This document shows, piece by piece, positions 1 through 64,000 of a stretch of DNA of 64,000 nucleotides (positions within the stretch are counted from its first letter, which is position 1; every line of letters starts with the position of its first letter). Where the stretch lies: the NCBI GenBank assembly GCA_051047955.1, contig JBPGPT010000003.1:62001-126000 (forward strand), in the 5' to 3' direction. The stretch is from Cystobasidiomycetes sp. EMM_F5 (taxonomy: Eukaryota). The notes below the pieces were generated by a model. The model saw nothing but the letters and a program-made list of their open reading frames with translations, was not told where the DNA came from and did not search any database. Made by a program: the position numbers and the translations under genes.

Positions 1-712
1 TCTATTGGCTCGTGCAACGCTTCTTCAAATGAGGGGATGTCGCCGCGCTTTGGCGTGCTAGGAAGTGAATCTCGAGGTGTTTGAGAACCACTTCCCGAGG
101 GAGATTGCGTGGCTGCTGCTGCGGGCACCGTCTTTTTGACGGGTTTTGACCCAGCTTTGGCTACAGGTTTAGGCTTCGAAGCTGTTGCTGCCTCTTCTTC
201 CGCAAGCAAGCGATCCCTTTCGGCTTTGGCATCTTTCGCAGCGGCAGCTTTCGCTTTCGCATCTATGCCTTTCTCTTTCTTGGCTCCCTTGTCCCATTCC
301 GCAGCTTCTACAGCGTCCTGTTGTGGCGACGGTCATAGTATTGAACGTCAAATTATGGTAAGCCAGCCTATGGACAGACACGCACCTTGGTAGCGTCATT
401 CTTTGCTTTCTTGTCGTTTTCCCGCTGCGTCGGAGTTCCGCAAATATCAGGTCATTCGCTTCGCATGTTTGGTCGCCTCTGCGGTTGCTACAGAACTTAC
501 ACTAGCTTTCGCTTCCTGTGGCATTGGCCGTCAGATTTCATAACATACGTAGAATCAGTCATCAGCCTACTCTAGCGGCTTGAGCTCTACCAGAGGACGG
601 TTCGGTCAAGCGTAGTTTGCAGTGTCAGCGTGGCTAACCAGCTCAAAGCGCCGCAGCTTGGACAGTCTCTGGGCTGCATTCAGACGTACTTTGCGTTTCC
701 TTTGGGTGCCAT
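1..712 (-). CDS. CCDC124/Lso2/Oxs1-family coiled-coil ribosome-associated protein (3' end runs off the window)
   Basis: Spliced model: exons 712-690, 586-571, 515-501, 424-386, then about 317 to the window edge, all with GT..AG borders. Reads MAPKGNAKAQAAREAKASRENDKKAKNDATKDAVEAAEWDKGAKKEK...AERDRLLAEEE, matching the recalled N-terminus of this family (W-x-x-G-A-K; LL-x-EEE). Confidence 0.75.
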
Positions 713-874
713 GCGGCCGGTAGCACAGGCCTAGTAGGGCGCGATTGGATTGAGGCAGAGAAAGTGTGGTCACCGGAGCAAACATACATCCTCAAGATGC
801 CTCTCATAAGCAATGCGAAATCTGACTCGTGGATAGTTTACTGTTCAACCGTGTACTCTCCGCAAGAATAATGC

Positions 875-2348
875 CTACGACAAATCGCAAACGAACAAAG
901 CGGACGTTGTAATGCCGGTAAGGTAGAGCTTTCCTTTATACAGCTGAGCATTAGTGGTACCGGGTGTAACTTCGCCTGGATCTGCAAAGATACGTTTTGT
1001 AACGTACTTATGGCCATAGAAGCTGTCACAGTCGACCGTCAGTCATTCGCGCAAGCACACAACGTCCCGGGTCATCGGGCTTACCTTCCTTCTCCCGTGT
1101 TATTACTGACCTTCCACACCTCAGTCGCGCTCGGTCCACTGCCTATAACAGCTCTAGCGATGAAAGGCTTGACTATCGGGATCGTTGCGGCGATGATGCT
1201 GCCATGCTCGTCGACTTGTATATTGTCAATCGCTCTACCCAATTCGGCGACCGTCTCCACTTCATGCAATAAACCATCGGCGTCTGCACTCAGCGACAAG
1301 ATACGCCCAGTCGCTACTGATCCGACATATATGGAGGGATAGGGCGAGTCCGAGGATGGTCCACGAGCAATGCCGTTTGGATACAAGAGGCCAGTAAACG
1401 CTTCTATGCATCCATGAGATCCTGAGCCGGCTTCACCAAAACTGCAATAGACTATCGAGCTATGACCTGTAGGTAGTGATAGTATGTAAGACTGGCGGAC
1501 CTTTGGTTGCCAGACAGTACACAATTACAATCAGTGGACCACTTGAATCAATGCAGATCAAATCTTACCAAGCCTGTCTTTGCGGGATGATCGTTCGTAA
1601 CATAAAAGCTCCCATGACCTGTGGCCACTATGTTATTGGGCGTCAAGATTAGTCTGTCGCGGATAGTCTTGACATGTTTCCACCTTGTCTCGCCTAGCCT
1701 GCTTTCGAATACTTCGATCGTAGACTCCGCGCCATGCTTGTGGACGTCCCCCAAGGCGATGCCTTGCGGAACAGCGTGATTATTTAGGAAGAATGTTACC
1801 TTCTTTGAATCTACTGGATCTACAAAGCCATCGATTCCGTGTAAATGTAGCTTCTCAAGGTGGGGTGGTCGATTCAGAATCTCAATTGGCTTCACCAAAC
1901 CCGAAGATGTATCATAGATGTAGACGGTATCGGAAGGGAGGCTATCCACTTTTGAGGCATTTAGATGATCCATTGCGGGGACCCAAGCCATCCGGGATTC
2001 GATGGAGGAGCACGGTAGGTAGGAGAGTCCGGTTGGGCGGTGTATCCATTGCTCTGCAGACGCATGTCTCAGTGTAAGCGCCTCGTTTGGCCTGGCTCTG
2101 CTATACCTTCGCATGCAATCAGCTCAGGAATCGCTTTACACTTGTCGTTTGCTATGGATGGCACGACTCTTCCGCTATAGCCAAAGTGGTCCAGGCGGGG
2201 CATAACAAGTTGCTGGATACCGACACCTAATCCGCCTGGAGTGCGTGTTAAGTAACCGAATCAGCATTGCGGACCGTGTCAATCGGGCCGGAGTGGTATG
2301 AGTCTGACCGATTAGAATCAGCCCGGCATACGCCAGAGTGTTCGGCAT
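875..2348 (-). CDS. Paraoxonase/arylesterase-like six-bladed beta-propeller protein
   Basis: Hydrophobic N-terminus MPNTLAYAGLILI. Motifs LHLHGID, TIEVFE, TPNNIVATGHGSFYVTNDH, YPNGIA, AIDNIQVD. C-terminus YKGKLYLTGITTSALFVCDLS* (stop 875-877). Multi-exon. Confidence 0.85.
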
Positions 2349-2695
2349 TGTAACACTAAGTGAATGGGTGGAGGTGCGGTCAGTCCATTGACGTTTGGTG
2401 TAAGGGAGAACAGTCGCAGCATGGCATGCACTTGAAGAATGGCAAGACACGGCCTCATCGAAATCAAGCGAGCTTTCGGGCTGCAGGATAAGCTTACAGG
2501 CAGCATGCACATTGATACAAGCATTGTGATGATTCTTGGACGCGTCCTGCAGACCATTAACGTGCAAACGTAGCTCGAGCTGGAGGTGTGCTCGATCAGG
2601 AGGTACGACCGTTCTGGCCAGCTCGAGAGGTCTTCACCTCCAACTTGACAATCACAATCTGAGGCTGCTTCTGACTACGGCGTCCTCTTCTCAAG

Positions 2696-3776
2696 ATGGT
2701 GAGGCCTTTCCCAGCAGATGATGCGGTATCCTCGGGACCACAATGAAGCCATGCTGACGACGCCGTCATTCCCAGTCGAACCCGATGTAAGGACAAACAA
2801 GACCACAGGCAGTCTACGGACGCTCTGATACGTTGAGATGCAGGGAAATAAATGGCGGGTCATGCATAGCCATGCTCGGCAAAGGATGCGTCGCAATCGC
2901 TTGTGATTTACGACTGGGCAACCAAGCGTTGACAGTCAACTGCGACTTTGAGAAGGTTGGTACAGACAAAGCATTGTCATTGTGACACTCGCTCTGTAAC
3001 GACATGACTTATCGCGTATTCACCACCTACAGGTGTTTCAAATTACGCCGAGAACGTATGCTGGATTTCCGGGCTTAGCGACAGATACTCTCACCGTGTA
3101 CGTTCAGCACCCAGCATAGAGCGCTATGCCTCTCAAGTGTCAGATTCCCACCACCATTATTCACAGGCATGAGAAGTTACGGAATCGTGTCAATCTATAT
3201 CGCATGAAGGAACAGCGCGAGATCTCGCCCTCTACATTCGCGCATTTGACCAGCAGCACTCTGTACGAGCGAAGGTGTGCATTAGCTGCTGTGCTGTCTC
3301 CGCCAATAGTTGCTGACTGGCTTAATACAGATTCGGGCCCTACTACGTGGAACCAGTCGTTGCAGGTGCGTTATATCTCAACGAGAACAGCTAATATAGC
3401 TTACGGTGGGAAACCCCCATCTCGTAGGCCTCGAAAACGATGGGACTCCGTTTATTGCTGCCACAGATGTGATCGGCTGCATCAACTTCGCCAAGGCAAG
3501 TATATTGTACCGCTGTCAGCGTCTCGACTTTACCAATGCAAGCCATTTGTATTTTGACAGGACTTCGTCGTGTCTGGCACTGCCTCATCAAAGATGTTTG
3601 GAATGGCGGAAGCGCTATGGGAGCCAAATCTCGAGCCAGAAGATCTCTTTGAGACAATATCACAAGCGCTGCTGAACGCAGTGGATCGGGATGCATTCTC
3701 CGGCTGGGGCGCAGTAGTATACATCATCGAAATGGACAAAGTCACCAAGAGAACGTTGAGGACAAGGATGGATTAG
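2696..3776 (+). CDS. PUP3: 20S proteasome subunit beta type-3
   Basis: Spliced N-terminus [32 protein letters not shown]; internal [21 protein letters not shown]-terminus [37 protein letters not shown]...RTRMD*. Confidence 0.95.
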
Positions 3777-4041
3777 TTGCCCGGTGCAAAATGGTCAAAT
3801 TGGCAATCTCGTTCGCAGAAGTGTCTGCTGTATAACAGAGTCCTCTCCTTTGTATCAGTTCAAGAGTCCTCAGAAGTGATCAGCTATGCGATATGGTTTG
3901 AACGAGTTGCTGGTGCTGTGGTCGAAGCTGTACAGAACTTACTACTAGATCTAAAATAAAGCGGGGACTTTCAAGTTGGTCGTCAACCTTGTGCGCCTGG
4001 ACAGGAGAGGCCACCTAGTTACATCCTACCAATCCGCAATC

Positions 4042-5897
4042 ATGACCACTGACATACCTGCGACGATGAAGGCTGCGCGCCTGAACAAGTTTGGCGAAAC
4101 GTACGTTCACGTCGAATCCGGCTGTTGCGAAATGTCAACGTCCACGTTTTGTGCCTCAGGCTGACGTCAGAATCTCATAAACAATCCACCATTGTTGTCC
4201 TTACACACCTGGGACGTTCCGGTATACTCGTGACTGCTGTCATCGCAAAATCTTGAACAAACTTAGGAAATATTCTATCGAAGATATATCTGTGCCTACG
4301 GCTGAAGGCTATGACTTACTGCTCAAGATTGGAGCAGCTGGCTTCTGCCACACAGACGCAATGGTTGCTAACGGAGTGAGCATAGTCTACTGAAATAAAT
4401 TTCATTGACAGAATCCGTACTAATTACCATCGACCAGGAATTCGAATCAATGGGCAGCAGCTGTCCACTCACTGTGAATGAGACAGCTTTATACAAGCAA
4501 TGAAACTGATACACTAAGCCTTCAAATAATGCAGGGATCGCATGAGCCTGCTGGAACCATTGTGGCCATGGGTGACGATGCCAAAAATTCTAGCAAGTAC
4601 AAGGCAAGTTCGTAGACGTTTGAAGCGCACTAGGGGATTTACGCGGCCCGATTATCCTCTGAGAAGATAGGAGACCGTGTCGGTGCTGCCGCGATGAAGG
4701 GTCCCTGCGGAAAGTGCCCAGATTGCAAAAGCGGACAACCTGTGTATTGCACTGACTTGGCTGGGTGAGTAAGGGGTCGGAATCTCCAAATCGTCGCAAA
4801 GCGCATCTTCAACTGATCAAGACTTTCGATAGTATGGTCGGCATCACTGTCGATGGAGGTTTTGCGGAATACTGCCTGGGTAAATTCTGACAGTCCTTTG
4901 CAGCCATACTTGACTGACTGCGTCCATAATGCAGTCGATTCTCGTTATGCTGCAGCTATACCTGATAGCATGACTTTCGAACAGGCAGCGCCTCTCATGT
5001 GCGCTGGCGCAACAATATACAGAAGCATCAAGGTCGCCGAAAAGCACGGTCTGAAAGCTGGTGGGGTGAGTCCATCTTTCTGAGAGTAGAGGCTCCGGTT
5101 TGACATCCTCCATACTAGACGATCGGGTTTGTGGGTAAGCACTTCTTCATTGTCTGGCCGAACGACGCCAGCTGACATTGCTTCTATCACTCCAGGTCTT
5201 GGGGCTTTGGGCCATCTAGGTGTCCAATTTGCCAAGACAATGGTCAGGGAACTTTGTGTTGTCCGTGCTTCCCTCTCTGACAACTCTTCTAGAGTTACAA
5301 AGTGGTTGGCGTTGATGCAAGAAAGGAGCCCGTCGAACTTGCCACGCGGTTGCAATACCCGCCAGACCTTGTACTGAACAGTAAAGAAGTTGATGCTGAG
5401 ACTGCACGGGAAAAGGTCGTCAAGCTGGATGAGCAGAAGCCTTTCCATGGTCTAGACGGTCAGTTGTGTCCACTGCATTACCTATCGGAGCTTTTCTGGC
5501 TGAAAGCTGTCCTTTGGTAAGCTGCTATACTCCTCGCGGACCCGCAAGAATCAATTGATTATGCCGTGAAACTGCTGGCGAGGCACGGGTTACTGGTGCT
5601 CGTCAGTCAGCCGCAATCCGGTATCCATCTCGATTTCCACGAGCTGGTATTTCGCGACATACGTCTGGTAGGCTCCCTGCTGGGTAACCCGGATGACCTA
5701 CAAGCAACGGTCGACTTGTGCGCAAAGCATGGAATCGAGGTCAGCATGTTCAGCTTCAGTAGTTCAGCCTAGCACAAGGTAACCAATTTGCTTTGTAGAG
5801 TACATTGGTCACGTACCGCCTCGAAGATATTAACGACCTCGTCAAAGCAGCGGATTCTGCGAAGAAAAGTGGAAAGACCGTCATTACCTTTGCGTAA
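4042..5897 (+). CDS. Zinc-dependent alcohol dehydrogenase (MDR superfamily)
   Basis: MTTDIPATMKAARL start; catalytic Zn motifs GFCHTD and GSHEPAG; DGGFAEY; AAPLMCAGATIY; Rossmann motif GLGALGHLGVQFAK; ends GKTVITFA*. Many short exons. Confidence 0.92.
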
Positions 5898-6969
5898 GCC
5901 GCGTTGGGTGTGCTTTGATTGTACAAGCGGAAACCGCGCACGCTACGTCAAGACCATCTTCGCTCACGAGCTCAGGAACCAAGCCAAAGCAGCATATCAG
6001 CTTTGTAAAGGGGATGTCTAGAACTATACAGTAAAGCATGGGATCTGCCAGCTTTGTGCATGAAGTTCCCGGCGCGTAAAGACCTTCCCGGGGCTGATTG
6101 AGACTTTGGCTGACGATCTGACTGGGCGAATTTGTGAGACCTTCGTGGGTCGTGACAGGTTGGTTGCGGAAATGTATGTTGTTGATGTTTGTACTTGTGA
6201 TGTAGTCGTAGGTTCTCGTACAATTAGCTTCACTTTCCATGCACCGGTTGCTTTGGCACTAGCGGAGATCCTTTCGAGCTCCCATTGTTCACTATGTAAA
6301 GGGAATTCTGCGCATGACTCCAACAACCAAACATCTCCACGCGAAGGCGTTCCTTCTCTTCAAGCATTCACTCGCACCGCTGTATTGGTGACCGTTAACG
6401 GTCCCTATCCAATACGTAAATCCGCAATTTCCAGTGACGGGTCGCAAGCCCGGCCGTCCGACACTGACCTATAGCTATAGAATGTCTCATGTTTGACGGT
6501 GTCCTTCTGAAAAGTCGACAAATCAAGACACTTTCCCGGGCTGCCAAGTCGCGAGGGTCAACGTTAACGGAGGGAAATTCGCTGCACGACATCCGCCATA
6601 CAGCATACTGTACTGTAGAAGTACGTACGATACGTCTACGGTAACGTACGGTAGCCTTGAATGTTTTGGGGAGCGTTGCCTTGGAGCGTGCAGAGGGATG
6701 GGACTTACCTCGTCCATAGGTATGATACCGCATAAATGACTGCTGTGTGGTCGACCGTTGTTGCTGAGAAGTTGCATGATTCAGGCCGCAGGGCAATGTT
6801 GGGCAGTCCTTCGCCTAGTTCTTGGCATCGACTCCTGCGGTCTCGGTCCAAGTTCCACAGGAGGTGCATGGCTGTGCGCTCTTACAGGTCATTATACACA
6901 GCTGTCGCCCTCTCTTCTTTACTCAAAACCTACAACCGCGCCTGATACCTCCACACACTCCCAATCGCC

Positions 6970-7886
6970 ATGCTTATAAAATCACTGGGCTGTTTCCTCG
7001 TCAGCGCCTACCTCTGCAAGGGCTTTGCCCTGTCCGCCGAACGCGATGTTGTTGGCGACAAGCAGGTCGACCCATTCTCACCTTCCCTCGGTGACACCGT
7101 ATCGGAAGACACTGAAATACTCATCGCAAAGAGAGACACAGTGTCGCTCGATGACACTGAAATTCTCCTCGAACAGCGGGATGTATTGGCTCCAGAGGAC
7201 TCGACTCATCTCTGGGCTCGACAGAACGGACCTGTGGCGCCTGTAGATGACAGCAACCCAGCTACAGATGATGACATGTAAGTCGGATCAGTGTGCTTAT
7301 CAGGATCATGCTAAGGCGTGCCCCTCTTTCTGCCAGATACGAGGAACAGGGTGCATTGTATGCCACTGCCGAGGCGAAACGCAGCAAAATCAACGTTTAC
7401 AGCAGTAATCCTGTCCACACTGGCGACAAGGCGACTTGCAAGCCATACGAATACCTTCACGTTTTCAGCGGGAAAACCTTGCTCGGTAGGGTCCGAGCTG
7501 TTGGCGCCACGACCCTTGACAACTACTACGTACGGCAGTCGGCGTATGGTGAGCTACACATAACTTTCTCTGATGACCTTGCACTGAGACTGACACTGTG
7601 GAAAGGCGACTGTGGGTTCGGTGCTGCCATGTTAGCCCTTGCCTACTCTGGTCGCAGCGATAAAATCATCAACAGTCTGCGTCGCGTTAGTGAGTCAGGT
7701 TTAATCGCAGCTTCCACGTGGCTCTAGCTTGACAAGGTTTTTGCAGCTGGCGCTGTTGCGAATCGCGACTGGACCGTTACCATGCAGCGTCATGGGGCAA
7801 CTTCCCGGATTGTGCGTATTGACGATCAGTTTCCATTCAGCAGCGAGAAGGGCTGCCAGAATTATGTGAGCATCGGTCAGCCATAG
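6970..7886 (+). CDS. Secreted hypothetical protein with repetitive acidic pro-region
   Basis: Signal-peptide-like MLIKSLGCFLVSAYLCKGFA. Three exons joined in frame by introns at about 7278-7337 (GTAAGT..CAG) and about 7690-7746 (GTGAGT..CAG). Ends KGCQNYVSIGQP*. No family recognised. Confidence 0.7.
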
Positions 7887-7930
7887 CTAGCATCGCCTCG
7901 ACAGCTGAAGTAGTCATCTTCAAAAAGAAT

Positions 7931-8800
7931 TCATTCTGGCCATGCAACAACAATGTCGGTGCCAAATGTTCTGCAAATGCTCAGTATTTTCAGATTCCCA
8001 TGCTCGAGAAAGCATTCGCCAAGTACTTCGACGCGTACCCTGACCTCAGATCGTCCAAGGCAAAGAAGTTGGACAGCACAGGCTATGCCGGTTTGCGTGG
8101 CATCCGACCATACATTGTTCTTGTCAGTACTTTCGTGGATGAACATCTGACCATCTAACTGATGTCTTCACCGTGTAGGAAGCTATGACTGGGGAATCCC
8201 CGAAGTCGGCTACGCTACTGAGTGACAAGGCAGCTGGCTTCAAGGCAAGATTGCAAGCTATTGTCAGCAGAGGCCTTCCTGCCACTGTAGGCACCCCAAA
8301 CGGTAGATACTGACCATAATGTTGTGCAATCAATACGAAGCCTAACTGTTGCTATTCAGCTACGGACTTCGGTGGTCTGATTGGCACTACCGCCAGAAAC
8401 GCTGAAGGCCGCCTGGTGCTAACAACAGTCAGTGCCAACATACATCTCATTGTCCACGAAGCTGAAGATTCTGCGACTTCTGTTAGACCGGTCTTACTGC
8501 CACGCAGACTTCGGCAAAATCTGCCAGAGGCTTCACCGTTGCGTACAGTCAACACAGCTTCACGTGAGTCTGTCTGCATCTACGGAAGTCAGCAACGCAT
8601 ACTTGTAGCTGAGCTTCGCTGTAAAGTCTCGCTGGCCCGCATTGGTATGCAGTGAGCATTGAGGACAGTACTTCCACGACATTAGCTGTCCGAAATCCAT
8701 GGGGCGCCAACGTAGATACTACCGGTTCGAGAACCAAGACTGGCAATGGTTTGACCCGTATTCCCATGGATATTGCGGCCCGTATCTTCAAAGATGTGCA
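7931..8800 (-). CDS. Possible intron-rich gene of unknown function (model unresolved)
   Basis: Dense run of minus-strand GT...CTRAC...YAG intron-like units. A plausible 3' end reads ...DFGDSPVIASYTVKTS|PVLSNFFALDDL|RTFGTDIVVAWPE*. I could not fix the start or a complete frame. Confidence 0.3.
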
Positions 8801-9005
8801 CTGGATTGAATAGTCGAGGAGAGGCTTATTGTGGGGATGGACACTAGCAAAGCACGTTGAAATAATTTTATGATAGGGAGAGGACAGTCTGTCGCTTGTT
8901 CGTAATGTGATTGAATCGGAAAGATAGCATACGGTTTCAGCGTTGCGACGTTTGCACGGTTCGATGGAACTGACATTTCTGTAACGCCAACCATGGGCTG
9001 GGATC

Positions 9006-11968
9006 ATGCCTGACATAAGAAGACTTCAACCTGACACTATTAACTCCCTTCGTTCATCGCTTGTTGTCGAATCGCTGCCAGCTTGCATTGTCGAGCTCGT
9101 TCAAAATGCCCTTGACGCACACGCCCGCAATATCGAAGTGGTGTTCGCCCTGTCTAGCTGGTACTGTAGCGTAACCGACGACGGATGCGGTATTACCCGG
9201 CAAGACCTTCGCAACATTGGAAAGCGCTATTGTATGTTATGTCCGGATCCGCAAAGGTAGCGGCGTCTGATAGATTTATTTCACCAGATACATCCAAGGC
9301 GCAGAGTTTGGCAGATCTCTATGCGATAGAGACATACGGATATCGGGGCGAAGGTATACATCCATCTATCTGAGGGGAGAAATCGGATTCAACTAAACCT
9401 CGAACACACCCCAGCCCTGGCGAGCATTGCGGATGTCTCGTTGACCGAGATCATCAGCAAAACCGCAGAAAGTATAGCCACATATACGAGTATACTGCAA
9501 GTGAGTGAGCACATCTGCTTTAGACGGCCCAAAGAACCGACTCTTCTTGGTCCTGACGTTTCGAATAAGGGAGGTCAATTGGTACATCATGGTCCCAGCA
9601 AGCAAGCACTGCGAGATAAAGCCGGGACCGTTGTCAATGTTCGAGATCTCTTTTACAAATGGCCAGTGCGACGGAAACAAGCAATGCTATCTAGTACCTT
9701 TCGTCAGAATACGATCCGACAAATCCGACAATCCCTGGAAGCAATGGCCATAGCACATCCGAACACTGCCTTTCAAGTTGTAGACTCTGACAAGGAAGAT
9801 GCATCGGGCACTGTTGACCGAGTGCTAACGGTGCCGAGAACCGCTTCGAATGCCGCTGCCTTCGCAAAATGCTTCGGATCAATCTGGACGAAGGTGTGTT
9901 GGGCATTGCGGATCAGTGCTTTCGTTTGCAGCTTATCAAGGTATCTAGGATATGGATGAAATTTGTCTCGAGGCAAAGTCATGCAGCATAAACGGCTTCA
10001 TTTCTCACACTCCTGCGCATAACAGGCTGTTGCAGCTAATCTGTCCGGCCATGTCCAGTCGTACATGTAATGTTGATGGCTGACCTTGTCTGTTCGCCAG
10101 ACATCAATGGCAGACACGTTGCTCGGAACGAACTCCACGATACAATGTCCGCTCTCTTTGCCAACAGTGTATTCGCTGACAAGACTGAGAGCGATGAACG
10201 CACCATCGGCCGAGCAACAATTGTGTCACGCGGACGCTCGCCGAAAGCGCAAACTGTCACATCTCCAAAGAAGTATCTGGAACGACATCCCGTGTTTTGC
10301 TTGTTTCTAAGGCTACCATGGGATCAAGTAGAATTCGGGCTGGAAACAGCAAAGCGCGTCGTGTACTTTCAGGTACTCATCAGCCTACCTGTGTCCGATA
10401 ATGTAATCACTGAGAGCTTCCATCTTGCAGAGTTTGACTGACATTGTATGCGCGGTCAGGCGAGTTGCGCAAGAACACTTGAAGAAACTAGGCTACTTAA
10501 AATCAAAAAAGTCAGAAATTGTGACGTCTCCTGGGCCACCAGTGTTCGTCAAACGCGTCCGAAGGCCACTTCGCCCTTCGGTTTTGCTTGACGTTACTGA
10601 TCCATTGGTGAGTGGGTGAGGACCGCCACCCGTCGGAGTGGTTCTCGTGGTGACGTGACACGACTAGCAATCTGGCGATGATTGCGACATCTGGACCACT
10701 CTGAGCGATCCCGTCAGTGGCCGACCGTTTCAGGTAAACAGGCGAACCGGCAATACGCGACAGATTGATACTTGTAACGCTGGGGAGGGCACCTGTGGAG
10801 TGACTTCGATGGAATATCCGAGTGTGGACCGTCATGCGCTGCGAAAGGTCGACTCCCAATCTCCGTTGGATTCGTCGATTCTGCTAGGTCATGCCAAATC
10901 GAGGTCTTGGCTCGGACAAGCTTTGCAAGACTGGACCAACCCAGTGTTTGCGTCGACAAAGCGGCAAGTACCAAGTCTCGAAGGCAGGGAACAACTGCGA
11001 AGCGCAGACCCGCTAAAAGCTACTTCACCTCTGCAACTTACTCGGTCAATCGACAAGCTCGATTTGCAGAAATTGCGCTTTGTCTGTCAAGTGGACCACA
11101 AATTTCTGCTATGCTATGTGGAACGCGGACCACGCGATCCTGCAGCGAGCACTTATCTGTCGACCGAGCGACCGACCGAGCTCACAGATGCCGAAAGGAC
11201 CTTGGTCCTTATCGATCAGCATGCTGCAGATGAGCGAATCCGCATCGAGACTCTCTTGCGCGCCTATGCCACTCAAGTCGTAGCGGGTGAAGTGGAGATG
11301 TACGATATCGAGACAGCGGAGCCTGTCTTGCTGACCTCGGCAGAAGCGGAAGCACTTTCGGCCAGGCTGGACGACTTCCGCCGCTGGGGCGTGCGACTGA
11401 ATGTTCCACCGTTGCCTGAAGCTTCTGACGCCGAGACTGATGCGCCCGCGTTCCGCCAAATCGTGGTGCACGCCGTTCCCCTCGTCATCAGTGACCGTTT
11501 GATGAGCGATAAGCGCCTTATCCAGCAAGTCGTCAGAGGCTACCTTGGCCAGACCAGCGACTGCGTCGCGTCAACTTTCGGACCCGCTTCGCACGCAAGC
11601 TGGTTAAACCTGACTCGCAATGCGCCCAGCGTCATTATAGACTTGATGGTATCGAAAGCTTGTCGAGGTTGGTCCATGCTCAATGTTAATGATCTCAGTC
11701 TAACAGCAACAACTGTTCCAGGGGCTATAATGTTCAACGATGTCTTGACGCACGAGCGATGCGAGCGGTTGTTGAGTGAGCTCGCTAAAACCGACTTTCC
11801 TTTCATGTGCGCACACGGTCGGTAAGCCATACAGTCATACAACACGTGGTAGTGAGTGTTCGTGCTGATACTTTCCTCGCGTGCAGTCCTTCTATGCTGC
11901 CTTTGTTGCGATTGCCGAATGCGATGCCGGCAAGACTGTCGAAGTCTATCAAATGGCATCCGCTATAG
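9006..11968 (+). CDS. MLH3: DNA mismatch repair / meiotic MutL homolog MLH3
   Basis: GHKL ATPase motifs ELVQNALDA, DDGCGI, TYGYRGEALASI, GTVVNVRDLFY. Endonuclease motif DQHAADERIRIE. C-terminal KACRGAIMFND and FPFMCAHGR|PS. Last exon ends IKWHPL* at 11968. Confidence 0.93.
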
Positions 11969-12408
11969 TGTTGCCCTGCCAGACCATGTCCACAGGCAAG
12001 TGCTGTTTCGGTCGCTCGTTGCGAGACAATCGAGAGAGATTGCGTGTTGGTTGTGACTTCATAAATTATGCGGTGGGCATTCTAAACCGCCTAACGAAAC
12101 TGACACGCATTTCCGATTGGAAGGTAACAAATTGAATATCCAGTATTCTAGTTGACCCATCGAATGAATAAACCCAATGTGCTAGATAGGTAGAAGAAAG
12201 AAATGGCGAAATCTGATAGCTTTTCCCGCTGCTGTCCTCTAGAGATCAGCACATATCGCATGCACCGTGAATGCGACGCTTGGCCAGTTCTTGACTCTTC
12301 AGCGAGCGAGCTCGAGCACGAGCCGATGGACCAGTAGATGATGGTTCGGAAATGTCGGTGCAGCGTTCGATGACGCTCGAAATACCAGGAAGCCTGCATC
12401 AGGCATCG

Positions 12409-12827
12409 TCAGCGGTAAGCGCACTCGTAATGAATGAACAGTCCGTACGATGCGCAGGTACCCAGGAAGGCCTGCGTGAATTGCCCGGCCGGGGTGGCAG
12501 CGACAAAGCCTAGGAAATCACCGTCGAAGAGATCGCACTCCGTTCCACCGGGGAAGGTCGCGAAAGTGGTGCAGCCAGCAGCGTCATTGCAGGCTGCAGC
12601 GCAATTGGAAACCCCGTTCACTGGTATTTCCACAGCGCCCTGTTGTGCGGGTAGCATCGTCAGTCATCTATGACCAGCAAGGCCTGTGCGTTATCATGGC
12701 TACGGACCAGGTCATGTCGGGTTGCGGTATTGACGACTTGGACCGAGTCACAAGCGCAGTAGTCCTTTGCAGCGACAGCTGCGGCGACGCCGACTGCCAT
12801 CCACTTGAGAATTTGGAAGGATCTCAT
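12409..12827 (-). CDS. Small secreted cysteine-rich protein (116 aa), PAN/apple-like Cys spacing
   Basis: Exon 1 (12827-12708): MRSFQILKWMAVGVAAAVAAKDYCACDSVQVVNTATRHDL. Intron 12707-12640 (GTCCGT..ACTGAC..CAG). Exon 2: GAVEIPVNGVSNCAAACNDAAGCTTFATFPGGTECDLFDG...CASYGLFIHYECAYR*. Eight Cys. Confidence 0.8.
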
Positions 12828-13724
12828 TGTTTGGTTGTAGGCGGATGGGATGTGGGACAGGGAAACAGCTGGTAGACTGGAGATTCAAGTGAACGAGTGT
12901 GGGTGCGGGACGATAAAGGTGAGCCGACGTGAGTACAGCAGCAAAGTCAATCCGCTGATTGAGCAGGCGAAACGAGGAAAAGCTTACTGTAAGGTCATTT
13001 CGCGTTCCCATGGCGGTGAACGAGGGCGCTCGACGACCAAGCATAGCTCGGCAACCGCTAACGACTTTCGAAGTACGGCTCGTCATCGGTTGGCTCAGCC
13101 GCGACGGGTGGCAGGTCCGTGCGCTGACAAGCTTGAGTCAGACATTCGATAAAGATCAAGTCTGTCCTGGCTGTCAGATTGATAAATTTGAGCAGCCGCT
13201 TGTAATGATGTGAGCTCGAAGAAGCTGAAATCGCATGCGTGAGCGAGCTGACCAATCCTGGAATATGGCGACGCTCGGTGAATTCTGAAGTGATTAGATG
13301 TCGTGCGATAATGATATCAGCATCCGTGGGCAGTTGAGCAGCACGTATTCCATGATTTTGGCTGTCCATGAACCAGCTCGATTCGTGCTGGCGGCTGCAG
13401 CGTCCAGGACGCCGCTCCCGTTGGTACGGACAGGTCTGGTCCGCACGGTGACCAGCACGGTGCAGCTTGCTAATTTCGCCGAAGATCCGAAGATCTTTTA
13501 TAGCCGACACTGCAACTCGTGCCGTCCCTATGCAGACGATTAGAAAACAGCAAGCTGATGCTGAGCTGCTTCTAACTACCCTTTCTGCACGCAGCGATTG
13601 TCTGAAAGTCCGCAAGCTCTGCTTGTACCGACTTCGCGGTCACGTTCTATCGCGTCAAGGTTGCCTTGTTCCGACGCCCGGCACTGTCCGATAGTGATAC
13701 GTGAAATTGCTCAGACTCAACAAA

Positions 13725-14705
13725 ATGGCCATCTGGAGCAGACAACAACGCAGCATACCAAGCTCACGGGCTTCGACTGAAGTAGGTCTAGTCGGGACTG
13801 CTTTTGCCAGAAAGCAACGCGTAAATTGACGACGCAATCATGTTTATCAGGAACAATCAATGCCGCCACCAAGTTCTTCAGCAGCAGGTCGTGGTCGAGA
13901 CTTGAATACGAATGCAAATGCCTCGACGTCGAGAGCCTCTTCGCGGTCGATTGTCGTCCTGAGGCCGCTCGCCTTGCCAGGCCGCGAGGCGTTCACCGCA
14001 AGTCCCAGTAAGTTTATTGGAATCCGTCCAGTACCGACATAGTGAGTCTGCATACAATATGCTGTCTAGTGCACGTCTGATCAGATTCTTCCATGCAACG
14101 CAGCTCGGAGATTCCGAAAGAGGAAGAAATGGTGCTCGAGCATGCTTTAACCGTTCAAGATTTGGCAAGATGTCGGTCTCTCGAAGCTGTGCATATTCCC
14201 AATGACACCGCACCTCCACCGGCATATCCTAGCCTTCACGAGAGTCATGCCCTTCAGCGGATCGTGACTCAATCTCGCGCTCCATCGGCGAAAGATGCAG
14301 CATCGCAAAGGCGGTCTGCTGCGCTTCGAGAAAGGAGAATATCATCGCCTATACGCGAAACACTGGTGAGAACGCACTACCATCAGTACGTGAATATCTC
14401 ATCGTGTGAGGGAGATATTGTGGGCTAATACATACCCTCCTCTGCCCAGTCCAACTGCAGGCATCAACGAAGCTCAGGCGGCATGGCTCGGGACGAAGGA
14501 CTCGCTGAAAGTCTTGACCAGAACATTTACACGCACGCCTCCAGCATTCCAAGAGCTTGCCACTACGCTGCATCGAGTACGCCTGGATCAGGAATATGAT
14601 GCGGCCCTGGCAGAGCTGCTGGAAGAGTCTGCGCATCTACCGCAAGCGCGCGCAAGAATCGAGGAACAAACGCTTGCTACCGTCGTCGGAAGTCGGATCC
14701 TGTAG
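13725..14705 (+). CDS. Hypothetical protein (4 exons)
   Basis: MAIWSRQQRSIPSSRASTE|EQSMPPP...|NSSMQRSSEIPKEEE...PPPAYPSL...|PTAGINEAQAAWLG...VVGSRIL*. Three canonical introns join four ORF fragments in frame. Confidence 0.65.
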
Positions 14706-15105
14706 AAGTCGATGTTTCCGTATTCAGTCATCAGTATGTCTGAGGTCAGCTCATGAAATCCCATAGAAGCAATTCCCGATAGTCCAATCAATGACAGTAT
14801 TCAGTAGCACATAGATTGCTGCATAAATGACTATGGTAAATTCGTAATACTCTGCCATACGCCAGTCCTGCAGGGATCGTTGGCTCGCTCATTACGCGTG
14901 TCGCATTCCTCTGGTAATTGGCCACTCTCGCGACTGCTTTTTGTACCACATGCCAGAAACACAAAGATAAAGATTCACTGCTCGGGTTGATTCCGTCAAT
15001 AATAAGGCCGAGTTTGGTTCAGCAGAGCAGCATTGACCAAACAACCCTGCAAGATTCACCTTCAGCTGTGCGACTTCCCGTCTTCTTGCTAGTTCGCAAG
15101 CGATC

Positions 15106-15384
15106 ATGCCGTTCTTGTCGATGTGCAAACTGGCCGCATCCCTCTGCTTCCTGGTGCTGCTTCTGGCGTATCCTGCTGCTGCAGTCCCATCCAAGCTGGA
15201 ACTGCACCGAGCTAGGCAATTGTCATCCTCATTGACGGTGCCCATAACGAGGAATCACGTATTGGCCAATCTACACGCTGTGTTTGGCCAAGACGGGATT
15301 CTACAACGGGTCGACATGGCGGCCATAGAAGCCAGGCGAAGCGCATTAGCCTTGCAGCTGTCAGAAAAGAGACAAATGCCATGA
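15106..15384 (+). CDS. Short secreted precursor-like ORF (possibly truncated or frameshifted)
   Basis: Strong signal-peptide-like segment MCKLAASLCFLVLLLAYPAAA-VP, then a propeptide-like stretch ending EKR, then only QMP*. Confidence 0.5.
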   Translation: MPFLSMCKLAASLCFLVLLLAYPAAAVPSKLELHRARQLSSSLTVPITRNHVLANLHAVFGQDGILQRVDMAAIEARRSALALQLSEKRQMP

Positions 15385-16145
15385 AACCTATCAAGAAGCA
15401 AGTATCCGCCAGGGTGAGTCGGCCAAAAGATCGTTGTCGAACATGCGTTCGCTGACATTCGTTTATTGTAAATGACCCGCATCCAAAATGCTAGAGGCGT
15501 GTACACTACCTGACCTAAACTGACATTGGCTGTAGAGTCGATTGTAAGCGCTGTGCACTTCATTCTCCGCGTTCAGGGCGTCACTGAATCGCGCGTGACG
15601 CTTCAGACCACTCAGGACGGGCAGTAGCGTCCACAAGAATTATAGCGACGGGTGGCTGGAACGAATCTGAAATGTAGGCATTTCGATGCGCATTGTCAGC
15701 ACCAATAGCACAGCGATGCAACAGTACGACCATCCCTGTCGTCTATCCGGAAGTCCCCACATATATCACCCCGGGCCAACCGAGGCAAATGTACTATTGC
15801 AGCGTGATTGGAGCTCATCTCAACGTCTATGTGATACAACAGCTCCCCGCAGATATCGTAGATGCTGTAGGCGGCTGGTCGTCGATGTGAACCTGCAACG
15901 CCACCCAAAGTTGGCAGACAACCTACTCTGACCAGCCCCGGCGCACATAAAAGACACGAGGCGGTCAGCTGGTCTTCCTTTGCTCTTATATCCAATCCTC
16001 TGCCCTCTCTTGCACATTGTCAATACGAAACAGTCCAACTCTTGATACATTCTTTATAAATCACAGCTCCTCAGCACAAGCCTCCACGATAGCACCATCC
16101 CTCATTCGCAAAGCACGACCAAAATACACATAATCACAAATCAGT

Positions 16146-16847
16146 ATGCGTCTCACCACCACATCCGTTGTCGCCGTGACCTGCCTGGCAGCTGTGGTGC
16201 TGGCCGCGCCCAAAGGTGTACACATTGACAAGAAGGTTGGAGATCTTGTGTATACCGACCCCCTCGACGTCGACAAGTCTACCTCGACCGATGATCTCGT
16301 GCTGTCCAAATTGGATCACAACGACGACTTGCTTTCGGACGACCCCACGCTGCACCTGCTAGACCTCGGTGAAGCAGTCACATATCTTGGTCATAAGAGT
16401 AGCGACGATGGATTCGAGCATGTCTACGACTCTTCTTCCGAGGACACAGAGGATGAAGCGCCAATCGATCTCTCTACCCAAGGAGACGTCCAGATTCTCA
16501 ACGTTGATACTTCCAAATCCTTGCTCTCTGGTCGCGCAATCGCGCCCGAATTGGATGACAAACGTGCTCCGGTAGATGGCAAGATGTATCGGTTGATTGC
16601 GCAAGACATGTCCGCAAGAGCACGTGGAGCACACCCAAAACATTTCCCTCGCACTAGTGACATGGACACTGCGGATTGTAATCACGACGACTCCAGCGAG
16701 TCGGCGTCTCCGTCGGATGACGCGTCGCTGCAAGCTGTGCGCACTTATCGCAAGGATCTCCGTCAAGCCACACGCACCGAAATCGTCGAAAGACAACGTA
16801 GACCTCGCAATGTAGGCGGTCCATCGCCCAGCGCGGTTTTCCGGTGA
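16146..16847 (+). CDS. Secreted acidic low-complexity hypothetical protein (233 aa)
   Basis: Single ORF with signal-peptide-like MRLTTTSVVAVTCLAAVVLA-AP. Asp/Ser-rich, with an internal KR site. TATA-like TTTATAAA at about 16053. Confidence 0.75.
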   Translation: MRLTTTSVVAVTCLAAVVLAAPKGVHIDKKVGDLVYTDPLDVDKSTSTDDLVLSKLDHNDDLLSDDPTLHLLDLGEAVTYLGHKSSDDGFEHVYDSSSEDTEDEAPIDLSTQGDVQILNVDTSKSLLSGRAIAPELDDKRAPVDGKMYRLIAQDMSARARGAHPKHFPRTSDMDTADCNHDDSSESASPSDDASLQAVRTYRKDLRQATRTEIVERQRRPRNVGGPSPSAVFR

Positions 16848-17403
16848 GCTATAACACGTATTGATGCTCTATAACAAGCTTGACTGATGACAATGCTGCA
16901 CTCATAGTCGATCATAAAGGCGATAATTATTCGACGAAGCCGTCTCGGGGGTCAGGTGTTCACAGTTCTGCAGTTCCCGCATGTTGTAAGCGATCGCATT
17001 TTTGGGTCAGAAGGGTGGACTGGTTGTTGTCGTGCATCCTGTTTCATCGTAATCAGTCATATTCGGAATTAAATCAGATGCGGCTTCGGTTGCCAATATA
17101 AACATCACTGACATGTTTGTCGGCACTTTCGTGTTTGTTCAGTGCCCAGGGAAGCGGCGAAATGTGCTTAGAACGCGTGTAGCGCTCGGCGACATCACCC
17201 TCCGGCGACTTCGAAGTCATGCAACAAACGAGAAGGCCGTTGCCAGATCCGCTCTCAAGTTTAGATGATTATATTTCAGAAAGATGTTGTACACTGTGAC
17301 TCGGTATTGCTCTATGCATGCTGCTGCTGGGTATGTGGAATCCAACTAGGAACAGACGCCGACTGTACAAACTGCAAGAACTACGTCTATAGACCTTTGT
17401 GAC

Positions 17404-20400
17404 TCAGCGTGCCATTGCCAGTAAGCGATTGAAGCACTCGCGACTTACCGACGAGGCTGCTTGGTAGGCGTCCATAAGCGACTTTTGGATCTTTTCGAGC
17501 TGATCTTCGTTACTGATCATGACCTGCTGTAGAGTTGTAACATCCTCAACAGAGAGACCCGCAGCGACCATAAATTCAGCAATGTTCGAATATGCTCTTG
17601 GAGTGTCCGTTGCAAGATCTTCGAGGTCCGTGACGATCGGTATGAACGCATCGCGCATGATGAGCGATGGCACAATGTCGGCTGCACAAACTGCCTTGAG
17701 TAAAACTGCCACCGCATCCCTGTCCGCCACCTTGCCATCTGCGACTTTTGCGACAAACGCTTTGACAAGTTCGCCTCGGTGACGTGTAGGTAAAGCTTCG
17801 AAAGTAGCTTTGCCTTCCTCCGCGTTACGGACAGCGATAAACTCCTTTACGGAATTGTCAATCGAGCGTTTCGTAGCATCATCCATCTCGCCTGAGTCGC
17901 TATCGTCAGTGACTCCGCCTTCAGCTTCTACTTCGCCCTCTTCCGGATCGTCGGCTGCAACAGCCGGCTCTGGCGTTGAGGCGTCAACTGTACGGGCAGT
18001 CAGATTGAGCTTCTTGCGCTGCGGCTCAGCACTCTCAGTCGTCTCAGATTGCTCAAGAACGGCGAACTGGTTAGCTGCACCTGGTGCAGCTTCCTCCTTG
18101 ACTGGCGCTTTGTTGCGAAGCGCTCCAAAGGCGGGGGAGCTGCTAGACGGACGGATCTTGCCGAGACTTGCGAGATCACCAGCTTTCTGTTGTCGCGGCG
18201 GTGCTGTTGCCTGCCATCCGTCCGGACCGACGGTCGTGTCTCGGCCCTGGCCGCGACGGGAGCCGCCGCGCTCCATACCTCCACGTGAAGGCAGGCCTCT
18301 GCCTTGGCTTGCGACTCGCTTGGCCTCCTCCGCACGCGCTTGCATAGCAGCCTTAGATTGTCAAGTCAGTACGCTGCTGCCCGCTCGTATGCGTAATGAC
18401 TTACATCCTGATGAATCTGCGCGATCGACTTGGGTCCAGACGGCAAAGTCTTGCTCTGCCACCCGTTCTTGCGTGTGTCTATGAGGTCTAGGATCATATA
18501 TTGTAAGCGTGATGGGACAGCCTTGTTCTCGACGATAGCTGCTAAGCGCGTGAAGTAAACATTCATATATTTTCCTCCTTGCTGCGAAGCCTCGGCGTTT
18601 TCTAATTGTTGTCCTACAGTGCTGAGAAGTCGACATAGAGACTCGATGTCTTCTTCTTCAGGCGTGGCGATATTGGCGACAAGCTTTTTAATGCACTCGT
18701 GCATGCTGGGAAACAAACGTCTCAGCTAAACGATCCTGAAGTATATACGGCAAGCTTACATCTTTTCCCTCAGCATACCAAGTTTGAAGAGCTCTCCGAT
18801 GAATTTGACCAAGCCGAGTCCTCGACGTTTTGCCTTTTCAGCGGCATAGTATTCGTCCGAGAAGTCGACGCCTTTGGCTGCCTGCTCTTTGTCAACACCG
18901 GCAGCCTCAGCATCCTTCTCGGCCTGCTCTTTCTTTGTCCTATCTTCGTCGGCCTTTCCTTTGGCAGCCAACGTGGCGGATTCTTTTTGAGCCCATCCGC
19001 GTTCGTAGTCGTGCTGACATCTGGTCAATAGATACCGACGGAATAAGCGTCCACCAGATGTCGGCTCATTGTTCTCCAGCATAAGCGTATAATCTGCAAC
19101 GTCCGGAGACAATTTGGCGTGTAAGAATAAGCACAGCTTGGCATAAACGCTAGACCAGGTTGCTTCGTCGGTAGCCTTTTCGAAAATAAGAGCGATTACT
19201 TGCTTCAGTATGCGACCATCTTTCTCCGCTGCTGACTTGTTCGCCCAAGCCAGAATCTGATTGCCTATACTCTCAAAGTTCTCGACAGTGAGCTTGTTAA
19301 GCAGAGCCTTAATCTTACGCTCCACCACTTCCGGTGCGTCATCAGGCTGTTGGTTGGCAGATCGACTCGCTTGCACTGAGGGAGTCCATCGATTCTCCGC
19401 AGTCTCCAATTGAACGTTTTCAGAAAGCACAGAATTCGCAGAGGGAGCGGCAGGTCGCTCGGCGGCGCGTCTACGGCCGCGCCCGCTACTCCGATCCATG
19501 CCACGTCCGCTTGGGCCACCAACAGGGATGCCTCCGGCCACGCTAGGAGTGCGCGCCATTCCACCAGGCCGGCCAGGCAGTCCAAATCCACTGGCTGCCG
19601 CTGCATTGGCTTGCGCAAAACGCGCCTCGGACGAAGATAATGGGCCTCCGGTAGCAAAATTGCCCATTGCCGCGAAACCAGTTGAGACTGCACGATTTCC
19701 TGGTCCGGGTCGCCCTGATCCGAGTGGCGTGCTGGGTACGGATCCGGGATTTCGTGCGCGTCCACCGTACGATGCAGAACGAGGAATAGGAACTCCACCG
19801 GCGGAAGGACCCTCGTCAACCATACCGATAGCTTCCAAGGACGGCAGTTGCTCTGGCTTCTCCTGGCAGATCTTCATAAATTGTAGCAGGAAATCCCTGT
19901 CATATCTGAATTTGCCAGGCTGTGCTTTGGCGTTTAGCGCAAAGATGGGCGCCTTGAATTTCTTGACCTCCTTGTCAACTGTGTATTGGTCAGGATAAGG
20001 TATTAAGCTCAAATCTTCGATACGATGAGCGCGACTGAGTGCTGAGCCCGGCGCAACTATGGCTTCAGCGGACACGCCGCGTGCGGCAGCAATGTCCAAA
20101 GGCTCAGGGATAGGTTTTTTGTAGGTAGGTGTGGGGAGATCACCGGAAGGAGTGGCAGGTGTGGACGGACCATCGGTCGATGCTTGAGAAGAAGCTTGTC
20201 TTGATAGAGGAAGGGAGGGTGTGGTTGGCATCTCTTCGCTCGACTTCGCAGATGCGGCTGCTAGTTCTTGAGCCCGTTGACTCTCAGCATGAGCAGCCGC
20301 CTTGCTCTCCTCATCCGCTTTGCGTTGGCGTTCAGCTTCTGCGGCTTGTTCCCTCTCAGCAGCCTCCTGCTCCTTAGCAGCTTTGTCAGCCGCTTCCTGC

Positions 20401-23075
20401 TCTTTCTGTTGCTGAGCCTTTGATTCCGCAGCTCGTTTCGCTGTGGCCTCCTGCTCTGCTTGCTCCTGCTCTTTAGCTGCTGCAACCTTGGCATCAGCCG
20501 CACGCTTTTCCTCAGCCTCTTGTTCTGCTCGTTTGCGATCTTCTGCGGCTTTAGCATCACTATCCGCCTGAGCCTTGACGGCCGCGGCCGCGTCTACCGC
20601 AACGTTCTTCGTTGCCTGGTCGTCACGAGCGGAGTCCGTAGGAGCAGGAGACGCAGGTTTTTCAGCGGCTTTGTCCTTCGGCGCGTCTTTAGCAGGTGGT
20701 TTGCGGATGAGTAGCGCTTTGCTGGGTGGCTTGGCGAAGACAGCAGGACTTCTGGCCTGTGCTGGTAGCTGGAAGGGCGGAGCACCTGTGTTCAGTCCGG
20801 ACGGAATACCGGATGGCGGCATCGAAGGCGTGAAGGTGTTGGCGTGAGCAACATGAGCAGCGGTAAAGTGGGTTGAGGGTGTTCCGCTTTGTACAGGCGT
20901 ATGTTGGTGCAGCTGAGAAGGTGTGGATGGCAGATGTTGTTGACGAAAGGCGGCAGATGGAGTGGTTGACGCTGCGCCATTGCCCGACGTGTTTATCGAT
21001 GAAACTGAAGCTTCGCTCGGAGGACCACCCTGACTATTCTGTAAACTACCGGCCGGCCACGTACTGCTGCTAGTGGATGTGGAGAGGGTGGGTCGCAGAG
21101 ACTGCGCTGGGCTACCTGGCGTTGAGCTTCCCAAAGATTGCTGCGAGGTCTGACCTGCCGGCATTGGAGGGCGCACGCCAGCTTGACTGGGATGCGTGTA
21201 TGAGCCTGACGGGGCGTAGGCGTAGTTCATATTATACTGGTACGGAACAGTTGGAGGGTGCTGCTGAGCTTGCCATTGTTGCTGAGCATATGCTGCCGGA
21301 GTGCCGGGAGTGCCAGGGTAGTATTGGCCATGCGGGGGTGCAGGTCCCGCTCTCGGAGAATTGGGACCTAAAGATTGACGATGCTGATGGCCCATGGGGG
21401 AAGGACCAGCACGACTTGCTCCACCAGGAATGAAAAGTGGAGCCCCGCCAGTCAGAGGCCGGCCGTGGATGCCTTGTTGACCGGGAGTGCTACCGCCAGA
21501 CCCATAAGCGTGTGCACCATTGATGTTGCTCGGCATGCTCTGAGAATGTGGAATAGGTGACATGCCCATGCCGTTCGGATTGCCAGCAGCGGAGCTTCCT
21601 GGCCCGCCTTGAGCCATGTTAGACTGAGAGTAATTACTGTGACCAGGAGCACCGAATGCCGGGCTGTGCATACCGCCATACATGGGATATCCCTGCGGCA
21701 CATTACCCATGTGTGCACCTGGCTGATGCGAAACAGAACCTGGTCGACCTGGAACACTACCAGTCTGGGATGTGGCCGGAGAAAAGGGTCGACTCTGGTT
21801 CATATTGTGAATCTGCTGACCAACGTAGGAGTGATTGGGAGTCGTGGCATGATTAAGCTGAGCAGCTGCGGCACGAGGCGAAAGGACGACACTTTGACCG
21901 TTGCCGCTGGATGGTGAAGCCTCGTAAAAAGACGGTCGCCGCGAAGACATACCGCTACCGGTGGCATTCAAAGCTTGATTCGGTTGCTGTAAGAAGCACG
22001 GCAGTCGCGGAAGTCAGTCATGTCGTGATCAGTATCATTACCTCCATATGACCTACGGGCGAGCTACTGGTGGGAGAAGTCTTGTCTGGGTTGGCTTGAA
22101 AGAATTGGTTAAAATCAAACTTGATATTCGCTGGAACGGCTTTTGGGCCAGCCGGGGCAGCAGAGCTTGGGCGAGAAGCATTTTGGCTGGTAGAGATTGG
22201 AGCTGTAGGTGCAGGCGCTGGAGTGGATGCAGAAGTAGCGCCGGAACCTGCGACGTTCTTGAAGTCCCCGAAAGTGGGGGCTACATTCGGCATGCTCGAC
22301 AGCACTGAAGGCTGCGCAGGCGAAGAAGACGACGAGGTTGTCGAAGCTTCGTTGACGTTGCCAAATGCAATGCTTGAGGTATCTGTTTGCAGAGTCGACG
22401 AGATACATATTTACACGTGCAAAAGGGGGAAGAGGAGGCGTAAAGAGAGAAGCCGCAATTAGCGAGTGATGCGCTAGCTAGGCAAGACGAGCTTTTGCTA
22501 CCACACTTACTGTCCTTTAATGCAGGATTCTTGCTCTCGAATGGTTGTGCTGCAGCAGAGGGCTTCCGGTTGTGCACAGTCTGTTGCTGCTGATTTGCAG
22601 CTGGCCCGCCACTTTGTGTTGTGCCGGGTGGCTGTCTGGGCTGGCCGGTCTGTGACGCGACGCGAGAGGAGCTTGCAGTACCATGGCCGGAAGCATTACT
22701 GTTTACTAGCGTAGAGCCTGCTTGACTGGCCGCACTTGCATTACCGGCAGAATTTGCGGCATTGCCTGCAGAGATTGACGCAGGCGCCGCTACTGCACTC
22801 GCCGTAGAGTTGGGTTGTTGTTGTTTGTTGGAACCAGCCGCGATCTTTGCCCAATTGGCCGCGACTGGCTGTGTAGAAGTAGGTGCCGGCAGGTTGGTAG
22901 ATTCAGCGCGAGCTGGCGAATCCTTCGCCGCCGCGTTGATGACCGAGGGAGTCGAGTTTGCTGCTGCGGTAGCTGAAGCAGCGTTGACTGACGACGCAGC
23001 TCCACCCTTCTGCCCTTTGCCGGTGTTCTTTGCTCCTGTGGGTTGCGATGATGCTACCGATGGAGTCCTGCTCAT
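17404..23075 (-). CDS. TIF4631: Eukaryotic translation initiation factor 4G
   Basis: eIF4E-binding motif YDRDFLL. MIF4G domain VVERKIKALLNKLTVENF...LIFEKATDE...RRGLGLVKFIGELFKLGML...EEEDIESLCRLLSTVG. C-terminal helical MA3-like region and long low-complexity N-terminus. The exact last exon is uncertain (donor at 17448). Confidence 0.95.
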
Positions 23076-23951
23076 TTAAGAGTATCTCTCGCTTTCGGAA
23101 TCTGCTTTTCGATGTAGCAGACGTAGGTGTGTTGAATATTGGATATTGGATGTTAGATGTAGCTGTAGCTGGTTTGGCTACGCTGTTGGGGCTGTCCGCG
23201 GCAAAACAGATGCCCGCATAAAGAGAATCGCCAGTTTGACGACAGGCCGTAGAAACGCCAGGGCAGTGCAACGAAGGTCGGTAAATGAAACGTCAGACAG
23301 TCAGTAAAGTCCTTGTATGTTTGCAGGCTGTAATGCCTTTGAAGCAATGCCTGACCCACCTTTAATTTTCGCCGGGATTGAAATGTGACGATGTCTTGGA
23401 AATCGATGGCCGCGGATGTGCGACTGGCGGAAAGTGTGACCACGAGTCCTTTACAAGAAGTCGCAGCTGTCACTTCAAGAGTCGTCGTTGAAGACTCGTT
23501 CCCGTCTGTGACGGCAGGCTGACTCCGGATTTCGTCCAACAATTGACGTCCGTCCTGCAAAACGGGCGGAGGGTGCGCTGCGGAGGATTGGCCGACGGAG
23601 GCTGACTGTGATATTTACCGAGGTCGCGTCTTTCCCTGCTGTGTCGCTGGACTGGGGAGTTTGCTCTACTCCCCTCGTCCTCTTCGATGAACCAAAAAGA
23701 AAGCGAAGGTGCGGCTTCAAAGGGGCAAAAGATTTCAAGAATGGTATATAGAACTCGCTATAGTTTGAAGAGCAACAGCTGGCTTGCGGATACATGGAGA
23801 CCTTTACAGAGCAATTCAGGCAATGCTTGATTCCCTGCTTCAGCTTCTCATTGCGAACGCGTTGCAGACTCGTTTACGCCAGCACGACAAAAAGCGGTGG
23901 CCGCCAGTAGTACAACTACTCAACCAGCAACGCATGCAGGGTTTAATGCAC

Positions 23952-24868
23952 CTACTGCACCTCGATACTCAGATCTATCGCATCGTTCTTGAGCCATCGG
24001 GCTCCCAGGTCTTCCAGATGATCATCCCAGTCTGCAACCTTGTCTTGCAGGCCCTGCTTAATAAGCGATGCTAGACGCGTTGGAGATGCATCATGCGATG
24101 CGTTTTGAAGGAACAAGATATCTTCGGAAGCTGTAGCTGCTGGCGCCTGCAACAGTCTGAAGGCGGACTCGGTGGTGAGGCTTGTGTTATCCAGCTGGTT
24201 TCAACAACTTCAGTGGGTCGTGTACGTACCAACACTGGCAACACTCCACCTACCACAAAGATTCTCGGTACCCATGAAGCGCTCCCTGTCTTCTTTGGCA
24301 AGGCTAGCTGCTGCTGTAGTCGTTGTATCAGTAGCGGTATATTGCTGTTGTCTGACAACAGGGCAGGTTTCGGCAATCCATATGGCGCGTAATAGAACGC
24401 CAATATCTGTAGCCCATTACTATTTGCGTACTCTTCGACCTATGATATGCAGTCTCAGCAGGCTCTGCTCATGTACGGACAAACCAGCATGGCAAGGCTG
24501 ACCATGTCCATCCCCGCTTCGAATGCCATGCTCAGACCAGTCCAGTGGTGTAATAAAGGTATAGCATGCGTATATCTTGCCGTCACATCGCCATCGTATG
24601 CCGTTTCCTTGCCTTTGCCTTTGCCATTCACCTTGTGCACTGGTGTCACAGGTAACTCTCGACTGCTAGATCCAGCTGCCGCAATGTCATTGGAGCCATC
24701 AACAACTTGACTGGCGGTGCCGCTGCGAGTGTTCTTGCTGCCTTCTGCTGAAACGGTACCGAGCAGGCAACCAACGACCACAGAGGAAGGCCAGCGAGCG
24801 GCATGCAGGAGAGGGAGCAGAGAGGCCGCAGGCTGGAAGAGATGGGTGACAGAGCTCGAAGATGCCAT
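23952..24868 (-). CDS. ER membrane complex subunit 8/9 (UPF0172 family)
   Basis: LLPLLHAARWPSSVVVGCLLG, HAIPLLHHWTGLSMAFEAGMDM, and C-terminal VADWDDHLEDLGARWLKN match recalled EMC8/9 signatures. Confidence 0.85.
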
Positions 24869-25431
24869 GTTTTGGACGGGGGGATATGTTTGTGAAGGGC
24901 GCGCTACTCAAGCTGATCGATGATGAAGCCGTGGTCAATTCCGCTACTTGTCCTTTCACTGGTTCTCATGCATCGCACTGCAACGTAACGTAAAGCTTTC
25001 CCGTTCCCCGGTCACAGCAGATTCCTCAAACTCGGCAACCCCAATCAACGCGTTCTACGAGGCCACTTAGAATTGCACCCGTCACCTATACTTCGCTGCT
25101 GGTGGTCCGGCTAACAATATGTTCAGGAGCTGAAAATCTATACGCTGAATGCTGATCTCAGGCCATGCAAGAAGAGAGTCGGCTGTTCGGATTGCTATGC
25201 CAGGTCGTCAACGCCTAAGTATACTAGCCGAAGCGACCTATCATCCAAAAAATGTGAACAGCTGTCTAGCCGAGACTGGTCACGCGGAGTGCAATACGGT
25301 AAGTCTGTCGGACATCAGGATATGTATGAACGCCTTTGAGGAAGCTCTGACTTGTCGTCGCACCGCCCGCGCAGATTCACCTCTTTCTTCTTCCGTCTGC
25401 TGCTTAGACTATCGCATGGTCATATTCAGAC

Positions 25432-26391
25432 ATGCTGGAAGCGAAACCCTCACAACTAGCGCTATTGTTTGCCAGCTTGGTCATAACCGCCATAGCTTGG
25501 ATTGTAGTGGACTACAAGCGTTGGATAGATTTTGGTAAGCGAAAACTCTCGCTCGGATGCGAAGTGATAGACTGAAGACTGGTGCAGGCCAAGGTGCTCC
25601 ACCAAACTCCTGCCATCCTTACGGATACGCCGTCTACCAGGTACAAAAGTACTATCTTTTATGGATCAAACGCGCAAACGTCCACGATACAGCGCCCTTG
25701 AGAGCAGAGCGTGACAAGCAGAGCTTCCTAGCTCAATTCGTTGACAACATATCAAGGAAGAATATAGACAAGTCGGCACAGTTGCCGCTGGCTGTAAGGA
25801 CATGTGATCGTCCTAAGATGGTTCACTGGTAGGTCATCCCATAGTGCATTCGAGTAAAATCCTGACGACTTCTTCAGGATTCTTCCCCATCGTGTCGCGC
25901 CGCCATACAACACAAGCGACGTTCTGAGTACGACTCTTCACTCCCTGCTGGCTGATGTCGTGCTCGACTGGCAGACCTATTGCGGCGCTTCCTCTTCCAT
26001 CGAATGTCAAAAACTTGCCAACGTGCCTCGGATCGGCTTATCTCGACTAGAGGGTCTCGGAAACAGCATTTTACTAACTCCAAACGAAGCCGGGATTGAC
26101 CCCTGCGATGCATCAAGCACAATGTTCTCCGAAGTGGCACACATCCACATGCAAGACATGTCATTTCATGTAGTTCTTTCTCCAGCGGATGCTGCTGTGG
26201 TTGTTGACTGCAAATACGGCGAACGATTTGCAGTTTCGGGCCGTAAAATGTGGACCGGGAGGCTCCGTGGACGCGTCGTACCAGCTGGATACGTGCTTTT
26301 ATACCCACCTCGAAACAAGGAAGAGATCCAGACTGTGAAGCAGATAGTCATGGCAGGCATTGCCTACGCCTTATACGAGCACGTCAAATGA
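25432..26391 (+). CDS. Fungal luciferase-like protein (Luz / luciferase domain, DUF5519-type), paralog 1
   Basis: Introns 25535-25587 and 25829-25877. MLEAKPSQLALLFASLVITAIAWIVVDYKRWIDFGQGAPPNSCHPYGY...LPLAVRTCDRPKMVHWILPHR...SRLEG...EVAHIHMQDMSFHVVLSPADAAVVVDCKYGERFAVSG...VLLYPPRNKEEIQTVKQIVMAGIAYA. An extra 5' exon cannot be excluded. Confidence 0.8.
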
Positions 26392-27089
26392 TTTGGGCCG
26401 CCAAGGCCGTCGAAGATGCAGCTCATTCGGGTTCTTTAAGACAGACTATCTGTCCAATACACGGTGTCAGGCCGAGCGCAAGTATACAATCGTAGTATCC
26501 TCAAAGAGAAAACAAACCCAACACTAAAGTCCGCAAAAGTCTTGAGCCACAATTCTGAAGGATGTATTCCGTTTTCTGGGGGGCGTTCGCTGGTGAAATT
26601 CCCAACGACGCTTCCTTGTGTTTGTCGTGCAAGCCTCGTGGAAAGCATCATGCATTCGGTCTCCACTAACGTCCGGCCCATCATCTGAAGACCGATCAGG
26701 GGCCGAATTTCGGCAACGAATTGTGACAATGCACTCACCCAAATACTGAGAGACTGATGCTCCCATGGGACATGCTTTGACGCGGTACGCTTGTCTTCCA
26801 AAGGTGTGGCCAAATCATTTCCTTACAGATTCTACGGTCGCGAAGCGTCGTGGTCTTATACTGGTACGTCGCCACTTATCTAGGCAGCGCAACGAGGACG
26901 CGAATGGGTATGTACGGATACTTCCAACGTCTCCAGGATGTTCAGGCTGTGTCCCTTGTCCGAAGGACGCTCGAATGTCAAACATACTTCATTATATCGC
27001 CATTTCTCCGTAATTCATTCGGCTAGCATCCGCCAGCGCTAAAGGCGATACCTGGGACTGCGTACGGTAAAGGCAGTGTAGGCGACTTC

Positions 27090-28017
27090 ATGTGCTTCTT
27101 CGCCACCCTAGCTCTGGCATCTTGGGTTTTCCACGACTACAAGAATTGGATTGCATTCGGTATGTCTGAACTTATTAGCGGCCAATCGCACGAGTATCTG
27201 ACACTATGACAGGCAACGGTGCCCCTCCAACAGCCTGCAACCCTTACGGTTATGCTCTGTTCCAAATCCAGAAGGTTTACCTGTTATGGATCCTACGGCT
27301 GCGGATAGACGATGCCAAACCTCTCCGAACGGACAGCTGCCAGTCTAGCTTCCTGTCGCGTTTTAAAGCAGGTCATCGCCTGGATGTGTGGCCCTATACA
27401 GCACTGCCAATTCGAACAGGCGCGAGACCGGCTCTGGTGCACTGGTGAGACACGTCGACGTGATGCGTAGTCTGACAGCTGATAGCACGGCAAGGATTCT
27501 GCCGCAGCGTGTAGCGCCGCCCTATCGGCCGAGCAAGGCCCTGGGCTCCGCTATAAAATCAATTCTGGCTGACGTGACTTTCCACTGGCGGAGTTTCTGC
27601 AGCTCCAGCATGGACCCCGAGATAAGGGCACTCATGGGTGTTCCCAGCATTGCGGTGTCTCGGTTGGAGGGACAAGGCGACAGCATTGTGTTGGAGCCCA
27701 ATGCTGTAGGTATTCAACCATGCTCCGTATCGAAGCAGATGTGCAGTGAAGTCGCACATATTCATGGTCAAGATATGTCGTTCCACGTCCTTTTGGCACC
27801 CGCAGATGCTGCAGCGGTTGTGGAAGCGAAGTACGGGGTGCGATTTGCAATTTCTGGACAGAAAGCGTGGACTGGTCGGCACAAGGGTCAAAATGTTCCG
27901 TCTGGATTTGTCCTGGTCTATCCGCCCCGAGACGAAATGGAGATCAAAATAGTGAAGCAGATAATTATGGCCGGAATAGCGTTCGCTCTATGTGAGCGCC
28001 CCCAGAACATAATGTAG
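27090..28017 (+). CDS. Fungal luciferase-like protein (Luz / luciferase domain, DUF5519-type), paralog 2
   Basis: Introns 27160-27212 and 27445-27494, in the same positions and phases as paralog 1. MCFFATLALASWVFHDYKNWIAFGNGAPPTACNPYGY...LPIRTGARPALVHWILPQR...EVAHIHGQDMSFHVLLAPADAAAVVEAKYGVRFAISG...VLVYPPRDEMEIKIVKQIIMAGIAFA. The start may lie slightly upstream. Confidence 0.8.
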
Positions 28018-28286
28018 ACTCAATAATGGTCATAGAAGAAGTGTTCACGTTTGTAGCAAAATAGACACTGAGAGACATTGCAGCAGGCCCGGTATATTTG
28101 GACGTGGAATTTAGTGCTGTACTCCTGCTCGTACATATGCCCGAACAATTTTGTTCTGGCTTCTGGTGATGGCTTCTCGCAGCAGGATTCGGAGTGCTAG
28201 GCATTTCCGATCTTGAATAATGGTAAGGATCGCTAACGCCAGAGGTATGTGCCCTGTGATCGAGATCTAAGCCTCCTTATCCAGCT

Positions 28287-30264
28287 TTACAGATATCCTG
28301 ACATACCCTTTCGATACCCTTCGGCTCGGATCGATGAAGTCTGCCTCACAAGTTCCTGCTTAAATAAGTTTACACCCAGCCGTATTGGGTCTTCCGGATC
28401 CAGCTGTCCGTGATCCGATTCACGAAATACAGCCTTTGCTGTCTCCTCGTCTATCTCAGTCTCCACGTATCCTGCTACCCATGGATAAGTCGAGGCTAAG
28501 TGAATCAAATGCGCGCCCTGCAGTATGCGACTCAGCCTACTGTCCCGTTCGGGGCAGAATCTCATGCTACATACGCAGTACCGATTGCTCAATATCCTTC
28601 GAAGGACTCCATCGACGACTACGTCTAAGCTGGTGGTCTTGGGTAAATAAGTCCCGACCATTTTCCAAGCTTTGTGGTATTCGGATGGTGAAAGCCAAGC
28701 GCTGGCAAGAAACTCGACGGCTGAACCTGCAGTCGTTCCATTGCTAAGCAATTTCTTCGACGCGCGCATCTTGTCGCATTTAATGCAATACAAGAGGAAC
28801 ACGGCGTTCGCCTTGTGGGTTTCGGGACGGTCGTTTCTTCCTACGTTGGCCACGTAATGCTTATAATAGCGATCCTGTCTTCTAAGTACGATATGTGTGG
28901 GCATTGAAGCGAGGAAGACTTGCGAGTACTCCCTACGACACGACGACCACTGAGTGTCATGTATTGCAAAGTGGCAGTCGTCACTTACAGCCAAGTCTCC
29001 ACGCCATAAGCTCGAGTAATGAGACGCTCGCCGAAGTCATACATAATGTCACCGCCTCCTGACGTGTTCGTGTAATATTTAACTGACGTGAAGGTCAGTG
29101 CTAGCGCGGCTTTCCTAAACACCCTGCTTTACCGTATCCTTCTTTGCACGTATATTTCCATAGAAACGGGCCTAATGAGTCGCAGAAGTTCCGCAGCAAG
29201 GCTGGTGATGTAGATTCCTGGAAAGACGACATTTCAGTAGTGGGTGTATGTAATGTAGCAGAAAAGTGTCGCCACAAACAATCAGGGCAGGCCCAATACC
29301 TAAGACTTGCAAAAGTGCGTTGTGTTGTGTGACTTGCATATGCGCAGTGTATATGTGCGCGGCCATACTCTCTGCGATCACAGGCTCTCGAAAGTTCAAA
29401 GGTCCACCATGTAGAAAGAATAGCTCCTGCCAGAGTTGCGTGTTCTCGATATTGAGCAAGAGCCAGCTTATGAGAGCCGCCAGATCTGTCCTTGTGACGG
29501 TGAAAAGCCCGCGAACTCTGGTCAGGAGCGTTCGCACTCGATGTTTTAGTAAAAGCTCTCTGAAGCAAGAAGACGGCCATACCGAAGAAGGAAATGTTGC
29601 ATCACTGCGAGGGCTGCTTCTTGCATTTCAGGCTGGCCCGTTTCGAGCATCGGTATTACCCTTCGCTCGCACATTCAGCATGTAAGGTTGATATTCATGT
29701 AGCATCACAACCGGACATACGTGTGTATGAATTGCGCATCATCGACGTCTATGTTTTTGAGAGCGAGGCGTCCACCCCTGACCACTAGAAATGGCGATAT
29801 ATCCGCTAAGCGATGTGTCGCAGTGAGTGTCACACGAGAGGCCTGTCGCTCCTGCGATATACCCTGTCGATGCCGTCCAGCCATGTATGCGGCTGCATTA
29901 CGCGAGAGACCGACTCCACGCTCGACGAAGTACTGTACAGACGTGGCTTTAGCGCATATCCTGACTTCGGGACGGCGGTATGGGAAATCACATCGATGAG
30001 GGGCACCGTCAAGAGACGAGGAATATGCCATAGCTTGACAAAAATCTCACAGCGGTAAAACCTCCGCCGAAACCAGCGCCATATGAAGAATTCTTGCGTG
30101 CATAGATTGTGAATTGAAGGGCTCGTCAGATTAATCGATTTCAGATCATCCGATTCCAACTCCAGGAATATTGGAAGTAGTAGATCTGGTATTTGTGCCA
30201 CACGCTCTGGGGCGGAGAGGAGTCTATGACCACTAGAAACATCAGTCACGTTGTCGACCTGCAT
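28287..30264 (-). CDS. Putative F-box-like domain protein, multi-exon
   Basis: N-terminal RVAQIPDLLLPIFLELESDDLKSINLTSPSIHNL fits a degenerate fungal F-box pattern. Further co-directional ORF pieces at 29537-29172 and 28994-28287. Exon joins not fully resolved. Confidence 0.5.
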
Positions 30265-32370
30265 GTTGCTGTGTTGGAACAGGACGCGAAGTCATCTCAG
30301 GCTGGGGACGGTCGTCTATGCGGCTTTGGCGGTCGAACCGCTCAACATCGATTACGTAGACCAGAATGGACAGAATGCGCGCCAGGCTAGATGTGCGCAG
30401 CTTGCAGTTTTAACCAGCTTTCAGCGTCATGAAGCCTGATGGGCACCATGATCCTGCGACTTGATGACGATGATGCAGCAACATGTGCGTGTAAAAGAGC
30501 GACGGGCCAAGGCTCGACATCCCAGTTCTGCGACATAAGCAACTAGGGAACGCAACGACGCTCGATAACCCTACGCAGTACCTCATCCCACACTCGCTAC
30601 TTCGTCGCATCAAGCTGTCCACGTGCACGTCATGAATAGACATTAATATTGGCATGGCTGCCGCGACAAGTGACAATTGACGCGACGCTATCATCTCACT
30701 CTACCAGCAATTTGCGTCCATCTGCGATTCAGACTGATACCGAGTTCCGTTTTACGTCTCACCCCGCCCGTCACCGACAACTGTCCCCACGCACAAGGTC
30801 GCTTGTGCGTCGGTAAAGTTGGGAATGTCGCCCAGCACCTCCTTACCTACAATCAGCAAGTCAGAGGACACTTCGTGCCAACGAGCCAAAATTCCACTGA
30901 CCGGACGCAGCGAACGCCTTTCCTACAGACTCCACATCTTTGAAAATGAGATCTGCCTGGATTTGATACGGCGCAGGAGACCCATCCAGACTTGCCAATT
31001 CGCTGATCCTCCAGCTCACCAGACCATGCGGTCCAAAAAGCTTGCCAACCAATGGCATGTGTGCTACTATTTTATCAGTTTCCTCGTCTGAAGGCGTTAG
31101 GGCTTCTCCTACTCTTCAAGTAGTAATCCTTATCGAAACGTTGCTATGAACGAATGATACGTCAGAATGGCAGGTTATTCCTGTGCAGCTGAAAGTGATC
31201 AATTTAAATTTTAAATCAAACTTACTCCTGCAGGGTATATGACTTAATGAATCATTAGTAGACCAGACGATACCGCCCGGCAACTCCCAACTCGGTCCTT
31301 ACCCATGACGTTGGTGTTTCCCATGTTGACGAGGACACTGCGTAGTCCGTGCAATGCGCAGGAAGCCAAATGCTCTCTAGACGCATGTCATGCAGTGGTC
31401 ACGAGCCCCGGCTAGAAACCGCGGGCGTTGCCGGTCCGTCATGAAGAGTATGACAACTGACATTGCCGCTGGAAACGACAAAGTTACAGGGCAATGTCAA
31501 TCTTCGATTGCAGGCAGACAGACGCAGAGAACAAGTACCCATCTTGAGACTAAAGGTAGCTCGTTCGACTCGTTCGAGGACCGAAGTGTGGCAATCCAGC
31601 CCGCGATTCCCTGCATACTTCGACTCAGGCTGGAAGCATAGTCGTATGCGGTCTGGCTGACGCTTCGATGATTCGATACCTTACTCAATTCGCCTCTTCT
31701 CGGCAATGATAACAAAATGGCCTAATATGTTTACAGTATACGCGCCTGTGAGTACTGTACCTGACACGCGTATGTGTAGCGAAAAAATGCGAATGTGCGC
31801 ACCTACAGATGTTAGGGCATGGAAGGTAGTAATAGGATACACCTTCGTGTCTTCGTCTTGTCCTCTTAATCCCTCAGCTGCAGCTACAATTGATGTTTCT
31901 CTTGCTGAGGTGGTAGCTGGACTGAGCGTGCGGTTTTGTCGCGTATGCTTGACAGATCTAAGGACTGTAACTTATGGAATGCAAGATTATCAAGGAGTCG
32001 ACGTCTGCATTTTTTCGACTACCGAACGATGTTCGGCATGACGCTAGTATAGCGCGATCCACACTCCGCTCCTTCATCATACGTTGTGCCATTCAGCCCC
32101 ATACCCGAATAAAAGGAAGCTCCTTACGGGACACTTACGTGCTAACGTTGCCTTGTCAGCGTACAAAAGATGACTCGACGACTGTCGGCTAGCTGCATGT
32201 GGTCTACAGTAGTACAGCAGCTCTGTGTCGCGCTCCCATCTGCAGCTGCACCCAAAAACTTGGCTGTGATACTCGCCAACAACTTCCTTGCGAGTGGCAG
32301 ACAATATCGTTCTCCGCTGTGAGTGTGAGACAGATTATGTTGCGGACGACAGCTGACGCACAAAGGCTCC

Positions 32371-34334
32371 TTGATAGGGTTGATCGGGCCCGCGTTCGTC
32401 CTCGATCCTAGCGGTACTGTACCTGAATCCTTAGCGTGTACTCGGTGGAAGCCGAACCAAATCGAAACGATTGCAGAAGGAGCGCGCAAGCGTGACCGTT
32501 GGATCCGCTTCAAAAGAACAGACCTGCGGAGGAGTCTCATACGGCGTGTGACAATCCGACGAGCGATGGAGACTGAACGCAGTCGGGCCTTGCAGCAGCG
32601 CCAAAGTCGGGAGCAGTATGCGGGTGGCGACACCCTCCTGCAATCTTGGCAGCAATCTTTACGTAGCTACGCTATAGTGCCACAACCATTCATAAGCGGT
32701 CTAGACGATGACTCTTTGGGGATGGGGCTCTTTTCGCACAATTCGAAACCTTATCGACCGCCGTCAAGCGAGAAGGAACCAGCTGTCCGCCTTGACAGCA
32801 ACATGGTACTCGAAGCTGATCCCACAATTGCGGACGATGCAAATCAGCCGTAGGTAGACCTGTCGACAAAGCTTCAAACACATGACGTACTGAATACACG
32901 CAATCTGAAAGGGTCGGCGAAGTCGACGAGGGACAGCCTTCCGAGACGCACAGTTCTCAGATCATCAGGCAGGGGACGCAGCTACAGAGTCGGTTGCTGG
33001 CCGGTCACATTCATACCGATCGCCCTGATGGACGCTTAGACAGCCTGGACGTTGAAAGCTTGATCGCCTCATACAGACCCCTGGTGCACCCATCCGCTCA
33101 AGCCCGGCTGTTGAAGCGTAAAGCTTCGCTGTTATCAGCACGTGGGTCTGGTGCGGTGTCAGTCTCAACCAACCCATCCGAAATGCATCAGGCCATCCGC
33201 AATCAGGGCTCAGTGCTTCATCGGCCTAAAGCAACTGCATCGCAAAGCGACTCTGCAATTGCGGCTTCGAAATCAAACTCTTCCGGTAGAGGCCTCACGT
33301 ACACATCACTGTTCAAGAAACGTGATTTGTTTCGACAGAAAAGCATTACGACGGCTCCGACTGTCATCGCCGGAGAAATTGTGCCAGAAGGCACATCATA
33401 CTTCTCGCCAAGCGCTACGAGCGATCTCCGAACTCCAGCGCCCGTCGCCACGTTGTCATCACTGCGACGTCAAGATACCTCATCGAGTACAGAGGGCACT
33501 TTTTCGGCGTATTCTCCGCAAGTTCAAAGTGGTCGCATCGGAGTGCCAGCCCCGCTGCCAGCTCCAGCCCATGTACCATCAATGCGGCCGTGGACACATT
33601 CTCCTCGCTCAAGTACGTCGTCTGCACAGACATCGCAGGCTTCCTTTCGCTGGTCTGTCGGAAGCGCCAGCACACTTTCGTCGGCCGAAGTTCATTCATC
33701 GCGCCTTGCTGGATGCGCGGCGGATCCTCCCACGGGTGAAGGAAAGAATGTTGCAAAGGCAGGACAACAACACGTTGCAGACACTTCGGAGAATGCCTAT
33801 AAATTCCCTTTGGATCGACCTGTGAAAGTGGATGAAATTACTGCTACCTTGCAAATCGCGTTGCAGCTGGAATCCTTGCCGGCATCGCGGGAAATATCGC
33901 CAGACGACCACGCGCCCCACGCGCCGGGCAGGGCTGTCGTGATAAAAGGCACTGAATCATTCAGGAAAGGTCATGGTCAATCCGACAGCATCGAAAGCAT
34001 GACTTCGGTATTTTCGGACCTCAGCGAGGATAACGTCTCGTGGAGCAAGTTCCCTACACCTCCTTCAATGTCGAGACAAGCTTCCGTCTCGAGCCACGTA
34101 AATTCTCAATTGTCCACGGGATATGACCGAAAGCTTGACTCGTGTCAACGGAGTGCAGCTGTGCAGGACAATCTAGCAGAATCCAAACGCCCGAGCGCCC
34201 TTGCGAATCCGGATAACCTATCCAATTGTTCGGCACGATCCGCTGCAGGTACGAATATGGCCCGAAATTTAGGTCTGACTCTGCATACCGGCGCACCTCT
34301 ACGTCGTCGGCAGCCAACTCCCGTGACATCGTAG
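32371..34334 (+). CDS. Hypothetical protein with long Ser-rich disordered C-terminus (5' exons probably extend upstream)
   Basis: ORFs 32371-32853 and 32994-34334 (446 aa) are separated by an intron-like GTAGGT..TACTGAA..AG segment. Upstream fragments (about 31.7-32.3 kb) have hydrophobic stretches and splice signals that I could not resolve. Confidence 0.6.
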
Positions 34335-34551
34335 CGAGGTTCATAGTCTCGGCAACCTACAGGGCTGGGAGGCGGCGAATACTGATTGAGATGCAGATGA
34401 AAGCAAAGATGCTGAACGTATGTGGGGGTCGAGTCGTAGGGGTGGAGGAACGTTTGCGTGCGTAGAGGGACTAAGGATGGTGTAGTGAATAGGCATTGTC
34501 TGTATCTTATAGATAGACGGATGTAGAGGGGCACTGGTGGTACTGGAACGC

Positions 34552-35120
34552 TTATTGATGTAGCGACGGATCATGTATCACGACCAGGGTGTATTTGTTT
34601 TCTGAAGAGTACGATTCAGGTTCATCCAAGTCGTCTACTGAGGCTTTCATAGCTACCAACCTGGCGTTATCATTATCTCGTGGTTCTGAAACCGAACTCG
34701 CATGAAACGGACCGTGTCCTGTATGTTCCGTATAATCAACGTCAGCAGGAATCCGAACGCATCATCAACAACATAGCAACCAACAGTTTCATCCAGTAGA
34801 CGGGCTGCGGAGCTAGAGCTTTCTACCAGAGATCTTGCTATTCTTGCGTATTTACCGACGCTCTGCGTCACAGACACCTCGTTGTTGTCGTTCAAGAGGC
34901 TTTCTTCAGTCGATTCCGAGCTGCGCTCACGCGTCCCAGGCGGCCTGGCAGGCGATGACGCTGCATTGCTGTCGTCGCGAAACATCGAGCCATTATATCT
35001 GATAACGCGACCCGTAGCGTTGTCGAGGATCAAAACACCCAAAACGCCCCGATGGTTTGACAAGCGAGAAAGAGTGGCCTCCACTTCTGGAGGAGACGCA
35101 GTACTGGAAGAGGCTGACAT
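34552..35120 (-). CDS. Dynein light chain, roadblock/LC7 type
   Basis: PPEVEATLSRLSNHRGVLGVLIL...DTVRFMRVRFQNHEIMITP|ENKYTLVVIHDP matches recalled roadblock consensus. Stop at 34552-34554. Confidence 0.88.
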
Positions 35121-35802
35121 GGTTGGGTCTCGCTTCCAGACCGTGCTTTCGGTTTTGGTATCAACGGTAGCGGCTACCAGGGCAGCGCGGGAGCGAAATC
35201 ATACAAAATAGCATGCTTGACCTGAACAATGCTGAGATGCTACTGACAAGTGAGGCATAGAACGGCGTGTACTAAAATACTAGTCCCGGGTTGAGTAAGC
35301 ATAAAGTCAAAAAGCGATGTCGTCCAGGATGAAGCGGTATTGAATTGCGGCTGTAGTCCTCCCTCCGGAAGCGTAGCGTGTTTGAGGGCGTGGTTGGTTC
35401 AGCTTCATTCGAAGCCCCGTCTGCCATGCTCGATATCATTAATACCACATGAGCACAACTGGAGATATGCTCTCGTGCATGGGCAAGCGGCGTGTCGCAG
35501 AGCAACCTGTAAATCGACCAAAATGCCAGCAAGCGAGGCGACATATAGACTGCGACGATCACCGTTACGCAGACGCCACCTTGTGTCGGGACAATGGAAA
35601 GCCTGACCTTTCTCTTCGAGGAGGTCCTGGTGCAGCGTCTTTGCCTGTAGGTTCCGCATGCCTGAAACGCCGTGACGGACGTCACCAGATGAGCCGCTTC
35701 AGGACATTGTGCTGTATCGATGCTACCGCTAGACTCGTCCAGCTGCCTGCATGAGTAGGCGTGGGTATGGGATTTCGTGGCACATAGAAGCCGGACTGTT
35801 GA

Positions 35803-36147
35803 TCAGGTGGGGACTGCAGACGAGGAAGTATCGCGGGCACGACGCAATTCAATACGCTGTAGCTTCTCCTCGTTGTCGCGGATAGTGCGCTCCAAGCTCA
35901 GCTTTGACGTTTTCAAGGTCTTGATCCTTTTCCTGAGAGTATCGGTATCGAATACTGCTAGCTCGGCCATCTGAGAAGCGTCGTCACGAGGTGTCTGCGT
36001 TGCGATTGCAGGACTGCTAGCTATGGGCTGCAACATTCCATTGCCGTTTTTCGAATTTAGGACGGTTCCGACGTATAATCCTGCTGGAACGACGAGGAGA
36101 ATAGCGCCCAAGCCTGTAAGGCGCAACTTGGGGCGTGTACTGGCCAT
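35803..36147 (-). CDS. Small single-pass membrane protein with C-terminal coiled coil (hypothetical)
   Basis: MASTRPKLRLTGLGAILLVVPAGLYVGTVL (basic stretch plus hydrophobic helix), then heptad-like LRKRIKTLKTSKLSLERTIRDNEEKLQRIE. Single exon, divergent from GPN2. Confidence 0.65.
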   Translation of the reverse strand: MASTRPKLRLTGLGAILLVVPAGLYVGTVLNSKNGNGMLQPIASSPAIATQTPRDDASQMAELAVFDTDTLRKRIKTLKTSKLSLERTIRDNEEKLQRIELRRARDTSSSAVPT

Positions 36148-36273
36148 GACTGGAGTACGTCGAAGTCTTCTTGCGGAGCAGCAACTGCGCAAGGGTACTT
36201 GCAGCTACCAGTCGAATCCAAGCCAAGGCGTCAATGGCTGTTGCCTTCTTGACTTTGCTACAACAGCCAGCGA

Positions 36274-37573
36274 ATGCCTTTCGGTCAAATTGTGCGCATT
36301 CTGAGTCTGACTTGTGGCCTACAGTAGCTAGCAGGAATCTGATTGAACGGCAAAACAGGTCATCGGTCCTCCTGGCTCTGGCAAATCGACCTATTGTAAT
36401 GGCTTGCAGCAATTCTTTGGAGCGCTGGAGCGCCCACTTCACATTGTCAACCTAGATCCTGCAAACAATCAACTGCCGTACGAATGCGCGCTCGATATCA
36501 CAGAATTGGTATCGCTCCAGGATGTCATGGACGAATTTGGCCTGGGGCCTAACGGAGCCATGATCTACTGCTTGGAATACCTAGAGGAGAACTTTGACTG
36601 GCTCGAAGACCGTCTGAATAGCTTACGACAGCTCAACCATCTGGAAGACGAGACTATCGATGCGGACAATGCACCGAAGTCCGGCATGCCCGAATATGTC
36701 GTCTTTGATATGCCGGGCCAGGTTGAGTTGTCGACCAACCACAACAGTCTACGTAATATAATCGTAAAGCTCGAGAAGGCCGGTTACAGGGTTGGTCAGC
36801 TTCCAGCAACAGACCCCTGTAGTGCACATGCTGATTCTGCCTATAAGCTTGCTGCCGTCAACCTGACCGACGCATTCCATGTCACTTCTGCATCCACGTA
36901 TGTGTCAATACTGCTCCTTTCATTGCGTACTATGCTTCAACTCGAACTGCCGCACTTGAATGTCCTATCCAAGATCGATCTCATCACGTCGTACGGCGAT
37001 TTGCCATTCAATCTCGACTTCTACACAGAAGTACAAGACCTGTCATATTTACAGCACGAGCTGGAGAAGGATCCTCGCACAAGGCAAGGCCGGTTCCTAG
37101 AATTGAATCGAGCCATCTGCGAGATTGTCGAAGATTTTGGACTGGTCTCCTTTCAGACGCTATGTGTGGAAGACAAAGTGTCGATGGCAGCCATCGTTAA
37201 AACACTCGATCAGATGCTTGGCTATGTTCCAGCCCGTTCACTCGGGGATACACATTCGCACTCCCATAGATTCCATGACCATGGACACGGGGAAGGTGAA
37301 GCACGTCATCAACAGTCAGGTACGTCAATGCCGGCACCATCTGAGGCCAAGACTGCAAACGCGATGCTGCATGCTTTGCCGCTGTCGTCCTTCCCGTCCG
37401 TGTCGGAAGTTCAAGAAAGGTATGTAGACAATCGGGCGCATCACCTCCGCCACGAGAAAACGCGCTGGCAACTTGAAGCAGACCAACATTTCGAGCGGAA
37501 GACGGAAGAAGTGAGGCAGTCGGCAGTACAGCAAGGTATCAAGGAAGTCGGAAAGACGACAACCGCGCTATGA
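36274..37573 (+). CDS. GPN2: GPN-loop GTPase 2
   Basis: MPFGQI|VIGPPGSGKSTYC (P-loop), VNLDPAN, FGLGPNG (GPN loop), FDMPGQVEL, HLNVLSKIDL, LPFNLDFYTEVQDLSYL. Confidence 0.95.
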
Positions 37574-37747
37574 GCGCTGCAGGCGTTGATAACTAGTGTA
37601 GCTCATCAGTCACCGTCGTTGTCATTGTAGCGGATCTCAGTGCGCTTTTGCGTAGAAGGCTAATATTACATCAACAAGTAGACTTCTTGTTACTGCACTG
37701 AACCTTCAAATGAGAGCGGCCCGCAGCCTGCTGCTATTGACTCCCGC

Positions 37748-40250
37748 CTAACGAGAGCAGCGCTTATGATTCCCATGGTAGTGCATGACGGACATTGTAT
37801 CATGTGACGATGTCCCGTTGTGATGCCCGAACGCGTCTAGCGATGCGTCATCCAATTTGTTTGAAAACGGTGAATACCACGCCTTTTGATTGTGCTGTAG
37901 ACTATTGGTGATTTGCTTCATGTTTAGCTTCATAAGGTCAGCAATGAAGGATCCGATCTTTAAGACCATATCAGCAATGAAATCCCGCATGCCCACCCGA
38001 AGCGGTCGTACCTCTGTATTCTCCCTATTGCCTCCGAGCCTCGGGGCTGCCAGATATCTCGGATAGCCGTACAAATTGACATCTTGGTCGCATACCGTCA
38101 GTACTACCTCCTATGTGCGCAAGCGAGAATATTACCCACCAACTCCGCTGTGGCCTTCTGTTGCCCAACCCAGCTGCGCTCGATGGCTTGGTAATTTACT
38201 CAGAGTGTGATCGAGAGTCCAAAGACCAGCATCGTTGATGTCCTTGTCTCGCAATATTGATGCAATCTCCTTGTCGTCCGGATCGCTCACGCCCAGCTCA
38301 TCCTTCAACAGCTTCCGCAATTGCTCAATAGTGATTGTCTGAGATTGCGCATGAATATGATCCGCAACTTTGCGACTGGTGCGCGTTGCGTTGGTTAAAG
38401 CGTCAGGATACCAGGCGTAGTCTGGGTATGCAACGCCGTCCAATTGATATGCTAGTGATAGACCACCAGTCTCATGATCCGACACGCTGATCATGACCGT
38501 CGCAATCCCCGCTTTGTTCAGTTCATCCACGTGTTTCCTGACTACTTGTACCGTGGATTGATATGAGAGAATTTCGTGCACATGTCCAGCAGGATCGTTA
38601 CTGTGCCCAGCCATATCGATTCTTGAGCCCTCAACCATGAGGAAGAAGCCATGCGATGAATCAGCCTTCACTGCACCTCGCAAAATGTTCAGAGCCTTGT
38701 CGGCCCTTTAAGAATAAGCATGTCGTCAATTTTTGTCGTCGGACGTGTATGAAAGCAAATACTTACATGTCTGACAAGGTTGGCTCTCGCTCTTCCTCGC
38801 GTTCGCTCATGGCAAGCCTGTCAATCTCGTATTCCATATGATCTCGTGCAAAAAGGCCAATGGTGCCAATCTCGCTTGCTGTACCTTTCAGAGCATCAAA
38901 CTCTTTTCGGGTAGTGATGACATTATATGCAGGATTTGAATTCTTCTTCTTGTTATGCGCAGCTTTGATAAGATCGAGGCCGTCTGTGCGGCACGACGTT
39001 ACTGACGTGTTTGGCAGAAAGAAGCACAGACCGCCGCCGAACGCCAAGTCGACTTGCTGTCCTAGAGGATGATTATAAACTAGCTGCTCTGGAGGGGCAA
39101 GAAATAATGGACTCTTGAGCACGTCTAACTGGCCCACCCGTAAAGGTTTAAAGCTCACCCGCAATCTTGCCTTCCATGTCTCGGTCTGGCACATGGGCAT
39201 AGAAAGCTGCTGGGGTTGCGTGAGTGATACGCTAGTTTCATAAATGTCAGCGGTCACTGAGATACTCATTGGCTGGACTGGCCAAGACATACGCTCGTCA
39301 CAACCAAACCAGTCCGGTAGCCTTGATGTTTTGCCGCTTCCAAAATGGTACCGCAAGGATCCCTCTTTTCCGGCTCAACGGCTATCGCCCCGTTGTAGCT
39401 CTTCTTGGCGCAGCTGAAGGCAGTGGCACCGGCTGCGGAATCGGTCACCAAGCTATCGGTGGATCTCGTTCGGGAGGACCCGATGAGCATCTCGTCCAGC
39501 GGCAATCTCAGCCCATAGAATTGCTTATCTGATGAAGTAACGGATGACAGGTTGCCGACGTTTGCCCATCTGCCACCTTTCTGTATGGATCTGTGATTGC
39601 TGGAATGCAGATATTGTAGGTATTGTCGAGCGAAGGTCTCTGACGCTGGACCGAAGCCATCCGAAATCATTAAAATCACATTCACCTGCAGATACAGTCA
39701 AATGCATCCGGTGACCTCACATACTGTAAATGGCGTACTTTCGTAACATGGCCATGCCTTGTAATGGCGGTCGAGAAGTAGGCCAAGAGATAGCCGAAAC
39801 ACACCAGCACACCCAATCCACTGTAGAAATGTCACTCATTCAGCATGCCTGAAGGTCCTCGACGTCTAATATGACATACCCAAATATGGCTGTGAGACCG
39901 GGTTGCTTCTTATTTGCATTCGTTAGACGTTCTGGCACTGGCAGCCGTTTCGCAAAGCGATACACCTTCTCGCTCGGTTCATCATCCTCATCTCCGTCAT
40001 CGTCGTCCTCGTAGTGACTTTGATTGGGTCCTAAGCTATCGACTTGGCCAGCTGTCCGACCATCGTCCTTCTCTGGCACGTCTCGGCTGTACGTAGGCGC
40101 ATACTCGTATCGGCCTTCCTGGGATTTTGTACCAGTCTTTGAAATGTTCGTGCCATTGATATCGCTCGAACTGCCTAACCCTAGTTCCTGGTCACCCAAG
40201 CTGAACTGGTCTCTGTCATGCTGAAGCGACTGGCGCTGTCCGACCAGCAT
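37748..40250 (-). CDS. PHO8: Repressible vacuolar-type alkaline phosphatase (type II membrane protein)
   Basis: NVILMISDGFGPAS, catalytic VTDSAAGATAFSC, FFLMVEGSRIDMAGHSND, VSDHETGG, WATEGHSG. Long cytosolic N-terminus followed by a hydrophobic segment. Confidence 0.92.
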
Positions 40251-40475
40251 AACGTACAGAGTACAGGCACACTCCTCAGCAACAGAACAATGGTGGTTGC
40301 TAGAAGGTGAAGCGAACGGGGTATTCCTCTATCGCAAATTGCCGATCACGGGCTTGACAGGTCGGCTATCGCGGCAGATACTAGTCACTCCAAGATTATA
40401 CATACACGACTCCGCGGGATACGAATAATGGGCTCTCGGCGAAAACGACGACAAGGCAAGAATGATGTTCCCAGA

Positions 40476-41855
40476 TTACTGGCGACTGATATTTTGGTAG
40501 GCTTGGCTCGTCTCTTCGTACTGTATGTTGAACAAAGTGTCCTTCTCTTGAGCGATGTATCTGTCGTCTTCCGTTAGCAGGATCTTTTAGTGAGAGACAT
40601 GCTACGGTACCTCAGGATGTCTTGTAGATGTTCTCGAAGAACGGATATAGTGTCGGCGTCCATGGACGAGTGAGCCATGAGCTCAGGCAGGTTGACTGAT
40701 AGAATCGACACAAAGATACGAGATGGACATCTCAGTCACACCCGTTAGCTGAGCTATGAGAGTTTCCCTACCAAATAAGCGTAAGAGGTGCTCGACGCCA
40801 TAGACGTTACACATTTCTCGCTTTTCCTCCGTTTCGTCGGGGATGAGTCCAGAGAAGCGACGCTTCATCTCGCTATACTGACCGCGTTCAAAGCGATAGA
40901 GAAGATTGTTGCCAAGCGACTTGTCAAAGTAGAGCTTCAGTCCAGCAATCACCTCCTTGAGAATCGAGATTTGGCTGGGTTTGAGCGTGGACGCTGTTGC
41001 AGCAGCGTAATCGTCTAGGATTTTGGATACGGTAGGTGTACGTGGCAGTGGAATGAGCTGTAGTACGCCGTCTGTCCACGTCAGCGAGTACTTCCGCACG
41101 CTATTGAGCAGACTTAGCCCACCTGAGCATTCTTGGTGATTGCTTCCCAATCGTCCACCAGCTTGACCTTGAGGATATCTGGAATGACGAGTTTGATCTC
41201 TGGCTTGTTTCTAAACTCCTCCTCCTCTTGGACAGACTCTCTCGACCGCTTAGTACCCCTTGCGCCTTTATCGACGCCAGCCGTGACATAGTCCTTATTG
41301 CCCGACGCTCGACTTGCCGATGCACTCTTGTTGGACAGGCTCGTATCGAGATCACCCCTCTTCAGCGCCTCCCGCTCTGCACGATCCTTGGCTCGTTGTG
41401 CTTCAAACAGCTGCTTTTGCCTCGCTAGGTTTTCCTCGTTGAACTTGAGCAGCCTCGATTCAGCCACCCACTCATCCCACGTCTGCTTCCATCCCTTGTA
41501 GTGCACAAAGTAGTGCGGACCTATCTCGCCGTGCTTCTTTGCGTCGGTACGTATCTCGACTTTGAAGATCTACGAAAGCGCCGAGCGACGTGACAGAACG
41601 TCAAGGGGGATAGAGTCTGTGAGCCATGGAAGACTGTGAAAGGTGAAATTGGCGTACTTTCTATGGACGAGGCAAAAAAAATGCCCAATTTCGCCTCAAA
41701 ATGTCAGCCTCGTTTTCAGTCAATAAACGCGTCGATGTGCCGTGCGTTCGGGAGCAATAGACGTGGTAGAATGAATGAAGACTGACAGCTTCGTAGATGA
41801 GTGGTCCGTGGAAGCATAGTGCGCGTTCGTTCTCGTGGAAGTTAGGCTGCTGCAT
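40476..41855 (-). CDS. EAF3: Chromodomain/MRG-domain protein (NuA4/Rpd3S subunit)
   Basis: ERALCFHGPLIYEA, YFVHYKGWKQTWDEWV (chromo barrel). MRG domain LKVKLVDDWEAITK, GLKLYFDKSLGNNLLYRFERGQY, YGVEHLLRLF. Confidence 0.95.
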
Positions 41856-42304
41856 GATTTTTGGATGGAAGCCAAGCCCGCTGTTTTGTTTTCTGGACGA
41901 CGGCGACGCAAAGCGGTCTGACATGCGGAAATGAATAATCAGAACGGAGCGGGATTCAACGCTTTTGACCATTACATTCAGGCTAATGTCGCCTCGCGAT
42001 GCCGTTACAATATGCTCTGCGTCTCATAAGAGTGTTGACGACTGTCCGCTGCACGGTCTGAATACGCTTGAATGTGTCGAAGATTTCGGATGCGCTGCCC
42101 GTAGTCTGGAACTTTAGCAATTCACATATATCTTCTGTGAATGCATTACTCTACACGCAGGCAGTTGCAAGCTGAGTGTCGTTCTTTCAAGTAGCCGCCT
42201 GGATTAGTCATCGCCGGCAGTTTGTACGGCCGAGCAGCTGAACCTTTTCCGAGTTTCCAGCTTTTACCTGCGTCAGTACTTGTGCTGGAACTGCTGCCTC
42301 AGAC

Positions 42305-44959
42305 ATGACCGCCATGGTGCACAGCCATGCTCACTCGCACAGCACCTGCTCGGCGTCGGATATTCAACTCCTGCGAGCGCTGACGGCGCCATCGTCATCG
42401 AAAAGCAACAGCAGCCTGCATTCATCGTCGCCCCTCGTACAGAGGTACGCTCGAGCAGCAGTGAACCAGACGAGGAGGCCGCAGCTCGACCCGCTCATAC
42501 TGGAAACGGCGAGCAGCTCTGGTCCGCAGTGAGTTTCATCTTCCTCGGCCAGAGTTTCAGCTCGGACTGGCTCGGAAAGGTGGTATGTGAGCGGGATGCT
42601 TTCAATAAGCTGCCTCCAGCATGCAGGGATAGTTGAAATTCGTCCGCACCTTCCGCGAAGCTTCCAGCTGTATTAATGTCCGAAAGCCGATGCCGAATCA
42701 AATGCTGACATTCCGGGTGACTTTCGCAGCGTCACTCGCAACCACTTTCTACACGAATTCTATCCGCACCCAGAAGACCCATCCTCGTCCTTCTCTTTTC
42801 CCAATGGGCGGAGGCGGCAGAGAAATGGCTACTCCGCCGCAAAGCATGCAGGAGAATATCGAGATTGCGATGTTGGTCCGGAAAGCGATGCAGAACTCGA
42901 GGAGAGGGAACGTGTGAGACTACAGCGTGATTCTTCGACCTCGACAAAGGCGACGACGAGCTCGGATGTTGCCAGGGAAGCATTCGTAGCAGGCTTATAC
43001 CAATCTCGACAAGCGCCACGAAAGGAACGCTTGGAAAGGGAGGAGAGGGAGAAGGAATTACTCTTGACGATGGCAGGACTCCCCTCGACCTCGACAGCGA
43101 CTCCCTCGCTCTCGATCTCACAACAGAATCAAGTTGGAATCGGGACCATCACAGAAAACTCCGATGTAGCGTTAGCTCAACCTCCGTCTGAAACGCCACG
43201 AAGGAACACAAGACAACGACGAAGACGTCAATCTATCCTCCATCCTGATCCGATAGCCCTGCCCGCCCTTCTCAAAGCATCCAAACCGCCCTCATTCTTG
43301 CATTCTATCCCGCATCGTCACTACAAGAGTAACCAAGGACCATTCACGCACAAAGGAACAGCCATCACAATCGAAGCAAGCAGTTCGGAGGTGAACGATT
43401 CCACTTCTCAGCCGTCTGCAAACAGTCTTCCGAAGCTACAAGTGACATGTATGGCACGTACGCGTGTGCCAACACCGCACGGCGAGGTGTATCTCCATCT
43501 CTACAAGAATAATATAGATGACAAAGAACACTTGGCCTTTGTCTTCGATCGCGATCAGCTCGAGCAGAAGCGTCGGGATCGCGATGGAGCAACATCACGG
43601 GAGGATGGCAAAGGGCAGCTGTCTCGAGAAAGTAACGACGAAGAAGAAAATGACGAAGATGACCTAGTTGTCGGGACGCTACGGAGCCGCTCTCTCGATT
43701 CCGTCTGGCGCGAAGGCGAGACGGATATGGAACGTATTGTCCGCGGAGCATACGTCGGTCGTCTCAGCAGTTCCTGTGCCATTCCATCAAACGAGGTCGA
43801 AGTGATAGGCAGCTCGTCATCGCTAGATACCGCGTCGTCTCAGACCAACGATGATGCCGTACTGATTCGCGTGCATAGCGAATGCTTTACGGGCGAGACG
43901 ATTGGCTCGCAGCGCTGTGATTGCGGTGAGCAGCTCGACGAAGCATTCCGCCTTATCTCCTCGTCTCCTTCTGGGCTCGGTGTTATCGTCTACTTGCGGC
44001 AAGAAGGACGTGGTATCGGTTTGTTGGAGAAGATCAAGGCCTATAATCTGCAAGACCTCGGACATGACACCGTTACCGCCAATCTCTTGCTCGGTCACAA
44101 TGCGGATATGCGAACGTATGGCATTGCAGGCGAGATACTGAGAGATTTGCGAGTCGGTCATGTGCGCTTGCTCACCAACAATCCAGACAAGATTGACTCG
44201 GTGGAAAGAGAGGGAATACGGGTTGTCGAGCGAGTGCCTATGGTCCCTCGCGGCTGGATCGTTCCAGCACTCGGCAATGGCAAATCATCAAGTCGTCGCA
44301 AAACCCATCGCAAACCGAATACTCAGAACGGTCACCGAAGTGAACGTCGGAGAAGAGAGGACGGCGCACTCTCAAATTTACACAACGGCCCGCTCATGAC
44401 AGATAGTGCTATCTCCCTACTGACATCCGAGCCAGAATGGTCTGACGGTCACCGCGAGGGATCATCGTACGGCTTCCCCTCCACTTCGTCACGTTCAGGA
44501 TCAGATCCAGATGATCATGCGGAAGGCGGAGAAGAGGAGAATGAGTCCTCCTACAGTACGGATGCCTCTGAATCATCGTCCGAAGATCGGGCAGATTACA
44601 TGATGGCAATGAACAGGACAGGAGTCGGCATGATTGGCGGCGGTACGACGCATTCTGTTGAGCTCGAGAGGTACCTCAAGACAAAGATTGAGAGGATGGG
44701 GCACATGCTGGCTGTACCGTCCACCCCGCCGAGCACACCAACCGCATTACAAAGCCGGAAAGCAAAAGCGCTGAATAAAATCAAGTCGGGAAATGCGTCA
44801 GCCAATTCCCACAAACGTGTCAAGAGCCGATTGGAGGAAAGTGTAACGAGCCTACAGCTCGAAGCGGACGACAGCGGAACAGTGCCAACAAAGTCAGCAG
44901 CAGCAGCATCAGAAATACGGCCAAACATTTCGAAAGTGGAAGATAGCTCGATGTCTTGA
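42305..44959 (+). CDS. RIB1: GTP cyclohydrolase II (riboflavin biosynthesis)
   Basis: [23 protein letters not shown] (Zn-binding Cys), [47 protein letters not shown]. Exon 1 (42305-42528) joins the main ORF in frame across intron 42529-42729. Confidence 0.95.
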
Positions 44960-45041
44960 TTTCGTTCGCTAGCCGCTTGATCCTAGAATGCATGCCGTAC
45001 ATATCTTCGGACTCGTTTTGAATGTCATATGTCTGTCTTTA

Positions 45042-45458
45042 TCACGCATTGCGAAGGCCGCTGAGACCGGACGTTATTTCATTATCTCCTCGCCGCGACA
45101 CAGATTGCTGGAATGTGCATTTAGTCAGCGTTTCGACTGATGGCATGAGCTATCTGCCGCTTACGTTCGTTTCAGACTGCCTATTCGCTACGGAGCCCTG
45201 AGGTCGACCTGATGCAGCATCACCGAGAGCATCGACAGCACCGAGCGTCTCTCCACGAATCTTCTCTCCAGCTCCGTGCACGACATTAGCAATGCTGCAT
45301 ACAAAAACTCATGTTGTCAGGCTTGTCAGAGCTGTCACTAAACGCACTCACTCTTTGATAAAGCCACCGACTTTCGCGCCGCCGGTTGTTGCTGTCGAGG
45401 CAGAGTGGCTCTCCGCACTTGTAGTAGTTGCCGGAGTCACAGTTGAATTGGCTGCCAT
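45042..45458 (-). CDS. Small conserved-looking fungal hydrophilic protein (HGAGE-x-IRG type)
   Basis: Three exons joined by canonical introns: MAANSTVTPATTTS...GGFIK|DIANVVHGAGEKIRGETLGAVDALGDAASGRPQ...ETN|QSVSRRGDNEITSGLSGLRNA*. The HGAGE..RG..AVD motif is one I recall from uncharacterised fungal proteins. Confidence 0.7.
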
Positions 45459-46225
45459 GGTCAAGAGTACAATAATTGGCGTGAAGGCATGGTCGGGCAA
45501 CGTCAAACCATTCGCATTTTGCCAGTTTCTTATGGTGACGTTGTGTGTTTGACAAAGTGCGCACACTTACGAAGAAATTTGTCCATCATGTACAACCCTG
45601 CAGCAAGTGGCTGCGAGACTACAGTCCAGCTTCTATAGAGCACGGAACGTACGACTACCTTCAGCAAAGACCTCCAAGCTGTGCCCATGCTGCAGCGGCC
45701 GCCGAAAGCAGCATTGTTCGCATGAAAGTGTGCATTTCGAAATTCAGTGAAGGCTCATAGACATCTTGTAAAGCTATGCAGATAGGAGTGCGCGTCTGAC
45801 ATCGCGGCAGAGTCACGGACAGAGGCGCGTCGCTGCTGAAACGTCACTTGCACAACTTGCTGGTCTGGCTGCCCGGGGGTTTCTCCTGTAAAGGATAACA
45901 GAATCGTCCAGTTGCAGCATATTGTGAGACTTCATCGAGGTTTGGGTGGCCGTAGCCTCACGATAGTCACGTCTTGAGGACCGCCAGATTGGCAAAGGCG
46001 GGTGAGCGTAGCTGATGAGGAGGAAGCCCACACTGTGCGATGCATCAATTGACCTCCTAAACTGTGATGGCCTGTGATGGCTGCTGTACAGAGCAGGCAC
46101 TCCGGTCGAATTTCCCTATGTTGTGAAGCAAGCCTGGTAAATACCGCAGCGTGATAGCTCTTGCCCGGCGTGAAGCGGCACTGGGTCTGCAGTGATAAAG
46201 TGTGTTTTGACACTAGGCATTGCGC

Positions 46226-46677
46226 TCAGGCTGCGGCTGAGACTGCTACCGGAGTCGTGGAAACAACCTTCTCCGAGGCTGCTGGAGTTTCTGCGTATTG
46301 TTCGAAATCCATCTGCCAAGAACCAGATATAAGCTCTTCACTCTTCATGCAAGGCGTGCGCAATCCTACCTGGTCAAACACGACGCGGATAATCAGGCTG
46401 CAGGAAGGGCAGGTGGCAACGTCAAAGCCGTCAGCAAGTTGAGGCTGCAGGAATCTGTCAGCGTTTACGGCATATGCATTCTGGCGCTGCAACTTCTTCC
46501 GTACTCGTGATATCTCAAAGCGGTCGCCGCACGGGCAGGGCCAGTGGTAGACGCCCTTCGACTCGTCCCAGCTCATGTCTTCAATTTCGACCTCGTCGTC
46601 TGAGCAAGTGCTAAGCCTTAGTATTGCTTCATAGATGGCCTTGCTCCCTCATACTCACAGTAGGTGATCTTGCCCAT
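46226..46677 (-). CDS. DPH3: Diphthamide biosynthesis protein 3 (CSL zinc finger, Kti11)
   Basis: [18 protein letters not shown]...[14 protein letters not shown]...[17 protein letters not shown]. Confidence 0.95.
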
Positions 46678-46797
46678 CGTAAACAATTGTGACAGAGTCA
46701 ACAACCGGTGAAAATTGTGCTTCTTTCGAATCCATTTGCCACTGAAAGCAAAACCTAATCGTTTCGGGCTACAACAACACGGTCATGGCAAGGATTG

Positions 46798-48208
46798 TCA
46801 CGCCATCTCAGAATCAGCGACTCCCTGCTCGTCGTCGCCAACGTCCTCCCATCCATCCTCGCCATCCTGTCCGTTTTGCCTTGAAGTCTGCGCCTCCTGC
46901 TCCAATTTGGCTATATGAGCCTCGACATCGGTCATTGTGACACCCTTGACAGTCTCAAGCTCTTGTATCAATTCACTGACATGTGCCAACATGTCCGGAT
47001 CCGTTTCATCGGGTCTACGCGCATGAAGCTGTCGAAGCGAGGAAGTCGTCAGATTGCATACATCACAACTCTCAGAGAATTGAGCACACCTGCAGAAATC
47101 TCTCCAATGCTTCTCGCGCATCAACGTAGTACTCTTTGTCATCATTGTGCGATCCGTGACTTCGCTCTCCTTTGAGCCAATTTGCTAGACCGAGTAAGTA
47201 CAGCAACTCAGGCTCTTCATCATCCTCATCTTCCAAGCCCTCGAGGACGTCAAGAGCGTCGTCATAATTGTCTACCTCCACCAGTAGCCGTGCAAGACCA
47301 AGGCGAGAAACATATGCAGGTATGGCAGGAGCATCCGTCGGGAGATCCCTCCAGATCGAAAATGACTTTTCGAGGGCGTTTCTTGCGTCGTCCACCCGAG
47401 ATTGGGAAAGGCGTACAGAAGCAAGGGTAGAATATATCTCGGGATTTACGTCGGCTCCTGCATCCACACGTAAAGCCAGGTCTAGATATCCACTGCATCT
47501 CGTCTCTGCGTCCACTTCAAAACTGCATGCAAAAAGATAGTCAGCTAATTGTTCAGCGAGACAGACGCATTGCATACCATAGGTCTGTGAGATATAATTC
47601 TGTCATAGACACCAACGCTTTCGTTATCTCCGTTCGCACTTCGCGTTCGCGTTCACTCCACATCCTGTCTTTGCCATTGCTCGCACTTCCTCCGGTAAAG
47701 TCGACACCGTCACCCAAAGAGGCACTCAGAATATCAATGGCGGACTGAAAGTGGGTGATAGCTTCATGAGGGGATAATGCCAACTGAGCCAAGTAAAGCA
47801 GCGCTGTCGACGACGTTTGAGATATCGCTGTAAAGATCTGTGTTGACATGGCAAATTAGGGACTAGAATGAATTTGCCATCGCAATATGCCGTCCTACAC
47901 ACCTCTCGCGCTCCATTTTCGTCTCCCTCTTCTAAACAGCACATCCCTAAAACTTCGCCAGCCCGAGCTTGTTGGACAGCATCGTATTGTCCGTTTTCGC
48001 TGAGCAGCTTGCTTGCTCGTGTAGCAAACTTGCGCGCCAGATCAAGACAATCTGGGCCAGCCCTTGCAAGAATGGCTTCAGCCTTGTCAAGGAGTTCGGA
48101 GGGAGCATAATTTGGAGTAGACGATTGGGCAGAACTGGAGGCTGAGCCAGAAGCTGCAATATCAGCTTTGGCTCGAGCACTCTTCTTTGCGACTTTTGTG
48201 CGGGCCAT
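46798..48208 (-). CDS. ACL4: TPR protein, assembly chaperone of Rpl4
   Basis: Basic N-terminus; LLYLAQL; ALVSMTELYLTDL|CFEVDAETRC; NPEIYSTLASVRLSQSR; acidic tail EDGWEDV. Matches recalled Acl4 signatures. Confidence 0.85.
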
Positions 48209-48308
48209 CGCGGCCTTCAGATAAAAGCAGGTCAAGCGCGGTCATGACACAATGAAAATACTGCGTTACTGATCGAAGTGGAACCGAGAAATGATCACTA
48301 CAACGATA

Positions 48309-49309
48309 TCATACTTTCGATACTTCAGCTGCATCATTCTCTGCTTCGCCGGTTCGTGACGGCGAATCTGACGCCCCCGAACGAGCGCTGCTGGCTTGCT
48401 CTTGTTGACCATTCATTTCCGTCTGAAGTAACGTATTTGCCATCTCTTTCACTTTATCAGCTAGTGAAGTAGCTACTCCTCCGACTTGACTCTCAGCTTG
48501 CTCAACCATGTCTGCACCGAAGCCAACTTTCTTACGTTCCAGCAGATTAGCCTTCATCTGAACGCCATCCATGCCGTTTTGGTGAAGGTAGCTTAGCCAG
48601 GCATCGACTTGTTCAGGCGGCGCGTCAAACAATCTGAAATATCGACTGTGCTTTTTCTTGATAAAATTCTCTTGGGACGGCTTGTGTACGAAAGGTGAGC
48701 GAGGGACCGTGCGAAGCGAAGATTGCACGGGCAGCGGTGCAGCCAGAGTTGCAGGTATACCAAATGCATGTGCGGCGTGCAAAGCAAACGATGTGTAGAA
48801 GGTCAAATTTGACAGATGTGTGCTGTATGCGCTCAGAGTAAGCATGCACACGGCCTTTCGATGCTTGACAGGATGTCTAGGCGGTTCAGACATCGAAAAT
48901 GAAGGAGTCCACTGCTCCGACGTGTTTGGTGTTGAAAATGCCAACTGCTCCGCTACTTGGTTCTGCAGCCGGGTCTTTGGTCTCGCAGACTTTGGCGTGT
49001 TTTCACTGTAGATGCAGTTGCATCAGCTAAATACTGTCGGTCGCAATTACTCTGGACGTACGCTTCTGTAGGTCTCGCAGGCAGTGCCGACGTGCTAGCC
49101 GATGCGTCTGTGTTCGCTGCTGTGTTGCCCCCTATACTACCTTCTGCTGTCTTCATTGTCGTTTGCAGTCCTCGAATGTGTTCCAGAGATTCATGTCTTG
49201 ACCTAGATAATCCCGACAGGCATATAGCACAGCTTGGCATGCTTGACAGTCGCAATGACGAGGTCTGCGATAGTAACCTGCGCATGGCAACTGCTGCCGG
49301 AGTAGTCAT
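48309..49309 (-). CDS. RSM10: Mitochondrial small-subunit ribosomal protein uS10m
   Basis: Arg/Ser-rich presequence-like N-terminus; one intron; S10 domain LTLSAY...FALHAAHAFGIP...PLP...TVPRSPFVHKPSQENF...HSRYFRLFDA. Confidence 0.9.
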
Positions 49310-49579
49310 CGTTCAGATTGGTCGAGAAACAAAAGAAGGACAAGATCTATCGGCAGAACCGCAAACGCCATGAAGAGGTTCCACATGACGAAGCACATAA
49401 ACTTGGAAGCCTTTCGCATACACGCAAGCTTTGCACGACGGAGTGCAGCATCGTGGCATCGCACACATGAAATTTGGTATTACTCGTGCATACTGTAATG
49501 GTAGTGGTAGACCCTTGACAATGATAGCACTATTGAACTCTACGCTAATCCCTAAAGCGCGATGCGGGCGACACTCGCC

Positions 49580-51498
49580 TTAATGCTCAACGTCAAGTTC
49601 TGACAAGCTATCAACGTTCGGAACACGCGGCGACGAAGATCCCGTAGCCAGTTCAGGCGGTCCAGCGGTATTCTCATCGTTTACGGAAGCTGCTTCAGCT
49701 GCCGTCTTCTCTTCCTCCTTAGCCTTGACTTGCTCTCTTTCCCCTCGGACCCATTCTGCCATTGCGTCCGTGGCTTGCCGCGGTTTGTCCTTGTGCATCA
49801 GGAGCAGTCCTTGCAATGATGCACAGGTGAATTCGTAGTCTTCGATCATAGATGACCACTTGAGAGCAAGTCGGGCTACTTCCTCCTGGTCATATGTAGG
49901 CTTGTCGCTGCTGATACCCGGTATAATAGCCTTTAAGGTTTCATCGGAGGAGCAGCCCACATATTCGTCGTCCTTGAAGTCGACATCTCTGTAAAACTCT
50001 TCGAAAAGCTGGCGAGCTTGCTTCTGTGTGGCCTTCGAGTACTCCAAGAATAAATCAACCCGACCGGGGCGGATTAGAGCCGGATCGAGCGCCGCAAGGT
50101 TGTTGGTCGTCATGCACAGAATACGCCCTTCAGCAGATTCGATGCCATCCACTGCGTTCAGGACTGCTGCCAGAGTAAGCGTACCAGAACCCCAGCCGGG
50201 TGGGGGCGGTGGGGGTGGCAGGCCTCGAGGACCTCTTGGTGGGCGACGGCCTGTACTGGAACTATCCGGAAGCTCCCTCTTCGTAGTAACGACAACGTCA
50301 ATATCTTCAAAGACACAGATGCAACGTGCTGGAGTCTGCCTGAGAGCCGATCCGAGGCCATAATCGGACAGACCAGCGATAGGGACGATGTATACGGGCA
50401 AGTCTAGTTCCGTTGCAAGTGCTTGAATGGTGGATGATTTCCCACTACCTGGCGGTCCCCAGAGTAGATAGCCTCGCTTCCACGCAATGCCCCTTGAGGC
50501 ATACCATTGCTCGCTCTGGAGAAATTCGTTGGCATCCTTCAATAAGCGCGTCTTATTGGCTTCATCCATGATTATGGATGAGAACGGCCGTCTATGTCGC
50601 AGTGATGAGTTTCGCCATCCACTTTGGTCGGTGTCCCATATCAAAATTGACAGCATGCTTGGCTTTTTCGCCTCATATTGGTCACGGGCTTCTGTGAGCA
50701 GTTTGATAAGAGGTCTGCGGGTCACGGAGAACACGCTGGCGTAAAAATATCATCAGCATACTGCAGAAGCAAAGATAAAGTAAAGGTGGCTACTTACCGT
50801 ACTCGCAACTCAGTCGAACGCATGGATCTACCTGAATCTCCCCATGGATACATTGAACTTTCTGATACCACATTGACAGTGGTCTGCAAGCGGAAGAGTG
50901 TGCCATATTTGACAAACCAAAATGTCTCCGATTCCGTGGGTCGAAATCTGGGATTCACACTCTCTTCTTGCGGGTTACATGCGTGTTGTGGTGGTGTTCT
51001 TCCTTTACCTCGTCTACGCGACGGCGGGTAAGATTCGGGATCATTGTATGCCCCGATCGATGCTTGTGTTACGAAATTCCGGGCGTGCTTGTATGATGGA
51101 TGATCCTGCCAGAACTCCATTAACCATCGGTAACTGTCGTCGGAGCTCTGGGGATATAGCAAGTCAGTGGGAGGTCAGGTGTGCTCTTACGCATTCGACT
51201 TACTTGATGTATGCTGTCCAGGTAGGTCCATCGTAATATATAACTGAACGGATTTAATGATGACCCAGAGACGGCTTGCACGAGTACTTAAAAAGGTGAA
51301 TAGCGTGAAGATGATGTACTGCTGCACGAGTTCAGACAAAGGTGACGAGCTGCCGTCGAGCATGGAGCCGCCGGCCTGGGAGAGGAGTCTACGAAGGGCA
51401 GTGAAGAGGATCATGGTACGGGTGGACATCGTGGATAGGTTGTTCCCAAGAGGAAGGTTACTGCGCTTGATGAGCTTGTCCAGATTGTCAGGCGCCAT
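49580..51498 (-). CDS. BCS1-like mitochondrial AAA ATPase
   Basis: DDSYRWLMEFW (BCS1 N-domain). EFLQSEQWYASRGIAWKRGYLLWGPPGSGKSS (Walker A), VFEDID (Walker B), LNAVDG, MTTN...LDPALIRPGRVD (SRH). Confidence 0.9.
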
Positions 51499-52055
51499 CG
51501 TATCAGCGAGGTTTGGTAGATCTTGAGCGATGTCGCGGTGACCTGGTCAAGAGAGACCCAAACGATGCGAGACGCGCAAGTGGAGTGGGCGAAATGCACT
51601 GCAGAGATTTCTGGACTGTTGCGCGGTGGTGTCGGTCGACGTGAGTCACCGTTCTCGCGGTCCAACCACTGATACCCCTTCCATGGCCGGTCGACGGCCG
51701 GACCCTGACCTGCACCAAATCGCTTTAGTGTCTTGTCTGATCATGAAGATGCTCGTAGCCTGAGATACTATTCCTGACCGTGTCCATGCGCTTGTGCAAG
51801 GTGGAGATTCCATGACAGACAGGTCAATCCCCAGGTCATCCTTTGTCGATTGGAAGCCTCGCACAAAGACAGTACCCCTTGTCTGTACATAGCACATCTA
51901 GCACTGCACATTCAGGGTTTTGTTGCAACATGAACACGCGCAATCCGTTTCAGGTCTACTAAATACCCGTTCTTCATCTACCGCACAACTCGAAAACCGA
52001 GCCCGCTTCATACGCAGATCCTTCTTCAGCTAATTTACTCCACTCGTCGTCCAAG

Positions 52056-53131
52056 ATGTCGCGCGTGCGTACTCGAATCCGCCGTGATTACTGGGAAGAT
52101 ATAACCCTCCCTATCTATCGAAAGGATCTCAGCGGCGAGACGCCCACATATGTCCGGGATCCCGTTTTGACAGATGCAAGCCGGCATCCCAGCTTTTAAA
52201 CGGAAGCGTTACTGAAGGTGTGATTCCCTTGCAGTTTTTCATGGCTGCTCTATGGCCTTTAGACGAGCATCAACGTGCAATTCTTGAAATGGTAATAGGG
52301 CTTGAGGCCAAAGCAAAAGAACACCAATTCCGCCCCGGGAAATCACTACGGGTGGCAGAACGCGCGCTTCGATCATATGTCGACTTACCAAGGTCAAGCG
52401 GGGCTCTCTCCTTGAGATATCACGAAACGCTTCAAGCCATTCGAGAGGGACTCGATGGCCAAAATATCGATGGCTCACGATACTTACTGAGAAAATCTAT
52501 GGCTACTCAATCATTACTCGACTACCTCGAACCTTCGGAGAGGTTGGCTATAAAAACCAGCGCCGAGCGATTGCTGGACGAATTTACGAGGATTCTGCCT
52601 AACCATACCAATGTCCCTATACTAGCTGATGGTACGCCTACTGAATACGTTACGGAGCCTCGTACTCACTTCAGTGCTTCTATCGGCGTAGATCGACGCC
52701 GTCACAGGCGTACACAAAGTGTATATCCCCTGCCGAGAACAGAATATACTCCAACAACAACGATGGAAGTAAAGCGACACAGGAGAAGTAGGAGTGATCC
52801 AGCAATACCGCAATCATCTTTCTTTTCAGCAAGGGATAAACAAGGCAAGCAGCAGCGAAGAAGACCTAATCATCTTTCATCCGCTGGTCGCGATCGTCCT
52901 CGACAGGATCCGATGCGCCCGGTCGGCGCTGATTTGATGGGGAAGTACTATCCTACTTCGCATAGGAGGCAAAGGACGGTGACTGATCAGCATCGATCAC
53001 AACGCAAGTCCCGCCGGAGGACAGAACGCCCAAGGCGGGACGCAGATGTCGTAGATCTGATTCTGCGTCTTACTCAATGGTTCTGCCCAGATTGGCAATC
53101 ACCAGAAAGGCAAGAGAGTAGTCATCGGTGA
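52056..53131 (+). CDS. Hypothetical protein with Arg-rich basic C-terminus
   Basis: Exon 1 MSRVRTRIRRDYWEDITLPIYRKDLSGETPTY joins in frame (GTCCGG..CAG) to the 303-codon ORF ending at 53131. No family recognised. Confidence 0.6.
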
Positions 53132-53388
53132 ATGGCGATCCCTTCGAGACTCTATGCCCGTACAACTAGAGTAGAGTGCTGTGGTAGCCGTGCAAATCGA
53201 TTGAGGCTTTGGCTACAGGAAAGCTCCATATTGTGCTCATCCAGCAGACAGCGTATAAGTCAGTCAAAAACACGCGCTGTAAATTTATTTGTAAACCTCT
53301 TTCTGTTTTTTTTTTGGCCCCACATTGCCTTGAGATCACTCAGGTGCCCTCAACACCAACTGTCCCGTGTGTGGAATTTGCTTCCACG

Positions 53389-54065
53389 ATGGCTGCGTCA
53401 GGTGTACGCCTTCAGCCTCTAGTTGCCTACAAACCAAGGCTAAGCTGATTGCTGCTTTCGCTACAACAATATTGTTTCGCGTCGTACGTACAAGTAAACA
53501 GTGGGAAGTGCGATGGTCCAATTCGCGACAACGGGCATATTTCTACAATGATGCGCAATCTCTGAGCATCTGGGAACCGCCGACTGGCTTATCAGAGGAC
53601 GATATTGTCAATCTGCCTGGCGCTCGAGAGAATCTACACCGTCAACCCCAAGCACCAGAGCAAGTTCAGGCGAGCCATTTGCTGATTAAACATGCTGGAA
53701 GCAGACGTCCATCGTCATGGAAAGAGGTAGCTCCGTCCGCGCAAGCAGTAAGATGTGTATCTGACATACTTGCTCCATTATAGACCAACATTACGCGAAG
53801 CAAGGAGGAGGCCATTGCAGCTTTACGCGCCCATCAAGCCGAACTGAACAAAGCACAACCGGCTGATCTACCAAGAGCATTCGCACAGCTAGCGAGTACC
53901 GAATCACACTGCTCCTCGCATTCCCACGGAGGTGATCTTGGACCATTCAGGAAAGGTCAGATGCAGAAACCGTTCGAAGACGCTACGTTTGGGCTTAGAG
54001 TCGGCCAAATGAGTGATATCGTCGAAACGGACTCGGGGGTGCATCTCATCTTACGCACAGCGTAA
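53389..54065 (+). CDS. ESS1: Parvulin peptidyl-prolyl isomerase with WW domain (Pin1/Ess1)
   Basis: MAASG|WEVRWSNSRQRAYFYN...SIWEPP (WW domain). VQASHLLIKHAGSRRPSSWKE|TNITRSKEEA...ESHCSSHSHGGDLGPFRKGQMQKPFEDATF...VETDSGVHLILRTA*. Confidence 0.96.
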
Positions 54066-54143
54066 AACCCGGCAAAAACTTGTGAAAATAGTCGGCACCC
54101 GTTTATCATGGGTCCGCGTTTATATGCCAGAGATGGAACGCAA

Positions 54144-56120
<1,977 letters not shown>

Positions 56121-56270
56121 CGGTTGCTTGCATAGACCGCATTGAGGGAACGGCAGGCTGATTTCTCGCAATGTCCGCGCGACTTCCTGGTACGACCACC
56201 CCGCCTACAACGGTTCCGTGTTTGTAAAGCTACATCAAGTATTCACATAGTTGTTATGTACAGATTAAAT

Positions 56271-57903
56271 CTATGCGAAATCCATACTGACTGCTCCGAG
56301 AGTCGTTTCAATCGTCGATACTCCCTTGGCAGACTTTTCGATAGGTTTCCAGTAGACACTGCCCTCTTTGCTGATAACGCCCATGTTCCTGTCATCCTTG
56401 CTCACATTGAGCACTCTTTCGCGTTTCCTTCCTGATGGGTCCATGGCCTTCTCGTCGAATCGCACAGAGGATCTTCCCCACGATGTATGCATGGCAAAGC
56501 CTCCTTCGAAGGCTGATCCCATCCTTGCAGAAACATCGCCATTAGATGATCTTAGACTGGAATTTAGCACAACGCCATATGGGTGGCTCGGATACTCCAT
56601 TACGATATACCCGTTGGAGGTCTGTGCAGCAACATGCACATCCTCAAAGTCGGATCGACCAGGCTTCTGCAGATTGACTCGGGCCCTGATAGCACCATTT
56701 GACGTTGTGAGGTCTAGCAATTCTGAAACGTTGAATGTTCCGTCAATCTGGCCATTTTCAGTCCGGACCTTCAGCTCTCGAGCCATCAGCAAGTGACTAC
56801 TCGGTACAGTGACGGGTCCGAGAGATGTATTGAGGTCGATTCTGTCGAACTGGGTGTGAGGTATAGCTATCTCAACCGGAGACAGCCCAGCGCCTCTCAC
56901 AGCCAGTGACTGCAGCTCGTGCAAAGCGGATGGGGGAAAGCGAACGACAGTCTCAAAGGAAACTTGTCGATGCTGATCGGGATATGCAGGCTGGGGTGTA
57001 TAGATGCCGACACCTCGCTCGATGTACGGCGTGTCTCGGGGTAAAGTGCCAGCTCGTTGCATTGCGCACACCTTTGTCGAGCTCAGCAGCTCCTTGTCGT
57101 TCCACACTGCCACAACTTCCACCTCCACAGATGGCTTTGATCTGTCCCACGCCAGACGATGTGAATCTTGGGGTTCTTCAACGACGAATTTGACGGGTCC
57201 GACTGCATACCGTCCGTAGCCAAGAATGAACAAGCCGTCAGTTGTGGTCAGAGGGAGATGCAGATAAGTCTTGCTCTTGTAGTACACGTTTGTCTTATCT
57301 GGGCGATGCTCCGCAGCGTTGGCTTTGGGCTGGGCTTGCGTGTCGAGGCGTCTGCGTGGCAGCTCGATGGAAGAAGATGGCAGAGATTTGAGAAAATTGA
57401 CACATTCTGTAGTATTTCCGTCCATGGATGGACTTCGTACTAACTTCCCCGGCCATGATCCATTTATCGAATCATTATCCCACCACCCTTGGCCGCCGGC
57501 CAGACCGATAATTACTCCACATAGGACATAAGTCAGGAAGCCGAGCCCGAGCGCCGTAACGAACCTCCGTCGAGCTCTCCTATCTGCCGCGATGATAGCT
57601 TCTGGCGAGAAAGGATCATTGTAAGCTGGAAAAAGGCCCGGATTGTAGGTTGGTCCGGTGAAAGTTGGCGAGACTGCATTTGCGTTATTGACAGCAGGCG
57701 ACATGAGCGGCGGGAGAAAGGCCTGGCGAACCGCTGGATGTCAGGCAAGGGTCGAGCTGTGCGACAAACGCCGAGGGACTCACGCCGTTGGTCTGCAAAT
57801 TCGAGCCTGTAGTCTCATCCGTCAGCTTGGCATGGACGACTAGGCCTGGCTGCTACGCACTATTGGCTGCCAGCAGTCCAGTGCGCTCATTTGACTGCGC
57901 CAT
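56271..57903 (-). CDS. Type II membrane protein with C-terminal DUF4097/putative-adhesin-like beta repeats
   Basis: Probable first exon MAQSNERTGLL. RRARRRF followed by a TM helix. Repeats LNTSLGPV, VRTENGQI, LTTSNGAI, AQTSNGYI, LRSSNGDV, MHTSWGRS, IETTLGAV. Confidence 0.75.
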
Positions 57904-58262
57904 GCCGAACAGTTGTCAGGTTTCAAGATCCACGCCAATCCGAGCAGACTCAAAGGATGCTCTCTTGCGTCACGGCGAGGCCAGCGAGACATATTTTACA
58001 CAAAATTGTCAGGGTCTCTGTCTAAATCGCAGCTTGTGACCTTTCATATGTTACATGCCGAGTAACGCCCTCGCTGTCTTCTTCATCGTGCAGCTCGGGC
58101 TTTACCATGTTTCGATGAGTCCGGGGACCCACTGTCCGAAACCCGGCCTGGAATCCAAATTTCCGGGAGACGATGGCCTTGCTGAGCTCCATCAGCATGA
58201 ATGTCTTTCTGTAATCACTTTGAACCTGTCCGCCTCTCCCTTCCCGACGCGTACTCGCTCTA

Positions 58263-60064
58263 ATGACCATTCTTGCCGGACTCTTGCTGACCGCGGTCAT
58301 CCTCGGCACTCTCAGCTACAAGCTATTTGTACCCAAGGCAGAACATTCGCGTCTGCCCCCGGGACCAGCACGTAGCCTCCTTCGTGGCACACCAATTCCG
58401 ACGCTATACCCTTGGCGGTTCTTTCATGACCTGTCAAAGCAGTACGGGCCAGTCGTAACAATTTGGAGAGGCAATCAGCCACTGCTAGTATGCAACGATG
58501 TAGCTTCGTAAGTCACGTCGACTCTGTTGCGTATAGCCATCCAACTCATGAGTTTTAATCTGCAGCACCGAATTCATTCTCGAGAAGAATGCTAGAATCA
58601 CTGCAGACAGGCCAAGAGCCATCGCGGCAGGTGAGCAGTACAAAACTGTGAGGTCTCATTTCGTCAAATCTTACTTTGTGCCCATTTGCATTCATAGACG
58701 AGATTGTGTCCCATGGCAAGCGCATTCTCCTTGTCGGGTACAATGACAGATGGCGACGGCTGCGAAAAGCTCTACATCATACACTACAGCCCCAGTCGTC
58801 GCGAAACTTCCGACCAGTCCAAGAAAAAGCCGCCAGAACGGCTATCATGGACATTTTAGCAAAACCAGAAGACTTTCAAAAGCATATACAGAGCTACACA
58901 GCCACTGTGAGCCTCTCAGCTCGATGGTAGCGCAGCCACTAATTGTAATTCTTCATAGGTCGTAGTCAATTTGGCATATGGTCGAAGTGACAAGGCAAAT
59001 TATGCGGATCCCGACATACAAGAAGTAATACAGGGATCTCATCGGTTGGGGACTCTACTGCGCCCAGGCGCTATAAAGCTGGACTCCTATCCCTGGCTGC
59101 GATGTGAGTGAGGTCCGCTTCTGAAATTCACTGAGTAGGACTCAACTCTCCTGGCCAGACGTTCCTGGGTACCTCTCGACAATCAATAAATGGGCTGATG
59201 ACGAACTACGACTATTCCGAGGAGCATATCAACAGTCCCTATCGAACGTACAGAAAGGCAATGCCTTACCCTGCTTCGTTAGCTACATTTTAGAGAAGCG
59301 AGAAGAGTTTGGCTTGAATGACGATGAGATTGCCTACCTCTGCGGCTCCATCTTTGGTGCAGGCAGCGATACCAGCTCTTCGGCCATCACCCTCTGCATC
59401 ATGGCAGCAGCCGTATATCCGCACGCTCAGGCTCGCGTTCAGGAAGAACTAGACAGAGTAGTCGGCAGAGACCGCCCACCAACATTTGAGGATTGGCAAG
59501 ATCTGCCGTCCGTGCTCTACACATATTGATTTTGTTCACACAGGCTGATTTAGATTTGGCATTTTGTTCTCCAGGATACTGAAAGCTTTTATTGCGGAAA
59601 CCTACCGGTGGCGTCCAGTCTCGAGCGGAGGCTTCACCCACAAAACCACCGAGGATCTCGCCTTCGAGCAATATCTAATCCCAAAGGGCACAAGTGTGGT
59701 TGGCAATCACTGGGGCATCCATCGCGACGAGTCTTACTATGGACCCGATGTCGAGAATTTCAATATCGACCGCTTTCTGACAAACGACGGGGCAGCTTTC
59801 AATGAAAAGCTCAAACTGTACCAGTTCGGGTTCGGTCGGCGTGTATGTCCCGGACAGCACGTTGCCAACGCGTCTGTGTACATCAACGCAGCCTTGCTTC
59901 TTTGGGCGTTCAACATCGGCAAATACACAGACGAACGCGGAGTTGAGGCTGAAATCGACACTCTGAACATGAGTAACACGGCAAACTCGCACCCTCTGCC
60001 GTTCAAAGTCAGCTTTGTACCTCGTATACTTGACCTGAGCTCGGTCATGAAGGCGTTGTCCTGA
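58263..60064 (+). CDS. Cytochrome P450 monooxygenase
   Basis: N-terminal TM anchor plus LPPGP; WRRLRK; I-helix FGAGSDTS; ExxR motif ETYRWRP; NIDRF; heme motif FGFGRRVCPG. Confidence 0.95.
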
Positions 60065-60175
60065 GTCGTAATGTCGATACTTTGCTGGTTGTCGCCCTCT
60101 TGTACGACTCGGTTATGCAACAATCTTCTCGATATAGGACAACAATCTCAGGTTTTGAGCTTTACTACCACTGTG

Positions 60176-63100
60176 TTACAAATATGGGACAGACCCAAAG
60201 TCCATGTCAGGTAGATCATCTTCGTCAATATCTCCGAGGTCCTCCTCTTGCTCAAACGATTCATTTGCATGCTGTGCGTTCCTGGCTCGATCCGCTTGAA
60301 CTTGGTGCGATGGCGATCCATCAAGTTCCAAGCTGTCCCGCATTTGATCCAGGAATGATTCCGCTTCGAAGCTACCCGGCATAGAGTCCGGGTTCCGCTG
60401 CCGTGTGCCCAAATCTACGGGCTTTCGGTCGGGGTGGGCCGAAATTGTCGGGCTCTCTTCGTTGACTTCGTCTTCGTCTTCCTCATTGTCTGAGGCACGT
60501 ATGTGTTCAAGAGGATTCGGACTGGTGCTACGAGGACTGGTAGAAAAGGGTGACCGTGTACCGCCTGCAGGATTGCGGAGTTGCTGCCGGGATGTGCGCC
60601 GAGAAATGGATGCAGCTATGTTTGCGACCCTCGATAACCGAGACGTGTCTGACCTTGCAGATAGAGTTGGTGATACAGGCTGTGGCATGAGGTCTTGTGG
60701 CAAGTCAATCTGCGGTAATTCAGCCCGCCAGAAGTTGAAGTCGTTATATTGCGGCACATGATTGCGTTGCACGGGAGGGAAAGTTTCGTTAACAAGACTG
60801 GTCATAAAAATGTATGTAGATGAGTATCCTGCCAGCTCGAGCAGTTCTAGCTTGACATTTCCAGAAGAATCAATGGTAAATATACGACTGGATGGAATTT
60901 CGACACTTCGATAGGACAATCCGTCCGTCAATCGATTGCCAAATCCAGCATAGAATGGATTACGGTCTACGAATAGGCGCTTGATATCGCGAAGACAAGC
61001 CATCTTGAACACTTCTGGCTTTCGTAGCACAACCTCTCTGCACAGCAAGAAGGCTTTAGCGAGGTTTCTAAGGACATCACAGTCGGCTTACCGGTGTAGA
61101 GACGTCAGTAGTCGGTCCGGCGACATAATAACGGGGCCTTCGGGCAGGTTGTAGCCGTTTTGATGTATGCCACGTAAGTATTCACGCGTTTGGTCGGCTT
61201 GTCCAATCGCACGGCTTGTCAGATACATGAACCGGTATCCATTGCTTGCGATGTCTGTGTAGAGCTTAGCCACACCCGGATGTGTCCAATCACGGCCTAT
61301 CATGGTGAAAACATGACCGAGCGCATCCGACCTGAGTGAGGCATTAGCATCCCTTAGCGAGCACAGTAGAAAAGTGACCGACTTTGTGATAGTGCCGTCT
61401 ATATCGCTGATGACAACCTGAAAGTCTGATTCCCAAAGGAAGATGCGAGCTACGACCACAGCAACCCCGGAAAAAGATGATTGCACAGTGAACGATAGTG
61501 TGTTCGAACCTTTCTTCAGGGGCAGCTGTTTGAGCTGGTCTGATGTCAGACGAAGCGTCTTGGCATAATGCTTTTGAGCTTTGTCTCCATGGATAGCTTG
61601 CTCTGTCGTGTCAGCAGTGATAGTGCCGGCCGTCGATAGCGCTGGACTGCTGGGCAGATCACTTTCTGGAGTAGCGCTTCGTAGCGGTTCTGACGTAGCT
61701 CGCATTAAGCGACCTTTCTCCTGGTCATTGAACGACGTAATTTTCTCGTGAGCTAACATATCTGAGGCTATAGACGGCGCTCCGGTCGTGTTTGTAGTAT
61801 ACGAATCGCTTGTTGTTGTCCGGCTTCGCACACCGCCGCCCCTGCCCCACCATCGACGCCATCCAGATGGCTGCGAGGACGGCGCTTTAGATGCTGAATC
61901 GATCAGTGTTTTGCGGTATATCGCAAGAGACGCCAAAGCCAATGAGCCATTGTCCCAGCCGAAGTACCGTGAGCGGAAGCGGACATATAGATCGCGATCT
62001 TCCAGAAGCTCTGGCTTTGCAAGGAACTGATCTTTACTTATTCGTGCATAATCAAACTCTTGACTTAACTGCTTTAGGGTCAATAGGCGGCCTGTTAATA
62101 CCGAACATTGTTGATCATAGCATATACTCACAACAGACCCCGCTCCCGGATCATAATCATGACACAGCGCGATCTCGAACGTGTGTGTCTTTCCTTCGGA
62201 AAATAAGACGTACTCGTACGCATCGCCCATACGGTCAGGATTCTGCTCTGACAGAGTACGTTGTCTCGTCATCAGCGTCTCGGACGATGCGCCATTGTCT
62301 ACATGTTACGCATCAAGTCTTGTCTCTGAGGCGCAATAAACCATACGTACTTATGAGATCGTTACCAGTGTGCTCCGTTTCGGAAATGCGTATCAGTGCT
62401 CGGGTGAGCGCAAGCACGTCGGGATCGGCCTCGTGCAGCAAGTTTGCAGCCGAGATATCACCATTCTCAAGCTGGGTCGTATTGCCATTGGCTAATGTTA
62501 GTGCAGCAGCCACTTCGGGCGGAGTTTTGGCTCCATCCTCGATGGTTTCTGGACCTTCTTCCATTTTGTATCCATCCATGTCCAGCATCAGATCACCTTG
62601 GCCCGCAGTATGAATCATTGGTGGTTGCCCGGTAAATTTATCGCTAGATCTAGTTTTAGACATCTTCGAAGCGTCGGCATGTCTTACATTATTCCTGTGA
62701 TGTTCTTCGTCCGGCAGGCTCGTGGTGGATTGACGTGGTGTATTCAATCTGTTGTGACGGGAGGCGGAATCTAGGGCATCCTCTTGGCTTTTAATACGAC
62801 CGACAGAGATGGGTGAAGGAGGATCGCCAAACGGCTTCACGCTGGACAAGGATGCTGAGGTGCTGGAGTAGCCGAGTTCGGATGCTACAAAAGATTCTGT
62901 CGTTGGCGTAGAATCCTCCTGATCCCCCTCCGCACTTTCTCTTTGGCCTCTCAGAACTGCTTTCCCCGACCGGAATGCTTCTTGCAATTTATCCTTGCCG
63001 GCATGAGCATGACCAGATCTCAATATCCTGTCATTGCTTGCCTTTGCCAATTCTAAAGCTGCCCCACCGACTGCTTGTGCCTTGCCGACCATACCTTCCA

Positions 63101-63939
63101 AAACTTGTGCACGAATCGATTGGTGACGCGTGCTCAACTCCGCCTGCTCAAGCATATCCTCGGCGGAATTCTGCGAGCTATTTGTCTGCGCTGCATGGTT
63201 TTCGTCAGACGATACAGCTGTATTAATGTCAGTGCTATTTTGGTGATCCAGCGTTGTAACGGAATCTCCCAGTTCCAGGAGATCCGGCTGACAATATAGC
63301 AGATGAGCACTGATTTAGTCTCAAAAGTAGCGAAGATACTAACCTCATTACTTAGCGCTGAAATATCTTCATCCCCAACGGCATGCTGCAAAGGCGATGT
63401 TTGCAAATGATCCGGTACATCCTGGTCTGTTTCGAAGACAAAGAAAGCTTCTCCAGTGTCTCCAACTTTCATATGAAATGGTGCATCGTGTCCGTTGACC
63501 TTGATGTAGACCTACACAGCAACGTCAGTCGGATTTGGCCAGCGAGTCCAGCCAGGTATCTCTGGACTTGTAGCAACGGCAGCAAACTGACTGTTCGGTC
63601 GACCGGTCGCAGTACGCTCAACTTCCCAAATCGAATATGGAATGGCGAGCAGGCGAGCTCAGTCTCGCCCGTTTTGCCATCGGTATGCTCGACGACGATG
63701 ACATCGATGGCTCCGGAGAGAGTAGCCGGATTGATTTCCTGCTTAAGCATGTCAGCGAGAGCTGCCAATAAGTGGAAGGAGCACCATCTGCGAGCTGCAT
63801 GAGCATTACCTTGTCTAATAAATCAGTACCGGTCACGGAATGGTCGGATCGTTACACTCAGCCCTGGCCTTCAATGACGAGCCTATGCAAACTCACAGTA
63901 CTGGCTGACCGAACTCAGCGCCCGCCCCACCCACTGCAT
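60176..63939 (-). CDS. PAH1: Lipin / phosphatidate phosphatase
   Basis: MQWVGRALSSVSQY|YK|EINPATLSGAIDVIVVE...CSPFHIRFGK (N-LIP). HAD motif VISDIDGTITKSDALGH, YLTSRAIGQAD, FYAGFGNRLTD (C-LIP). Confidence 0.96.
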
Positions 63940-64000
63940 ATACGGCTACAGCGTAGCAGAATTGGGCAGCCAGTGTTAATCTGACTGGATCCGTTGACAG

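Follow-up and report, generated by a model that had tools for sequence, protein, structure and literature searches.

A tandem pair of strongly diverged luciferase-domain (PF17648) genes in Cystobasidiomycetes sp. EMM_F5, and the link of their bacterial relatives to FAH hydrolases

The stretch 25432..28017 of the window (the whole 64,000-nucleotide stretch of DNA that was analysed) begins at the ATG of one gene, g1, and finishes at the stop codon of a second, g2, and both genes resemble the luciferase (Luz) of luminous mushrooms. The question raised by this locus is what such a pair may do in the fungus that carries it. Luz incorporates O2 into 3-hydroxyhispidin to give an endoperoxide and then caffeylpyruvate, which is cleaved in turn by CPH, a hydrolase of the FAH superfamily (both steps as described in the accessible portion of PMC13669639). 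For the Neonothopanus nambi enzyme, nnLuz, a helix is predicted at the N-terminus, and the protein is found in the microsomal fraction, according to the accessible portion of PMC6294908, and Luz is called structurally enigmatic in the available part of a 2026 preprint.

The features of the locus and its surroundings are listed in Table 1. All four introns are 49-53 nt long with GT..AG ends, and a CTGAC branch-like motif is present in three of them. In both genes intron 1 splits the Gly codon of the F-G motif after its first base, and intron 2 is placed after V-H-W. The splice junctions are backed by homology, because the reading across them is continuous with the intron-less bacterial members of the family and with the family member P0002. 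For example, P0002 reads through the g1 intron 2 junction (V-H-W/I-L-P-H-R) without a break, and among the frame-keeping acceptors of g2 intron 2 the chosen one gives V-H-W/I-L-P-Q-R, as in g1. An open in-frame g1 product (284-285 aa) is possible only with the intron 1 donor as modelled. The exon 1 motif of g1 aligns with the family DY..W..G.GG.P block; exon 2 can be aligned to P0002 and the bacterial members in their N-terminal half, and no Pfam model covers this part of g1. The spacer between the genes contains no Pfam family in ORFs of at least 85 aa.

Table 1. Features of the g1-g2 locus and its neighbours (positions in the window)
Feature	Position	Strand	Content	Basis or remark
EMC8/9-type UPF0172 gene	24458-24907	-		ORF family scan
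g1	25432-26391	+	three exons, 285 aa	splice model
g1 exon 1	25432-25534	+	start codon, hydrophobic anchor, D-Y-K-R-W..F-G	splice model, hydropathy
g1 intron 1	25535-25587	+	53 nt, GTAAGC..CAG, phase 1	
g1 exon 2	25588-25828	+	G-A-P-P..P-Y-G-Y and V-R-T-C-D-R-P motifs	
g1 intron 2	25829-25877	+	49 nt, GTAGGT..CAG, phase 2	
g1 exon 3	25878-26391	+	S-R-L-E, E-V-A-H-I-H..D.S-F-H and Y-P-P-R motifs, stop codon	
Spacer g1-g2	26392-27089	.	698 bp	
g2	27090-28017	+	three exons, 274 aa	splice model
g2 exon 1	27090-27159	+	start codon, short hydrophobic stretch, D-Y-K-N-W..F-G	predicted 5' end
g2 intron 1	27160-27212	+	53 nt, GTATGT..CAG, phase 1	position same as g1
g2 exon 2	27213-27444	+		aligned with g1 exon 2 and P0002
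g2 intron 2	27445-27494	+	50 nt, GTGAGA..AAG, phase 2	position same as g1
g2 exon 3	27495-28017	+	stop codon included	
ORF with F-box-like label	29833-30291	-		sub-threshold, E 0.032, 14.4 bits, cut-off 24.3
P450	59125-60061	+		sole one in the scanned ORFs of the 64 kb, 31 kb from the pair, behind housekeeping genes

An earlier reading of the DNA, made from the sequence only, described g1 and g2 as intact, diverged tandem paralogs with the same intron positions and phases, and the gene models agree with this description: the two proteins are identical at 148 of 271 residues (54.6%) over their full length, and at 100 of 167 residues (60%) in exon 3. The motifs listed in that reading are all present in both genes, except that g1 has V-R-T-x-x-R-P where L/I-R-T was given. 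The N-terminal hydrophobic anchor claimed for both is clear in g1 (residues 9-27, nt 25456-25512; mean Kyte-Doolittle value 2.39 over 19 residues), but in g2 the Met is followed by a hydrophobic run of just 13 residues (residues 2-14, nt 27093-27131; mean 1.98). The 5' end of g2 is uncertain, since this stretch is short and the spacer holds no in-frame ATG upstream; an upstream exon was sought by eye, and no candidate fits the frame.

Between the paralogs, the proportion of differences is 0.79 at synonymous sites (pS, saturated) and 0.30 at non-synonymous sites (pN). The duplication is thus an old one, with each copy still open and constrained; purifying selection acts on both. The dN/dS estimate proposed earlier thus shows constraint but takes no numeric value, pS being saturated. 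Both copies are presumably expressed, although the search of sequencing runs listed no RNA data set with the locus, and only five runs matched small fractions (0.05-0.06) of its sampled words.

Exon 3 of both genes matches PF17648, the fungal luciferase domain (DUF5519-type; gathering cut-off 23.7 bits), with 50.1 bits for g1 (E 3.3e-13; nt 26131-26355, residues 85-159 of the exon translation) and 52.2 bits for g2 (E 6.9e-14; nt 27748-27972). The suggested comparison with the Pfam luciferase model thus places both genes far above the cut-off. The architecture of the family (~240-290 aa) consists of an N-terminal hydrophobic helix, the D-Y-x-x-W..G-x-G-x-P, R-P, P-x-R and S-x-x-E blocks, and then the domain, and all these blocks occur in order in g1 and g2, the helix of g2 being the 13-residue stretch. 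In the ESM Atlas, the clusters nearest to the pair are 96-98% PF17648, and those without PF17648 give no usable match. A profile search returns 976 related clusters at 50% identity, the fragments from the window itself ranking near the top. Named organisms are attached to 50 of 88 family-profile matches, and all are non-luminous Ascomycota, the proteins being mostly labelled 'Luciferase domain-containing protein'. The family, annotated 'luciferase domain-containing / DUF5519' in many such Ascomycota, also occurs in some basidiomycetes (Rhodosporidiobolus, Mrakia, Fistulina) and in six bacterial phyla. With homologs so widespread and already annotated in non-luminous fungi and bacteria, the novelty suggested for the pair does not hold: g1 and g2 are uncharacterised members of a known family, with no sign of light production.

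The literature search found no paper on PF17648 or DUF5519, and none on non-luminous members, whether sought by way of Ascomycota, bacterial homologs, FAH, or fused genes. We know of no activity assigned to any non-luminous member of the family. NCBIfam gives no family for any of the six proteins searched, and neither Pfam nor NCBIfam reveals a cofactor or oxygenase signature in the sequence.

Within the family the pair stands far apart. Of the 279 family proteins matched, P0002 is 46% identical to g1, and the 11 that score next best are all below 30%. In the tree, g1, g2, and P0002 form a long-branch clade, separated from the nearest other relatives by more than 3 substitutions per site. The nearest clade includes the nearest named relative, P0085 of the Pucciniomycotina yeast Rhodosporidiobolus lusitaniae (SH-aLRT 89), while the bacterial rows form a clade of their own (33 rows, SH-aLRT 95) from which g1 and g2 are excluded. 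The sole Agaricales row in this tree is P0070 of the non-luminous Fistulina hepatica, since the word-index, profile, and cluster searches returned no named luciferase. The pair is placed with the Rhodosporidiobolus-containing clade and not with P0070 and P0090. An AU test, however, does not reject the alternative of the pair joined to the Fistulina clade (p 0.221), so that the deep placement is tentative.

Conservation was assessed against 140 other family members, with P0002 numbering. The domain (~170 residues) carries a conserved polar set, P-x-R, S-x-x-E, E-x-x-H-x-H-x-x-D-x-S-x-H, D and Y-x-P-R, and conservation of the same residues extends from the bacterial proteins to P0070 of the Agaricales. 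Fifteen residues, each 86-100% conserved across the 140 members, are kept in the clade of g1, g2, and P0002: P101, R103, S155, E158, E183, H186, H188, D191, S193, H195, D202, Y240, P242, R243, and E247. Four positions that are 88-98% conserved elsewhere are replaced. H215, in the G-W-G-E-R-H block, is Phe in all three proteins (His in 94% elsewhere); W211 is Tyr in g1 and g2 (Trp in 98%); G210 is Lys or Asn in the clade (Gly in 88%); and Q104, after P-H-R, is Val or Glu (Gln in 89%). The 'luciferase domain-containing / DUF5519' proteins of Fusarium, Pyricularia, Colletotrichum, Exophiala, Aspergillus, Rhodosporidiobolus, and Mrakia have the same architecture and conserved residues as the pair, with 25-30% identity to g1 and g2 among the best-scoring matches listed. 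In contrast to the tandem pair in the window, most of the fungal DUF5519 proteins retain the canonical Trp and His.

Because several near-invariant residues are replaced, the clade looks derived rather than ancestral. The suggestion that the pair may be close to the ancestral non-luminescent role of the family therefore finds no support: the branch is long, identity is 46% to one relative and below 30% to the 11 that follow, and residues conserved at 88-98% have been replaced. The four replacements could change or abolish catalysis. If abolished, g1 and g2 would have lost the catalysis of the family and would now be binding, scaffolding, or regulatory membrane proteins, as might be read from the loss of the near-invariant His in all three proteins and of the Trp in g1 and g2, together with the divergence of the clade by more than 3 substitutions per site. 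We regard such a pseudo-enzyme subfamily as unlikely, because the 15 other highly conserved polar or structural residues are retained and both copies are constrained. Moreover, the His-to-Phe change is shared with Mrakia P0019, Rhodosporidiobolus P0085, P0060, and P0151, which looks like a functional subfamily and not like decay.

Searches by structure were made with a confident model of P0002 (pLDDT 86.3, pTM 0.86), which is a model of that protein and not of g1 or g2. Foldseek gives no match in the PDB at E up to 0.001, and a PDB search by sequence gives none at E up to 1. The best VIA-align matches, to 2a1v (DUF419; Z 6.9), YjbR (5.5), and frataxin-like proteins (5.2), all fall on residues ~113-268; they lie in a range that is common without a true match and were set aside.

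The bacterial relatives share with the pair the D-Y-x-x-W..G-x-G-G-x-P block and the His/Glu/Asp/Ser pattern. They are found in Bacteroidota, Sphingomonas, Paraburkholderia, Acidobacteriota, Chloroflexota, and others, and differ from the pair in being prokaryotic, intron-less, and coupled to an FAH hydrolase, often with AraC regulators as neighbours. Eighty bacterial loci from six phyla were gathered by a related-loci search with eight bacterial rows. FAA_hydrolase-Luciferase fusions are present in 15 of them, and the reverse domain order occurs in P0020. A separate FAA_hydrolase gene lies at most three ORFs away in 17 loci, on the same strand in 16 of the 17 and, in 10 of the 17, no more than 32 nt from its partner or sharing a single base with it. 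One locus belongs to both groups, so that an FAH gene is fused or within three ORFs in 31 of the 80 loci, in six phyla. The link is partly non-independent: all 15 fusions come from Bacteroidota records, the four sampled in the tree form one Bacteroidota clade, and two loci of the adjacent-gene group appear almost identical. Other recurrent neighbours are Glyoxalase/VOC (7 loci) and Amidohydro_2 (6 loci), labels that derive from one or two Pfam-scanned members per cluster. No published description of a link between the luciferase family and FAH in bacteria was found in the literature search. As independent support, these loci suggest that diketo-acid formation may be family-wide.

The best explanation, to which we assign a probability of about 0.5, is that g1 and g2 would be non-luminous, membrane-anchored, O2-dependent ring-opening enzymes, an old tandem duplicate within PF17648. 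The N-terminal hydrophobic helix would tether them to an internal membrane, as in the mushroom luciferase. As substrate they would take an enolisable, hydroxylated ring of a hydroxypyrone-like type and add O2 to it; its opening would yield a 2,4-diketo acid (acylpyruvate), and no useful light would be emitted. The O2-dependent ring opening is proposed on the basis of the analogy with Luz and of the FAH hydrolases near 31 of the 80 bacterial loci; by analogy, too, we infer the substrate class, the product, and the membrane location. Metal binding, or hydrolytic or isomerase chemistry, would be an equally possible role for the conserved His/Glu/Asp set.

HOD and QDO are cofactor-independent dioxygenases that cleave the ring of 3-hydroxy-4-oxo heterocycles and belong to the alpha/beta-hydrolase family. 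They offer an analogy only, in that a deprotonated hydroxy-heterocycle would react with O2 with opening of the ring and loss of a one-carbon gas; their fold and sequence are unrelated, and no structural or sequence match is seen.

The family outside the mushrooms might instead carry out a non-oxygenase step, such as isomerisation, decarboxylation, or hydrolysis, ahead of the FAH-type hydrolase, the oxygenase activity of Luz being a later invention. The FAH link indicates coupling in a pathway and not the reaction itself, the Glyoxalase/VOC (dioxygenase-type) and Amidohydro_2 neighbours could supply the ring opening, and the sequence offers no oxygenase or cofactor signature. We nevertheless consider this improbable, since the sole characterised member of the family is an oxygenase whose product is of the type cleaved by FAH enzymes, and the conserved residues are the same from bacteria to P0070.

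That the models of g1 and/or g2 are annotation artefacts or pseudogenes, to which the short N-terminus of g2 might point, is very improbable in view of the open three-exon frames of both genes, the canonical splice sites at homologous positions with junctions that match intron-less homologs, and a non-synonymous change well under the synonymous change.

The neighbourhood of the pair was examined by scanning the stop-to-stop ORFs of at least 85 aa, minus those nested in larger family-assigned ORFs, a scan that would miss exons below 85 aa. No PKS, FAD-monooxygenase, or FAA_hydrolase (FAH) domain is found in such ORFs anywhere in the 64 kb, in keeping with the claim that no PKS or FAD monooxygenase lies beside the pair. 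The EMC8/9 gene named as a neighbour is likewise present (Table 1). The F-box-like neighbour, however, is reduced to a sub-threshold match, and not in the directly adjoining ORF (28290-29036, minus strand), which matches no family. In the same ORFs of the window there is no FAH gene or other catabolic partner, an observation that stands against the best explanation given above. The host is a basidiomycete outside the Agaricales, probably Pucciniomycotina-like, as its GPN2 protein has at most ~50% identity to any named fungus, with the best full-length matches in Pucciniomycotina yeasts and 45-47% identity to Agaricales; the sequence-only reading had also taken the fungus to be non-agaric.

In comparison with Luz (nnLuz and its Agaricales orthologs), the pair has the same PF17648 domain, a similar size (274-285 aa against 267 aa), and the same arrangement of an N-terminal membrane helix (predicted in the pair) followed by the catalytic domain. 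In contrast, the pair lies outside a cluster of hispidin synthase, hispidin-3-hydroxylase, and P450, the grouping that marks Luz sensu stricto and that is absent within the 64 kb, and its host is not an agaric. Despite the shared domain family and architecture, it is hardly credible that g1 and g2 are true luciferases of an organism made luminous by a luciferin produced elsewhere in its genome: equivalents of hisps, h3h, and cph are absent from the 64 kb, the known luminous fungi are all Agaricales in the accessible portion of PMC11766655, homologs abound in non-luminous species, and the identity of g1 to the non-luminous Fistulina P0070, the single Agaricales member retrieved, is 27% over 179 residues.

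By itself the pair matters little, as non-luminous fungi routinely carry luciferase-domain genes that lie outside any luciferin cluster. It does record, from a basidiomycete that is poorly sampled, a lineage of the family that has been duplicated and has strongly diverged. Tentatively, g1, g2, and P0002, probably with the Rhodosporidiobolus and Mrakia proteins, may form a basidiomycete-yeast subfamily in which the His-to-Phe change reflects a changed substrate or chemistry; more broadly, the family would represent an ancient O2-dependent ring opening that feeds acylpyruvate to FAH, and the Luz-CPH pair of the mushrooms what is left, after co-option, of a catabolic module whose genes in bacteria are still fused or operonic. 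This wider scheme is possible, if doubtful. The changes at near-universally conserved positions provide a natural contrast for finding the residues that matter in Luz, and the repeated bacterial link to FAH offers a testable idea of the role of the luciferase family before bioluminescence.

The tandem pair of luciferase-family genes that had been reported is confirmed. When the region 24800-28700 was read and combinations of donor and acceptor sites were tried, two three-exon genes were obtained, g1 and g2 (see table), both carrying PF17648, the Pfam 'Luciferase domain' of fungal luciferase. The exon-3 translations score 50.1 (g1) and 52.2 bits (g2) against a cut-off of 23.7, in agreement with the proposed family; the exon-2 parts matched no Pfam model. 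The introns (53, 49, 53 and 50 nt, g1 then g2) are all GT..AG, and a CTGAC lies close to the 3' end in three of the four. Intron 1 falls within the F-G motif in both genes, splitting its Gly codon (phase 1), and intron 2 of both is in phase 2 after V-H-W. At both junctions the spliced reading runs on unbroken against intron-less bacterial relatives and P0002, a close relative of 268 aa; therefore, the models are supported by homology besides their open frames. The GC contents of the two genes, 0.51 and 0.54, are in line with that of the window, 0.52.

Coordinates of the features in the window, and of example bacterial loci in which a luciferase-like domain is coupled to FAA_hydrolase
Feature	Position	Strand	Remarks
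g1	exons 25432-25534, 25588-25828, 25878-26391	+	285 aa, three exons
g2	exons 27090-27159, 27213-27444, 27495-28017	+	274 aa, three exons
Spacer ORF	26436-26822	antisense	128 aa, in the 698-bp spacer 26392-27089; matches no family
EMC8/9-type (UPF0172) gene	directly upstream of pair	-	ORF scan
ORF just downstream of g2	28290-29036	-	249 aa; matches no family
GPN2 GTPase	36347-37573	+	ORF scan
Cytochrome P450 gene fragments, two ORFs	59125-60061	+	E 1.8e-17 and 7.8e-27
MutL-type, eIF4G, roadblock, alkaline phosphatase, MRG, GTP cyclohydrolase II, DPH3, S10, BCS1, a parvulin, ATE1, lipin			ORF scan
Coupled locus L045	5044-6663		bacterial
Coupled locus L003	5072-6624		bacterial

The motifs named in the sequence-only reading are all found in the pair, although g1 has V-R-T rather than the stated L/I-R-T. 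An N-terminal hydrophobic helix is clear in g1 (residues 9-27). In g2 just 13 hydrophobic residues stand immediately after Met, and no in-frame ATG exists upstream, so that its predicted 5' end is provisional. P0002 has neither a hydrophobic anchor nor the D-Y-x-x-W motif at its N-terminus. On its 1134-bp contig it is a single unbroken ORF spanning both intron positions, and its source may be a transcript, or a gene that lacks the two introns.

g1 and g2 are 60% identical in exon 3 (100/167) and 54.6% over the full proteins (148/271). With synonymous differences saturated (pS 0.79) and pN at 0.30, the pair must stem from an old duplication after which both copies remained constrained. In P0008 of Aphanocladium album (364 aa) a single polypeptide contains two tandem luciferase domains (two stretches matched by Pfam), an internal domain duplication, whereas the window pair is a gene duplication.

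The family is widespread. At an E cut-off of 0.001, a profile search against 1.84 billion representative proteins recovered 976 related clusters, of which 494 also passed a cut-off of 1e-10. A second profile gave 88 matches, and all 50 with organism names are from non-luminous Ascomycota (Fusarium, Pyricularia, Colletotrichum, Exophiala, Aspergillus, Verticillium, Daldinia and others), the majority being annotated 'Luciferase domain-containing protein'. Cluster look-ups added Rhodosporidiobolus lusitaniae, Mrakia frigida, Fistulina hepatica, Choiromyces, Tolypocladium and two lichen fungi, as well as Bacillus safensis, B. pumilus ('DUF5519 family / luciferase family protein') and a Pseudonocardiaceae bacterium. 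A genome scan gave 80 bacterial loci in Actinomycetota, Pseudomonadota, Acidobacteriota, Bacteroidota, Chloroflexota, Cyanobacteriota and Bacillota. The luciferase of Neonothopanus nambi, nnLuz, is stated to have 'no described homologs' in Kotlobay et al. 2018 (PMC6294908); the family has since been named by Pfam and UniProt. Given these annotations in many Ascomycota, other fungi and bacteria, it is already on public record that non-luminous organisms have luciferase relatives and no luciferin cluster with them, and the claimed novelty is not supported. Within a known family that is functionally uncharacterised, the pair is a new and divergent member.

The host GPN2 GTPase has at most about 50% identity to any named protein. 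Its best full-length matches are from Pucciniomycotina yeasts (Pseudohyphozyma, Sporobolomyces, Rhodotorula, Rhodosporidiobolus), Bartheletia and Atractiella, and Agaricales proteins reach 45-47%. GPN2 thus points to a basidiomycete that has no close sequenced relatives and, as had been proposed, is not an agaric. An unnamed Logan protein is 58% identical; the host lineage appears to be poorly sampled within the basidiomycetes.

In an IQ-TREE analysis (80 rows x 248 columns), g1 and g2 are sisters (SH-aLRT 97) joined by P0002 (99). This trio is on a long branch in the tree, and its sister group (89) comprises two metagenome proteins together with Rhodosporidiobolus P0085 and Aspergillus avenaceus P0109. 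The 33 rows on the bacterial side all group in a single clade (95) without g1 and g2, and hence there is no sign of recent bacterial transfer. Among the best-scoring 14 of 279 family proteins, two of them the window's own fragments, g1 shares 46% identity with P0002 over 255 residues and 25-29.5% with the next 11; identity to the Agaricales representative P0070 (Fistulina) is 27% over 179 residues. When the trio is constrained to group with the Fistulina clade, the log-likelihood falls by 19.9 units, but the AU test does not reject this placement (p-AU 0.221), so the deep position of the trio stays provisional.

Compared with 140 other family members (P0002 numbering), the trio retains P101, R103, S155, E158, E183, H186, H188, D191, S193, H195, D202, Y240, P242, R243 and E247, which are 86-100% conserved among those members. 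Four strongly conserved positions are changed: in place of Gln104 (89% elsewhere) the trio has Val or Glu, in place of Gly210 (88%) Lys or Asn and in place of His215 (94%) Phe, and g1 and g2 have Tyr where Trp211 (98%) is usual. The same His to Phe change recurs in P0019 (Mrakia frigida), P0085 (R. lusitaniae) and the unnamed P0060 and P0151; the Fistulina protein keeps both Trp and His. The pattern suggests a derived subfamily with its centre in the basidiomycete yeasts and not the ancestral form that had been proposed. P0071 and P0104 have Met at the His215 position.

The predicted fold of P0002 (145-row alignment; pLDDT 86.3, pTM 0.86) combines a helical N-terminal portion with an alpha+beta domain at residues about 113-268. 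Neither Foldseek (E up to 0.001) nor a profile search against PDB sequences found a match in the PDB. The best Z scores of an exhaustive aligner, 6.9 (DUF419), 5.5 (YjbR) and 5.2 (frataxin-like), are in the range usual for models without a real match. The lack of a PDB match agrees with the description of Luz, the luciferase of luminous mushrooms, as 'structurally enigmatic' in a 2026 preprint (10.64898/2026.09.09.750069).

The whole window was scanned for stop-to-stop ORFs of at least 85 aa, omitting those nested in larger family-assigned ORFs. No PKS, FAD monooxygenase or FAA_hydrolase was found among them, consistent with the claimed lack of a luciferin cluster. The UPF0172 gene is the EMC8/9 neighbour expected; the 'F-box-like' neighbour dissolves into a sub-threshold match (E 0.032) outside the adjacent ORF. 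Apart from the P450, the window has no gene of the secondary-metabolism type, and this one lies 31 kb away from the pair with housekeeping genes between. Overall, the earlier interpretation stands as to family, absence of a cluster and non-agaric host, but not as to novelty or an ancestral role.

Among the 80 bacterial loci, which are the best-scoring and not a random sample, 31 show a link to the FAA_hydrolase (FAH) family, through fusion into a single protein in 15 and through a separate gene in 17, one locus having both. The fusions (15/15 Pfam-checked) are found among 20 long ORFs, the other five having the luciferase domain alone. All 15 are from Bacteroidota records, and the four sampled in the tree form one Bacteroidota clade (100); they probably represent one event. 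P0020 has both domains fused in reverse order. The separate PF01557 genes (17/17 Pfam-checked) lie at most three ORFs away, 16 on the same strand and 10 abutting within 32 nt or overlapping by one base, and this arrangement occurs across six phyla. Two adjacent-gene loci look near-identical. Recurrent neighbours, labelled from one or two Pfam-scanned members per BLAST cluster, are AraC regulators (16 loci), Glyoxalase/VOC dioxygenase-type (7), Amidohydro_2 (6), YceI (6), SnoaL-like (5) and short-chain dehydrogenases (5). These neighbourhoods have the look of small-molecule catabolism. A literature search found no description of Luz-like/FAH coupling in bacteria.

Luz is the sole characterised family member. 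It is described as converting 3-hydroxyhispidin with O2, through an endoperoxide, to caffeylpyruvate, which CPH, an FAH-superfamily hydrolase, cleaves to caffeate and pyruvate (PMC13669639; also PMC5406138). The bacterial coupling mirrors this Luz-CPH pair. Because the bacterial relatives are independently linked to the same second step, the product of the family enzymes would be an FAH substrate, an acylpyruvate-type diketo acid. For g1 and g2 we infer an oxygenase step, a substrate class and a membrane location: they would be membrane-tethered, non-luminous versions that act on a hydroxylated ring compound, and the changes at conserved residues would have altered their specificity or chemistry. 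The pair itself is of modest importance; the most useful lead from this analysis is the coupling to FAH in bacteria.
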